A stretch of DNA of 64,000 nucleotides from Eledone cirrhosa (Eukaryota), in the NCBI GenBank assembly GCA_964016885.1, contig OZ024747.1, positions 76,880,001 to 76,944,000 on the forward strand, read 5' to 3'. Of this stretch, positions 1-64,000 are shown in pieces (the stretch's first letter is position 1; the number at the start of each line of letters is the position of its first letter). Under the pieces are notes generated by a model that did no database searches, was not told where the DNA came from, and saw nothing but the letters and a program-made list of their open reading frames with translations. The translations under genes were made by a program, and so were the position numbers.

Positions 1-665
1 CATAAAGACTTCTACATTAGTTGACAGTGAGGTAGATATATCCCAGAGGCTGGAGGGACAACATAAAGACTTCTACAATAGTTGACAGTGAGGTAGATAT
101 ATCCCAGAGGCTGGTGGGACAACATAAAGACTTCTACATTAGTTGACAGTGAGGTAGATATATCCCAGAGGCTGGAGGGACAACATAAAGACTTCTACAA
201 TAGTTGACAGTGAGGTAGATATATCCCAGAGGCTGGTGGGACAACATAAAGACTTCTACATTAGTTGACAGTGAGGTAGATATATCCCAGAGGCTGGTGG
301 GACAACATAAAGACTTCTACAATAGTTGACAGTGAGGTAGATATATCCCAGAGGCTGGAGGGACAACATAAAGACTTCTACAATAGTTGACAGTGAGGTA
401 GATATATCCCAGAGGCTGGTGGGACAACATAAAGACTTCTACATTAGTTGACAGTGAGGTAGATATATCCCAGAGGCTGGTGGGACAACATAAAGACTTC
501 TACAATAGTTGACAGTGAGGTAGATATATCCCAGAGGCTGGTGGGACAACATAAAGACTTCTACATTAGTTGACAGTGAGGTAGATATATCCCAGAGGCT
601 GGAGGGACAACATAAAGACTTCTACAATAGTTGACAGTGAGGTAGATATATCCCAGAGGCTGGAA
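1..665. repeat. 61-bp minisatellite, about 11 copies, runs off the left edge of the window
   Basis: Unit CATAAAGACTTCTACA(T/A)TAGTTGACAGTGAGGTAGATATATCCCAGAGGCTGG(A/T)GGGACAA starts at 1, 62, 123 and so on. Confidence 0.97.
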
Positions 666-1127
666 GTGATTGTTCATTCAGTGTTTACATAATCTGTTAT
701 GTTGGAAGTGCCTGTAGAAACCAAATATCACTTGAATGTTCAAGTGGCCCGAGACTCAGTATCTTTCCTTCATTGCCTAACATTTGAAAATTTTAGTTTA
801 TTAGAACATTTTTTTCAACACGTGTCAGCATGTCACCACATGAAATAAAAAAAAATTAGCAATTTTGTATGTGTGTGTGTGTGTGCATATGCATACATTT
901 ATATGTATGAGTATATAAAAATAAACGCATAAACACAGACACATTTACAAAAATATACACTCACAGACATACATTCACACAAACACACACTCACACAGCG
1001 TAGCAAATGGAACGCTAGCCATTGTTTTGCTATAGTTTTTACACCATCCTCTTCCTTCCTTTTACACAAACATACATTGTGTGATGGATGGAAGTTGCTT
1101 AAATTTATATATAGATTGTGAAATGTG

Positions 1128-1385
1128 AGGAGGGTACTTTAGTTAGGATATTGGTACCCTGATGGGTTCAATTATTGGACATGGTGGTGCATTGTGTCCT
1201 TGAGCAGACCCTCCATTTCATGGTGACCTAGTCCACTCAACAGTGAGTACTGGAAACACATGAGGATGAGCCCTGCGATAGACGAACATTCCAGCCAGGA
1301 CAGAGTCTTGTATTCTCAGTCAATTTATACCAAAGAAACTGAGATAAGATCTGAACTGATCAGCTTCTTAGGACAGACTTTAACT
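1128..1385 (+). mobile_element. Degenerate SINE with CORE-like middle and V-domain-like 3' part
   Basis: TTGTGTCCTTGAGCAG core followed by CCCTGCGATAGACGAACATTCCAGCCAGG...AGAAACTGAGATAAG. A homologous copy lies on - at 24855-25142. Confidence 0.6.
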
Positions 1386-1496
1386 CATTCGGTAATAATT
1401 CAGCAGAGAATATCTGAAAATGGATTTGTTCATTCAAATGTTTATACTATCTTTACTATATGTTATAGTATGTATCACAGTAAATTCTTACTACAA

Positions 1497-4400
1497 CAGA
1501 CTTTGGTCTAGAGACTATGTAGATTATTACATCAGACTTTGTTCTAGAGACTGTGTAGGTTATTACATCAGAATTTGGTCTGGAGACTATGTAGGTTATT
1601 ACATCAGAATTTGGTCTGGAGACTATGTAGGTTATTACATCAGACTTTGGTCTAGAGACTATGTAGGTTATTACACCAGACTTTGGTCTAGAGACTATTT
1701 AAGTTATTACACCAGACTTTGGTCTAGAGACTATGTAGGTTATATTACACCAGACTTTGGTCTAGAGACTATGTAGGTTATATTACACCAGACTTTGGTC
1801 TAGAGACTATGTAGGCTATTACACCAGACTTTGGTCTAGAGACTATGTAGGCTAGAGACTATGTAGGTTATTACATCAGACTTTGGTCTAGAGACTGTGT
1901 TATTACACCAGACTTTGGTCTAGAGACTATGTTATTACACAAGACTTTGGTCTAGAGACTATGTTATTACACAAGACTTTTGTCTAGAGACTATGTAGGT
2001 TATTACATCAGACTTTGGTCTAGAGACTGTGTTATTACACCAGACTTTGGTCTAGACTATGTTATTACACAAGACTTTGGTCTAGAGACTATGTTATTAC
2101 ACAAGACTTTGGTCTAGAGACTGTGTTATTACACAAGACTTTGGTCTAGAGACTATGTTATTACACAAGACTTTTGTCTAGAGACTATGTAGATTATTAC
2201 ATCAGACTTTGTTCTAGAGACTATGTAGGTTATTACATCAGACTTTGGTCTAGAGACTATGTAGGTTATTACATCAGACTTTGGTCTAGAGACTATGTAG
2301 GTTATTACATCAGAATTTGGTCTAGAGACTATGTAGGTTATTACACCAGACTTTGGTCTAGATACTATGTAGGTTATTACATCAAACTTTGGTCTAGATA
2401 CTATGTAGGTTATTACATCAGACTTTGGTCTAGAGACTATGTAGGTTATTACATCAGACTTTGGTCTAGAGACTATGTAGGTTATTACATCAGACTTTGG
2501 TCTAGAGACTATGTAGGTTATTACATCAGACTTTGGTCTAGATACTATGTAGGTTATTACATCAGACTTTGGTCTGGAGACTATGTAGGTTATTACATCA
2601 GACTTTGGTCTAGATACTATGTAGGTTATTACATCAGACTTTGGTCTAGAGACTATGTAGGTTATTACACCAGACTTTGGTCTAGAGACTATTTAAGTTA
2701 TTACACCAGACTTTGGTCTAGAGACTATGTAGGTTATATTACACCAGACTTTGGTCTAGAGACTATTTAAGTTATTACACCAGACTTTGGTCTAGAGACT
2801 ATGTAGGTTATATTACACCAGACTTTGGTCTAGAGACTATGTAGGTTATTACACCAGACTTTGGTCTAGAGACTATGTAGGCTAGAGACTATGTAGGTTA
2901 TTACATCAGAATTTGGTCTAGAGACTATGTAGGCTAGAGACTATGTAGGTTATATTACACCAGACTTTGGTCTAGAGACTATGTAGGTTATTACACCAGA
3001 CTTTGGTCTAGAGACTATGTAGGCTAGAGACTATGTAGGTTATTACATCAGAATTTGGTCTAGAGACTGTAGGTTATTACATCAGACTTTGGTCTAGAGA
3101 CTATGTAGGTTATTACATCAGAATTTGGTCTAGAGACTATGTAGGTTATTACATCAGAATTTGGTCTAGAGACTATGTAGGTTATTACATCAGAATTTGG
3201 TCTAGAGACTATGTAGGTTATTACATCAGAATTTGGTCTAGAGACTATGTAGGTTATTACACCAGACTTTGGTCTAGAGACTATGTAGGTTATTACACCA
3301 GACTTTGGTCTAGAGACTATGTAGGTTATTACATCAGAATTTGGTCTAGAGACTATGTAGGTTATTACATCAGAATTTGGTCTAGAGACTATGTAGGTTA
3401 TTACATCAGAATTTGGTCTAGAGACTATGTAGGTTATTACACCAGACTTTGGTCTAGAGACTATGTAGGTTATTACACCAGACTTTGGTCTAGAGACTAT
3501 GTAGGTTATTACATCAGAATTTGGTCTAGAGACTATGTAGGTTATTACATCAGAATTTGGTCTAGAGACTATGTAGGTTATTACATCAGAATTTGGTCTA
3601 GAGACTATGTAGGTTATTACATCAGAATTTGGTCTAGAGACTATGTAGGTTATTACATCAGAATTTGGTCTAGAGACTATGTAGGTTATTACATCAGAAT
3701 TTGGTCTAGAGACTATGTAGGTTATTACATCAGAATTTGGTCTAGAGACTATGTAGGTTATTACACCAGACTTTGGTCTAGAGACTATGTAGGTTATTAC
3801 ACCAGACTTTGGTCTAGAGACTATGTAGGTTATTACATCAGAATTTGGTCTAGAGACTATGTAGGTTATTACATCAGAATTTGGTCTAGAGACTATGTAG
3901 GTTATTACATCAGAATTTGGTCTAGAGACTATGTAGGTTATTACACCAGACTTTGGTCTAGAGACTATGTAGGTTATTACACCAGACTTTGGTCTAGAGA
4001 CTATGTAGGTTATTACATCAGAATTTGGTCTAGAGACTATGTAGGTTATTACATCAGAATTTGGTCTAGAGACTATGTAGGTTATTACATCAGAATTTGG
4101 TCTAGAGACTATGTAGGTTATTACATCAGAATTTGGTCTAGAGACTATGTAGGTTATTACATCAGAATTTGGTCTAGAGACTATGTAGGTTATTACACCA
4201 GACTTTGGTCTAGAGACTATGTAGGTTATTACACCAGACTTTGGTCTAGAGACTATGTAGGTTATTACATCAGAATTTGGTCTAGAGACTATGTAGGTTA
4301 TTACACCAGACTTTGGTCTAGAGACTATGTAGGTTATTACACCAGACTTTGGTCTAGAGACTATGTAGGTTATTACACCAGAATTTGGTCTAGAGACTAT

Positions 4401-4566
4401 GTAGGTTATTACACCAGACTTTGGTCTAGAGACTATGTAGGTTATTACATCAGACTTTGGTCTAGAGACTATGTAGGTTATTACATCAGAATTTGGTCTA
4501 GAGACTATGTAGGTTATTACATCAGACTTTGGTCTAGAGACTATGTAGGTTATTACATCAAACTTT
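1497..4566. repeat. 36-bp minisatellite array, about 3 kb
   Basis: Unit CAGA(C/A)TTTGGTCTAGAGACTATGTAGGTTATTACA(T/C). It produces the 12-aa periodic ORFs at 2174-2770 and 3060-4598. Confidence 0.98.
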
Positions 4567-4639
4567 GAATCCAAACAAGATTTATATTTAGTCAACAAAA
4601 CATCCTGGTATTTATTTAGGTTTGCTTGTTGGGTGGGTA

Positions 4640-4921
4640 GGTGAGATGATCATCATCATGTTAATGGTAATGGTGACGGTAGTGGCGGTGGTGGTGGTAG
4701 TAGTGTTAATGGTGGTGTTGGTAGTGTTGTTGGTAGTGGTGGTGGTAGTAGTGTTAATTGTGGTGGTAGTAGTGTTGGTAGTAGTAGTAGTAATGGTAGT
4801 AGTAATAGTAGTAGTAGTGGTGGTGGTGGTAGTAGTGGTGGTGGTAGTAGTGGTGGTGGTGGTAGTAGTGGTGGTGGTGGTGGTGGTGGTAGTAATGGTG
4901 GTGGTGGTAGTAGTAGTGGTG
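4640..4921. repeat. (GTG/GTA)n trinucleotide low-complexity tract
   Basis: Direct inspection; gives poly-V and poly-T ORFs. Confidence 0.95.
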
Positions 4922-5152
4922 AGCTGTAACAGCTTCAGGCTCAATAAGACATTAAGTTGTTATGACTAATGATTTACGAACTGTTAACATTTCTCAGTCT
5001 TCCTTCTAGAGAAGGAAGGAAAGAGAGAGGGAGAGAGAGACTGTGTGTGTGTGTGTGTGTGCATCATCATCATCATTTAATAATGATGCTAACAAGAGTT
5101 TGGACATATATTTATTTACCTGCTGCATGTGACTATATATACAAACATATAT

Positions 5153-5227
<75 letters not shown>

Positions 5228-5269
5228 AACATATATATATATATATATATATATAGTTAACATACATAA

Positions 5270-5304
<35 letters not shown>

Positions 5305-5495
5305 TGTATATATAAGTTTGTATATATAGTTATATACATACATAAATACATATATATATATCATCATCATTATCCATCCTCTTTTTCCTGCTTGCAAGGG
5401 TGGGACGGTATATATACTTATAAAAATACAAAAACTATATATATTAAAGTTTAACCAAAGTATCGCTGCTTTCACCCTTAACGGGATCTTCTGGA

Positions 5496-5568
<73 letters not shown>

Positions 5569-5610
5569 TGTATGTGTATATATATATATATATATACATA
5601 CATACATACA

Positions 5611-5643
<33 letters not shown>

Positions 5644-6085
5644 CTATATATGTATACGGTGGTATTGTGTTAGTAGTGGTGTCGTAGATGTGGTTTATTC
5701 TTATTAACACTCACTGGCCTAAGGTTAAAAACAATTCTCCCATTATCATATTTTTATTTCTTAGGCATAGTGTACCTTGGGCTACCTTATCCAATGTGTG
5801 CTTACTCTTTCTAAGCTGTTGGGGGTGTATTTTGCTGTTATTTCTAGCAATGACTGACTCCTCTGTAGTAGTAATGGTGGTGTGACAGATGTGACATCAT
5901 TTTACTATTTCTAAAGTTATGTAAATAATTATATATATTTCAAGTTGATTATATGTACACACACACACATATATATATATATGTGTGTGTCTATACATAC
6001 ACACACACCACAGGCTCATATATATATATATATATATATATATGTTTATACATACTTTCATGTGTACACACACACACACCACAGG

Positions 6086-6123
<38 letters not shown>

Positions 6124-6158
6124 TATACATACTTTCATGTGTACAGACACACACACAC

Positions 6159-6190
<32 letters not shown>

Positions 6191-6193
<3 letters not shown>

Positions 6194-6402
6194 TCCACTC
6201 TGTAGTGGGTAACACGGTAAAAAGCTCCCAGTCCACACTGTAAATGTAGTTGGCGTTAGGAAGGGCATGCAGCCGTAGAAAACCTGCCAGATAGTCCTAT
6301 ACGAGGGAGACACAGTCACCCAACCAATCTTGCCTGAAGAGGGACAATTCCCGTCTAACCCATGCTAACGTGGAAGATAGACGTTAAACGATGATGATGA
6401 TA
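6191..6402 (+). mobile_element. RTE LINE 3'-tail fragment
   Basis: Matches the 3' UTR of the LINE at 44490-44703 (GTTAGGAAGGGCAT...GACGTTAAACGATGATGAT). Confidence 0.8.
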
Positions 6403-6662
6403 ATGTATGTATGTATGGCAAGATGTACACATACAAACATGTATATGTATAATTTAAATGGATATACCAGGTTGTATGTACACATGAAAGTACGTATAGA
6501 CTTAACACATACATACATACATACATCTGCATAATATAGCCACATTTAATGCATAGACACACACACATACTGCATCAAACACACTGTCAGTGACATACAC
6601 GTGATCATCATATATTCATACCAATGGACAGTCACATGTACATGTGAAATTCTACGCAATAC

Positions 6663-6693
<31 letters not shown>

Positions 6694-6962
6694 CACACCA
6701 ATTTATTTATATATTAATTTAGGTCTATTACGAATTGTGTACAATCTCTCTTCAAAAGTTATCAACACACAACAAAGAAATGAAAATAACACAAATCATG
6801 TCATCACAGGCTGCACGTAGACAATATTATCACCTACATAAAGTTGAAGTTCTTAATGTTCTCTACTGCATGAAACGACATTTGTAAGACATTCTTGAAA
6901 AGTACAACACAACGCTATCACTGCATCATAGTCAAAATTAAAATCTTCACTCTAATATTGCA

Positions 6963-7151
6963 AAGTCTGGTGTAATAACATAGTCTCTAGACCAAACTCT
7001 GGTGTAATAACCTACATAGTCTCTAGACCAAACTCTGGTGTAATAACCTACATAGTCTCTAGACCAAAGTCTGGTGTAATAACATAGTCTCTAGACCAAA
7101 CTCTGGTGTAATAACCTACATAGTCTCTAGACCAAAGTCTGGTGTAATAAC
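6963..7151 (-). repeat. Short inverted copy (5-6 units) of the 36-bp minisatellite
   Basis: GTGTAATAACCTACATAGTCTCTAGACCAAA is the reverse complement of the 1497-4566 unit. Confidence 0.95.
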
Positions 7152-7579
7152 AAAAATGTGAAAACAGTGTAGCTGGTGTTAGGAAGGCCATCCAGCTGTA
7201 AAACCCCAGAGCCAAAACACAATTCTGTTTGAGAAAGCAGCCAACTGGCCAGACCCTGCTCATAATGGGACCACCCGGTTCCACACTATAAATGTGGTCG
7301 GTGTTAGGAAGGGCTTCCAGCTGTAAAATATCCCAGCCAAAATACAGTTCCATTTGAGCACGGTACAGTGTGGCTAACTAGCCAGACTTGTCTAATAATG
7401 TAGATGACCTGTCTAACCCATGCAAGCAAGGAAAAATAAGATGTTAAACGCTGATGATGATGATGATACAGTGTCTGTTGAATAACTCATTCACATATAC
7501 TATAATTTAATAGGTTTAGTGGTTTGAACCACAAGTCTCTTCAACAGTGGAGTTGTTGCAAGGCTGGCTTACATAGCCA

Positions 7580-8603
7580 TAACCCTACTAACTGGTCTTG
7601 TCAATAACACACTAACCCTACTAACTGGTCTTGTCAATAACACACTAACCCTACTAACTGGTCTTGTCAATAACACACTAACCCTACTAACTGGTCTTGT
7701 CAATAACACACTAACCCTACTAACTGGTCTTGTCAATAACACACTAACCCTACTAACTGGTCTTGTCAATAACACACTAACCCTACTAACTGGTCTTGTC
7801 AATAACACACTAACCCTACTAACTGGTCTTGTCAATAACACACTAACCCTACTAACTGGTCTTGTCAATAACACCCTAACCCTACTAACTGGTCTTGTCA
7901 ATAACACACTAACCCTACTAACTGGTCTTGTCAATAACACACTAACCCTACTAACTGGTCTTGTCAATAACACACTAACCCTACTAACTGGTCTTGTCAA
8001 TAACACCCTAACCCTACTAACTGGTCTTGTCAATAACACCCTAACCCTACTAACTGGTCTTGTCAATAACACACTAACCCTACTAACTGGTCTTGTCAAT
8101 AACACACTAACCCTACTAACTGGTCTTGTCAATAACACACTAACCCTACTAACTGGTCTTGTCAATAACACACTAACCCTACTAACTGGTCTTGTCAATA
8201 ACACACTAACCCTACTAACTGGTCTTGTCAATAACACACTAACCCTACTAACTGGTCTTGTCAATAACACACTAACCCTACTAACTGGTCTTGTCAATAA
8301 CACACTAACCCTACTAACTGGTCTTGTCAATAACACACTAACCCTACTAACTGGTCTTGTCAATAACACACTAACCCTACTAACTGGTCTTGTCAATAAC
8401 ACACTAACCCTACTAACTGGTCTTGTCAATAACACACTAACCCTACTAACTGGTCTTGTCAATAACACACTAACCCTACTAACTGGTCTTGTCAATAACA
8501 CACTAACCCTACTAACTGGTCTTGTCAATAACACACTAACCCTACTAACTGGTCTTGTCAATAACACACTAACCCTACTAACTGGTCTTGTCAATAACAC
8601 ACT
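7580..8603. repeat. 33-bp minisatellite, about 31 near-identical copies
   Basis: Unit AACCCTACTAACTGGTCTTGTCAATAACACACT; source of the 11-aa periodic ORF 7569-8663. Confidence 0.98.
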
Positions 8604-11334
8604 AGATAAACACCACCTGAACACACTAGATAGAACACAACCTGAACACACTAGATAGAACACGACCTGAACACACTAGATAGAGCACGACCTGAACACA
8701 CTAGATAGAACACAACCTGAACACACTAGATAGAACAACCTGAACACACTAGATAGAGCACGACCTGAACACACTAGATAGAACACAACCTGAACACACT
8801 AGATAGAACACAACCTGAACACACTAGATAGAGCACAACCTGAACACACTAGATAGAACACAACCTGAACACACTAGATAGAACAACCTGAACACACTAG
8901 ATAGAGCACGACCTGAACACACTAGATAGAACACAACCTGAACACACTAGATAGAACACAACCTGAACACACTAGATAGAACACAACCTGAACACACTAG
9001 ATAGAACACATGAACACACTAGATAGAACACAACCTGACCACACTAGATAGAACACAACCTGAAAACACTAGATAGAACACAACCTGAAAACACTAGATA
9101 GAACACAACCTGACCACACTAGATAGAACACAACCTGAACACACTAGATAGAACACAACCTGAACACACTAGATAGAACACAACCTGGACACACTAGATA
9201 GAACACAACCTGAACACACTGGATAGAACACAACCTGAACACACTAGATAGAACAACCTGAACACACTAGATAGAACACGACCTGAACACACTAGATAGA
9301 ACACAACCTGAACACACTAGATAGAACACAACCTGAACACACTAGATAGAACACAACCTGAACACACTAGATAGAACACAACCTGAACACACTAGATAGA
9401 ACACAACCTGAACACACTAGATAGAGCACAACCTGAACACACTAGGTAGAACACAACCTGAACACACTAGATAGAACACAACCTGAACACACTAGATAGA
9501 ACACAACCTGAACACACTAGATAGAACACAACCTGAACACACTAGATAGAACACAACCTGAACACACTAGATAGAACACAACCTGAACACACTAGATAGA
9601 ACACAACCTGAACACACTAGATAGAACACAACCTGAACACACTAGATAGAACACAACCTGACCACACTAGATAGAGCACAACCTGAACACACTAGATAGA
9701 ACACAACCTGAACACACTAGATAGAACACGACCTGAAAACACTAGATAGAACACAACCTGAACACACTAGATAGAACACAACCTGAACACACTAGATAGA
9801 ACACCACCTGAACACACTAGATAGAACACAACCTGAACACACTAGATAGAACACAACCTGAACACACTAGATAGAACACAACCTGAACACACTGGATAGA
9901 ACACAACCTGAACACACTAGATAGAACAACCTGAACACACTAGATAGAACACGACCTGAACACACTAGATAGAACACAACCTGAACACACTAGATAGAAC
10001 ACAACCTGAACACACTAGATAGAACACAACCTGAACACACTAGATAGAGCACAACCTGAACACACTAGGTAGAACACAACCTGAACACACTAGATAGAGC
10101 ACAACCTGAACACACTAGGTAGAACACAACCTGAACACACTAGATAGAACACAACCTGAACACACTAGATAGAACACAACCTGAACACACTAGATAGAAC
10201 ACAACCTGAACACACTAGATAGAACACAACCTGAACACACTAGATAGAGCACAACCTGAACACACTAGGTAGAACACAACCTGAACACACTAGATAGAAC
10301 ACAACCTGAACACACTAGATAGAACACAACCTGAACACACTAGATAGAACACAACCTGAACACACTAGATAGAACACAACCTGAACACACTAGATAGAAC
10401 ACAACCTGAACACACTAGATAGAACACAACCTGAACACACTAGATAGAACACAACCTGACCACACTAGATAAAGCACAACCTGAACACACTAGATAGAAC
10501 ACGACCTGAACACACTAGATAGAACACGACCTGAACACACTAGATAGAACACAACCTGAACACACTAGGTAGAACACAACCTGAACACACTAGATAGAAC
10601 ACAACCTGAACACACTAGATAGAAAACGACCTGAACACACTAGATAGAACACAACCTGAACACACTAGATAGAACACGACCTGAACACACTAGATAGAAC
10701 ACGACCTGAACACACTAGATAGAGCACAACCGGAACACACTAGATAGAACACAACCTGAACACACTAGATAGAACACAACCTGAACACACTAGATAGAAC
10801 ACAACCTGAACACACTAGATAGAACACATGAACACACTAGATAGAACACAACCTGACCACACTAGATAGAACACAACCTGAACACACTAGATAGAACACG
10901 ACCTGAACACACTAGATAGAATACAACCTGAACACACTAGATAGAGCACAACCTGAACACACTAGATAGAACACGACCTGAACACACTAGATAGAACACG
11001 ACCTGAACACACTAGATAGAACACGACCTGAACACACTAGATAGAACACCACCTGAACACACTAGATAGAACACAACCTGAACACACTAGATAGAGCACA
11101 ACCTGAACACACTAGATAGAACACCACCTGAACACACTAGATAGAACACAACCTGAACACACTAGATAGAGCACAACCTGACCACACTAGATAGAACACG
11201 ACCTGAACACACTAGATAGAGCACAAGCTGAACACACTAGATAGAACACGACCTGAACACACTAGATAGAACACAACCTGAACACACTAGATAGAACACA
11301 ACCTGACCACACTAGATAGAACACCACCTGAACA
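8596..11334. repeat. 25-bp minisatellite, roughly 110 copies
   Basis: Unit AACACACTAGATAGAACACAACCTG; directly abuts the 33-bp array. Confidence 0.98.
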
Positions 11335-11477
11335 TGACTAACAATCCACACAGGTCAATTAATCACCCAATTCCTCTTCAGGTGTCCAGTTCCTCACTAA
11401 ATGCAGCCTGTCACCTAATACAACTACAAACACATGCAAACATATGAGAACCTTATTACAAGACTAACACTAACATG

Positions 11478-11660
11478 GGTTAACAGAATTGGTAGAGCTT
11501 CAGACAAAATATCTTTGCAATAACTGTCCCATCTCTTTACATTCTGAGTTCAAATCCTGCAGAGGTCAACTTTGCCTTTCACACTTCTGAAGTCATTAAT
11601 CTAAAGTAGTAATCAAGTACTGGATTTGTTTAATTGGCTTTATTCTACTCCTCCCACAAA
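11478..11660 (+). mobile_element. Degenerate tRNA-derived SINE with Nin-like central domain
   Basis: GGTAGAGC...GAGTTCAAATCC (A/B-box-like) followed by GAGGTCAACTTTGCCTTTCA...AAGTACTGG. Confidence 0.6.
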
Positions 11661-11749
11661 ATCATTGACCTTCCTCCTCCCACCAAATTGCTGACCCTCC
11701 TCTTCCTTCTTCCCACTACATTACTGACCCTCCTCCTTAGATTAGATAA

Positions 11750-12146
11750 TTGTTTCTACTTTCGGCACAAGGCCAGCAATTATCCCAGTACATTACTGGT
11801 ACTTTATTTTATCGACCCCCCATGTAAGGATGAAAGGTAAAGTTAACCTTGGCGGGATTTGAACCCAGTCTGTAAAGGGTCGTAACTCTATGCTGCTAAA
11901 CATGGCGTCCGACCCTCTACCGAAATATATTGGTTTCTTATATAGGCACAAGGCCAGCAATTTTGGGGAGAGGAAAGTCGATTAAATCGACCTCAGTATG
12001 TGACTGGTACTTTATTTTATCGACCTCGTAAGGATGAAAGGTAAAGTTAATCTCGGCAGGATTTGAACTCAGGCCGTAAAGGGCCGTAACTCTATGCTGC
12101 AAAGCATGGCGCCAGACCCTCTACCAATACTGCCAGTCCACCGCCC
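11750..12146 (-). mobile_element. Two tandem SINE copies with Nin-like domain
   Basis: Two related units of about 190 bp with GGCACAAGGCCAGCAAT...ACTGGTACTTTATTTTATCGACC...AAGGATGAAAGGTAAAGTT...GGATTTGAAC (reverse B box). Confidence 0.75.
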
Positions 12147-12849
12147 TTAGATTAAATAATATTATTACAACAGAAATAAAGAGAAAAGAGTGGAAGATAG
12201 AAACTAGTTGACAACATCTCCTGCATGTCCAAACATATCAATAACACACTACAACATAAACCAGTGCAGTCACTGCAACAGCAGCTGCATGTCAAACTAT
12301 ATACAACGGTGAGCTTGATAGAAGGTGGAGGAGGTGGTGGTGGTGGTGGACGAGGAGGAGGAGGAGGAGACACAAGCGTGGTGTAGGTTGGCCTTTTTGA
12401 AGGGGGAGGGTGTACAGTTAACTAGTTCAGGAAATGCAGTCCCTGCAACAGCTGCTTGTCAAACCACCTACAATGCAGTGAGCTTGATGGGAGGAGGAGG
12501 AGGGGGAGGTAGAGGAGGAGGGGGAGACACAAGCAGGGTAGGTTTCAGGAAAACAGGGGAATGGTGGTCCTAATAACAACACTGTTATAATGAAGTACTG
12601 CACTTCTGTAAACTAGTGGTCACACTCAGCAATGACAAGCTAACCTAGATTTATAAACATTATATTAATATGGGTGGTGGAGCAACCTTATTATTTAAGC
12701 TATTTAATAAAGTAAAACATGTCACATTATTTAGTTTCATTTTTCTCTCTTTATAGTCCGAACCCCCATTGAGGTGAACTTTCTTTGACTTTCATACCTC
12801 AGAAATTATAATGTAAAAATTAAGAAAATTTAAAAATACCTTCATAACT

Positions 12850-13212
12850 CCCATAGGTGGACATTAAGGACCAGTTTTTTAACCTATCTCTCAAGTTTTA
12901 ATAACGGTCGGTTTGTGTTTTGGTGCTATAAGTTTAAGGGTTTGTGTTATAACACCATAAGTGTGTATTTAAGGGTTTGTGTTTAAACACCATAAATGCA
13001 TATTTAAGGGTTTATGTTTTAACGCCATAAATGCATATTTAAGGGTCGGTGTTTTGGTGCCGTTAAGTGTGTATTAAGGATTTGTGTTCCTATAGGAATA
13101 TATCAAGGACCAGTGTTTAAGCCACATAGGTGTGAACTAAGGCCAATTTTTAACTCCCATAGATATATTAAGGGTTCCTGTTTTAGCCCTATAGGTGTGT
13201 ATAAAGGGCCAG
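12850..13212. repeat. Degenerate tandem repeat, unit about 39 bp
   Basis: Recurrent CCATA(A/G)GTGTGTATTTAAGGGTTTGTGTTT-like units. Confidence 0.7.
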
Positions 13213-13914
13213 TATGAATTTGCCCAAGATACCATGCTGTAGCATTGAGCCCAGGACTTAATGATTGCAAAGAGAACTCCTGAATCAGAAATTAAATAAA
13301 TAAGCTATGCAACCAGTGTAATTGACTGGAAAAACTGGTCGTGTGTCAGTATAAAATAAGCTCAGAAAATATCTATAATACAAGGATACTAGGTGAGATT
13401 CTGAAACAAATATTGATATGTTAACTTTACATGTACATTTTCCAAACACAAATTTACTTTGCCAGACATGCGATATCATAAAATACACTCAGTACACCCT
13501 ATAAAGTGATTGGGGCATTAGGAAAGAAATCCAGCTGTAGAAACCATGCTAAATATGGAATGTAGGAACATAAAATGTTGAAGATCCAGTAAGAGGTTCA
13601 TAGAATAAGTAGCAGTAATAAACTACGGTTAACCCTTTTCATACCAATTTGCTTGATACCATAGAAGAGTATAAGGTAGTGTATAGTATAACACTGTAGT
13701 GTAAGACAGCGTTATGTGAGACAGTGTATAGTATAACACTGTAGTGTAAGACAGTGTATAATGTAAGAAATGTGTACATGTCTGTGTATGAGTGTGACTA
13801 GTGTATGTGTGTGTATATATATATATAGTAATAATAATAAATTTGAAGACTAAAATCCAAAGAGGGCTCGATAAGGATAAATATATATCAAATATATAAG
13901 AACCCTAAAGCAAA

Positions 13915-14056
13915 TATTTATTAAAATAACAGATTAAAGTTTAAGCAAAGAATCGCTGCTTTCACCCTTAACGGGATCTTCTGAAACTTAGTTTAAGAAG
14001 ATCTCGTTAAGGGTGAAAGCAGCGATTCTTTACTTAAACTTTAATCTGTTATTTTA

Positions 14057-14062
<6 letters not shown>
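13915..14062. mobile_element. Long palindrome with hammerhead-like fold; probable Penelope-like element relic
   Basis: Inverted arms of about 67 bp with a spacer of about 13 bp. Single arms recur at 5443-5495 and 59975-60045. Confidence 0.65.
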
Positions 14063-14095
<33 letters not shown>

Positions 14096-14712
14096 ATGTG
14101 TGTGCTTGAGTGTTTATATATATGTATATGTAAGTAAATGTCTATATGAGCGTGACGATTATATTTATATATTAACACACACATTATATATATATATATA
14201 TATTTCTGTGTACACGTGTGTGTGTCGGTGTCTGTGTAGATGTGTGTGTGTGTGTGTGTCGGTGTCTGTTGGTGTCTGTGTAGATGTGTGTGTGTGTCGG
14301 TGTATGTGTATGAGTGCGTGTCCAAGTGGATGAATGTAAAAGAGAGAAAATTAGAGTGAAAGAGTGTCAGTGTGTCTGTGTGTGTGTCTGTGTGTATATG
14401 AGGTGTGTATATGTCAGTAAACATGTCTGTGTCAGTCAGTGTGTCTCTCTCTGTGTATATGAGGTGTGTATATGTCAGTAAAGATGTCTGTGTATATAAA
14501 TAAATCTATGTTAATGAATCTAACCTTTCATTGACAGCAGTCATCTTGTTGTAAATTAGTAAATTGGCAGGAGTGATTGACATATGAAGATGTCATACTA
14601 GAAAGATGTCACATTGTCACACATATATGATAGAAACTCTTAGGACAAAGATAGATGAAAGGGGGGATCATATTTAGGCTTCAATCAGGGTTTTCTCTGT
14701 AGACAAATATAA

Positions 14713-14835
14713 TTAACCCTTTAGCATTTAAACCGGCCATATCCGGCCAGAATTCTCTCACCCCTTTCTGTTTAAACTGGTCGTAACCGGCCACTCATAC
14801 TGATGTTAAGGTATTGTTCAGAATATAAATGATAT
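14713..14835 (+). mobile_element. piggyBac-type MITE, partial
   Basis: TTAACCCTTTAGCATTTAAACCGGCC end; homologous to the full copies at 24492 and 25448. Confidence 0.7.
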
Positions 14836-15075
14836 CGAAAGTACTGCAGTTGTCTGATCAACAGAATAAGCATTTTCATGAATTAACACATAAGTGGTTG
14901 AGCACTCCACAGACATGTACTCTTGGGTCCAAAATAATAGGGGAGGGGGCAATAAGAGGAGGGAGTGCTAATTTTTCTAGGTTGTCTCCCTTGATTTTTT
15001 AAAAACCAGAATTAGTCAATTAGTGACCGCAACCTATCCATAATGTATGGGATTTCTTGTTTTTTTTTATTTTAC

Positions 15076-15362
15076 CTGGCTTTTCAACAACAGCAACAAC
15101 AGCAACAAGAGCAATAAAATATCACATGATCCACATGACAGGTGTAATGAGTCCGAACATGGAAGAGCCGAACTTCCACCGTCATCACCTCCATCTCTCT
15201 CGCCCTCCTTATCTCCCTGTATAGTGACCAAATATGGTCCCACATGCTGGCCGCCCCACAGCTCAGGCAGACAAGATGGAGAAGGCATTTCCCCCGGAGG
15301 GTGGTAAGGGAGATGTGCTGGAAGAGCCATTGCATCTCGCTTTCTTGATGTTTTCTTAGTGT
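15076..15362 (-). CDS. Candidate spliced exon (287 bp) of an unidentified host gene
   Basis: Largely non-repetitive, GC-richer island. Acceptor TTTAATTTTCTTTAG| and donor CAG|GTAAAA on -. One frame is open end to end (TKKTSRKRDAMALPAHLPYHPPG...CDILLLLLLLLLLLKSQ). No homology recognised. Confidence 0.4.
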
Positions 15363-15815
15363 CTAAAGAAAATTAAATCTTGCAGGAATGCCAGCACTTA
15401 AAATAAAATTTCATCAGAGATAGATTAGCAAAATTTAATAAATGTGGGAAGGAGTGGATAACTATTATTTGAAATGTGAAAGTAGACTCTTAACATAATT
15501 CTCAGGGAGATTCAGAGGGACATAGTTTGTATATGACAAATAACAAGACTGGCCTTTTGAATTACAGATAAAGTCTATCCAACAGGCTTCCATACAGCTA
15601 CAGTTTACACAATTTCACTGAAAAAGCTTGAATCAAAACCAGGCTTTTGTAAAGACATTTTCTCAAGATGCCACATAATGGGATTGAACCAGGGACCTAA
15701 TGATTATAAAGTGAATGTCTTAACCACTTAGTCATGTCTCAGCTACGACAATTATGTATATATGAGTGTGTTTCTATATAGACACACAGACCCATACATA
15801 CATAATTGCTTGTTG

Positions 15816-15878
<63 letters not shown>

Positions 15879-15957
15879 TCACAGTCTGCCAAAAAGATGT
15901 ATACACACTTTGGGAAAAGAAAAACTTGTATAAAATATTTAACTTGTTTAAATACCA

Positions 15958-16047
<90 letters not shown>

Positions 16048-16158
16048 ACATACACACACATGAATTTCCATTCATGCAAGAAATGTATTGTTGAATAATT
16101 GAATCTATATATATATATCTTTTCCTGAAGTGTGTACACATTTTATTGGCAGACTCAG
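15879..16158. mobile_element. Tc1/mariner-type MITE
   Basis: Imperfect TIRs AGTCTGCCAAAAAGATGTATACACACTT / AAGTGTGTACACATTTTATTGGCAGACT, embedded in (TA)n. Confidence 0.7.
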
Positions 16159-16174
16159 TATATATATATATATG

Positions 16175-16210
<36 letters not shown>

Positions 16211-16814
16211 TGTATGTATGTATGTATGTATGTATGTATGTATGTATGTATGTATGTGTGTGTGTGCGTGCATGTGTGTTTATACATATCAGGTTTCCCT
16301 CACAAGACACTGGTCAACTCAATTCTATAGTAGAAGACATTTATCCAAGATATGCAGTGGAACTGAAGCTAAAGCCACAAAGTAAAGCAAACTTCTTAGG
16401 TTTATTTCAGCTATAATGATTAAGGCTTTAATGGAACACTACCTTCAATAGGAACACAAAAATTATGTAATTACTTGGCTAGAGATGCCAAACTATTTCT
16501 GTATGCATTTTTAAATGCATTAGTTTATCAACAGTGTTGTGTGTACCATAGACTGACGAGGAGGAGGAGGTGAAGGAGGAGAGTGATGGGGGGGGGGGGG
16601 GGTATAAAAACAAACAAGGAAACAAAACTGTAGATATTGGTAATTACATTTTACTGATTAAACAGAGACTGGGTAATTATATTGAAGATAGGTGGAGGGC
16701 TTTAATGGATCAATTTTCTAAGTGAAGAGAATTATGGCTTTGTTCTTGGTGTTGTTGTTGTGTTCTTAATTTGTAAGTAGCTGATCAGAAAATGAAACTG
16801 TTCCGCAAGGACTG

Positions 16815-16846
16815 TAGATAGTAGTAGTAGTAGTAGTAGTAGTATG

Positions 16847-16903
<57 letters not shown>

Positions 16904-16905
16904 TG

Positions 16906-16941
<36 letters not shown>

Positions 16942-16943
16942 TG

Positions 16944-16976
<33 letters not shown>

Positions 16977-16978
16977 TG

Positions 16979-17014
<36 letters not shown>

Positions 17015-17065
17015 TGGTAGTAGTAGTAGTAGTAGTAGTAGTATGGTAGTAGTAGTGGTAGTGGT
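16815..17065. repeat. (TAG)n microsatellite with periodic TGG interruptions
   Basis: Direct inspection. Confidence 0.95.
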
Positions 17066-18603
17066 GAATTATACAATAGTAGGGAGGATGGTAGCTGATA
17101 GCAAGAAGACAAATACATCTGTTCAGGGTTGGATATATTGAGGGGGGAGTGGGCGAATGGTCTGGGCACCACTTTAGGAAGAGCCTTTGGCTCTCCAAAC
17201 CTGAACCGTCCTAGGCTCCCAAAACTTAAACCATCCTGGGCCCCCAAAACTTGAACTGTCCTGGACCCCCAAAACTTGAACTGCCCAAACCTGAACTGCC
17301 CCAAGCACCCCAAACCTGAGTTTCCCCTAAGGTCTAAATATGGCACTGCACCTTTTGATGAAAGATAGTCCTGTTGGAGATTATGTTTGGACTTTGCTAC
17401 AATTGAAAATGAAAAATAGTCTTTACCATATTTCTAATAAACGATACTACCTATGATTTTCAAGTTATTTTGACAGGACCCGTTGGAAGGAGTGTTTGAG
17501 GACTCTGACCCCCATGGCCCTTTCAAAAATATATAGACAAAGAAGATGTACTGGGGTTGGTTCTACCTCTATATCACTTTCTCCCTCCCTTTCTATCGCT
17601 TTATTTTCTTCTCTGGAAGAAACTGCAGTGTTCAGACCTGGAAAGGGGATGGGCTCCATCAGGTTTAAAAAATGCCCAAGACAACATCCTTAGAGTTGAT
17701 GCTATGATACAGTGCACCAGGTACACTCTGTAGAATGCAAAAACACATGTAAATATCTGAGGAGTCAGTGGCTATAATTAAATAGTTTTAATCCGTAATG
17801 ACTTGGCCAGCCCTTGTTAGCAGGGAAAAAGGATGTAAAATGTTGTTGATGATGATGATGATGATGATGGTGGTGATAGTGATGATGGTGATAGTGATGA
17901 TGATGATAGTTGCCCAACAGGTTTTATGTCTACACACGATAAAGAGAAAGAATATCTATCTTCTGTCTGTCTAGAAAGGAAATTAAAACCTACAGCTATT
18001 TATAGTGTATACAAACTAATACACATCTAAATTGGTAAGTCTGATTTGCATAACAGTACATGCAATGACAATATGGATAAATTTATTCATTCATAATACA
18101 TTATACTACTGAAACTAATAACATTAGTTATGTTTAGAGTAAATTCCAGACAACATGAAAAGATATGGGAGGAGTATGGCATACACACACACACACATAC
18201 ATAAATAAATACATACACACACACACATACATACATACATAAATAGATGGTGAGATGAATTGGCAGTGTTCTGCAAAGCATTATACACATACAGATACAA
18301 ACATACATACAAATACAGACACACATACAGATACACATACAGACACGCATACAAATACACATATAGATATGAATAAACTGAAAAAGTAGCACACATGACC
18401 ACAGAAAACAATAAAACATTTGTTGTTGTAAATATGCGGTGAGCCAAGCAGGGAGAGAGAGATAAAGTGAAAGAAAAGATACAAGAGATGTTGGATAGAA
18501 GATGAGGAAATTATATATATATATATATGAAAAGATTTAGGACCCCCGACGGCTGAGCTCCAGCTGTTTCGACCGCTAGATATATATATATATATATATA
18601 TCG

Positions 18604-18878
18604 AGGCCGAAACAAATGAAATCGTGTAGGTGTCACGACAAAAAAACACACAGTCCACGCTGTAATGTGGCCGTGTAGGCAACACGGTAAAAACCTCCCA
18701 GACCCACACTGTAAATGTGGTTGGTGTTAGGAAGGGCATCCAACTGTAGAAAACCTGCCAGACAGTCCTATGCGAGCAAGACAATCACTCTTGCCTCAAG
18801 TGGGACTACCCCCGTCCAAACCCATGCAAGCGTGGAACACGGACGTTAAACGTTGATGATGATGATGATGATGATGAT
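18604..18878 (+). mobile_element. RTE LINE 3' UTR fragment
   Basis: Closely similar to 44445-44703 and ends in (GAT)n. Confidence 0.85.
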
Positions 18879-19175
18879 ATCATCATCATTTTACGTCCAC
18901 TTTTCCCTGCTTGCAAGGGTGGGATGGGTACAATTCAGCACAGCATCTCTCCGCCTGTCGTGGTCCTTCGTCATCTCCTCTATGAGCTTCAGCGATCTGA
19001 GGTCAGCTCTCACCACTTCTGCATATGTTTTTCGTGGTCTTCCTCTACTGCGTCTTCCTTCTACTGGGATTTTTTGGCACTTCTTTACCTACCGGTCATC
19101 CTCCATGTGCATCACATGTCCATACCATCACAGTCTTCTCTCCCACACACTACAACACAGCTTCTCTCTCAACAC
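18879..19175 (-). mobile_element. Second RTE-family LINE 3' fragment, decayed
   Basis: Reverse strand reads ERRL*WYGHVMHMEDD...GRPRKT..., then tail CCCACCCTTGCAAGCAGGGAAAAGTGGACGTAAAATGATG. Confidence 0.8.
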
Positions 19176-19191
19176 ATCCATGTGTGTATGT

Positions 19192-19497
19192 GAAGGCACA
19201 TTGCTTAGTTGTAAGAGCGTTCGGCATGCAATCAAGAGATTGTGAGTACAATTTTCTGACTGACTGGTGTGTTGTGTTCTTCAGCAAAGCACTTTATTCC
19301 ACATTGCTCCAGTTCACTCAGCTGCAGAAATAAGTTGCAATGTCACTGGTGCCAAGCTGTATTGGCCCTTGGACAACATCAGTGGCATGGAGAGGGAAGA
19401 CTGATATGCATGGGTGACTACTGGTCTTCCACAAACATACCTTGCTCAGGCTTGTGTCCTGAGGGGGAAATTTCTAGGGGAAAAACCATGGTCATAT
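19192..19497 (+). mobile_element. tRNA-derived CORE-like SINE with a distinct 3' body
   Basis: Head GAAGGCACATTGCTTAGTTG and core GCAAAGCACTTTATTCCACATTGCTCCAGTTCACTCAGCTG shared with 47994; the tail differs. Confidence 0.75.
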
Positions 19498-19508
19498 GTG
19501 AAGATTTT

Positions 19509-19562
<54 letters not shown>

Positions 19563-19681
19563 AATACACACATACAGACACTCACAAAAATCATCATCAC
19601 TTTGCATCTGCTTTCTATGTTGGCATGGGTTGGACATATCACAGTCAGAGACTAAACTTAGAGAATCACATCTTGTTCATA

Positions 19682-19712
<31 letters not shown>

Positions 19713-20819
19713 TGTGTTTGTGTGTGTGAGTGTATAAGTTGCAAGAAAGAGGATAATGAAGTAATGACTTGTTTCTACACCATTACACCTCTTTATTGAA
19801 CAGGCTCCCTAGAACATGTGGCTTATCTCATGTGGCTTTTCCTATTATCACTTTTCACAGGATGGAAAATGTTAATGAGGAGAGAGGACAACACAGACTT
19901 CTATATCATATCTTTCCATTTGTGTGGGACAGGTAGATATAAAGAGAAGAAGGTAATGTGGTGAATGTTATATCTGAAAACACATTCACAGCATAGAATT
20001 TACTAAACTTACAGATCTACTATTGTCTCTACCAAAGCTGCAAACCTTCTTCAATAGATACAAAGGCTGTTTGTAATACTGAGAGAGAGAGTAGCAGTAG
20101 TCAGTGTGATCTCATCTGATAGAGAGAGAAGCAGTAAAAATGTGTGTACTGAAACAGTGTGGTCTCATCAGAGAGAGAGAGAGAGATAGATAGAGAGAGA
20201 GAGATAGAGAGAGAGAGAGTAGTAGTAGTAGAAACGTGTGTACTGAACCTGTGTGGTCTCATCTGACAGAGAGAGAGAGAGAGTAGTAGAAATGAACCTG
20301 TGTGATCTCATATAATTATGGTAGATATGGGTCAATCACTGTGTGTCTCAACAGCAATGATGTGTGTTTGGATGTTCATGTCCCTCATAAACAATACAAC
20401 CTGCAGCTTAGCAGTTTGACAAGCATCAACAATATATAACAAACATAAACATAATAAAGTTGGTATCAGGAAAGGTATCTGGTTGTTGAAAAACTGCCTC
20501 AAAAAAACATCCAATCCAACCCTTGCCAGGAAGGAAAACCAGATAAAAAAACAATGATATGATGGGTGTTTTCTTATGTAAATATATCCACCATTTGTCT
20601 AGAGGGTTTGATAATATAACTTATTCCTCAGTTGTAAATCATTTCTCTAAAATCAAGTTGTTTGTAACATAACTCTTAACATGAGTAATAATTTAGCATG
20701 AATTTTGGGTAATGACAAAACGAATATGATTGTGAGTACAAACGGTTGAAATGGGGTTCGTCAGAAGAGTCTATGGAGTAATATTACTCAATGGAATGCA
20801 TATCTCAGAGATCAGAGAG

Positions 20820-21115
20820 TCGCTCCAGGTAGAGCTGCTACTTCTATGAATTGAAAGATCACAGCTCTGATATTACGGGCATGTGGTTAGAGGGAATCAG
20901 GAAAAAAAATCATTGGATAGATATTATGGGTAAAACCCAGGGGTAGACCCTGAGCAGGACGGTGGGATAACATCCATGGGTATGGCTGGATTTGCTTGGG
21001 GATCCAGGTGGATCTGTTGGAAATGTTTTCTTCTAACAGGACCCCCTGGAAGGAGTGTTTGAGGACTCTTCCCTCACAACACTCCCAGGAATAAGTGGGT
21101 GAAGAAGAAGAAGAT
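20820..21115 (+). mobile_element. Decayed LINE 3' end (RTE-like) ending in (GAA)n
   Basis: GGGCATGTGGTTAGAGGG (GHVVRG) and GGTAGACCC (GRP). Related pieces at 17470-17515 (+) and 45510-45685 (-). Confidence 0.55.
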
Positions 21116-22060
21116 ATCTAAAAATGAATTTCTTAATTGAAATATATTTTTAGTAGTAGATAGATCATTGTGGAAATTTTTAGTAAACTAAAGTAAAGGA
21201 TTTAATTTTCAATATGATGCCATCTTAGGGTCGTTTGTACTTTTTAGGAATGTCCCTGCTAACGTGGTTTCATGTGGCACAAAACATTATGAGTTTACAG
21301 AAAGTTCTTATATAAAATTTTGAAAGGAGATTTAAATATAAATAAATACTTAAAAGTAATTATATCATAAAAGAGTCATTGTAACCATTCAAAAATAGAC
21401 ATGTAGTCATTCAACAACACATGTAGCCATTCATAAACACACATGTAGTCATGCAACAACACATGTAGCCATTCAACAACACATGTAGTCCTTCAAAAAC
21501 ATGGGTACATGTCACATATATTCCCACAATCTACTGAGTGCACCCGGTACATTTTATCAAGACAACAGCATAAGAGAGGGTGTCATGTTTTGACACAACT
21601 GAAGAGTCCTCCCAACACTCTGGTTGGTATGTTTTCTATGGGTGAATGCTCTTCCTATCACCAATCATTTTACAGAGTGTACTGGGTGCATTTATCATGT
21701 CACCAATATAGGATAGGTTGTCATGCCCTTGTCACAACCCTTTTTGGTTCTACAGCTGGACGTCCTTCCTATCACCAATCACCCTACAGAGTGTACTGAG
21801 AGCATTTTGTATGACGCCAGCACTAGAGGGTTTGTCGGCTATTAATTCACCTAAAGAGCCCTCTCTCTTTGCTATATGAGGGGTTAAATGTATATGTGAG
21901 TGTGTATTTGACTGTGTGTGTGTTTGTCTGTGTGTTTGAGTGTTTGACTCTGCGTGTGTGTGTGTGTTTGACTGTGTGAGTGTGTTTGACTCTGCGTGAG
22001 GGTGTTTGACTCTGCGTGTGTGTGTGTATTTGACTCTGCGTGTGTGTGTGTGTGTGTTTG

Positions 22061-22094
<34 letters not shown>

Positions 22095-23159
22095 ACTCTG
22101 CGTGAGTGTTTTTGTCTGTGCGTGTGTCTTCGCTTCATATTCTTGGGCAGTAATGTTTATGCCCCACAGCCCAGAAGGTCAACATACAACCAGTACCTTG
22201 ATTAAAAAAACAAGGATTGGCTTCACTAAGGACATTCAGCCCTGGAATTCTGCCTGAAAAATTATCTTTTCCAAACCATTCCAGTATGGAATGGCCGCTG
22301 CAAAAACAGTGAAAATGTTGCTGCTGCTGATGATGATGATGATGGTAGCAGTGGGTGAGGAGGAAGAATGGAAGGTGTAGGAGTGGAAGGTGGAGGAGTG
22401 GAAGGTGGAGGAATGGAAGGTGGAATGGAAGGTGGAGGAGTGAGAGGAGGAATACTGACAAAACAGTGAGAAAAAGCTGCTAAACTATGGGAATCTAAGA
22501 TGGTGAGGGGTGGGGTGTTGGGGTGTTTGAAATATAAAATAAATATAAATATAAATATAAATATAAATAAAAATGAAATAAAAAAAACATTCTCAAAGAA
22601 TTGTAATGAATCTTAAGAAGAACAGAAAACAGCTGATGTAATACGATAAGATAGGAGTGGAATTGGACTGAAATAGAGCAAGTTGTGAAAGGTATCAGTT
22701 GTTGTGGTAATGGTGGCAGCAGCAATGTCAGAAGATCCACATTGCTCCAAGATGTGGCTGTCGTTTCTGATTAGTCCTACTTCAGGTTAACGAAAAAACA
22801 CAAAAAAAATCAGTGGTTAAAAAAAGTCCAACTTACTTTTTAAAAAAGAAAAACAAACGTTCTTTTAGTAATTTAGGTGTTGGCAGCAGACAATAAATAA
22901 ATAAATAAGCATAAGAGAAGTTAGTAAGAAGTCTAGTATGTTCTTAGAAGGAACCTATTGACATCAGTCTAAATATACCAAATATCACCCACCTCCACAC
23001 ACCAAACCACCCCCAACAACCAAAGTAGCTTGCATTCTTGGACTTTCAACAAAAATAACATTTTAGTAATTCATAAAGAATGTTTCTAGCTACCGACCAA
23101 CCAGAAGAGAAAAGAAACATTCTACAAAGAAAATACCACACTAACTGATGCTCATTCTT

Positions 23160-23838
23160 AACAACAAACCACACAGTTTTAAATCTTGGTCACCTCTGAT
23201 GTTGAACTAACAACAAACCACAACAGTTTTAAATCTTGGTCACCTCTGATGTTGACCTAACAACTAACCACAACAGTTTTAAACATTGGTCAGCTCTGAT
23301 ATCTAACTCACAACAAACCACAACAGTTTTAAATCTTGGTCACCTCTGATGTTGACCTAACAACAAACCACAACAGTTTTTAATCTTGGTCACCTCTGAT
23401 GTTGACCTAACAACAAACCACAACAGTTTTAAATCTTGGTCACCTCTGATGTTGACCTAACAACAAACCACAACAGTTTTAAATCTTGGTCACCTCTGAT
23501 GTTGACCTAACAACTAACCACAACAGTTTTAAACATTGGTCAGCTCTGATATCTAACTCACAACAAATCACAACAGTTTTAAATCTAGGTCACCTCTTAT
23601 GTCTGACTCACAACTAACCATAACATTTTAAAACTCAGTCAGCTCTGATGTCTAACTCACAACTAACCACAACAGTTTTAAAACTCAGTCACCTCTTATG
23701 TCCAATTCACAACAAGCCATAACAGTTTTAAAACTCAGTCACCTCTGATGTTGACCTAACAACTAACCACAACAGTTTTAAATCTTGGTTACCTCTGATG
23801 TCTAACTCACAACAATCATTTTTAAACCTCGGTCAGCT
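23160..23838. repeat. 50-bp minisatellite, about 13 copies
   Basis: Unit CAACAGTTTTAAATCTTGGTCACCTCTGATGTTGACCTAACAACAAACCA. Confidence 0.95.
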
Positions 23839-24005
23839 CTCATAGATTCGATATTGTGAGATATATGAGATAAAGCCTTTACCATGAACATATAAGAGTT
23901 TATATAGAGTAATCTAAATGGTAAAGGGTTAATCGCATCCCTCTCTAATATGACCAGTAACATAGTTGTTCATAATATCATAGGTATGATGAAATTCAGT
24001 CCCAT

Positions 24006-24226
24006 TTAACTCTTAACATCCTGAAATCATTTAGCACGAAACATCTAAAAGCATATTTGTTGATTCAAATATCTAGTGTCTCTTCACTAATGGAAATTGG
24101 AAAGATTTGCAGTAAACTAAAGTAAATATTTTCATTTTTAATACGATGTAGTTGTAGTGCAGTTTTGTTGTTTTCAAGAATGTTTTGCTAATAAGATTTG
24201 ATGCAGTAAAGGATGTTAAGAGCTAA
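24006..24226. mobile_element. TTAA-flanked MITE (piggyBac-like), second family
   Basis: TIRs TTAACTCTTAACATCC / GGATGTTAAGAGCTAA. Confidence 0.55.
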
Positions 24227-24491
24227 AGACCTATTCTTTTTATATGTACTACATTACTGTTAATTGCTATATATCTTACAACACATCATAATATCTAATC
24301 TTTCTTTTTAAAACTGAAATAGAGGAGATATGGACTTGGCAAGTAATAGCAATGACGCCCAGTTGAGCAGTAATGTTGAAGAAAAAAAGCTGACAGAGTA
24401 TAGAAGCTTCATTTGTCCCATTACAGACAACTTCTTTAATGCTGATAGCACAATAAAATACATCTAGTCTTTTATGTATATAGTTTGAGTA

Positions 24492-24720
24492 TTAACCCTT
24501 CAGCATTTACATTACTCTATAAATACTATTATAATTTTGTGGTAAAGGCTTTATCTCACATAATTATCTCATATAATATTGAATCTATGAGGTTTTTATA
24601 TTATCTATTTTGAGAACAATACCTTAACATCAATAAGAGTGGCCGGTTATGGCTAGTTTGAACAGAAAGAGGTAAAAATATTCTGGTTGGATATGGCCGG
24701 TTTAAATGCTAAAAGGTTAA
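24492..24720 (-). mobile_element. piggyBac-type MITE, complete
   Basis: TTAA|CCCTTCAGCATTTA ... TAAATGCTAAAAGG|TTAA, giving a TTAA target duplication and CCC-starting TIRs. Confidence 0.85.
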
Positions 24721-24854
24721 GATGTAAACTCCATGCTCAAAACATGGCATACACAACAGAGATTTACAGTTTACTCTAATGCTGTGTGTGCCAGGTGTTC
24801 AAGAATTGCTATGTGTGACGATATACAGTGAGACTATCCAACACATACCAGTCT

Positions 24855-25142
24855 AGAAAGTCTTAAGTCTGCCTGGAGCCTGGAAGGTCATCAGGTCATC
24901 ACTTATCACAGTTTCTGTGGTATTAAGCAACTGAGAGTACAAGACTCCGCACTGGACATGATGCCAGTCAATCGCAGGATTTAACACCCAGATATTGCTG
25001 GTACTTATATTCAGCTGAGTATATTGGAGTAACATGAAATGGAGTGTTTTTCTCAAGAACACAACACACAACCCAGTCCAGGAATCAAACCCACAATATT
25101 ATGATTGTAAGTCCAACACCCTTACCACTAGGCCACATGCTT
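24855..25142 (-). mobile_element. SINE with tRNA head, CORE-like middle and V-domain-like 3' part
   Basis: Reverse strand: GCATGTGGCCTAGTGGTAAGGG head, TGTGTTCTTGAGAAAAACACT core, CCTGCGATTGACTGGCATCATGTCCAG. Confidence 0.7.
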
Positions 25143-25447
25143 CCCATAATATTTTTAAAAAGTGTATTTAACTTTTTTTTTAGTGTGAAATAAAATCTAA
25201 AAGAAATACAATTGTAAATTATATAATAGTGATGAGGTTGGTTACTATAGAAACATGTTTATTTGTGGCTGTTGAAAACAATGATGTATCTAGTTTTGTA
25301 CTACACAGATTTTATCAAGATTTAGAGACAGGTGTTGTTGTTGTGGCCACATGTGTGTCCTTACTGAGCAAACCTCATAATCAAAGGTGTTCCCACCACA
25401 ACCACCATAACTATATATGTAGGACTTTAGATATTTTTACTGTTCCA

Positions 25448-25665
25448 TTAACCCTTTAATGTTCAAACCGGCCAAAATTCTCTACCTCTTTCTGTTGAAA
25501 TTGGCTGTAACTGGTCGCTCAAACTGATGTTAAGGTATTGTTCTCAAAATAAATATTTTCAAAATCTCATAGTTTCGATATTATGTGAGATAATTATGTG
25601 AGGTAAAGCCTTTACCATGAAAATATGATAGTATATATAAAATAATGTGAACGCTAAAGGGTTAA
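25448..25665 (+). mobile_element. piggyBac-type MITE, complete, inverted relative to the 24492 copy
   Basis: TTAA|CCCTTTA ... GCTAAAGGG|TTAA; internal homology to 24492-24720. A partial right end also lies at 23838-23932. Confidence 0.85.
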
Positions 25666-25757
25666 GTATGTATGTACATATGTATGTATGCATGTATCTA
25701 CTTATATATGTATGTATGTATATATGTATGTATATACTGGTAACATGTAACCCAGTA

Positions 25758-26246
25758 CAACCTGTCGCATGGTCGGGTCGCCGGGGACTAAACCGGCAAC
25801 CCCACCAGGTTTACTTGGTGAGAAGGGTGATTTTGGACACCCTGCAGGACAAAAACAAAACCTGATTAAGGGCAGAAGAACTCATAAGGGTCAACGGTCA
25901 TCCGAAAGTGTGTAAATATGTATATACACATGTACCGCGCGGTTAAACCACTGGGAGTGAAGGATCCCTAGTCTTTGTCAGAGCATTCTTCTAGAAGGCA
26001 ACTCAGGAAACTGGGATAACTCCGATATAAAACCTGCGGCTCAGTAGTTACCAATGATGTTGATCTTTTCTTCTTTTCGGGTTATAGCTACTGTCGCTCA
26101 GAGAGTGGGATTGGCTCAGTGCACAGTCTTTCCTCACTTTAAAGAAATATCTTCAGGTACAGGCATTGCACGATAGAATTAATTAATAATTATTAATAAT
26201 GGTATATCGTGCAATGGTCATACTCGATAACGAGGGGGCAGCCATC
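25758..26246 (+). mobile_element. GC-rich, hairpin-rich insertion, possibly LINE 5' UTR-derived or a non-autonomous retroelement
   Basis: Interrupts a (TATG)n tract, contains several visible stem-loops and has no meaningful ORF. Confidence 0.4.
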
Positions 26247-27130
26247 ATATATGTATGTATATATGTATGTGTGTATGTATGTATCTATGTATGTATGTAT
26301 ATGTATGTATGTATGTATGTGTGTATGCAGATATCAGTGGTAATGACACCAACCAACCAAGGAAAGGTTGTCATTCTTTTGCTGGTTCACTCTGGCTCTC
26401 TTCCATGTAAAACCTCACTGGATGTTACCTGAAGGTCCCCTCCCAGAAGACAGAAGAGAGAAGTAATCTGAAGAAGATTCACAGGTCAAGCAACAGTGGA
26501 GAGGTCATTTCCTACCCACTACCCTACCCACCTCCCACCCACACATATATGTGGGAGGGAGGAGGTCAGATAGAGAGATTTTAAGGAAGAGAATGTAAGG
26601 AACAAAAACGAGAGATAGATAGAGAGATAGAACAGAGAGAGGAAGGGATAGAGAGATAGAACAGAGAGAGGAAAGGATAGAGAGATAGAACAGAGAGAGG
26701 AAGGGATAGAGAGATAGAACAGAGAGAGGAAGGGATAGAGAGAGGAAGGGATAAGTAGATAGAGAGATAGAGTGGATTGAGAGAGAGGGAGGGATAAGTA
26801 CATAGAGAGAGAGAATAGGGAGAGGGAAGGATAAGTAGATATAAAGGGAGGCTGAGAAAAATATCTAGTAAGATTGAGAAGATAAGCTGGGGGGGGGGGG
26901 GGTATTAAAGAAGACATACAAGAGAGATAAACAATAATTTTAGTGTTCTTTATGAATGTAGTAGTAGTAGTAGTAGTATTTATAAAGTGATAGAGGGGGG
27001 TTGTTGTAGTGGTAGTAGTGATAGAGGTGATTGTTGTAGGGGTGGTTGTATTGACATGGGAGGTCATGATAAAAATGACTTAACACACTTTTATATTTAT
27101 CATGAAACACCACCCCCTACACACAAGTAT

Positions 27131-27188
<58 letters not shown>

Positions 27189-27217
27189 GTATGTATGTAA
27201 AAGGTAAACAGAAATAA

Positions 27218-27895
27218 CAACACAATTGGAAACTGTTCAGAGATGTGCAACCAAGCACATACCCTCCATCAGACACCTACCATACTCTGAACGCCTTGCT
27301 TCCCTGGGCATGGATTCATTGAAGCTCCGACGTCTGGCAATGGACTTGGTGAATACCCACAAAGTTATTAACCATCTCGCCAATTGCAACCCTGAGCACC
27401 TTTTTGATCTCCATGTGTCTAACACACATGGACATGCCTACAAAATCAGAAAACAGCACAGCCCCCATGACTTTCGTAGACATTTTTTCACGCTCAGAGT
27501 TGGTGAAGCATGGAACAAACTGCCTGCGTCAGTTGTTAGCTGCCGCGACACTGCATCCTTTAAGACACTCATGCTCCCCGAAATACGCCAAAACTACACC
27601 TGATGTACCCCTTCCATACACATGCACACATGTGTGTATCATGACTTGTGCACTGTTCATTTTACTGATGTTTTTGCATTGCCCTATGTACTGTACATGC
27701 ACTTTTTGATGAGTTGTGGTGCACCTGGGCACTGTACACAATATTTCATTATTATTATTGTTGTTGTTATTATATCATGACTCATACACTGTTCATTTTC
27801 CTGACATTTGTACATTATTCTATGTACTATACATGCACCTTTGATGAGTTGTAGTGCACCTGAGCACTGTACACAATAATTTCATTATTATTATA
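27218..27895 (+). mobile_element. CR1-group LINE 3' fragment with duplicated 3' UTR
   Basis: ORF 27226-27603 (ETVQRCATKHIP...YSERLASLG..SLKLRRL..DL...THGH...RHFFTLRVGEAWNKLP) has typical CR1 ORF2 C-terminal motifs; (ATT)n tails. Confidence 0.9.
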
Positions 27896-28512
27896 GTATA
27901 TGGAAGGGATATATTAGGTTAACGCTTGATATAATCATCTCTGTTTTATAGCTATTTTCCATGTATGAATATGAATATATCCACATACACCCCACGTCCA
28001 TCCACCACACACACACACACACACACACATATATGTGTATATATATGTGTGTATATATATATGTGTGTATATATATATGTGTGTATATATGATGAGATAT
28101 ATATATAGGCACACACACACAACACACAGATGTTCATAGGCATGCATTCTCACATTTCCACTTACATACATGTAGTTAGAAACAAACACACACATACACA
28201 CAGACAGACACACAAAACAGGAAAGCTGTAAGCCCTCCCCCCTCCATCTCTAAATATTTTCTACAATAGTAATCAAATTGAAGCTGTCAGCTGTCCAATA
28301 TGTCAAAGTTTGAAATTTAATCATCCCTGCAAGTTAAGACAGCAAGACCAAACAAGTAGGAATATTTATGTTACACGTGAAGTGAAGATAACTATACTCT
28401 GGCACTTCACAACAGCCACGGTGAGTTACACCTTTTTGTCAGACTACAGTCGCTTTCAAAATATATATACTTTTAAACACCATTGTTATATTTATATATT
28501 TCTATATTTCAG

Positions 28513-28705
28513 TGAAGGTGTGTGGCCTAGTGGTTAGAGAATTGGATTCACAATCTTGAGGTTATGAGTTCGTTTCCCAGACCATGTGATGTGTTATGTC
28601 GTTGACCAAGACACTTTATTTCACGTTGCTCCTTCTACCTGGAGTTGCGACTGATAGATAGTATTACCAATTGGAAAGACCAATTTGACGAAAGTCGATC
28701 GCTCC
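28513..28705 (+). mobile_element. tRNA-derived CORE-like SINE, third tail type
   Basis: GAAGGTGTGTGGCCTAGTGGTTAGAG head; homologous to 49269-49487. Confidence 0.8.
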
Positions 28706-28729
28706 TTTATTATTTTTTATATATTTCAG

Positions 28730-28862
28730 TCACCGAGGTTAACATATGTTGATGTCCTAAGAACAGACACAGGTCTCTTGGAGACGCAGGACATGGCAGC
28801 GATAATGAGGGACAGAGACCGCTGGAGAGAACTCGTCCACGGATCTCGGGAACTTTACCCGC
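28730..28862 (+). mobile_element. RTE-like LINE C-terminal fragment
   Basis: PRLTYVDVLRTDTGL...MRDRDRWRELV resembles the extreme C-terminus of an RTE ORF. Confidence 0.55.
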
Positions 28863-29341
28863 CCAAGATATTTCAGTCCACCCTGTAAAGTGGTCATGTT
28901 GGTGACACAACAAATAGAGCCCAGTCCACACTTGTAAGGTGGTTGTGCTGATGACATGACAAAAAGTGCCTAGTCCAACCTGTCAATTGGTCGTTTTGGT
29001 GCCATGATAAAACACACCCAGTCCACACTAAATGTGGTTGGAATTAGGAATGGCATCCAGCTGTAGAAACCAAGCCAGAAACAGTTCTATATAAGCAAGA
29101 GACAGTCATCTAATCTGACTTGTCCCACAACGGGACAACTTGTCTAACCCATGCTAGTATGGAAAAATGGACGTTAAAGGGTGGTGGTGGTGGTGATAAC
29201 ATCCATTTTCCCAACTAATAAGAGTTGGACTGGTCATTACAGTACTTAGCCAGAGCCACTGTCCTCTCAGATAAGGTGGGGACATCTTAGATGTGCTCCC
29301 AGTACAATACAGAGTGTACTGGGTGTCTTTTATCAATTTAA

Positions 29342-29835
29342 GAATGAAGGAGAGGCGGTTTTCCTCTGTCTGGTGGCTATGGCGAAAGAGGTAATATGGT
29401 GGATGAGGACTGAGGGCAAACACCTGCTTTCTCTCCGGACAACAGCTCACCCCCTTCTTTAAGTTGCACTTCAGAAGGAAGGTGAGAGTGGAGAGAGAGG
29501 TGCTACACCTCAGTAAATTCACTGAAAGGTGGGTGAATGTGGCGAAAATGGCCCCAGTGAATGGGCCTTCCCTGTATATAAACCTGTAGGTTGAGGAAGA
29601 TAAACAGAGGGAAGATGGGAACACCTACAAAACGTATTCCTGGTGTTGAGGGTTGTTCTATCCATGGGGTGTAAAACAACCCTGCAATAACGCCCCCCCT
29701 ATGGGGATTTCAATTGCTTTATTTTATATATAGTTTATTGTCATTCATCATTGTTAAAGATTTTATGTAACCCCTCCCCCTGCTGTCACGTCTTGTAATG
29801 TCCCATTTTTGTATGCCCCTGTGGCAAATAAAGAT
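29342..29835 (+). mobile_element. L1/Tx1-like LINE 3' fragment
   Basis: Reads AVFLCLVAMAKEVIWWMR...FFKLHFRRKVRVEREVL..KFTERWVNVA (ORF2 C-terminal AK..IW..R and F..RW pattern), then a 3' UTR with AATAAA near 29827. Confidence 0.6.
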
Positions 29836-30479
29836 ATCTCTCTATCTCTCTCTCTATCTATCTCTCTATCCATTTCCAGAATGACACAATCATAATGTTT
29901 GTGAGTTCTAATGCTGTGATCTTGCCAATAAAACCATCCATGGTGATGTTGGTGGTTGCTAGGGATTTAGGAATGGTGGTAGACGGTTGCTAGGGGATAC
30001 CAGGGTTGATAATAGTTGCTGTTGCTAGGGGATATAACAGTACATGGCAAGGGACAGTTGCATGTGTGTGTGTGTGTGTGAATGCAGATAGAAAATAGAA
30101 GAGCAGTGAGTCCGACAGAGAGAGGGGAAGAGTGTGTGGGAGTCAGTGAGAGGGAGAGAGGGGGAGAGAGACAAAGAAAGATAAAAGTGAATAGATTCAG
30201 GTAGTGACAATGAGGGAGGGAGAGAATGAAAGGGTTGTAGGTGGAGATAAACAGACAAAGAGGAGAGAGAGAGAGAGAGAGAGAAGGGAGGTAGACAGAA
30301 GTCAATGATGGGAGAGAGAGAGAGAGAGGGAGAGGTAGACAGAAGTGATGGGAGAGAGAGAGAGAGAGAGAGAGGTAGACAGAAGTGATGGGAGAGACTG
30401 GAGAGATTATAGTTGCCAGGCAAGCTGTACTTAGTGTAGAAATTAGACATATGATAATATATGTATTGGATATGTGTGG

Positions 30480-30910
30480 TGGGGGTGGGGGTGTGATGGG
30501 GATGAAGGTGGGGTAATGGTCATGGTGAAGGTAGTGGTGATGATAGTGATAGTGGTGGTGGTGGTGGGGGTGATGATACTGGTGGGGTGATAGTGATAGT
30601 GGTGGTCATGGTGAAGGTAGTGGTGATGATGGGGATAGTGCTGGTGGTGGTGGTAGTGGTGGTAGTTGTGATGATGGTGAAGGTGTTGGTGGTGATGGTG
30701 GTGGGGTGATAGTGATAGTGGTTGTGGTGATGGTGATGATGATGGTGCTGGTGATTGTGTTGTGGTGATGGTGGTGCTGGTTCTGGTGATAGTGATGATG
30801 AAGGTGATGCTGGTGAAGGTGGTGGTGATGATGGTGGTTGTAGTGAGGGTGACATACTGGTGAGGATGTTGTTGATGTTGGTGATGATGGTAGTTTTGGT
30901 GAGGGTGGTG
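30480..30910. repeat. (GGT/GAT)n low-complexity tract
   Basis: Direct inspection. Confidence 0.9.
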
Positions 30911-31978
30911 AAAGAACAAGCTACACAGCTGGGTCATTTTTATTTTTTCATAGTTTAGCCCTAGGTCATCCCTGGTCCAGCAGACCTGCCTATGATCAAA
31001 ACATTTCCAGTCATCTATTGTTCAATGTACCTTAAACATATCTTTAAAGATAGGATGTGGCTTGAAGGAGATTTAGCTGCTATTCTTAGCAGGTCAAGCA
31101 ACCATAGACTCCCTTGACTTGACGTGTATCTCTTCTTAGGGCATCAAGTATCTAGGACTACATTAATTAATGTTCCATTAGATTTGAGGATAATTTGACT
31201 GCAATATTTCTACAAGTTAAGAGGCTCTTTCATTGGCTTTTGTGGGCTACATGTCAGCAAGGGGCCAATCACTGGTCGACTGAATTTACCAAGGTGACTA
31301 TAACAAGGGAGTGTTTGGGAAAACTAGGGCAGAAAAATACAACATGGCATTCTTTTTTCAGAAGCATTGGTTTATCAGTTTTCTCACAAGTATGTATATC
31401 TTTTGCTAAAATGTATGTATGGACCCGAAACACTTGATGGAGTCATAGTAACACCGAGTGACACACAGGGCTTCTTGGCTATTTTAAACTTGGTGGTATA
31501 TTAAAAATGTATTATTCTTTTACTGGTTATAGTCATTAGACTTCAACTATAACAGCTGATCATCCTCATTACATTTGGTTTTAGCTTGATATCACATGCT
31601 GTGTTTATGTCCAAAAACTTTGATAAAGAAAATAAGTGCCAGACCCTTTCAAGATGGTGCCCCAGCATTGCCATTGGCACCGACATGAATGACTTAAATC
31701 CTTCGAAGGTCATACCCCAGCATGGTCATTGCCAATTGATTGAAAACAGTAAATGAATAAATACACATACACAAAATGCCACTCACAGCAGTTCAAACCA
31801 TACATATACACACACAGACACACACACACAAACAATTATACAGACTAGGAAAGCTGGGGAATTTAATCAATCTCACAACCCAAGCAGCCAGTTAGCAATT
31901 CATCAGACATATATATGTCACTTAGCAACTCACAAATAACAAACTTTCTACATATTTCTAACAACCTCACTATTTGGA

Positions 31979-32013
<35 letters not shown>

Positions 32014-32016
<3 letters not shown>

Positions 32017-32198
32017 CGAAGGAGTTGTGGTAAGGAACCAGATGGACCATAACGCCCCAGAGTACTCAATACTTAGTGTAGTAGAGTGGGTAATAGGAAA
32101 AAGTATGACCCCGACGGCAGAGCTCAAGCCGTTTCGACAGCTATTTCCAGAAATAGCTGTCGAAACGGCTTGAGCTCTGCTGTCGGGTCATACTTTTT

Positions 32199-32202
<4 letters not shown>
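32014..32202. mobile_element. Penelope-like relic with terminal palindrome (half-hammerhead family)
   Basis: Inverted arms of about 52 bp at 32095-32202. The same family occurs at 18535-18580, 32315-32445 and 59757-59960. Confidence 0.65.
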
Positions 32203-32232
<30 letters not shown>

Positions 32233-32873
32233 GTCTAACCCTTGCTAGCGTGGAAGATGGACTTTCAACAATGATGATGATGATGATGATGATATATATA
32301 TATATATAAACGGCCGGATCTAGCTGTCAAAACGGTCAGACCTCAGCCGTCGGGTCCTGACTCTTTTCATATTACCCACTCTACTACCCTAAGTATCGAG
32401 TACTCTGGTAGGTTATGGTCCACCTGGTATTTTACCATACTCTATCTGATATATACATATATATATAATTTAACGGCTGTTTTTCAAAGGGTGGTGTGGG
32501 TCATCATAGACAAAGTCAGTAATCAAAGTGACTGTCCCCTTCATGGTCTGTTTTTGGCATGGTTTCTACAACTGGATACCCTTCTTAATGTCAACTATCT
32601 AACAGAGTGTACTGGGTACAATTCCTCATGGCACCAGCACCAGGGAGGTTGTCATGTCCTTGATACAAATGAAGAGTCCTTTCAATCCTATGATTGGACA
32701 CATTAATGGCGACATCTTTTCAGAGAGGACTGCGTATATTTTACTTGTCTTTCTCTCTGTGCCCAGAATAAGATCAACCTGACAAGTTTCAGTGTTTTGG
32801 ACACTTCAACAGAGTTCAGCCACTCACTTCAGTCTGCTTTACTTTGTATAACTGTTCAAATGTTGGCAATGTA

Positions 32874-33129
32874 CAGTGCTGGACTTACCGATAATCTCAA
32901 TAAACTATAGATTAGGGCCACACACCTTCAGGGACCTCATTTCAAAAATGTTTTTTTTTATTTTATTATTTGTTTTTATTCTTTAACACTAAAGCATAAA
33001 AAAATTATCTATATATTATTTATTGTTTATCATGAACATTAATATAAAAAAATAATAATTACATCCTTTTACAGAAGGGCCACACATATCATATAGTTTA
33101 GGGCCTCAGCTGGTGAAAGTCTGGCCCTG
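32874..33129. mobile_element. Degenerate hAT-like MITE
   Basis: CAGTGCTGGACTT ... AAGTCTGGCCCTG termini with internal AGGGCC motifs; no target duplication recognisable. Confidence 0.45.
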
Positions 33130-33606
33130 GAAATAAGTATTGGTTAACACAAATACCACAGGGCAAAAATATGGTAGAGATATAATTTAGGCTTATTGCT
33201 GTGCTGTGTAAACACATTTTTAGCCTGAGTGTGAAAAGTAAATACCAATGGTTAAATCACGTTTTTTCTCTCACATTTGGTTTGTTTGGAGCATGTAAAA
33301 GTATGATATACGTTATCTGATGTTCACCTACTTTTGGTATTTTAAGATATTTCAACAGAAATGTTTAATTCATGACAACAAAAATGTTAAATATGAGATA
33401 CACATTACTAAAAAAAATATCTCTTGGTTTGTTTGGAATGTGTAACAGTTATAATACAAGGCTAGCTCAACAAAATATTTCCACAAAAGTTCTTTTTTCT
33501 AACTTACCAAGAAAACATGAAGTCGACCTAAACTTTGAAAGCCAATGCTCTATCGACAACCATTTTGATATGACACTCGGGGTGCAAACTTCTAAACCAC
33601 CATTTA

Positions 33607-33821
33607 CTATATATACTCAAATATAAGCTAATATGAATATAAGCCAACCCCTTATTTTATGTTTTAGAAGTGGGCAAAAATCCAAACCCTATTTATGTAG
33701 AATTTAAAGTAGGTGAAAATTGTCAAAATATTGACACTGAAATATAAGCTGACTCCCTTTCTACCATCGATTTTTTTTTGGGGGGTCACATATTCCTTGG
33801 CTTATATTTAAGTATATATGG
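33607..33821. mobile_element. pogo/Tc2-like MITE
   Basis: TA|CTATATATACTCAAATATAAGC ... GCTTATATTTAAGTATATATGG|TA. Confidence 0.65.
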
Positions 33822-35171
33822 TAACTCTTTCTAGTCTCATGACCTTACAACCTGTCTAACTTATGCAAGCATGGAAAATAGATGTTAACTGATGATGATG
33901 ATCATATTTATCATAAAATACATTGAATTGTTTCAATTAATATGGAAAATAAAAAATTTGGGAGGTTTTAATTTAGATATGAACACTTTAAAATGGCCAG
34001 TTTTATCACAGAACCAAATGGGTTGGTATTGAAAGGGTTAAGTGCTAGTAAACCCCCAAATTCAAAAATAACAAGCATACACCTACTAAATATATGACAA
34101 GGAACTTAAAGATCCTAGAAAATTACCTACCCCACCTCGGCAATAAAATCTTTTCTGATAGTTGTTATACAGATTTTTCTGAATTCAACAATACCTGATA
34201 GAACTCCATATTGATTCAAAGATATGTTATATATGGGACTGTGACATGAAGTAGTGGCATTGAAATTCCCCTTGACCTTAAGATCCAAAAGACACTTCAT
34301 GTATTGTGATATAGGGCTGTAACATCAGGCAATGGTACTACTAAATACAACCTTAGATAGTATTGCTATTCACCTTCACCCTAAATAAAATCCAAAGGAC
34401 TTGGAATTCTTATGGCTCCCTATTATTCTATGTTCTCAGAAATTTCTAATCAAAGTCATTTACAAACCTCCCCAGTACTGACAAGGCTCTCCTAGATTTC
34501 CTTGACTCAATAATTTTCATAAAATTGCATGAGTTTGGTGCAAAATCTGTTATAATTTCCTATTAACAAAGTTATTAACAATTTGAAATATGGCGTATGT
34601 TTCCACCCACTATGTACAGTGCCAAGCTTAATAATCCTCGCAGCACTTAATATTGACAAAAACCTTTTATTACAACTCAGCAATGAATTGTGGATTAACA
34701 CTAGAGATGCAAACAACTTAATGTACCAATGACAGGAGTTATCTGTTGAATATCTCAGAGAAAGTAATTCCTTCCACTAAATGTTCAATATTATATCTTC
34801 TACAATTGTTACAAATACCTTTGGCTTTCTATCTGTTATACCTGTAGGAGACTTTAAAATACATACAGTCAAGGTTGATACGAGATTGGTGTTGAAATAT
34901 TTTATCAAGGATCTTCCAACAAGATCTAGAGCATGGAGGCTATTAATAGGTTCAACAACAGAAATATTTATCTACTTTAAAGCTTTTATGGCCATATTTT
35001 TCATGATATTTCATTTAGTTGGAGAATTTTGAGGGATTTACTAAAATTATTAATTATTTCATTACTAAGATTGTAACTTAATGTATAGTTCTTATATAAA
35101 ATGATTGGGTCTGTTAATGCAAATATTTATAGTGTCTTTACTAGAGAACAGATTACTGTGAGTATTAGAGT

Positions 35172-35692
35172 AAATGTTGGTGCCACAACATCCAGGCCGA
35201 AACAAATGAGATTGTGTAGGTGTCACGACAAAAAAACACATAGTCCACGCTGTAATGTGGCCGTGTAGGCAACACGATAAAAACCTCCCAGCCCCACACT
35301 GTAAATGTGGTTGGTGTTAGGAAGGGCATCCAGCTGTAGAAAACCCGCCAGACAGTCCACGCTGTAATGTGGCCGCGTAGGCAACACGGTAAAAACCTCC
35401 CAGCCCCACACTGTAAATGTGTTTGGTGTTAGGAAGGGCATCCAGCTGTAGAAAACCCGCCAGACAGTCCACGCTGTAATGTGGCCGTGTAGGCAACACG
35501 GTAAAAACCTCCCAGCCCCACACTGTAAATGTGGTTGGTGTTAGGAAGGGCATCCAGCTGTAGAAAACCCACCAGACAGTCCTATGCGAGCAATGACAAC
35601 CACTCTTGCCTCAAGTGGGAAAACTCCCGTCCAAACCCATGCAAGCGTGGAACATGGACGTTAAACGATGATGATGATGATGATGATGATGA
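35172..35692 (+). mobile_element. RTE 3' UTR fragment with internal 112-bp triplication
   Basis: GTCCACGCTGTAATG units start at 35243, 35355 and 35467; (GAT)n tail. Confidence 0.9.
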
Positions 35693-36014
35693 CTTGGATT
35701 TTTGATGTGATAATGCAGTCAAAAAGATGTTTTATACATTTTAAGATTGTCTTGCCACTGCTGAAGGACAGTGCAGTGCATTACTCCTGGAAGGTGCACA
35801 AATCCTTGTCATCTGCAGTTAACAGCTAATGAAGAGAATGTCCTGCAGTACAAGCTGTACATAAAATATATACAATACATATATATATGTTCCAGGGTCC
35901 TGTCACTCCTGAAGGTGTTGTATTGATATACAGTGTTTCTAGGGCAGCAACTCTCCAGCTCTGAATACAGCAGATTTCTTCCAGACAAGGATAGAGAGTG
36001 AGAAAGAGATATAG

Positions 36015-36312
36015 AGGAAGAATCGACCCCAGTACTAGACTGGTATTTTTTTTTATTGACCTCCAATGGATGAAAGGCAAAGTTGATGTCAGCCGGATTT
36101 GATCTCAGAGAAACAAATAATGCAAAACATTTTATCTGACGTTCTAACCACTCTACCATTCTATCTGACATTCTAACCACTCTACCATTCTATCTGACAT
36201 TCTAACCACTCTACCATTCTATCTGACGTTCTCACCACTCTACCATTCTATCTGACGTTCTCACCACTCTACCGTTCTATCTGATGTTCTAATGACTGCC
36301 AATTTGCCGCCA
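36015..36312 (-). mobile_element. Nin-like SINE with head expanded into a 29-bp tandem repeat
   Basis: GATGAAAGGCAAAGTTGA domain; TCTGACATTCTAACCACTCTACCATTCTA repeated 5-6 times at 36135-36292. Confidence 0.7.
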
Positions 36313-37369
36313 TTCACATGTATATACACACATGCAAACACAAATAATTGTTGTCTGGTAAACAATAAAATATAAACAGGAACATCTTAATAAATTTCAA
36401 CATTTTAAACATGGCTGCTGCATTTCTATTATCTATAATACTACACTGCTAACGTCTACTTATATAATACTAATAACTAAATCAAAAATATAATCTATTA
36501 CACACAAAAAAACACATTTTATATTGTTCATAAAACAATTGACTGATAATCTATGGAACAACATTAGAGATATAATCAATATTAGATTTGACATATTTAT
36601 ATTATACTTAAGATATTTGTCTGACAAATAAATAGTTTTAATAACTCTATATACTTGAATATAAACTGAGGAACATACAACCAAAAAATAAATGGTAAAA
36701 TGTGTGTGTGTGTGTGGGGGGGGGGTCTGTTTATATTCGGGGTTAATATTTTGACTGTTTTCACCAACTTCACAAACTTGGAGGGATTATTTCCCAATGA
36801 AACAGTACACATAGTACTGATGGAGAATGATAGACTGGCAGAATACAGGTGCATATGAAGATATATATAAATATATATAATACATTTATATACAATAAAC
36901 ATATGGGTAGCCTTTGCTCCTGAAGAAAAATATTTTACCATAACGAAACGAAACGAAACAAAAAATATTTTCCTCTATGAATATATCAGAGTTGCCAGTA
37001 TATTCTGAAAGTGTCAAACAATGTTGTTTCAAGATTTGTTAATCATTCATAAATGACATCCACTCAAAACATCATGTAACAGCAGAGGAGGTATAACAAC
37101 ATCTTGACAAATGTTGATGTTTGCTCTATATACTATAATAAGTCTGTATTGCATTATAGTAGAGAGGTGGAGGAGGAGGGGGAAATGGGGAAATACATGA
37201 AACTGGGAGGTTAAATGACTGAGCCAGGATTATGAATCATTGGGTTGTAATGTTTTCAAGGGATATGATTTGTTGAAATACCGGTTCCAGGTTGTCTAGG
37301 TAAGGGGCAACAGATTGTAAGGGAAAGTTGAGCCCTGATTGAAGCCAAATGATAGGAAAGGAAATAACA

Positions 37370-37893
37370 GAGATAAGATGAATGAGAGAGAAAGGGAGGA
37401 AGAGAGAAGGAAAGGGAGAGAGAAAGAAGGGGAATTAATCAATTAAAGGGCTAAGAGAAGCCGGAAGCTATGAATAAAAAGGGAAAAAAGAAACAATTGA
37501 AAGAAAATCACAATTGAAAGGATTAATATGATATGGGGGGGGGGGGAGAATATAGATAATGTGAGGAGAGAGGAGATGTGTGTGGAGATGAGGGAGAATA
37601 GTTGGGGAGACAGATGTGTGTGGAAATGAGGAGAATATAGATGATGTGAGGAGATGAGGGGATGTGTGGAAAAGAGGGTAAAATATAGAAAATGTGGATA
37701 GAGGAAATCTGTGTGGAAAAGAGGGAGAATATAGATGTCAAAATTATGGTAAAAATTAAGAGGAGAGAGAAAGAGAGATAGGGTGAAAGAAAAGGGAGAG
37801 AGAGAGAGATAGAGTAAAAGAAAAGGAGAGAGAGAGAGATAGAGATAGGGCGAAAGAAAAGGGAGAGAGAGAGAGATAGGGTGAAAGAAAAGG

Positions 37894-37925
<32 letters not shown>

Positions 37926-39335
37926 TAGGGTGAAAGAAAAGGGAGAGAGAGATAGAGAGATAGGGTGAAAGAAATGGGAGAGAGAGAGATAGGGTGAAAG
38001 AAGAGAGATAGAGAGAGATAGGGTGAAAGAAATGGGATAGAGAGAGATAGAGAGATAGGGTGAAAGAAAAGGGAGAGAAAGAAGTGAAGAGGGAGAGGAG
38101 AGAAGGAAAAGAGTTAAAACCGATTGAGATTGAGTAAAGGAAAAACAGATGTGATAATTGTAAACTAGAGAAAGAGATTGGAAGATGAAGAAGATATATA
38201 GAAAGATAAGGTTTAGAGATAGGATAAGAGAGAGAGGAGAGAGAGAGATGGAGAGAGAGAGAGAAGAATGAAATAAAAGCAAGGTGAAAGATATATGTAT
38301 AAAATAGAGAAAAATAGATGTGATGAGGTTTAGAGAAGACAGAGAGACGAGAAATATGAGGTGAGTGAGAGAAAAATTGATGTGATGGGATTTACAGAAG
38401 GTGAAAGAAAGGTAGAATTAGAGATGAAGAAGAGCTGAAATAGAGAAAGATAGAGAAGTGGTAGAGTGTAGAGAGTGAGAGGGAGAGAGAGGGGGAAGGA
38501 TGGAGAGAGGGAGGGAAAGATAGAAAGAGTGAGGAAAGATAGAGAGTGGGAGGGAAGGATGGAGAGTGAGAGATGATAAACACAGAAAGAAAGAGGGGCA
38601 AAGGATAGAGAGAGAGATAGTGTTAGAGAGTGTTAGAGATAGAGAGAAAGATAGAGAGTGTGTTAGAGATAGAGAGAGTGTGTTAGAGATAGAGAGAGTG
38701 TGTTAGAGATAGAGAGAGTGTTAGAGATAGAGAGAGTGTGTTAGAGATAGAGAGAGTGTGTTAGAGATAGAGAGAGTGTGTTAGAGATAGAGAGAGAGTT
38801 AGAGATAGAGAGAGTGTGTTAGAGATAGAGAGTGTGTTAGAGATAGAGAGAGTGTTAGAGATAGAGAGATAGTGTTAGAGATAGAGAGATAGTGTTAGAG
38901 AGAGTGTTAGAGATAGAGAGAGAGTGTTAGAGATAGAGAGAGTGTTAGAGATAGAGAGAGTGTGTTAGAGATAGAGAGAGTGTGTGAGATAGAGAGAGTG
39001 TTAGAGATAGAGAGATAGTGTTAGAGATAGAGAGAGTGTGTGAGATAGAGAGAGTGTTAGAGATAGAGAGATAGTGTTAGAGATAGAGAGATAGTGTTAG
39101 AGATAGAGAGAGTGTGTGAGATAGAGAGAGTGTTAGAGATAGAGAGATAGTGTTAGAGATAGAGAGATAGTGTTAGAGAGAGTGTTAGAGATAGAGAGAT
39201 AGTGTTAGAGATAGAGAGAGAGAGAGTTAGAGATAGAGAGAGAGTTAGAGATAGAGAGAGTGTGTTAGAGATAGAGAGAGTGTTAGAGCGATAGAGAGAG
39301 ATAGTGTTAGAGATAGAGAGAGAGTGTGATAGAGA
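37370..39335. repeat. Purine-rich (GA)n region including a TGTTAGAGATAGAGAGAG minisatellite (38615-39325)
   Basis: Direct inspection. Confidence 0.9.
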
Positions 39336-39449
39336 GTGCAGCAGCTGTGAGCAGACAGCTGAGGAAGACAAGAGTTCCCGCTCAACAACAACAACAACAA
39401 CAACAACACTGTTGCTAGGTTTAAGTAAATCTGGCGCGGTACTTGGTTT

Positions 39450-41085
39450 ATGGTGATGGTGGTGATCTAGAGGCAGTGGTGGTGATGGTGGAGATGGTGG
39501 TGGAGGTGGTGGTGGTGATGGTAATGGTGTTGGGGGTGGGGGTGGAGAGGTGGAGGTGGTGATGGTGGTGGTGAGGCTGCTGCTGCTGCATCTCCAGGAA
39601 ATCTAGAGACAGTGATGATGGTGGCGGTGGTGATAGTGTTCCAGATCTAGACAAAGTAATGATGGTGGTGGTGATGGGGGTGGTGGTGGTGATGGTAGAG
39701 GTGGTGATGGTGGAGGTGGTGGTAGTGGTGGTATAGGTGGTGGTGGTGGAGGTAGTGGTGATGGTGGTGGTGATGGTGCTGGTAGAGGTGGTGGTAGAGA
39801 TGGTGGTAGTGGTGGTGTAGGTAGTGGTGGTAGTGGTGGTGTTGGTGATGGTGGTAGTGGTGGTGTAGGTGGTGGTGGTGGTGGTGATGGTGGTGGTGAT
39901 GGTGCTGGTAGAGGTGGTGGTAGAGGTGGTGGTAGTGGTGGTGTTGGTGATGGTGGTAGTGGTGGTGTAGGTGGTGGTGGTGGTGGTGGTGGTGGAGGTA
40001 GTGGTGATGGTGGTGGTGGTGGAGGTAGTGGTGATGGTGGTGGTGATGGTGCTGGTAGAGGTGGTGGTAGAGGTGGTGGTAGTGGTGGTGTAGGTAGTGG
40101 TGGTAGTGGTGGTGTTGGTGATGGTGGTAGTGGTGGTGTAGGTGGTGGTGGTGGTGGTGGTGGTGGAGGTAGTGGTGATGGTGGTGGTGATGGTGCTGGT
40201 AGAGGTGGTGATGGTGGAGGTGGTGGTAGTGGTGGTGTAGGTAGTGGTGGTGTAGGTGGTGGTGGTAGTGGTGGTGGTGGTGGTGGTGGAGGTAGTGGTG
40301 ATGGTGGTGGTGATGGTGCTGGTAGAGGTGGTGGTAGAGGTGGTGGTAGTGGTGGTGTAGGTAGTGGTGGTAGTGGTGGTGTTGGTGATGGTGGTAGTGG
40401 TGGTGTAGGTGGTGGTGGTAGTGGTGGTGGTGGTGGTGGTGGAGGTAGTGGTGATGGTGGTGGTGATGGTGCTGGTAGAGGTGGTGGTAGAGGTGGTGAT
40501 GGTGGAGGTGGTGGTAGTGATGGTGTAGGTAGTGGTGGTGGTGATGGGGTTCAATGAACATTGGCCTATATGATTGATGGCCTAATCTGAAGGGTGAAAT
40601 TTACCTTTCATCTCTTCAGAATCAATAAAATACAATGGTCGATTATATAGCCTGATGCTCATAGGTATCATCATCATCACCATCATCCTCACCACCACAA
40701 TCATCATCGTAATCACCATCATCATCCCCATCACCATCACCATCACCAACATCATCATGATCATCACCATCACCATCACCACCAACATCATCATGATCAC
40801 CATCACCATCAACATCATCATGATCATCACCATCACCATCATCACCAACATCATGATCATCACCATCATCACCAACATCATCATGATCATCACCACCACC
40901 ATCATCATCCCCATCACCATCAACATCCTCACCACCACCACCATCATCTTCATCATCACCATCATCATCCCCATCACCATCACCCTCATCACCACCACCA
41001 TCATCATCCCCATCACCACCATACCATCACCACCAACATCCTCATCACCACCACCATCATCATCACCATCACCATCATCATCATC
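39450..41085. repeat. (GGT)n-rich tract followed by an opposite-polarity (CAT/CAC)n tract
   Basis: 39450-40550 is G/T-rich and 40667-41085 is C/A-rich. Confidence 0.9.
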
Positions 41086-41765
41086 GTCCCCGTTTTTACA
41101 TTGACATTTCCATGCTGTCATTCGATGGGAATATTTGAGGCAATGTTTTACAGACAGCTGCACTTTTAGTCACTTCTTACTACAAGTAGGGATTTGGTGT
41201 ACCTACACTCGGGTCCCAAATAATAGGGTGGGGATAGGAAAATAGGGAATTTTTCTAGGTTGATGGAGGCAGTGACAGTGGGAGTTTGGTTCCTTTGTGT
41301 TCGGACCTATGTTTCAGTGACACTCACACTGAGACACATCATCATAAGTTAGTGACTGTAAATACATCTAATCTGTTGAAAATACTGCAAATATATGAAA
41401 TTATTTAATTAAATTATGGTTAAGCTATCTTCAAGTAAAGATGATGATGATGATGATGCTAAAGAGATAAAGTTATTTTAGATAAGTTGTTAATTTGAAT
41501 CATGAAATTGTAAAAATGCAGGGTATTTACTAAGGCGAATATTGAGCTGTCTTAATGTTGTAGAAGTCTTTATAAAAAGATCTAGGTTCAATTCTATGGT
41601 ATGGCAGCATGAGTCAGTATCTACTACTAAGATTCAGGTAGACAAATACTTTGTTAGTTAAATTTATATGATGGAAACTGTGTTTAAGTTCACTACATGC
41701 ACATTATATACATACTCACACATATACATATATAATTTTATATTATTATAATATTATGAGTTGGT

Positions 41766-41819
<54 letters not shown>

Positions 41820-41845
41820 ACCAACTCATAATATTATAATAATAT

Positions 41846-41898
<53 letters not shown>

Positions 41899-41899
<1 letters not shown>

Positions 41900-44703
41900 C
41901 ACACAAGCCAGGTAGATTATATCCTTACCAGGAGACGTGACAGAGTGTCTGTTGTAAACACTAAATCCCTCCCCCATGAAGAATGCACCTCTCAACATAG
42001 ACTCATGATTAGCGACCTCATAGTCAGGACGAGACGTATTCGACAACAGAAGAGGACTATCCTCAGGAGAAAAATATGGAAATTAAAGGACCCCACAGCC
42101 AGTAATAAATTTAAAAGCATATTACTTGATGCTTTTGATAGTAAGGAAGAGCAATTAGAGTCGCACAATATAGAGGAACAGTGGGAATTCCTGAAAGCTA
42201 ACCTGCTGAAGGCGACAGATGAAACCTGTGGCTGGAGCAGGCCTATAGGCAGGAGGAGAGTAACTTGGTGGTGGAACAGTAAGGTGGAGAGGTCAATCAA
42301 GGCAAAAAGCAGGCTTGGAAAGCATGGCGGGATGGGGGAAGTAGAGAAGACTATCAAGTGGACAGGAGGGAAGATAGGAGCCAAGTGTACTTCGCAAGAA
42401 GGGAAACAGAGGAAAGAAAGTTGAAGCATGTTCTACAACGTGAGGACCAAAAACGTGAGGTGTTCAGGATTGCTAGACAATGTGTCAAGGAAAACAGTGA
42501 TATTGTCGGGGAGAAGTGTGTCCTCAATGATGATGGTGTACTTGCCATCATTGATGCTGATAAGAAGGTAGCTTGGAAGTGTCACTATGAAAGACTACTA
42601 AATGAGGAGAATAATTGGGAGAAAGACAGTCTCCCCCACATCGACTCAATAGAGGGACCAGCAGTGCAAGTTGAAGGTATTATAATAAGTAAGGCGATCA
42701 AAGACACGAAGACGAGCAAGGCGGCCGGGCCTTCGGAAATAGTTGCAGAAATGCTGAAAGCATCTGGAACGGTGGGACACACTATGGTCACCTGGATAGT
42801 AAACCAAGTCATACAGAATGGGGTCGTTCCGAAGGACTGGCGCAGCAGCATCATCATTAACTGCTACAAGGGTAAAGGTAATGCCCTAGATAGGGGAAAC
42901 TATAGAGGCATTAAATTAATTGACCAGGTCATGAAGGTCACAGAAAAAGTAATAGCGCAACTAATCAGAGAGCGAATTGATCTAGACGAAATGCAGTTCG
43001 GGTTTGTGTCAGGTAAAAGTACAACAGATGCTCTTTTCATTGTACGACAACTACAGAAGTACCTAGCTAAAAGTAAACCCCTATACTTAGCTTTTGTTGA
43101 CTTGGAGAAAGCCTTTGACAGAGTACCCCGCTCGATTATCTGGTGGGCCCTTAGAAAACAAGGTGTTGATGAATGGCTTGTGAGAGCTATACAAGCCATG
43201 TATGAAGAAACAGTCAGCAAGGTTAGAATTAACAACGAATATAGTGAAGAGTTTAGCGTAAAAGTTGGTGTTCATCAGGGCTCCGTCCTTAGCCCCCTAC
43301 TATTTATTATTGCCCTTCAGGCTATAACAGAGGAGTTCAAGACTGGCTGCCCATGGGAACTCCTATATGCAGATGATCTAACGCTCATAGCTGAATCAAT
43401 GGCTGAACTAGAGAAGAAATTCCAAACATAGAAGCATGGCCTAGAATCAATAGGCCTTAAAGTTAACTTGTCTAAGACTAAAGTTCTAGTTTGTAGGAAG
43501 GAAAATAGGGCACCGGTCCCATCTGGGAAATGGCCATGCTCAGTGTGAAGGAAAGGAGTAGGTAGAAACTCCATTTTATGTCCCAAATGCAAAGTATGGG
43601 TATATAAAAGATGTAGTGGGATCACAGGTAAGCTAACTAAGAATATAGATTTTATATGTGGCCGGTGCTCTGGTGCAATAAGTAGCAGCAAGTGCCCAAG
43701 GAATACTAACTCATTCCATTGCACAGATGGTTCTATAGAAATAGTGGACAGCTTCCGTTACCTGGGTGACAAAATCAGCAGTGGGGGAGGGTGCTCTGAA
43801 AGTACAGTAGCTAGAGTCAGAACGGGATGGAAAAAGTTCAGAGAGCTTATACCACTATTGGCCGCTAAAGGGTTCTCTCTAAAAATGAAAGGCAGGCTGT
43901 ATGATGCCTGCATACGAACAGCAATGTTACATGGCAGTGAGACCTGGGCATTGTGTGCAGAGGATATATGCAGACTGGAGAGAAACGAAGCTTGCATGCT
44001 CCGCTGGATGTGTAATAGTAATATACGTGAACGGCAAAGCATAAACGAAGTAAGGGAGAAATTAGGAATAAGAGGGATCAGATGTTGTTTACTCGAGAGA
44101 AGACTACGTTGGTATGGTCACGTGATGCGCATGAAAGACGACAGCTGTATAAAAAAGTGCAGGGCAATAAAAATAGACGGTAGCCACGGAGTAAGCAGAC
44201 CCAGAAAAACCTGGGACGACTTGATAAATTCCGACCTCACACACTTACACCTCTCCAAGACAATGTCACTGGACCGAGATCTTTGACGCTACACAGTAAT
44301 AGAGAAGATCCGCCTTACCTAAATGCAAAGTGAAACCTACTACAGTCAGTAGGTACCTCTAACATAGTACACCCCCATCCCACTACCCCCACCCCATCCA
44401 CACCACCCCTTTCAATGTAAAGTTATGTTGGTACCACAACATCCAGCCCGAAACAAATGAGGTCGTGTAGGTGTCACGACAAAAAAACACACAGTCCACG
44501 CTGTAATGTGGCCGTGTAGGTAACACGGTAAAAACCTCCCAGTCCACACTGTAAATGTGGTTGGAGTTAGGAAGGGCATCTAGCCGTAGAAAACCCGCCA
44601 GACAGTCCTATGCGAGCAAGACAACCATTCTTGCCTCAAGTGGGAAAACTTCCGTCCAAACCCATGCAAGCGTGGAATATGGACGTTAAACGATGATGAT
44701 GAT
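41899..44703 (+). mobile_element. RTE-clade LINE, 5'-truncated and pseudogenised (APE C-terminus, RT, PHD-like insert, 3' UTR)
   Basis: SQVDYIL...QHRL (APE end), [56 protein letters not shown]. Frameshift near 42300-42360; stops at 43429, 43546 and 44284; (GAT)n tail. Confidence 0.95.
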
Positions 44704-46580
44704 ATATATATATATTATATACATAATCATTGTCATATTAACATCCACTTTCCCTGCTAGCAAGGGTTGGATGGTTCTACAAAGACCAAGTCAGTACTGA
44801 AGTGGAGTCACTGATCTCGCAGAGAGGGATCTGTGTCATACTTATGTACAGTCTCACATTCCACCGAGTGCACAAGAAAGGTTGTCATGTCTTTGACACA
44901 ACCATTTGTTTGGCAACCATTTGTTTGGCAAGATTTCAATGGCTGGATGCCCTTCCTATCAACAAACGCTTTACATATACGTACACACACATATATATAT
45001 ATATATCCACTCACCTTCGAAATGGCTTGAGCACTATTTACAGTACATATACTCTAATTTCTCAAGTATTGAGTCCTTAGCTGAATATGGTCTTACTAGT
45101 CTAAACTTGTAACTCCCAATCTATCTATCTACGCAAAATATAAATGGAATAACAAAACAAACAAGACAGTATAATAAAAAATACATTAGTTTAACGCTTG
45201 ATATAGTAGCAATGCATGTGTGTATGAAAGATTTTTTCATGCAAACATGTCATAGTGAAGACATGTCATAGTGAAGACATGTCATAGTGAAGACATGACT
45301 GTGTTGAAGTCTTTTAAAGATTTTTCCATATCTCCTGTTTCATCATTTATGTTTAGTTTAGAAGAGGTTCATTAACATTGTAAGGTCTTCTTACCCTAAT
45401 TATCAAAATGAAGTGAAAGTAATGGTGAGTTGCTACCATCTATTGACATAGCAAGCAGCAATATATGGGAATGTCTTCTTTGACAACTTATTCCTGAGAG
45501 GTTATAGGGGGAAGAGTTATCAAACACTCCTTCCAGCAGGTCCTATCAGAAGCAACAGTTTCTAACTAATCCGGCTGGATCCCCAAGTGAGAAAAGCCAA
45601 GTTATTGGATGTCATCCAACAATCTTGCTTGGGGTCTACCCTTCGAGCCTTTTGCCAGTTGGTTTTGCCCATAAAATCTGTCCAGTAACAGATTAAATCA
45701 ACATTATCAGATTTAAGAATACTTCTGGGTCAACATCATGTATAATTTATCTTCCATTAATTTTGGTTTGTATTTACTTAACATCCTCTAACACATGAAA
45801 CTATATTAACAAGACATCCTAGATAGGCATAAAACATCACTATGACTGCATCACATAAAAAATTAAAGCCTTTACTTTAGTTTGCCATAAATTTCCAGTA
45901 TGATCTCCATCCACTAGTAAAGATACTATAAACATTTGAATTTACAAAATACATGAAACTACATTTACAAGTAATTCTTGGAAAATACAAAACATATTTT
46001 CTGCTAAATCATTACAGAATGTTAAAAGTTAAAATTCTTATGAATGGCATTGCCATAACTCCAGAGAAAGTCATAGGGGTACCTCATTAACATACATTGT
46101 TTCTAAGGAATTTCTAAACTTGGTAGAGCCCATCCCTCTTAAGGTCTGAATACAGCAGATTTCTTCCAGGGAAAGAGAGTGAAAGAATGCAGTGAAAAAG
46201 AGATATAGAGGAGGAATCAACCCCAGTACTAGACTGGTAATTATTTTTTTAACAAAACTTAATTGAATGAAAGGCAAAGTTGACCCTGGAAAACTTATAA
46301 CATAATTTGTGTGTAGATTTCTATAGTTTTTCATTCAAGGTGTTACAATATCTGATTTGTGTAAATGCATAGTCAAACGAGGAGAAAGTGTTGTTCTGTA
46401 TCCAAAGCAAACATTTCAGTTATGAAGTTTACAACATATTGATATTGAAATTTGTATATCACACAGACTAGCTGAATGAAGTAGCTTTGCTTAACATACA
46501 CAGTTATGTAGGTTCATATTGACTTGGTATTTGTTTGAAATATAATCCATGAGTTTGTGGTAAGATGTCACATGTGTTAC

Positions 46581-46650
<70 letters not shown>

Positions 46651-46726
46651 TTCAAGCACATAATATATGAAGCAATGTTTTACACCCAGACACCCTTACT
46701 GACATTAATTCTTTTAGCAGCTTATA

Positions 46727-46814
<88 letters not shown>

Positions 46815-46827
46815 TATATATATACAC

Positions 46828-46860
<33 letters not shown>

Positions 46861-47823
46861 TATATATATATACACACACATATATATATATATACACATA
46901 TATATATATATATATACACACATATATATATATATATACACACATATATATATATATATACACATATATATATATATATATATACACATATATATATATA
47001 TATATACACACATATATATATATATATACACATAAATATATATATATATACACACATATATATATATATATACACATATATATATATACACACATATATA
47101 TATACACATATATATATATATAGATATACATACACATATATATATATAGATAAACATACACATATATATAGACAGACATATATATATACATATACACATA
47201 TATATATATAGACATACATATATATATACATATACATATATATATATACATATACATATATATAGACATACATATATATATACATATACATATATATATA
47301 CATATACATATATATAGACATACATATATATATACATATACATATACATATATATATATACATATACATATATATACATATATATATACATATACATATA
47401 TATATACATATACATATATATATATATACATATACATATATATACATATACATATATATATACATATACATATATACATATACATATATATACATATATA
47501 TATATACATATATATATATACATATATATACATATATATATATACATATATATACATATATATATACATATACATATATATATACATATACATATATATA
47601 CATACACATATATACATATATATATACACATATACATATATATATATACACATATACATATATATATATATACATATATATATATACACATATATATATA
47701 TACATATATATATATATACACATATATATATAAACACATATATATATACACATATATATATATATACATATATATATACACATATATATATATATACATA
47801 TATATATATACATGTATATATAC

Positions 47824-47856
<33 letters not shown>

Positions 47857-47993
47857 CATATATATATATACATATATGTATACATGTATATATACATATA
47901 TATATATATACATATATATATATATTATATATATATACATATATATATATATGTTATATATATACATATATATACATATATATATATACATAT

Positions 47994-48345
47994 GGAGGCA
48001 CATGGCTTAGTGGTTAGAGCATTGGCCTTGCAATCGAAAGGTTGTGAGTTCAATTCTCAGACCGGGTGATGTGTTGTTTCGTTGAGCAAGGCACTTTATT
48101 TCACATTGCTCCAGTTTACTCAGCTGTAGAAATGAGATGATAGGGACTGGGCTCCCTATCATTCCACTGCAAAGTGGTCGTGGAGGTGTCACGGCAAAAA
48201 ATCACCCAGCACTCACTGTAAATGAGGTTGGTGTTAGGAAGGGCATCCAGCTGTAGAAATCAAGCCAGAATCAGTTCCCGTCCCACCCTTGCAAGCAGGG
48301 AAAAGTGGACGTAAAATGAAATGATGATGATGATGAAATGATGAT
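47994..48345 (+). mobile_element. Full-length tRNA-derived CORE-like SINE with RTE-derived tail
   Basis: A box TGGCTTAGTGG, B box GAGTTCAATTC, core TTGAGCAAGGCACTTTATTTCAC, and a tail matching the RTE fragment at 18879-18925. Confidence 0.9.
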
Positions 48346-48380
48346 ATATATAGATTATGTATATATATACATATATATAT

Positions 48381-48720
48381 ATCATCATTTCATCATCATT
48401 TCATTTTACGTCCGCTTTTCCCTGCTTGCAAGGGTGGGACGGGAACTGATTTTGGCTTGATTTCTACAGCTGGATGCCCTTCCTAACACCAACCTCATTT
48501 ACAGTGAGTGCTGGGTGCTTTTTTGCCGTGGCACCTCCACGACCACTTTGCAGTGGAATGATAGGGACCCCAGTCCCTATCATCTCATTTCTACAGCTGA
48601 GTAAACTGGAGCAATGTGAAATAAAGTGTCTTGCTCAAGGAAACAACACATCACCCGGTCTGAGAATTGAACTCACAACCTTTCGATTGCAAGGCCAATG
48701 CTCTAACCACTAAGCCATGT
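48381..48720 (-). mobile_element. Second copy of the same SINE, inverted and tail-to-tail
   Basis: Reverse complement of 47994-48345 with few substitutions. Confidence 0.9.
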
Positions 48721-49147
48721 ATATATGTATATATACATATATATATATACATTATGTATATATATACATATATATATATATATATGTAGATTATGTATAT
48801 ATATATAGATTATGTATATATATACATATATATATATATATACATATATATATACATATACATATATATACATATACATATATATATACATATACATATA
48901 TATACATATATATGCATATATATATATATACATATATATGCATATATATATATATACATATATATGCATATATATATACATATACATATATATACATATA
49001 CGTATATATATATATACATATACATATATATATATATACATATACATATATATATACATATATATATATACACATATACATATATATATACATACATATA
49101 TATATACATATACATATATATACATATACATATATATATATACATAC

Positions 49148-49180
<33 letters not shown>

Positions 49181-49268
49181 CATACATATATACATACATA
49201 TATATATATACATACATATATATCTATATATATCTATATATATACATACATATATATCTATATATTAG

Positions 49269-49487
49269 TGAAGGCGTGTGGCTGAGTGGTTAGAGAATTG
49301 GATTCGCAATTGTAAGGTTGTGAGTTCGATTCCTGGACCAGGCGATGCGTTATGTCCTTGAGCAAGACACTTTATTTCACGTTGCTCCTTCTACCTGGAG
49401 TTGCGACCGATAGATAGTATTAGCAATTGGAAAGACCAACGGAAACATTGTTCCCTCGGTCCGATTTGACGAAAGTCGATCGTCTAA
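49269..49487 (+). mobile_element. tRNA-derived CORE-like SINE
   Basis: GAAGGCGTGTGGCTGAGTGGTTAGAG...GAGTTCGATTCC...CCTTGAGCAAGACACTTTATTTCAC. Confidence 0.85.
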
Positions 49488-49606
49488 AATATATCTATAC
49501 ATACATATATATATATATACATATATATACATATACATATATATACATATACATATATACATATATATATATATACATTATATATATATATACATTATAT
49601 ATATAC

Positions 49607-49659
<53 letters not shown>

Positions 49660-49983
49660 CATTATATATATATATATAGATTATAAATATATATACACAA
49701 ATATATATACACACATATATATATATATATATATGCATATACATATATACACACACATATATATATATATACATATATACACACACATATATATATATAC
49801 ACATATACATATATACACACACATATATATATATACATATATACATATATACACACACATATATATATATACACATATATATATACACATATATATACAT
49901 ATATATATATACATATGTATATACATACATATATATATACATACATATATACATATATATATATACCTATATATATATACCTA

Positions 49984-50024
<41 letters not shown>

Positions 50025-50264
50025 ACATATATACATATACATATATACATATACATATATACATATATATATATACATATATATACATATATACATATTC
50101 ATATATACATATACATATACATATATATATATACATATATATATATACATATATATATATACATATATATATATACATATATATATATACATATATATAT
50201 ATACATATATATATATACATATATATATATACATATATATATATACATATATACATATATATAC

Positions 50265-50334
<70 letters not shown>

Positions 50335-50633
50335 TTATATATACATATATATATATATACATATACATACATATAAATACACATATATATATACATATAT
50401 ATACATATATATATTCATCATCATCTTCGTTTAACGTCCACTTTCCACGCTAGCATGGGTTAGACGGGAGTTGTCCCACTTGAGGCAAGGTTGGTCGGGT
50501 GACCGTGTCTCGCTCATATATATATACATATATATATATACATATACATACATATATATACACATATATATATACATATATATATATACATATACATATA
50601 TATACATATATATACATATACATATATATACAT

Positions 50634-50667
<34 letters not shown>

Positions 50668-50670
50668 ATT

Positions 50671-50732
<62 letters not shown>

Positions 50733-50913
50733 CATATATATATACACATATATATACATATATATATATATACATATATATATATACATATATATATATA
50801 CATATATATACATATATATATACATATATATATATACATATATATACATATATATATACATATATATATATATATACATATATATACATATATATATATA
50901 TACATATATATAC

Positions 50914-50958
<45 letters not shown>

Positions 50959-51061
50959 CATATATATATATATACATACATATACATATATATATACATA
51001 TATATATATATACATATATATACATATATATATACATATATATATATATATACATATATAC

Positions 51062-51094
<33 letters not shown>

Positions 51095-51189
51095 CATATA
51101 TATATACATATATAAATAAACATATATATATACATATATATATATATATACATATACATATACATATATAAATAAACATATATATATAC

Positions 51190-51221
<32 letters not shown>

Positions 51222-51247
51222 ATACATATATATATATATACATATAC

Positions 51248-51280
<33 letters not shown>

Positions 51281-51300
51281 GATATACATATATATATATA

Positions 51301-52976
51301 CATCATCATCATCATCATCTTCAGGTTTAGCGTCCGTGTTCCACGCTTGCATGGGTTTGGACGGGGGTTTTCCCACTTGAGGCAAGAGTGGTTGTCTTGC
51401 TCGCATAGGACTGTCTGGCGGGTTTTCTACAGCTGGATGCCCTTCCTAACACCAACCACATTTACAGTGTGGGGCTGGGAGGTTTTTACCGTGTTGCCTA
51501 CACGGCCACATTTACAGCGTGGACTGTGTGTTTTTTGTCGTGACACCTACACGATCTCATTTGTTTCGGCCTGGATGTTGTGGGACCAACATAACTTTAC
51601 ATTGAAAGGGGCGGTGTGGGTGGGGTGGAGGTGGTGGGACGGGGGTGTGTTTTGATAGAGATGCCTACTGACTGTAGTAGGTTTTTACTTTGTATTTAGG
51701 TAAGGCGGGTCTTCTCTATTACTGAGTACCGCCAAAGGTCTCGGTCCAGTGACATTGTCTTGGAGAGGTGTAAGCGTGTGAGGTCGGAATTTATCAGCTC
51801 GTCCCATGTTTTTCTGGGTCTGCCTACTCCGTGGCTACCGTCTATCTTTATTGCCCTGCACTTTGTTATACAGCTGTCGTCTTTCATGCGCATCACGTGA
51901 CCGTACCAACGTAGCCTTATCTCGAGTAAACAACATCTGATCCCTCTTATTTCTAATTTTTTCCTTAGTTCGTTTATGCTTTGCCGTTCACGTATATTAC
52001 TATTGCACATCCAGCGGAGCATGCAAGCTTCGTTCCTCTCTAGTTTGCGTATATCCTCTGCACACAATGCCCAGGTCTCACTGCCATGCAGCATTGCTGT
52101 TCGTATGCAGGCATCGTATAACCTGCCTTTCATTTTTAGGGAGAACCCTCTAGCGGCTAATAGTGGTATAAGCTCTCTGAACTTTTTCCATCCAGTTCTG
52201 ACTCTAGCTACTGTACTTTCAGAGCACCCTCCCCCACTGCTGATTTTGTCACCCAGATAACGGAAGCTGTCCACTATTTCTATAGAACCCTCTGCGCAGT
52301 TGAAGGAGCTAGTATTTTGTGGGCACTTGCTGCTACTTATTGCACCAGAGCACCGGCCACATGTAAAATCTATGTTCTTAGTTAGCTTACCTGTGATCCC
52401 ACTACATCTTTTATGCACCCATACTTTGCATTTGGGACATAAAATGGAGTTTCTACCTACGCCTTTCCTACACACTGAGCATGGCCATTTCCCCGATGGG
52501 ACCGCCGCCTTATTTTCTTTCCTACAAACTAGAACTTTAGTCTTAGCCAGGTTAATTTTAAGGCCTTTTGATTCTAGGCCGTGCTTCCACGTTTGGAATT
52601 TCTTCTCTAGTTCGGTCATTGATTCAGCTATGAGCGTTAGATCATCTGCGTATAGGAGTTCCCATGGGCAGCCGGTCTTGAACTCCTCTGTTATAGCCTG
52701 AAGGGCAATAATAAATAGTAGGGGGCTAAGAACAGAGCCCTGATGGACACCAACTTTTACGCTAAACTCTTCACTATATTCGTTGTTAATTCTAACCTTA
52801 CTGACTGTTTCTTTATACATGGCTTGTATAGCTCTCACAAGCCATTCGTCAACACCTAGTTTTCTAAGAGACCACCAGATAATGGAACGGGGGACTCTGT
52901 CGAAGGCTTTCTCCAAGTCGACGAAAGCTAAGTATAGGGGTTTACTTTTAGCTAGGTACTTCTCCTGTAGTTGTCG
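51301..52976 (-). mobile_element. RTE-clade LINE, 5'-truncated, uninterrupted partial RT ORF (51696-52976)
   Basis: Open frame from [10 protein letters not shown] to IEKTRLT* with DLEKAFD, QGSVLSP, YADD and FRYLG. Same family as 41899-44703; 3' UTR and (GAT)n tail present. Confidence 0.95.
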
Positions 52977-53094
52977 ATATATATATATATACATACATAT
53001 ATATATATACATATACATATATATATATACATATATATATATACATATATATATATATACATATATATATATACATATATATATATACATATAC

Positions 53095-53128
<34 letters not shown>

Positions 53129-53160
53129 ATATACATATACATATATATATATACATATAC

Positions 53161-53220
<60 letters not shown>

Positions 53221-53254
53221 ATATACATATACATATATATATATATACATATAC

Positions 53255-53288
<34 letters not shown>

Positions 53289-53320
53289 ATATACATATAC
53301 ATATATACATATACATATAC

Positions 53321-53354
<34 letters not shown>

Positions 53355-53428
53355 ATATACATATACATATATACATATACATATATATATATACATATAT
53401 ATATATACATATACATATATATATATAC

Positions 53429-53601
<173 letters not shown>

Positions 53602-53768
53602 TTATATATACATATATATATACATATATATATACATATATATACATATATATATATATACATATATATATATACATACATATATATATACATCATCATC
53701 ATCGTATATATACATATATATATATACAAATATATATATACACATACATATACATATATATATATACT

Positions 53769-53814
<46 letters not shown>

Positions 53815-54027
53815 CATATATATACATATATATACATATATATATATACATATATATACATATATATATACATATAAATACATATATATATATACATATA
53901 TACATATATATATATATACATATATATACATATATATATATACATATATATACATATATATATATACATATAAATACATATATATATATACATATATATA
54001 TACATATATATATATACATATATATAC

Positions 54028-54058
<31 letters not shown>

Positions 54059-54069
54059 CATATATATAC

Positions 54070-54104
<35 letters not shown>

Positions 54105-54207
54105 CATATATATACATATATATATATATATACACATATATATACATACACATATATATACATATACATATATATATATACATATACATATATACATATA
54201 TATATAC

Positions 54208-54298
<91 letters not shown>

Positions 54299-54386
54299 TA
54301 TACATATTTATATACATATAACGGCGATGAATTAGTTTTGCGAGGTTTTTTATATGAAATCGTGTCTCGAAACAAATATAGTTATA

Positions 54387-55032
54387 CTTGGGGAGGGTCA
54401 TATTTGTGTAATATTGCCAGAATTAATAACAGAACACACTCACTGTTTGGTTGGTTTTCGCTTCTGTGTCTTTTATGTCGGTAATCTAATTTATTCGGTC
54501 CTCAATGTTGTCATTGACAGACCAGTGGTCAAAAATACAGATACAATATAGACACACATATATATAGTTTATCAAAGTTCTTTCGTTGCACGTCTGAAAC
54601 ATCGTCAGTGGTGCTATTGTTTCCTCCTGTTACATTGTATTTTCTACGCCATCTTTATTTAGTCTGTTTATATATTTATTTATTTGTTTATTTTATTTTG
54701 TCTTCTTTGCGCATGCGTTTGCGTGTGTGTATAGTGTTTTGTTTGATGTCTGTTCGTAATTGGGTGACTGTGTATTGGTTAATCTATTCTATCTTTACTG
54801 GTGTGTGTTTATATGTGTTTGTTGTTATTGTGCTTCTGTATGTATTTATTTATTTATTTATACTTCCCTTAGGTCAGTGTTGTTTGTTTGGGTGTTGTTG
54901 TTATTCCATTCATTCTTTCTGTTTAGCCTTGGCCTTCTAAGTTCTATTTCACTGGCCTCTCTGATTTGCCTATCTGTGAGTGTGTTCTGTTATTAATTCT
55001 GGCAATATTACACAAATATGACCCTCCCCAAG
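54387..55032. mobile_element. 646-bp element with 57-bp perfect terminal inverted repeats, TA-flanked (MITE-like)
   Basis: 54387-54443 (CTTGGGGAGGGTCATATTTGTG...ACACTCAC) is the reverse complement of 54976-55032. Confidence 0.8.
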
Positions 55033-55140
55033 TATATGTATATATATATATATACATATATATATACATTATGTATATATATACATATATATATATACAT
55101 TATGTATATATATACATATATATACATATATATATACATT

Positions 55141-55172
<32 letters not shown>

Positions 55173-55409
55173 CATTATGTATATATATACATATATATAT
55201 ATACATATACATTATGTATATATATACATATATATATATATACATATATATATACATTATGTATATATATACATATATATATATACATATACATTATGTA
55301 TATATATACATATATAAATATACATATATATATACATTTATATATATATATATATACATTATGTATATATATATATACATATATATATATACATATATAT
55401 ATACATTTA

Positions 55410-55443
<34 letters not shown>

Positions 55444-55562
55444 CATATATATATACATATATATATATATACATATATATATACATATATATATATACAT
55501 ATATATATACATATATATATATACATATATATATACATATATATATATACATATATATATAC

Positions 55563-55612
<50 letters not shown>

Positions 55613-55841
55613 GTATATATATATACATATGTATATATATATACATGTATATATATATATACATATATATATATATACATTATATATATATATATACATA
55701 TATAAATATATATACATATATATATATATACATTATATATATATATACATTATATATATATACATATATATATATATACATATATATATATACATTATAT
55801 ATATATATAGATTATATATATATATATACACAAATATATAT

Positions 55842-55914
<73 letters not shown>

Positions 55915-55994
55915 TATATACATATGGAGGCACATGGCTTAGTGGTTAGAGCGTCGGCTTGCAATCAAAATATATATATAGTTATACATATATA

Positions 55995-56056
<62 letters not shown>

Positions 56057-56093
56057 TATATACATATATATATATACATATATATATATATAC

Positions 56094-56126
<33 letters not shown>

Positions 56127-56418
56127 CATAGACCACAGCCCATATATAAATACATACATATATACATAGAATATATATTTACATATATATATATATAAAT
56201 ATAAAAATAATGATAATAATATTGATGAGGTGTTAAGTTTTCATTACATTTATTGAGCTGTGACACGCACTTCATGATTGATCGGTTCAAGCTCCGATCT
56301 GTATTGATCGGGCCTGACTCTGGAATCAAAAGCTTGTCGAACCTCTTGTCATAAAGACAGAATGATTCACTTACAGAAAATATATAAATATAATTATATA
56401 TATATACATATGTGTGTA

Positions 56419-56462
<44 letters not shown>

Positions 56463-56506
56463 TGTGTATATATATATATATACATATATGTATATACATG
56501 TGTGTA

Positions 56507-56566
<60 letters not shown>

Positions 56567-56670
56567 CATGTGTGTATATATGTGTATATATATATATATA
56601 TACATATGTGTGTATATATATATATACATATGTGTGTATATATGTGTATATATATATATATATATACACA

Positions 56671-56702
<32 letters not shown>

Positions 56703-56847
56703 CATATGTGTGTATATATGTGTGTATATATATATATATATACGTGTGTATATATGTGTATATATATATATATATATACATGTGTATAAACATGTATATA
56801 TATGTGTATAAACATGTATATATGTGTATATATATATATATATGTAC

Positions 56848-56898
<51 letters not shown>

Positions 56899-56961
56899 CA
56901 TAAACATGTATATATATACATGTGTATAAACATGTATATATATATATGTGTACAAACATGT

Positions 56962-57091
<130 letters not shown>

Positions 57092-57131
57092 TTCAAAATA
57101 TTACCAAAATAGATATTCTTGTGATCAAGTA

Positions 57132-57198
57132 TATTTTATTATACATATTTCAGAGGTACTGAGTTAAGTTCAACAGTACGTCCTCATCAGATAGAATA
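57132..57198 (-). ncRNA. Minimal type I hammerhead ribozyme (Penelope-associated type)
   Basis: TATTCTAT-CTGATGA-GGAcGTACTG(loop)CAGTACcTCT-GAAA-T ATGT A-TA-ATAAAATA: intact core, stem I 7/8 paired, stem II, minimal stem III. Confidence 0.75.
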
Positions 57199-57317
57199 AG
57201 ATGATGCATGACATACCCTGACATAGTAGATGGTTAAAATTCAGACATGTTGAGTGCTTACAATCTATTGTAAAACTCATTCTTTGATTTATTAATTGAA
57301 CCTCGTTTAACTTTTAA

Positions 57318-57345
<28 letters not shown>

Positions 57346-57348
<3 letters not shown>

Positions 57349-57634
57349 AAGGATAAAAAGGACGATTGATTATACCTTCATTGCATTTATTGATAGGTGA
57401 CGCGCGTTTCGCCACTGATCATGGAGTCGGGTAAGATCGATATAGATCGAACCTTGAGCTGATCAGTGGCGAAACGCATGTCACCTATCAATAAATGCAA
57501 TGAAGGAATAATCAATCGTCCTTTTTATCCTTTCTATATATTACACTCTGTATAGCTCTACACATCATCACAGAAGTGAACCTAAACATCGAGTGCTCAC
57601 CCGGGTGAACCTGCAGTAACTCCTAGTTACACCC

Positions 57635-57638
<4 letters not shown>
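57346..57638. mobile_element. Penelope-like relic with inverted arms of about 75 bp carrying GAAAC-GCGC-GTC
   Basis: Arms at 57346-57421 and 57460-57535. The hammerhead 3' half is followed by AATAAA. Confidence 0.7.
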
Positions 57639-57677
<39 letters not shown>

Positions 57678-57894
57678 TTTGTTTAGAAACAGGGAGCAAA
57701 GTTTGAAATTTAGTAGAAATTGAAGCTTTTGTCATATTTTTCACTAAAGAAATTTTAGCCTGATAATGGAGTTTAAACCCTCTAAATATGGAAAAGGATG
57801 AGTATTTATGCACTATATATATATATATTAGGATTGGTGCTAAATACGGTATATTGCCAAATATACTATACATACATTCATATATATCTATATA

Positions 57895-58104
57895 CCACAC
57901 TGTAATGTGGCCGTGTAGGTAACACGGTAAAAACCTACCAGTCCACACTGTAAACGTGGTTGGTGTTAGGAAGGGCATCCAGCCGTAGAAAACCCGCCAG
58001 ACAGTCCTATACGAGCAAGACAACCAATCTTGCCTCAAGTGGGAAAACTCCCGTCCAAACCCATGCAAGCGTGGAAGATGGACGTTAAACGATGATGATG
58101 ATGA
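57895..58104 (+). mobile_element. RTE 3' UTR fragment
   Basis: Matches 44495-44703. Confidence 0.85.
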
Positions 58105-58406
58105 TATCTATCTATATATATAGTTGCTTGGTGTGTAACATTCAGATAACATGGCTTCACCAGTTTAAGCACTCAATGCTATTACATGGAGAGACTACTG
58201 AAGTAGGAGTTGTCCTTGTGTGGTCACCAGCCTCAGTATCAGTAACAAGCAGATTTTAATAATAAGTGAGATCAAAGTATCAATATATTATCTTGCACAT
58301 ATTTATATTCAACTGTGATAAATGTTTCGCCATCAGCTCAAGATATGCTGGATCACAATTGGGTCTGACTCTGGGATAGATAGTTTATCAGTTCCAGAAG
58401 CAAGGA

Positions 58407-58657
58407 TGATCATGATTGACTGTGACTCATCGTAATTGACTGTGACTGATCATGATTGAATGTGACTCTTCGTATTTGACTGTGACTCATCGTAATTGAC
58501 TGTGACTGATCATGATTGAATGTGACTCTTCGTATTTGACTGTGACTCATCGTAATTGACTGTGACTGATCATGATTGAATGTGACTCTTCGTATTTGAC
58601 TGTGACTCATCGTAATTGACTGTGACTGATCATGATTGACTGTGACTGGTCGTGATT
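58407..58657. repeat. 60-bp higher-order repeat made of three 20-bp subunits
   Basis: Lines 58441, 58501 and 58561 are identical 60-mers; the subunits share TGA(C/A)TGTGACT. Confidence 0.92.
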
Positions 58658-58843
58658 AATCGACCGCGAAACATGCATCACAGGTGAATAAAGTATATAC
58701 AGGATACTTCCTATATTTGAGTATATATATATGTATACACATATATATATATGTATGATATAAATTTATATATATGTGATATATATATATAAAATATGTA
58801 TATGATATATATATACATGATATATATATGATATATAAATATA

Positions 58844-58900
<57 letters not shown>

Positions 58901-58987
58901 ATATATAATATAGGTATATATATGATATATGTATATATATCATATATGTATATATATATTATATATATAATATAGGTATATATATGA

Positions 58988-59034
<47 letters not shown>

Positions 59035-59073
59035 GATATTAATAAATGGAAACTATATTTATAAAACCATATT

Positions 59074-59138
59074 TATTTCATTATACATATTTCAGGGATA
59101 CCACATTAAATTATGGTATGCCTTCATCAGACAAAATA
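59074..59138 (-). ncRNA. Minimal type I hammerhead ribozyme, second copy
   Basis: TATTTTGT-CTGATGA-AGGcATACCA(loop)TGGTATcCCT-GAAA-T ATGT A-TA-ATGAAATA: intact core, stem I fully paired with two G-U. Confidence 0.78.
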
Positions 59139-59255
59139 CAATATATAACAGTTTCCATTTATTAATATCGTATATCTACTCCAAAAATTTGTCGAGTGCT
59201 TTATATCAGTTATAAAAATATTTACTTGTTGTATCCCAACAACTTTAAATAGAAC

Positions 59256-59295
<40 letters not shown>

Positions 59296-59342
59296 ATAAT
59301 ATATACATATATATGATATAATATATATATATATATGATATA

Positions 59343-59377
<35 letters not shown>

Positions 59378-59720
59378 TACACATGTATATGATTTATATA
59401 CACAAAATCTGGTTGTGCAAGTGCTTGGCAATCAATTCTGATAAGCTGAATGGAGTTACAACTATATTGTAACAGGTGTGCCGCCAGTCACTCTGGGGCA
59501 ATCAGTTACATGTCTTGGTGTGCTCTTAAAAACCACTCTGAATAGAGCACTTAAACTTGGAATTCTTGGCCGCATACCAGGTCACATATCATCATCATCA
59601 TCCTCGTTTAACGTCCACCTTCCACGCTAGCATGGGTTATTCTAATTCTCTCTATATATCTCTCTCTCATATATAATATATATATATATATATAATATAT
59701 ATATTGTAATTCTCTCTATA

Positions 59721-59756
<36 letters not shown>

Positions 59757-59761
<5 letters not shown>

Positions 59762-59960
59762 AAACGAGTAGGACCCCGACGGCTGAGCTCAAGCCGTTTC
59801 GACGGCTAATTCAGGACTACTGCCAGAATTAGCCGTCGAAACGGCTTGAGCTCAGCCGTCGGGGTCTTACTTGTTCCTATTACCCACTCTATTACCCTAA
59901 GTATTGAGTACTTTGGTGCATTATGGTCCATCTGGTTCCTTACCACATTTCCTTCGTTAT
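59757..59960. mobile_element. Penelope-like relic with palindrome (half-hammerhead family)
   Basis: Inverted arms of about 55 bp at 59757-59880 containing GAAACGGCT-TGAGCTC-AGCCGTC. Confidence 0.65.
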
Positions 59961-60637
59961 ATATATATACACATTTATATTAAAATAACAGATTAAAGTT
60001 TAAGCAAAGAATCGCTGCTTTCACCCTTAACGGGATTTTCTGAACATTTAGGCATACCCTAGATATATGTGTGTGTGTATATATATGTGTGTGTGTGTGT
60101 GTACAATATATAGTGTTTTCTCATGGCTATGTCGTCCTTTTTCTCTCTCAATCTCTCTCTAGAGAAAAAAATATATACATATTCTTATTTTGAGATACAA
60201 TAGTTCACACACACACACACACACATTCTCATCATAAATACGTAGACTGAGGATCGATCTTACTCTGTGCCGTCTTTGGTAAATCCTGTCTACTACATAC
60301 TGCAGTCACCATACCTCGTGAGTGGAATTTGCTAGATAGACTAAATCTATGTGGAAGCTATAATATGTGGCTGTGTTTGTTATGAATACCGATATAAACC
60401 GGTGGGTCGGAATGCGTCTGATTCGATCGATAGTTTAGCAATTCGGCAAATAATGGTTACTAAAATAACATCAGAGTAAATTATACAGAGATGTCGGTAT
60501 GCTGTATTAAAATCCTTGAAATCTATGCTCCAGTATGGCCGCCGCAGTTCGATTATTTCAGCTATTAAGTTAATGCATACTTTTTAAATATGCATCTACA
60601 AATTAGACGTTCAGTACTGATAAATGTGTAGCATAAA

Positions 60638-60760
<123 letters not shown>

Positions 60761-61362
60761 CGTACACTTTCATTAATACACCCAGTATATTGATGAAACA
60801 TGAGCATCACACATATATTTTATTGTTACATTAATTCATAAATCTTCACACGTACAAATATTTAACACACACACACACATGTTTATATATATATATATAA
60901 ACACACACGTACATACAAACGCTTATAAAATTAGATCTTATACATACATTCCTAGCTAAGCTATTTTCCTTGCAAGACATTACGTATGCCTTAAACATAG
61001 ACATATTTTACTATATAGGAGCAATAACTATAATACAAGGTGGTATAATACATGCTACACACCCATGAATTCTATATAAACACACAGTACTAAACACACA
61101 GTACTATACACACAACAGTACTTACCACACAGTACTATACACACAACAGTACTTACCACACAGTACTATACACATAACAGTATTAAACAGACTCTCTTTA
61201 GTATTGTACATACAACATAGTATTAAATAGCTACATACCTTAACATAACACATTTCAATATCATCTTACACACACTATTGCACATTAACAATATATACAT
61301 ACATTTGATATAATTAGAATTCGTTGGGGTTTTCAAAACCCACGAATATATTTGATATGGTT

Positions 61363-61768
61363 ATATAGGTATATATTTAATAAAACAGCATACAGAACAT
61401 GTATGTATATATATATATATGGTTATAGGAAAATCTACATATAGTCATACACGTATATGAACATTATAAACATATATTGAGTATATAGGTATATATTTAA
61501 TAAAACAGCATACAGAACATGTATGTATGTATATATATATATACATACAGAACATGTATGTGTGTCTGTGTGTGTATATATATATATACAGAACATGTAT
61601 GTGTGTATATATGTGTGTATATATATATATATATACAGAACATGTATGTGTGTATATATGTGTGTATATATATATACATACATACATACATACATACATA
61701 CAGAGCATGTATATATATACATACATACATACAGAGCATGTATATACATACATACATACATACAAAGC

Positions 61769-61819
<51 letters not shown>

Positions 61820-61953
61820 CATACAGAGCATGAATACATACATACATACATACATACATACATACATACAGAGCATGTATATCTATATATATATACATAC
61901 ATACAGAGCATGTATATATATATATATACATACATACATACATACAGAGCATG

Positions 61954-62001
<48 letters not shown>

Positions 62002-62204
62002 ACATGTATGTATATATATATATACTTACATATATATACATGTATATATATACATACATACTTACATATATATACATGTATATATATATACACGTATATA
62101 TATATACATATATATATATACATACATATATATACATATATATACATACATATATATACATACATGTGTATATATATACATATATATATATACATACATA
62201 CATG

Positions 62205-62238
<34 letters not shown>

Positions 62239-62242
62239 CATG

Positions 62243-62276
<34 letters not shown>

Positions 62277-62280
62277 CATG

Positions 62281-62314
<34 letters not shown>

Positions 62315-62422
62315 CATGTGTATATATATACATACATGTGTATATATATACATACATATATATACATGTATGTATATACATACATGTATATACATACATG
62401 TATATATATATACATACATGTA

Positions 62423-62474
<52 letters not shown>

Positions 62475-62493
62475 CATACATACATATATATAC

Positions 62494-62529
<36 letters not shown>

Positions 62530-62618
62530 ATACATACATATATATACATATACATACATATATATACATACATATACATACATACATACATATATATATA
62601 TATACATACATACATATA

Positions 62619-62710
<92 letters not shown>

Positions 62711-62711
62711 C

Positions 62712-62784
<73 letters not shown>

Positions 62785-62950
62785 CATACATACATGTATA
62801 TATATATACATACATGTATATATATATACATACATACATGTATATATATATACATACATACATGTATACATATATACACGTATATATATACATACATACA
62901 TGTTCTGTATGTATATACATGCATATATATATACATACATGTTCTGTATG

Positions 62951-62981
<31 letters not shown>

Positions 62982-63038
62982 GTATATATATATATATACA
63001 TGTTCTGTATGCTGTTTTCTTAAATATATACCTATATA
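61363..63038. repeat. Microsatellite field bounded by 40-bp inverted repeats, with dispersed ACAGA(A/G)CATG modules
   Basis: TATATAGGTATATATTTAATAAAACAGCATACAGAACATG at 61363 and 61483, with its reverse complement (1 mismatch) at 62999-63038. Confidence 0.75.
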
Positions 63039-63060
63039 TATAGATACATACATACAGAAC

Positions 63061-63097
<37 letters not shown>

Positions 63098-63170
63098 CAC
63101 ACACACACACAAAAAGACCTTAACGCACCTTACCAAAATAGTGGATTCTTCCACTTTCATTAACTGTATG

Positions 63171-63201
<31 letters not shown>

Positions 63202-63695
63202 TTGTATGTATATATGTGTGTGTATGTATATATATATGTGTGGTTATGTGTATACATTACACAGAAAGACACACAATTAGATAAACACATTACTTATTTG
63301 CATTACATACATACTTTACATTTCACACATATAATGAATATTTTCCATCACAGAAATAACATTACACATACATAATTATATGTTATTTTTACAAACATAC
63401 ACATACATATATACGTGTATACATTACACACAGGCACACACACGTATGTTATATATTTTAACATATATACACCCTTTATATTTGACACACAGCACAGATG
63501 AAATTAAAAAAGTATATATACTTATTACATACTTCATACATATACACATTTATTCAAATATGCGTATATATATATATATACGTATTCGTATGTAGTTGAT
63601 GGACGAGAGAAAAGAGTACTCAATACTGAGGTAGAATCTAAATATTTTATTAAGACTAAATGTGTCGTCGTGTCTGATAACCCTGTATGTGAAAC

Positions 63696-63852
63696 CAGGG
63701 CCGTCTTAACAGCATTATAGCCCCCCCCCCCCCCGGCAGCTAGGGCCCCTACCTACACAACCACTCACAGGAATAAAAATACAAATGGGCCCCCTACCCT
63801 CGTGGGACCCCCGGGCAACTGCCCAGCGTGCCCATGCGTTAAGACGGCCCAG
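63696..63852. mobile_element. hAT-family MITE (157 bp)
   Basis: TIRs CAGGGCCGTCTTAAC / GTTAAGACGGCCCAG and a perfect 8-bp target duplication TGTGAAAC at 63688-63695 and 63853-63860. Confidence 0.92.
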
Positions 63853-64000
63853 TGTGAAACTCCAGAGTAACAAGACATGCTATATAACCTTAATAAAATG
63901 AATAAATAAATATATATATATGTGTGTACATATATTCATTTTAATATAGTACTATATATATAATTGGTTTATATAGTAATATATATATATATAGTAATAT

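Follow-up and report, generated by a model that had tools for sequence, protein, structure and literature searches.

Two hammerhead motifs at one locus of the Eledone cirrhosa genome as probable remnants of separate Penelope-like insertions

Two insertions and a patchwork spacer

The window (the whole 64,000-nt stretch of DNA analysed here) carries two hammerhead motifs, A and B, on its minus strand. Homology to other copies ends at (TA)n on both sides of each motif, at ~57083-57334 for A and ~59026-59260 for B; each motif lies within a separate insertion of ~240 bp, truncated at the 5' end, set in (TA)n and accompanied by an inverted 3' tail. The features are as follows.

56380..57088, no strand: (TA)n-rich target microsatellite beside insertion A (repeat analysis)
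57083..57260, minus: 5'-truncated family A pLTR piece with hammerhead, its "short" 3' end against (TA)n; 95% to the 3' pLTR of the long copy L154
57132..57198, minus: family A hammerhead motif, type I, 1-bp helix III and AUGU loop (pattern and descriptor match); CUGAUGA from 57190, GAAA from 57151, predicted cut after 57140
57248..57334, plus: inverted 3' tail of a family A pLTR, its "long" 3' end against (TA)n; 92-93% to the 3' ends of L154 and L151
57335..58721, no strand: spacer, a patchwork of unrelated repeats belonging to neither element (locus comparison), with repeats at 57350-57540, 57550-57810 and 57895-58122 and a 60-bp tandem array at 58416-58647
58722..59033, no strand: (TA)n-rich target microsatellite beside insertion B (repeat analysis)
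59026..59154, minus: 5'-truncated, hammerhead-bearing pLTR piece of family B that abuts (TA)n with its short 3' end; 98% to the pLTR in the long copy L161
59074..59138, minus: family B hammerhead motif (pattern and descriptor match); CUGAUGA from 59130, GAAA from 59093, predicted cut after 59082
59150..59259, plus: inverted 3' tail of a family B pLTR that abuts (TA)n with its long 3' end; 97% to L161
59261..59367, no strand: (TA)n-rich microsatellite on the other flank of insertion B (repeat analysis)

The overlap of the two B pieces is predicted by folding to close a long hairpin round the hammerhead in minus-strand RNA. The remainder of the spacer is sequence without a match among the compared loci. 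Head-to-tail repeats of one hammerhead-bearing unit, the mark of a non-LTR retrozyme, are absent from 56000-60500. Pfam finds one separate reverse transcriptase (RT) and two weak, below-cut-off matches among the 65 non-repetitive open reading frames (ORFs) of the window.

The neighbourhood holds further debris of related kinds. The repeat at 57350-57540 consists of two 3' halves, inverted relative to each other, from another hammerhead family (GAAA, GUC and a palindromic GCGC/GCAU loop), both without a core; in the fuller copies at L018, L047 and L106 the core is CUGACGA and helix II is very long. A third common repeat, present in 26-37 of 162 loci, is represented at 59757-59980 by truncated copies in inverted arrangement; it combines GAAA and GUC with a long, palindromic hairpin that resembles helix III, and no upstream CUGANGA core is seen among the 20 matches listed (some redundant). 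Degenerate hammerhead-like 3' halves of probable Penelope-like origin lie at 58290-58400, 58650-58700 and 56240-56350, the one at 58668 adjoining the 60-bp tandem array, and short family B pLTR end fragments without a complete hammerhead lie at 50367-50489 and ~51230-51290. A 382-aa open frame at 42283-43428 on the plus strand has a strong RVT_1 match (E 4.5e-26) and probably derives from a LINE. A related 3' repeat, with (GAT)n as its terminus, is found again at 57895-58122 and at other places.

Pairing in the motifs and the chance of their occurrence

Read on the minus strand from 57198 to 57132 and from 59138 to 59074, both motifs follow the pattern stem I - CUGAUGA - helix II - GAAA-U-AUGU-A-UA - stem I'. 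Every part of a type I hammerhead is present: the core CUGANGA, GAAA and UH set round three helices, with helix I open. Residues 10.1, 11.1, A9 and H17 are named by the conventional numbering scheme. The first 10 positions of helix II are paired at 9 in A and B alike, position 4 being C-C in both; the 10.1-11.1 pair is G-U in A and A-U in B, instead of the usual G-C. Helix III in the monomer consists of 1 bp past A15.1-U16.1. An alternative register of helix II with an extra base after A9 pairs 3 of 8 first positions, against 7 of 8 without the extra base, and was discarded.

The first-pass annotation of this DNA had described two minimal type I hammerheads on the minus strand, with helices II that differ in sequence yet pair and share the mismatch at position 4, and both descriptions hold. 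It had also described stems I as different but paired, which is true throughout for B (8/8) and true for A at 7 of 8 positions, the eighth being C-A.

A descriptor specifying the helices as well as the core finds 2 motifs in the window and none in any of 200 dinucleotide shuffles made block by block; relaxed, it matches twice over 200 shuffles, never both in one shuffle. The loose core pattern alone also finds just these 2 in the window, and 2 or more turn up in 25 of 100 shuffles, which is not significant. The concern that such motifs arise freely in shuffled sequence is thus dispelled for the full structure and borne out for the bare core. A chance origin of the motifs is rejected by the descriptor-versus-shuffle comparison together with the genome-wide tag counts and their controls, given below.

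A model search for hammerheads, also proposed at first pass, did not register either motif: an Rfam scan of the whole window gave no match reaching gathering scores, and no hammerhead stands among the best 150 of 234 weak matches in 55000-61000. Single-motif minimum-energy folds are no better than those of shuffles (z -0.6 to -1.7) and are uninformative about the hammerhead fold.

Covariation and a probable dimeric ribozyme

With core and helix I fixed and helix II pairing left free, a descriptor yields 185 matches in 17 clusters, some of the copies damaged. Helix II positions 1-3 and 5-9 are paired in 13-17 of the 17 cluster representatives, with varying pair types; position 4 is paired in one and is C-C, C-U or U-C in the other 16. 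Among 10 hand-picked subfamily copies both sides change at 14 of 22 pairs, a count that none of 500 shuffles reaches and that slid controls fall far below; relatedness among sequences can inflate such counts. The covariation across copies that the annotation anticipated is therefore found. RNAalifold, unaided, recovers helices I and II and not helix III.

The free bases of loop III are AUGU in 157 of the 185 matches, AUAU in 15, GCGC in 8, GAUC in 2, and ACGU, GUGU and AAGU in one each. If G-U is allowed, all are self-complementary except the single AAGU (184/185). The middle pair of this loop is possible only between two molecules or motifs, which suggests a double hammerhead. Taken together, the sequences support a selected, dimer-type ribozyme, whose likely role would be to cut unit RNA from pLTR-ORF-pLTR transcripts. 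AUA, after which the cut is predicted, is a natural hammerhead triplet (PMC1636495).

By nearest-neighbour folding, which ignores tertiary contacts, the active fold is not the preferred one for either monomer or dimer. The energy of the active monomer is -1.3 kcal/mol for A and -4.4 kcal/mol for B, where the respective minima are -9.3 and -12.8. Double hammerheads (A:A -14.2, B:B -20.4, A:B -17.9 kcal/mol) are ~12 kcal/mol better than two active monomers and 8-10 kcal/mol above the cofold minima, A:B by 8.

These energies, with the weakness of helix III and a closing pair other than G-C, would fit motifs that are catalytically dead structure signals, their fold being kept for reverse-transcriptase binding or priming, a reading that is compatible with a Penelope-like origin. 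Related minimal hammerheads are, moreover, inactive as monomers and weakly active as dimers in vitro (PMC4209133), and the function of hammerheads in Penelope-like elements (PLEs) has been called unclear (PMC4209133, PMC8557442). That the catalytic core and the UH triplet are kept across families speaks against the loss of catalysis, as does the fact that free loop III changes only between self-complementary forms, which is what a double hammerhead needs. A purely structural signal is accordingly unlikely.

At least four further hammerhead families have other helices and the same core, a U-NNNN-A helix III and the position-4 pyrimidine mismatch (L046:1928-1998, L035:1378-1439, L025:376-440, L157:713-794, L080:3143-3222). 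In the literature searched, neither families A and B nor the helix II mismatch are described; the supplementary figures of PMC4209133 may show similar motifs.

Parent elements and their protein

Long copies were sampled as 14 stretches on one contig, chosen for two tags 2.6-5.5 kb apart. Pieces of an RT/endonuclease ORF occur in 11 of them (A 4/5, B 7/9); of the three without a long ORF piece, L152 retains only a C-terminal motif and L162 and L163 have none. The family B copy L161 has the order inverted copy - pLTR - ORF - pLTR, with hammerheads 4,034 nt apart and a predicted cut ~190 nt upstream of the ATG; the family A copy L154 is a direct pLTR-ORF-pLTR arrangement with hammerheads 4,543 nt apart. 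In long elements, then, the first hammerhead precedes the ORF start by ~190-215 nt and the second lies 4.0-4.5 kb downstream. Both L161 and L154 have the composition of a Penelope-like element, pLTRs around one ORF of RT and GIY-YIG type; the window copies are pLTR pieces only. The earlier assignment of A and B to the minimal type I hammerheads of PLEs, as a dimer-type, AUA-cleaving family, gains support from this location of the motif in the pLTRs of long copies.

None of the long copies examined has an unbroken ORF. Identity between the proteins of A and B is 48-71% in the matched pieces, so that A and B are related but distinct families. Pfam gives a weak, below-cut-off RVT_1 match in 1 of 7 ORF pieces and no GIY-YIG match in the 7; the top ESM Atlas matches (0.95-0.96) fall in clusters that include HTH_animal, GIY-YIG and RVT_1 members. 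The motifs found are RWR, DKT, YRDD, CxCx5C, Y[IV]G, CxxC and CxH, with no CCHH: DKT (in place of DKG) in L154, L160 and L161; RWR at the RWK position in L160 and L161, the pattern giving no match in family A copies; the CxCx5C linker in L153-L156, L158, L159 and L164; CxxC in 11 of 14 loci. The presence of CxH and the absence of CCHH were read off a protein alignment of the long copies. By its motifs and by an alignment, made by eye, with published Hydra proteins, the ORF fits the Hydra clade of PLEs.

A genome-wide search for the GIY-YIG family gave 10,596 candidates, of which 150 were scored and 30 loci (L061-L090) examined. As parents of A or B these were rejected: they are endonucleases of other PLE types with no link to either family. 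Most of the 30 loci carry a Cx4CxxC linker, indicating that other PLE clades are abundant too.

Abundance and insertion pattern

Exact tags occur 4,560 times (family A) and 6,013 times (family B) in the 3.0-Gb genome, their controls 0 and 0 times; for the 3' half of the motif, which is common to both, the count is 64,832, against 4 for its control. The full descriptor matches at 54 of 60 tag loci, so that not every tag counted is a complete copy. DNA searches with each motif likewise return dispersed copies (at least 43 and at least 63 matches). Hydra-type elements can, on this copy number, form a major repeat class in the Eledone cirrhosa genome.

At all 60 unselected loci (TA)5+ lies at most 165 nt downstream, nearly always at one of two distances. 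After six duplicates were left out, 30 of 54 unselected loci showed one orientation only; of the 24 showing both, 22 have one short and one long 3' end, the long end extending 83-102 bp beyond the short one. The 5' ends range from within the hammerhead to >1.4 kb into the element, a variability expected from truncation of long elements. That short copies number in the thousands and have fixed 3' ends, and that retrozymes have been proposed to derive from PLE pLTRs (bioRxiv 10.64898/2026.07.22.740005), might suggest that the copies are non-autonomous hammerhead elements, of solo-pLTR or retrozyme-like kind, moving on their own with aid from the full element. Against this stand the variable 5' ends and the finding of a same-family head-to-tail pair at only 1 of 54 unselected loci (L100), with no tandem arrays seen. 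The idea is extremely improbable.

Of 54 unselected loci, 7 have a second complete hammerhead on the same strand within 1.5 kb; order and spacing vary among the 7, and 6 of them combine different families or subfamilies. For 64,832 motifs, random placement alone predicts 1.4 per 64-kb window, with a probability of 0.40 for two or more, and ~1,390 same-strand pairs within 2 kb genome-wide. Clustering would be explained by shared (TA)n targeting. With ~65,000 similar motifs in the genome, the closeness of A and B is likely incidental.

A more far-reaching proposal takes the motifs as a distinct variant in which the fixed pyrimidine mismatch at position 4 of the long helix II docks helix I instead of a loop-loop contact, and in which a common self-complementary helix III, together with helices I that are compatible, lets active heterodimers arise across families and provide a genome-wide layer of RNA processing. 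Were it so, read-through RNA would be cut at >1,000 same-strand neighbour pairs, A-B among them, and the ~65,000 transposon remnants would constitute that layer. The proposal is very unlikely to be right as a whole; the fixed mismatch is nonetheless a specific and testable structural lead, if a modest one.

The origin of A and B

The most probable account of the locus, to which we would give odds of about nine in ten, is that A and B are pLTR hammerheads of two independent 5'-truncated insertions, from two related PLE families with Hydra-clade motifs, likely inert and brought side by side by shared (TA)n targeting. That the pieces in the window map at 92-98% on the pLTRs of long copies is the reason for reading them as PLE leftovers. 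They carry no ORF and no direct partner of the same family, and are thus most likely inert passengers.

How such leftovers would come about can be sketched from the location in pLTRs, the direct pLTR pairs round an ORF, the covariation, the self-complementary helix III, the truncation pattern and the (TA)n targets. Two hammerheads in a pLTR-ORF-pLTR or tandem transcript would swap helices I and III by way of the self-complementary helix III. The resulting double hammerhead would cut after AUA and free the unit element RNA for reverse transcription (from the structure and the model of PMC4209133). The endonuclease and RT of the element would then insert the unit RNA into (TA)n, most often with truncation and partial inversion. 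Integration leaves a truncated copy with an inverted piece, one end short and the other with a tail of 83-102 bp, and the window copies are leftovers of this kind.

The first-pass annotation had proposed that A and B could be transcribed together and free the intervening RNA, and as a feature of this locus this part of it is not supported: the motifs belong to different families and to separate (TA)n-flanked insertions, and none of 162 other loci shares a junction of the patchwork spacer, no alignment in them crossing a hammerhead-spacer boundary. Stated more loosely, as a heterodimeric double hammerhead of minus-strand RNA that releases 1.9 kb, whether incidentally or by selection, the notion is sequence-compatible and possible in principle, provided that one minus-strand RNA covers both motifs. 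A and B share a strand and an identical self-complementary helix III, their helices I cross-pair at 7 and 8 of 8 positions, A:B falls between A:A and B:B in energy, and dimers of minimal PLE hammerheads have some, if low, activity in vitro (PMC4209133). Yet the insertions are independent and same-strand neighbours such as these are common; hammerhead A does not form in the predicted 2.2-kb fold of 57083-59280, and A:B lies well above its cofold minimum. Nor does Pfam recognise a host gene among the 65 window ORFs, a search that short exons would escape. An A-B pair that releases this RNA is highly improbable, and independent insertion is the reading retained here.

The A-B locus is in itself of little weight. 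What its families offer is natural test material for the function of PLE hammerheads: their copies are numerous, young and nearly identical, long elements of pLTR-ORF-pLTR order exist, and there are variants of loop III in which the middle pair needs two ribozymes to form.

Comparison with known systems

The Hydra-clade PLEs (PMC8557442), which include Hydra-1_Obim of Octopus bimaculoides, likewise have a single ORF with RT and C-terminal endonuclease. They share with the A and B elements the DKT, the CxCx5C linker, CxxC, CxH and the absence of CCHH, as well as (TA)n targets, a hammerhead near the 3' end, an inverted truncated copy and a tail at one end (PMC8557442), and the published proteins align by eye with L161 motif for motif. 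The A and B elements differ in having RWR, read in L160 and L161, rather than RWK, a unit of 4.0-4.5 kb rather than <3 kb and a tail of 83-102 bp rather than 30-40 bp (PMC8557442). Their hammerheads are also unlike every Hydra row listed in File S2 of that paper, in that helix II, of 9-10 bp, has a C-C inside it, A9 is not followed by an extra base and helix III reads U-AUGU-A. Since the hammerhead of Hydra-1_Obim differs, A and B are families other than Hydra-1_Obim.

The minimal PLE hammerheads of PMC4209133 are likewise of type I, reside in pLTRs and occur as thousands of dispersed solo copies, with a long helix II, a small palindromic helix III, covarying families and a proposed dimer; close opposite-strand pairs are on record, as is a helix II bulge in the Penelope hammerhead of D. 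virilis. In the consensus given there, a further nucleotide separates 9 from 10.1, and the closing pair is G10.1-C11.1. A and B show neither trait, and they differ from it further by a helix I of 8 bp and the fixed pyrimidine mismatch in helix II.

The hammerheads of non-LTR retrozymes and amphibian satellite-2 (PMC7229834) share the 1-bp helix III and the palindromic tetraloop, are more active as dimers and number tens of thousands of copies. They form head-to-tail repeats of 150-450 bp, with circular RNAs and loop 1-loop 2 contacts (PMC7229834), whereas A and B occur as scattered copies, each a truncated end of a coding element. To judge from sequence, A and B would be new families of a known kind, PLE hammerhead elements with Hydra-clade protein motifs.
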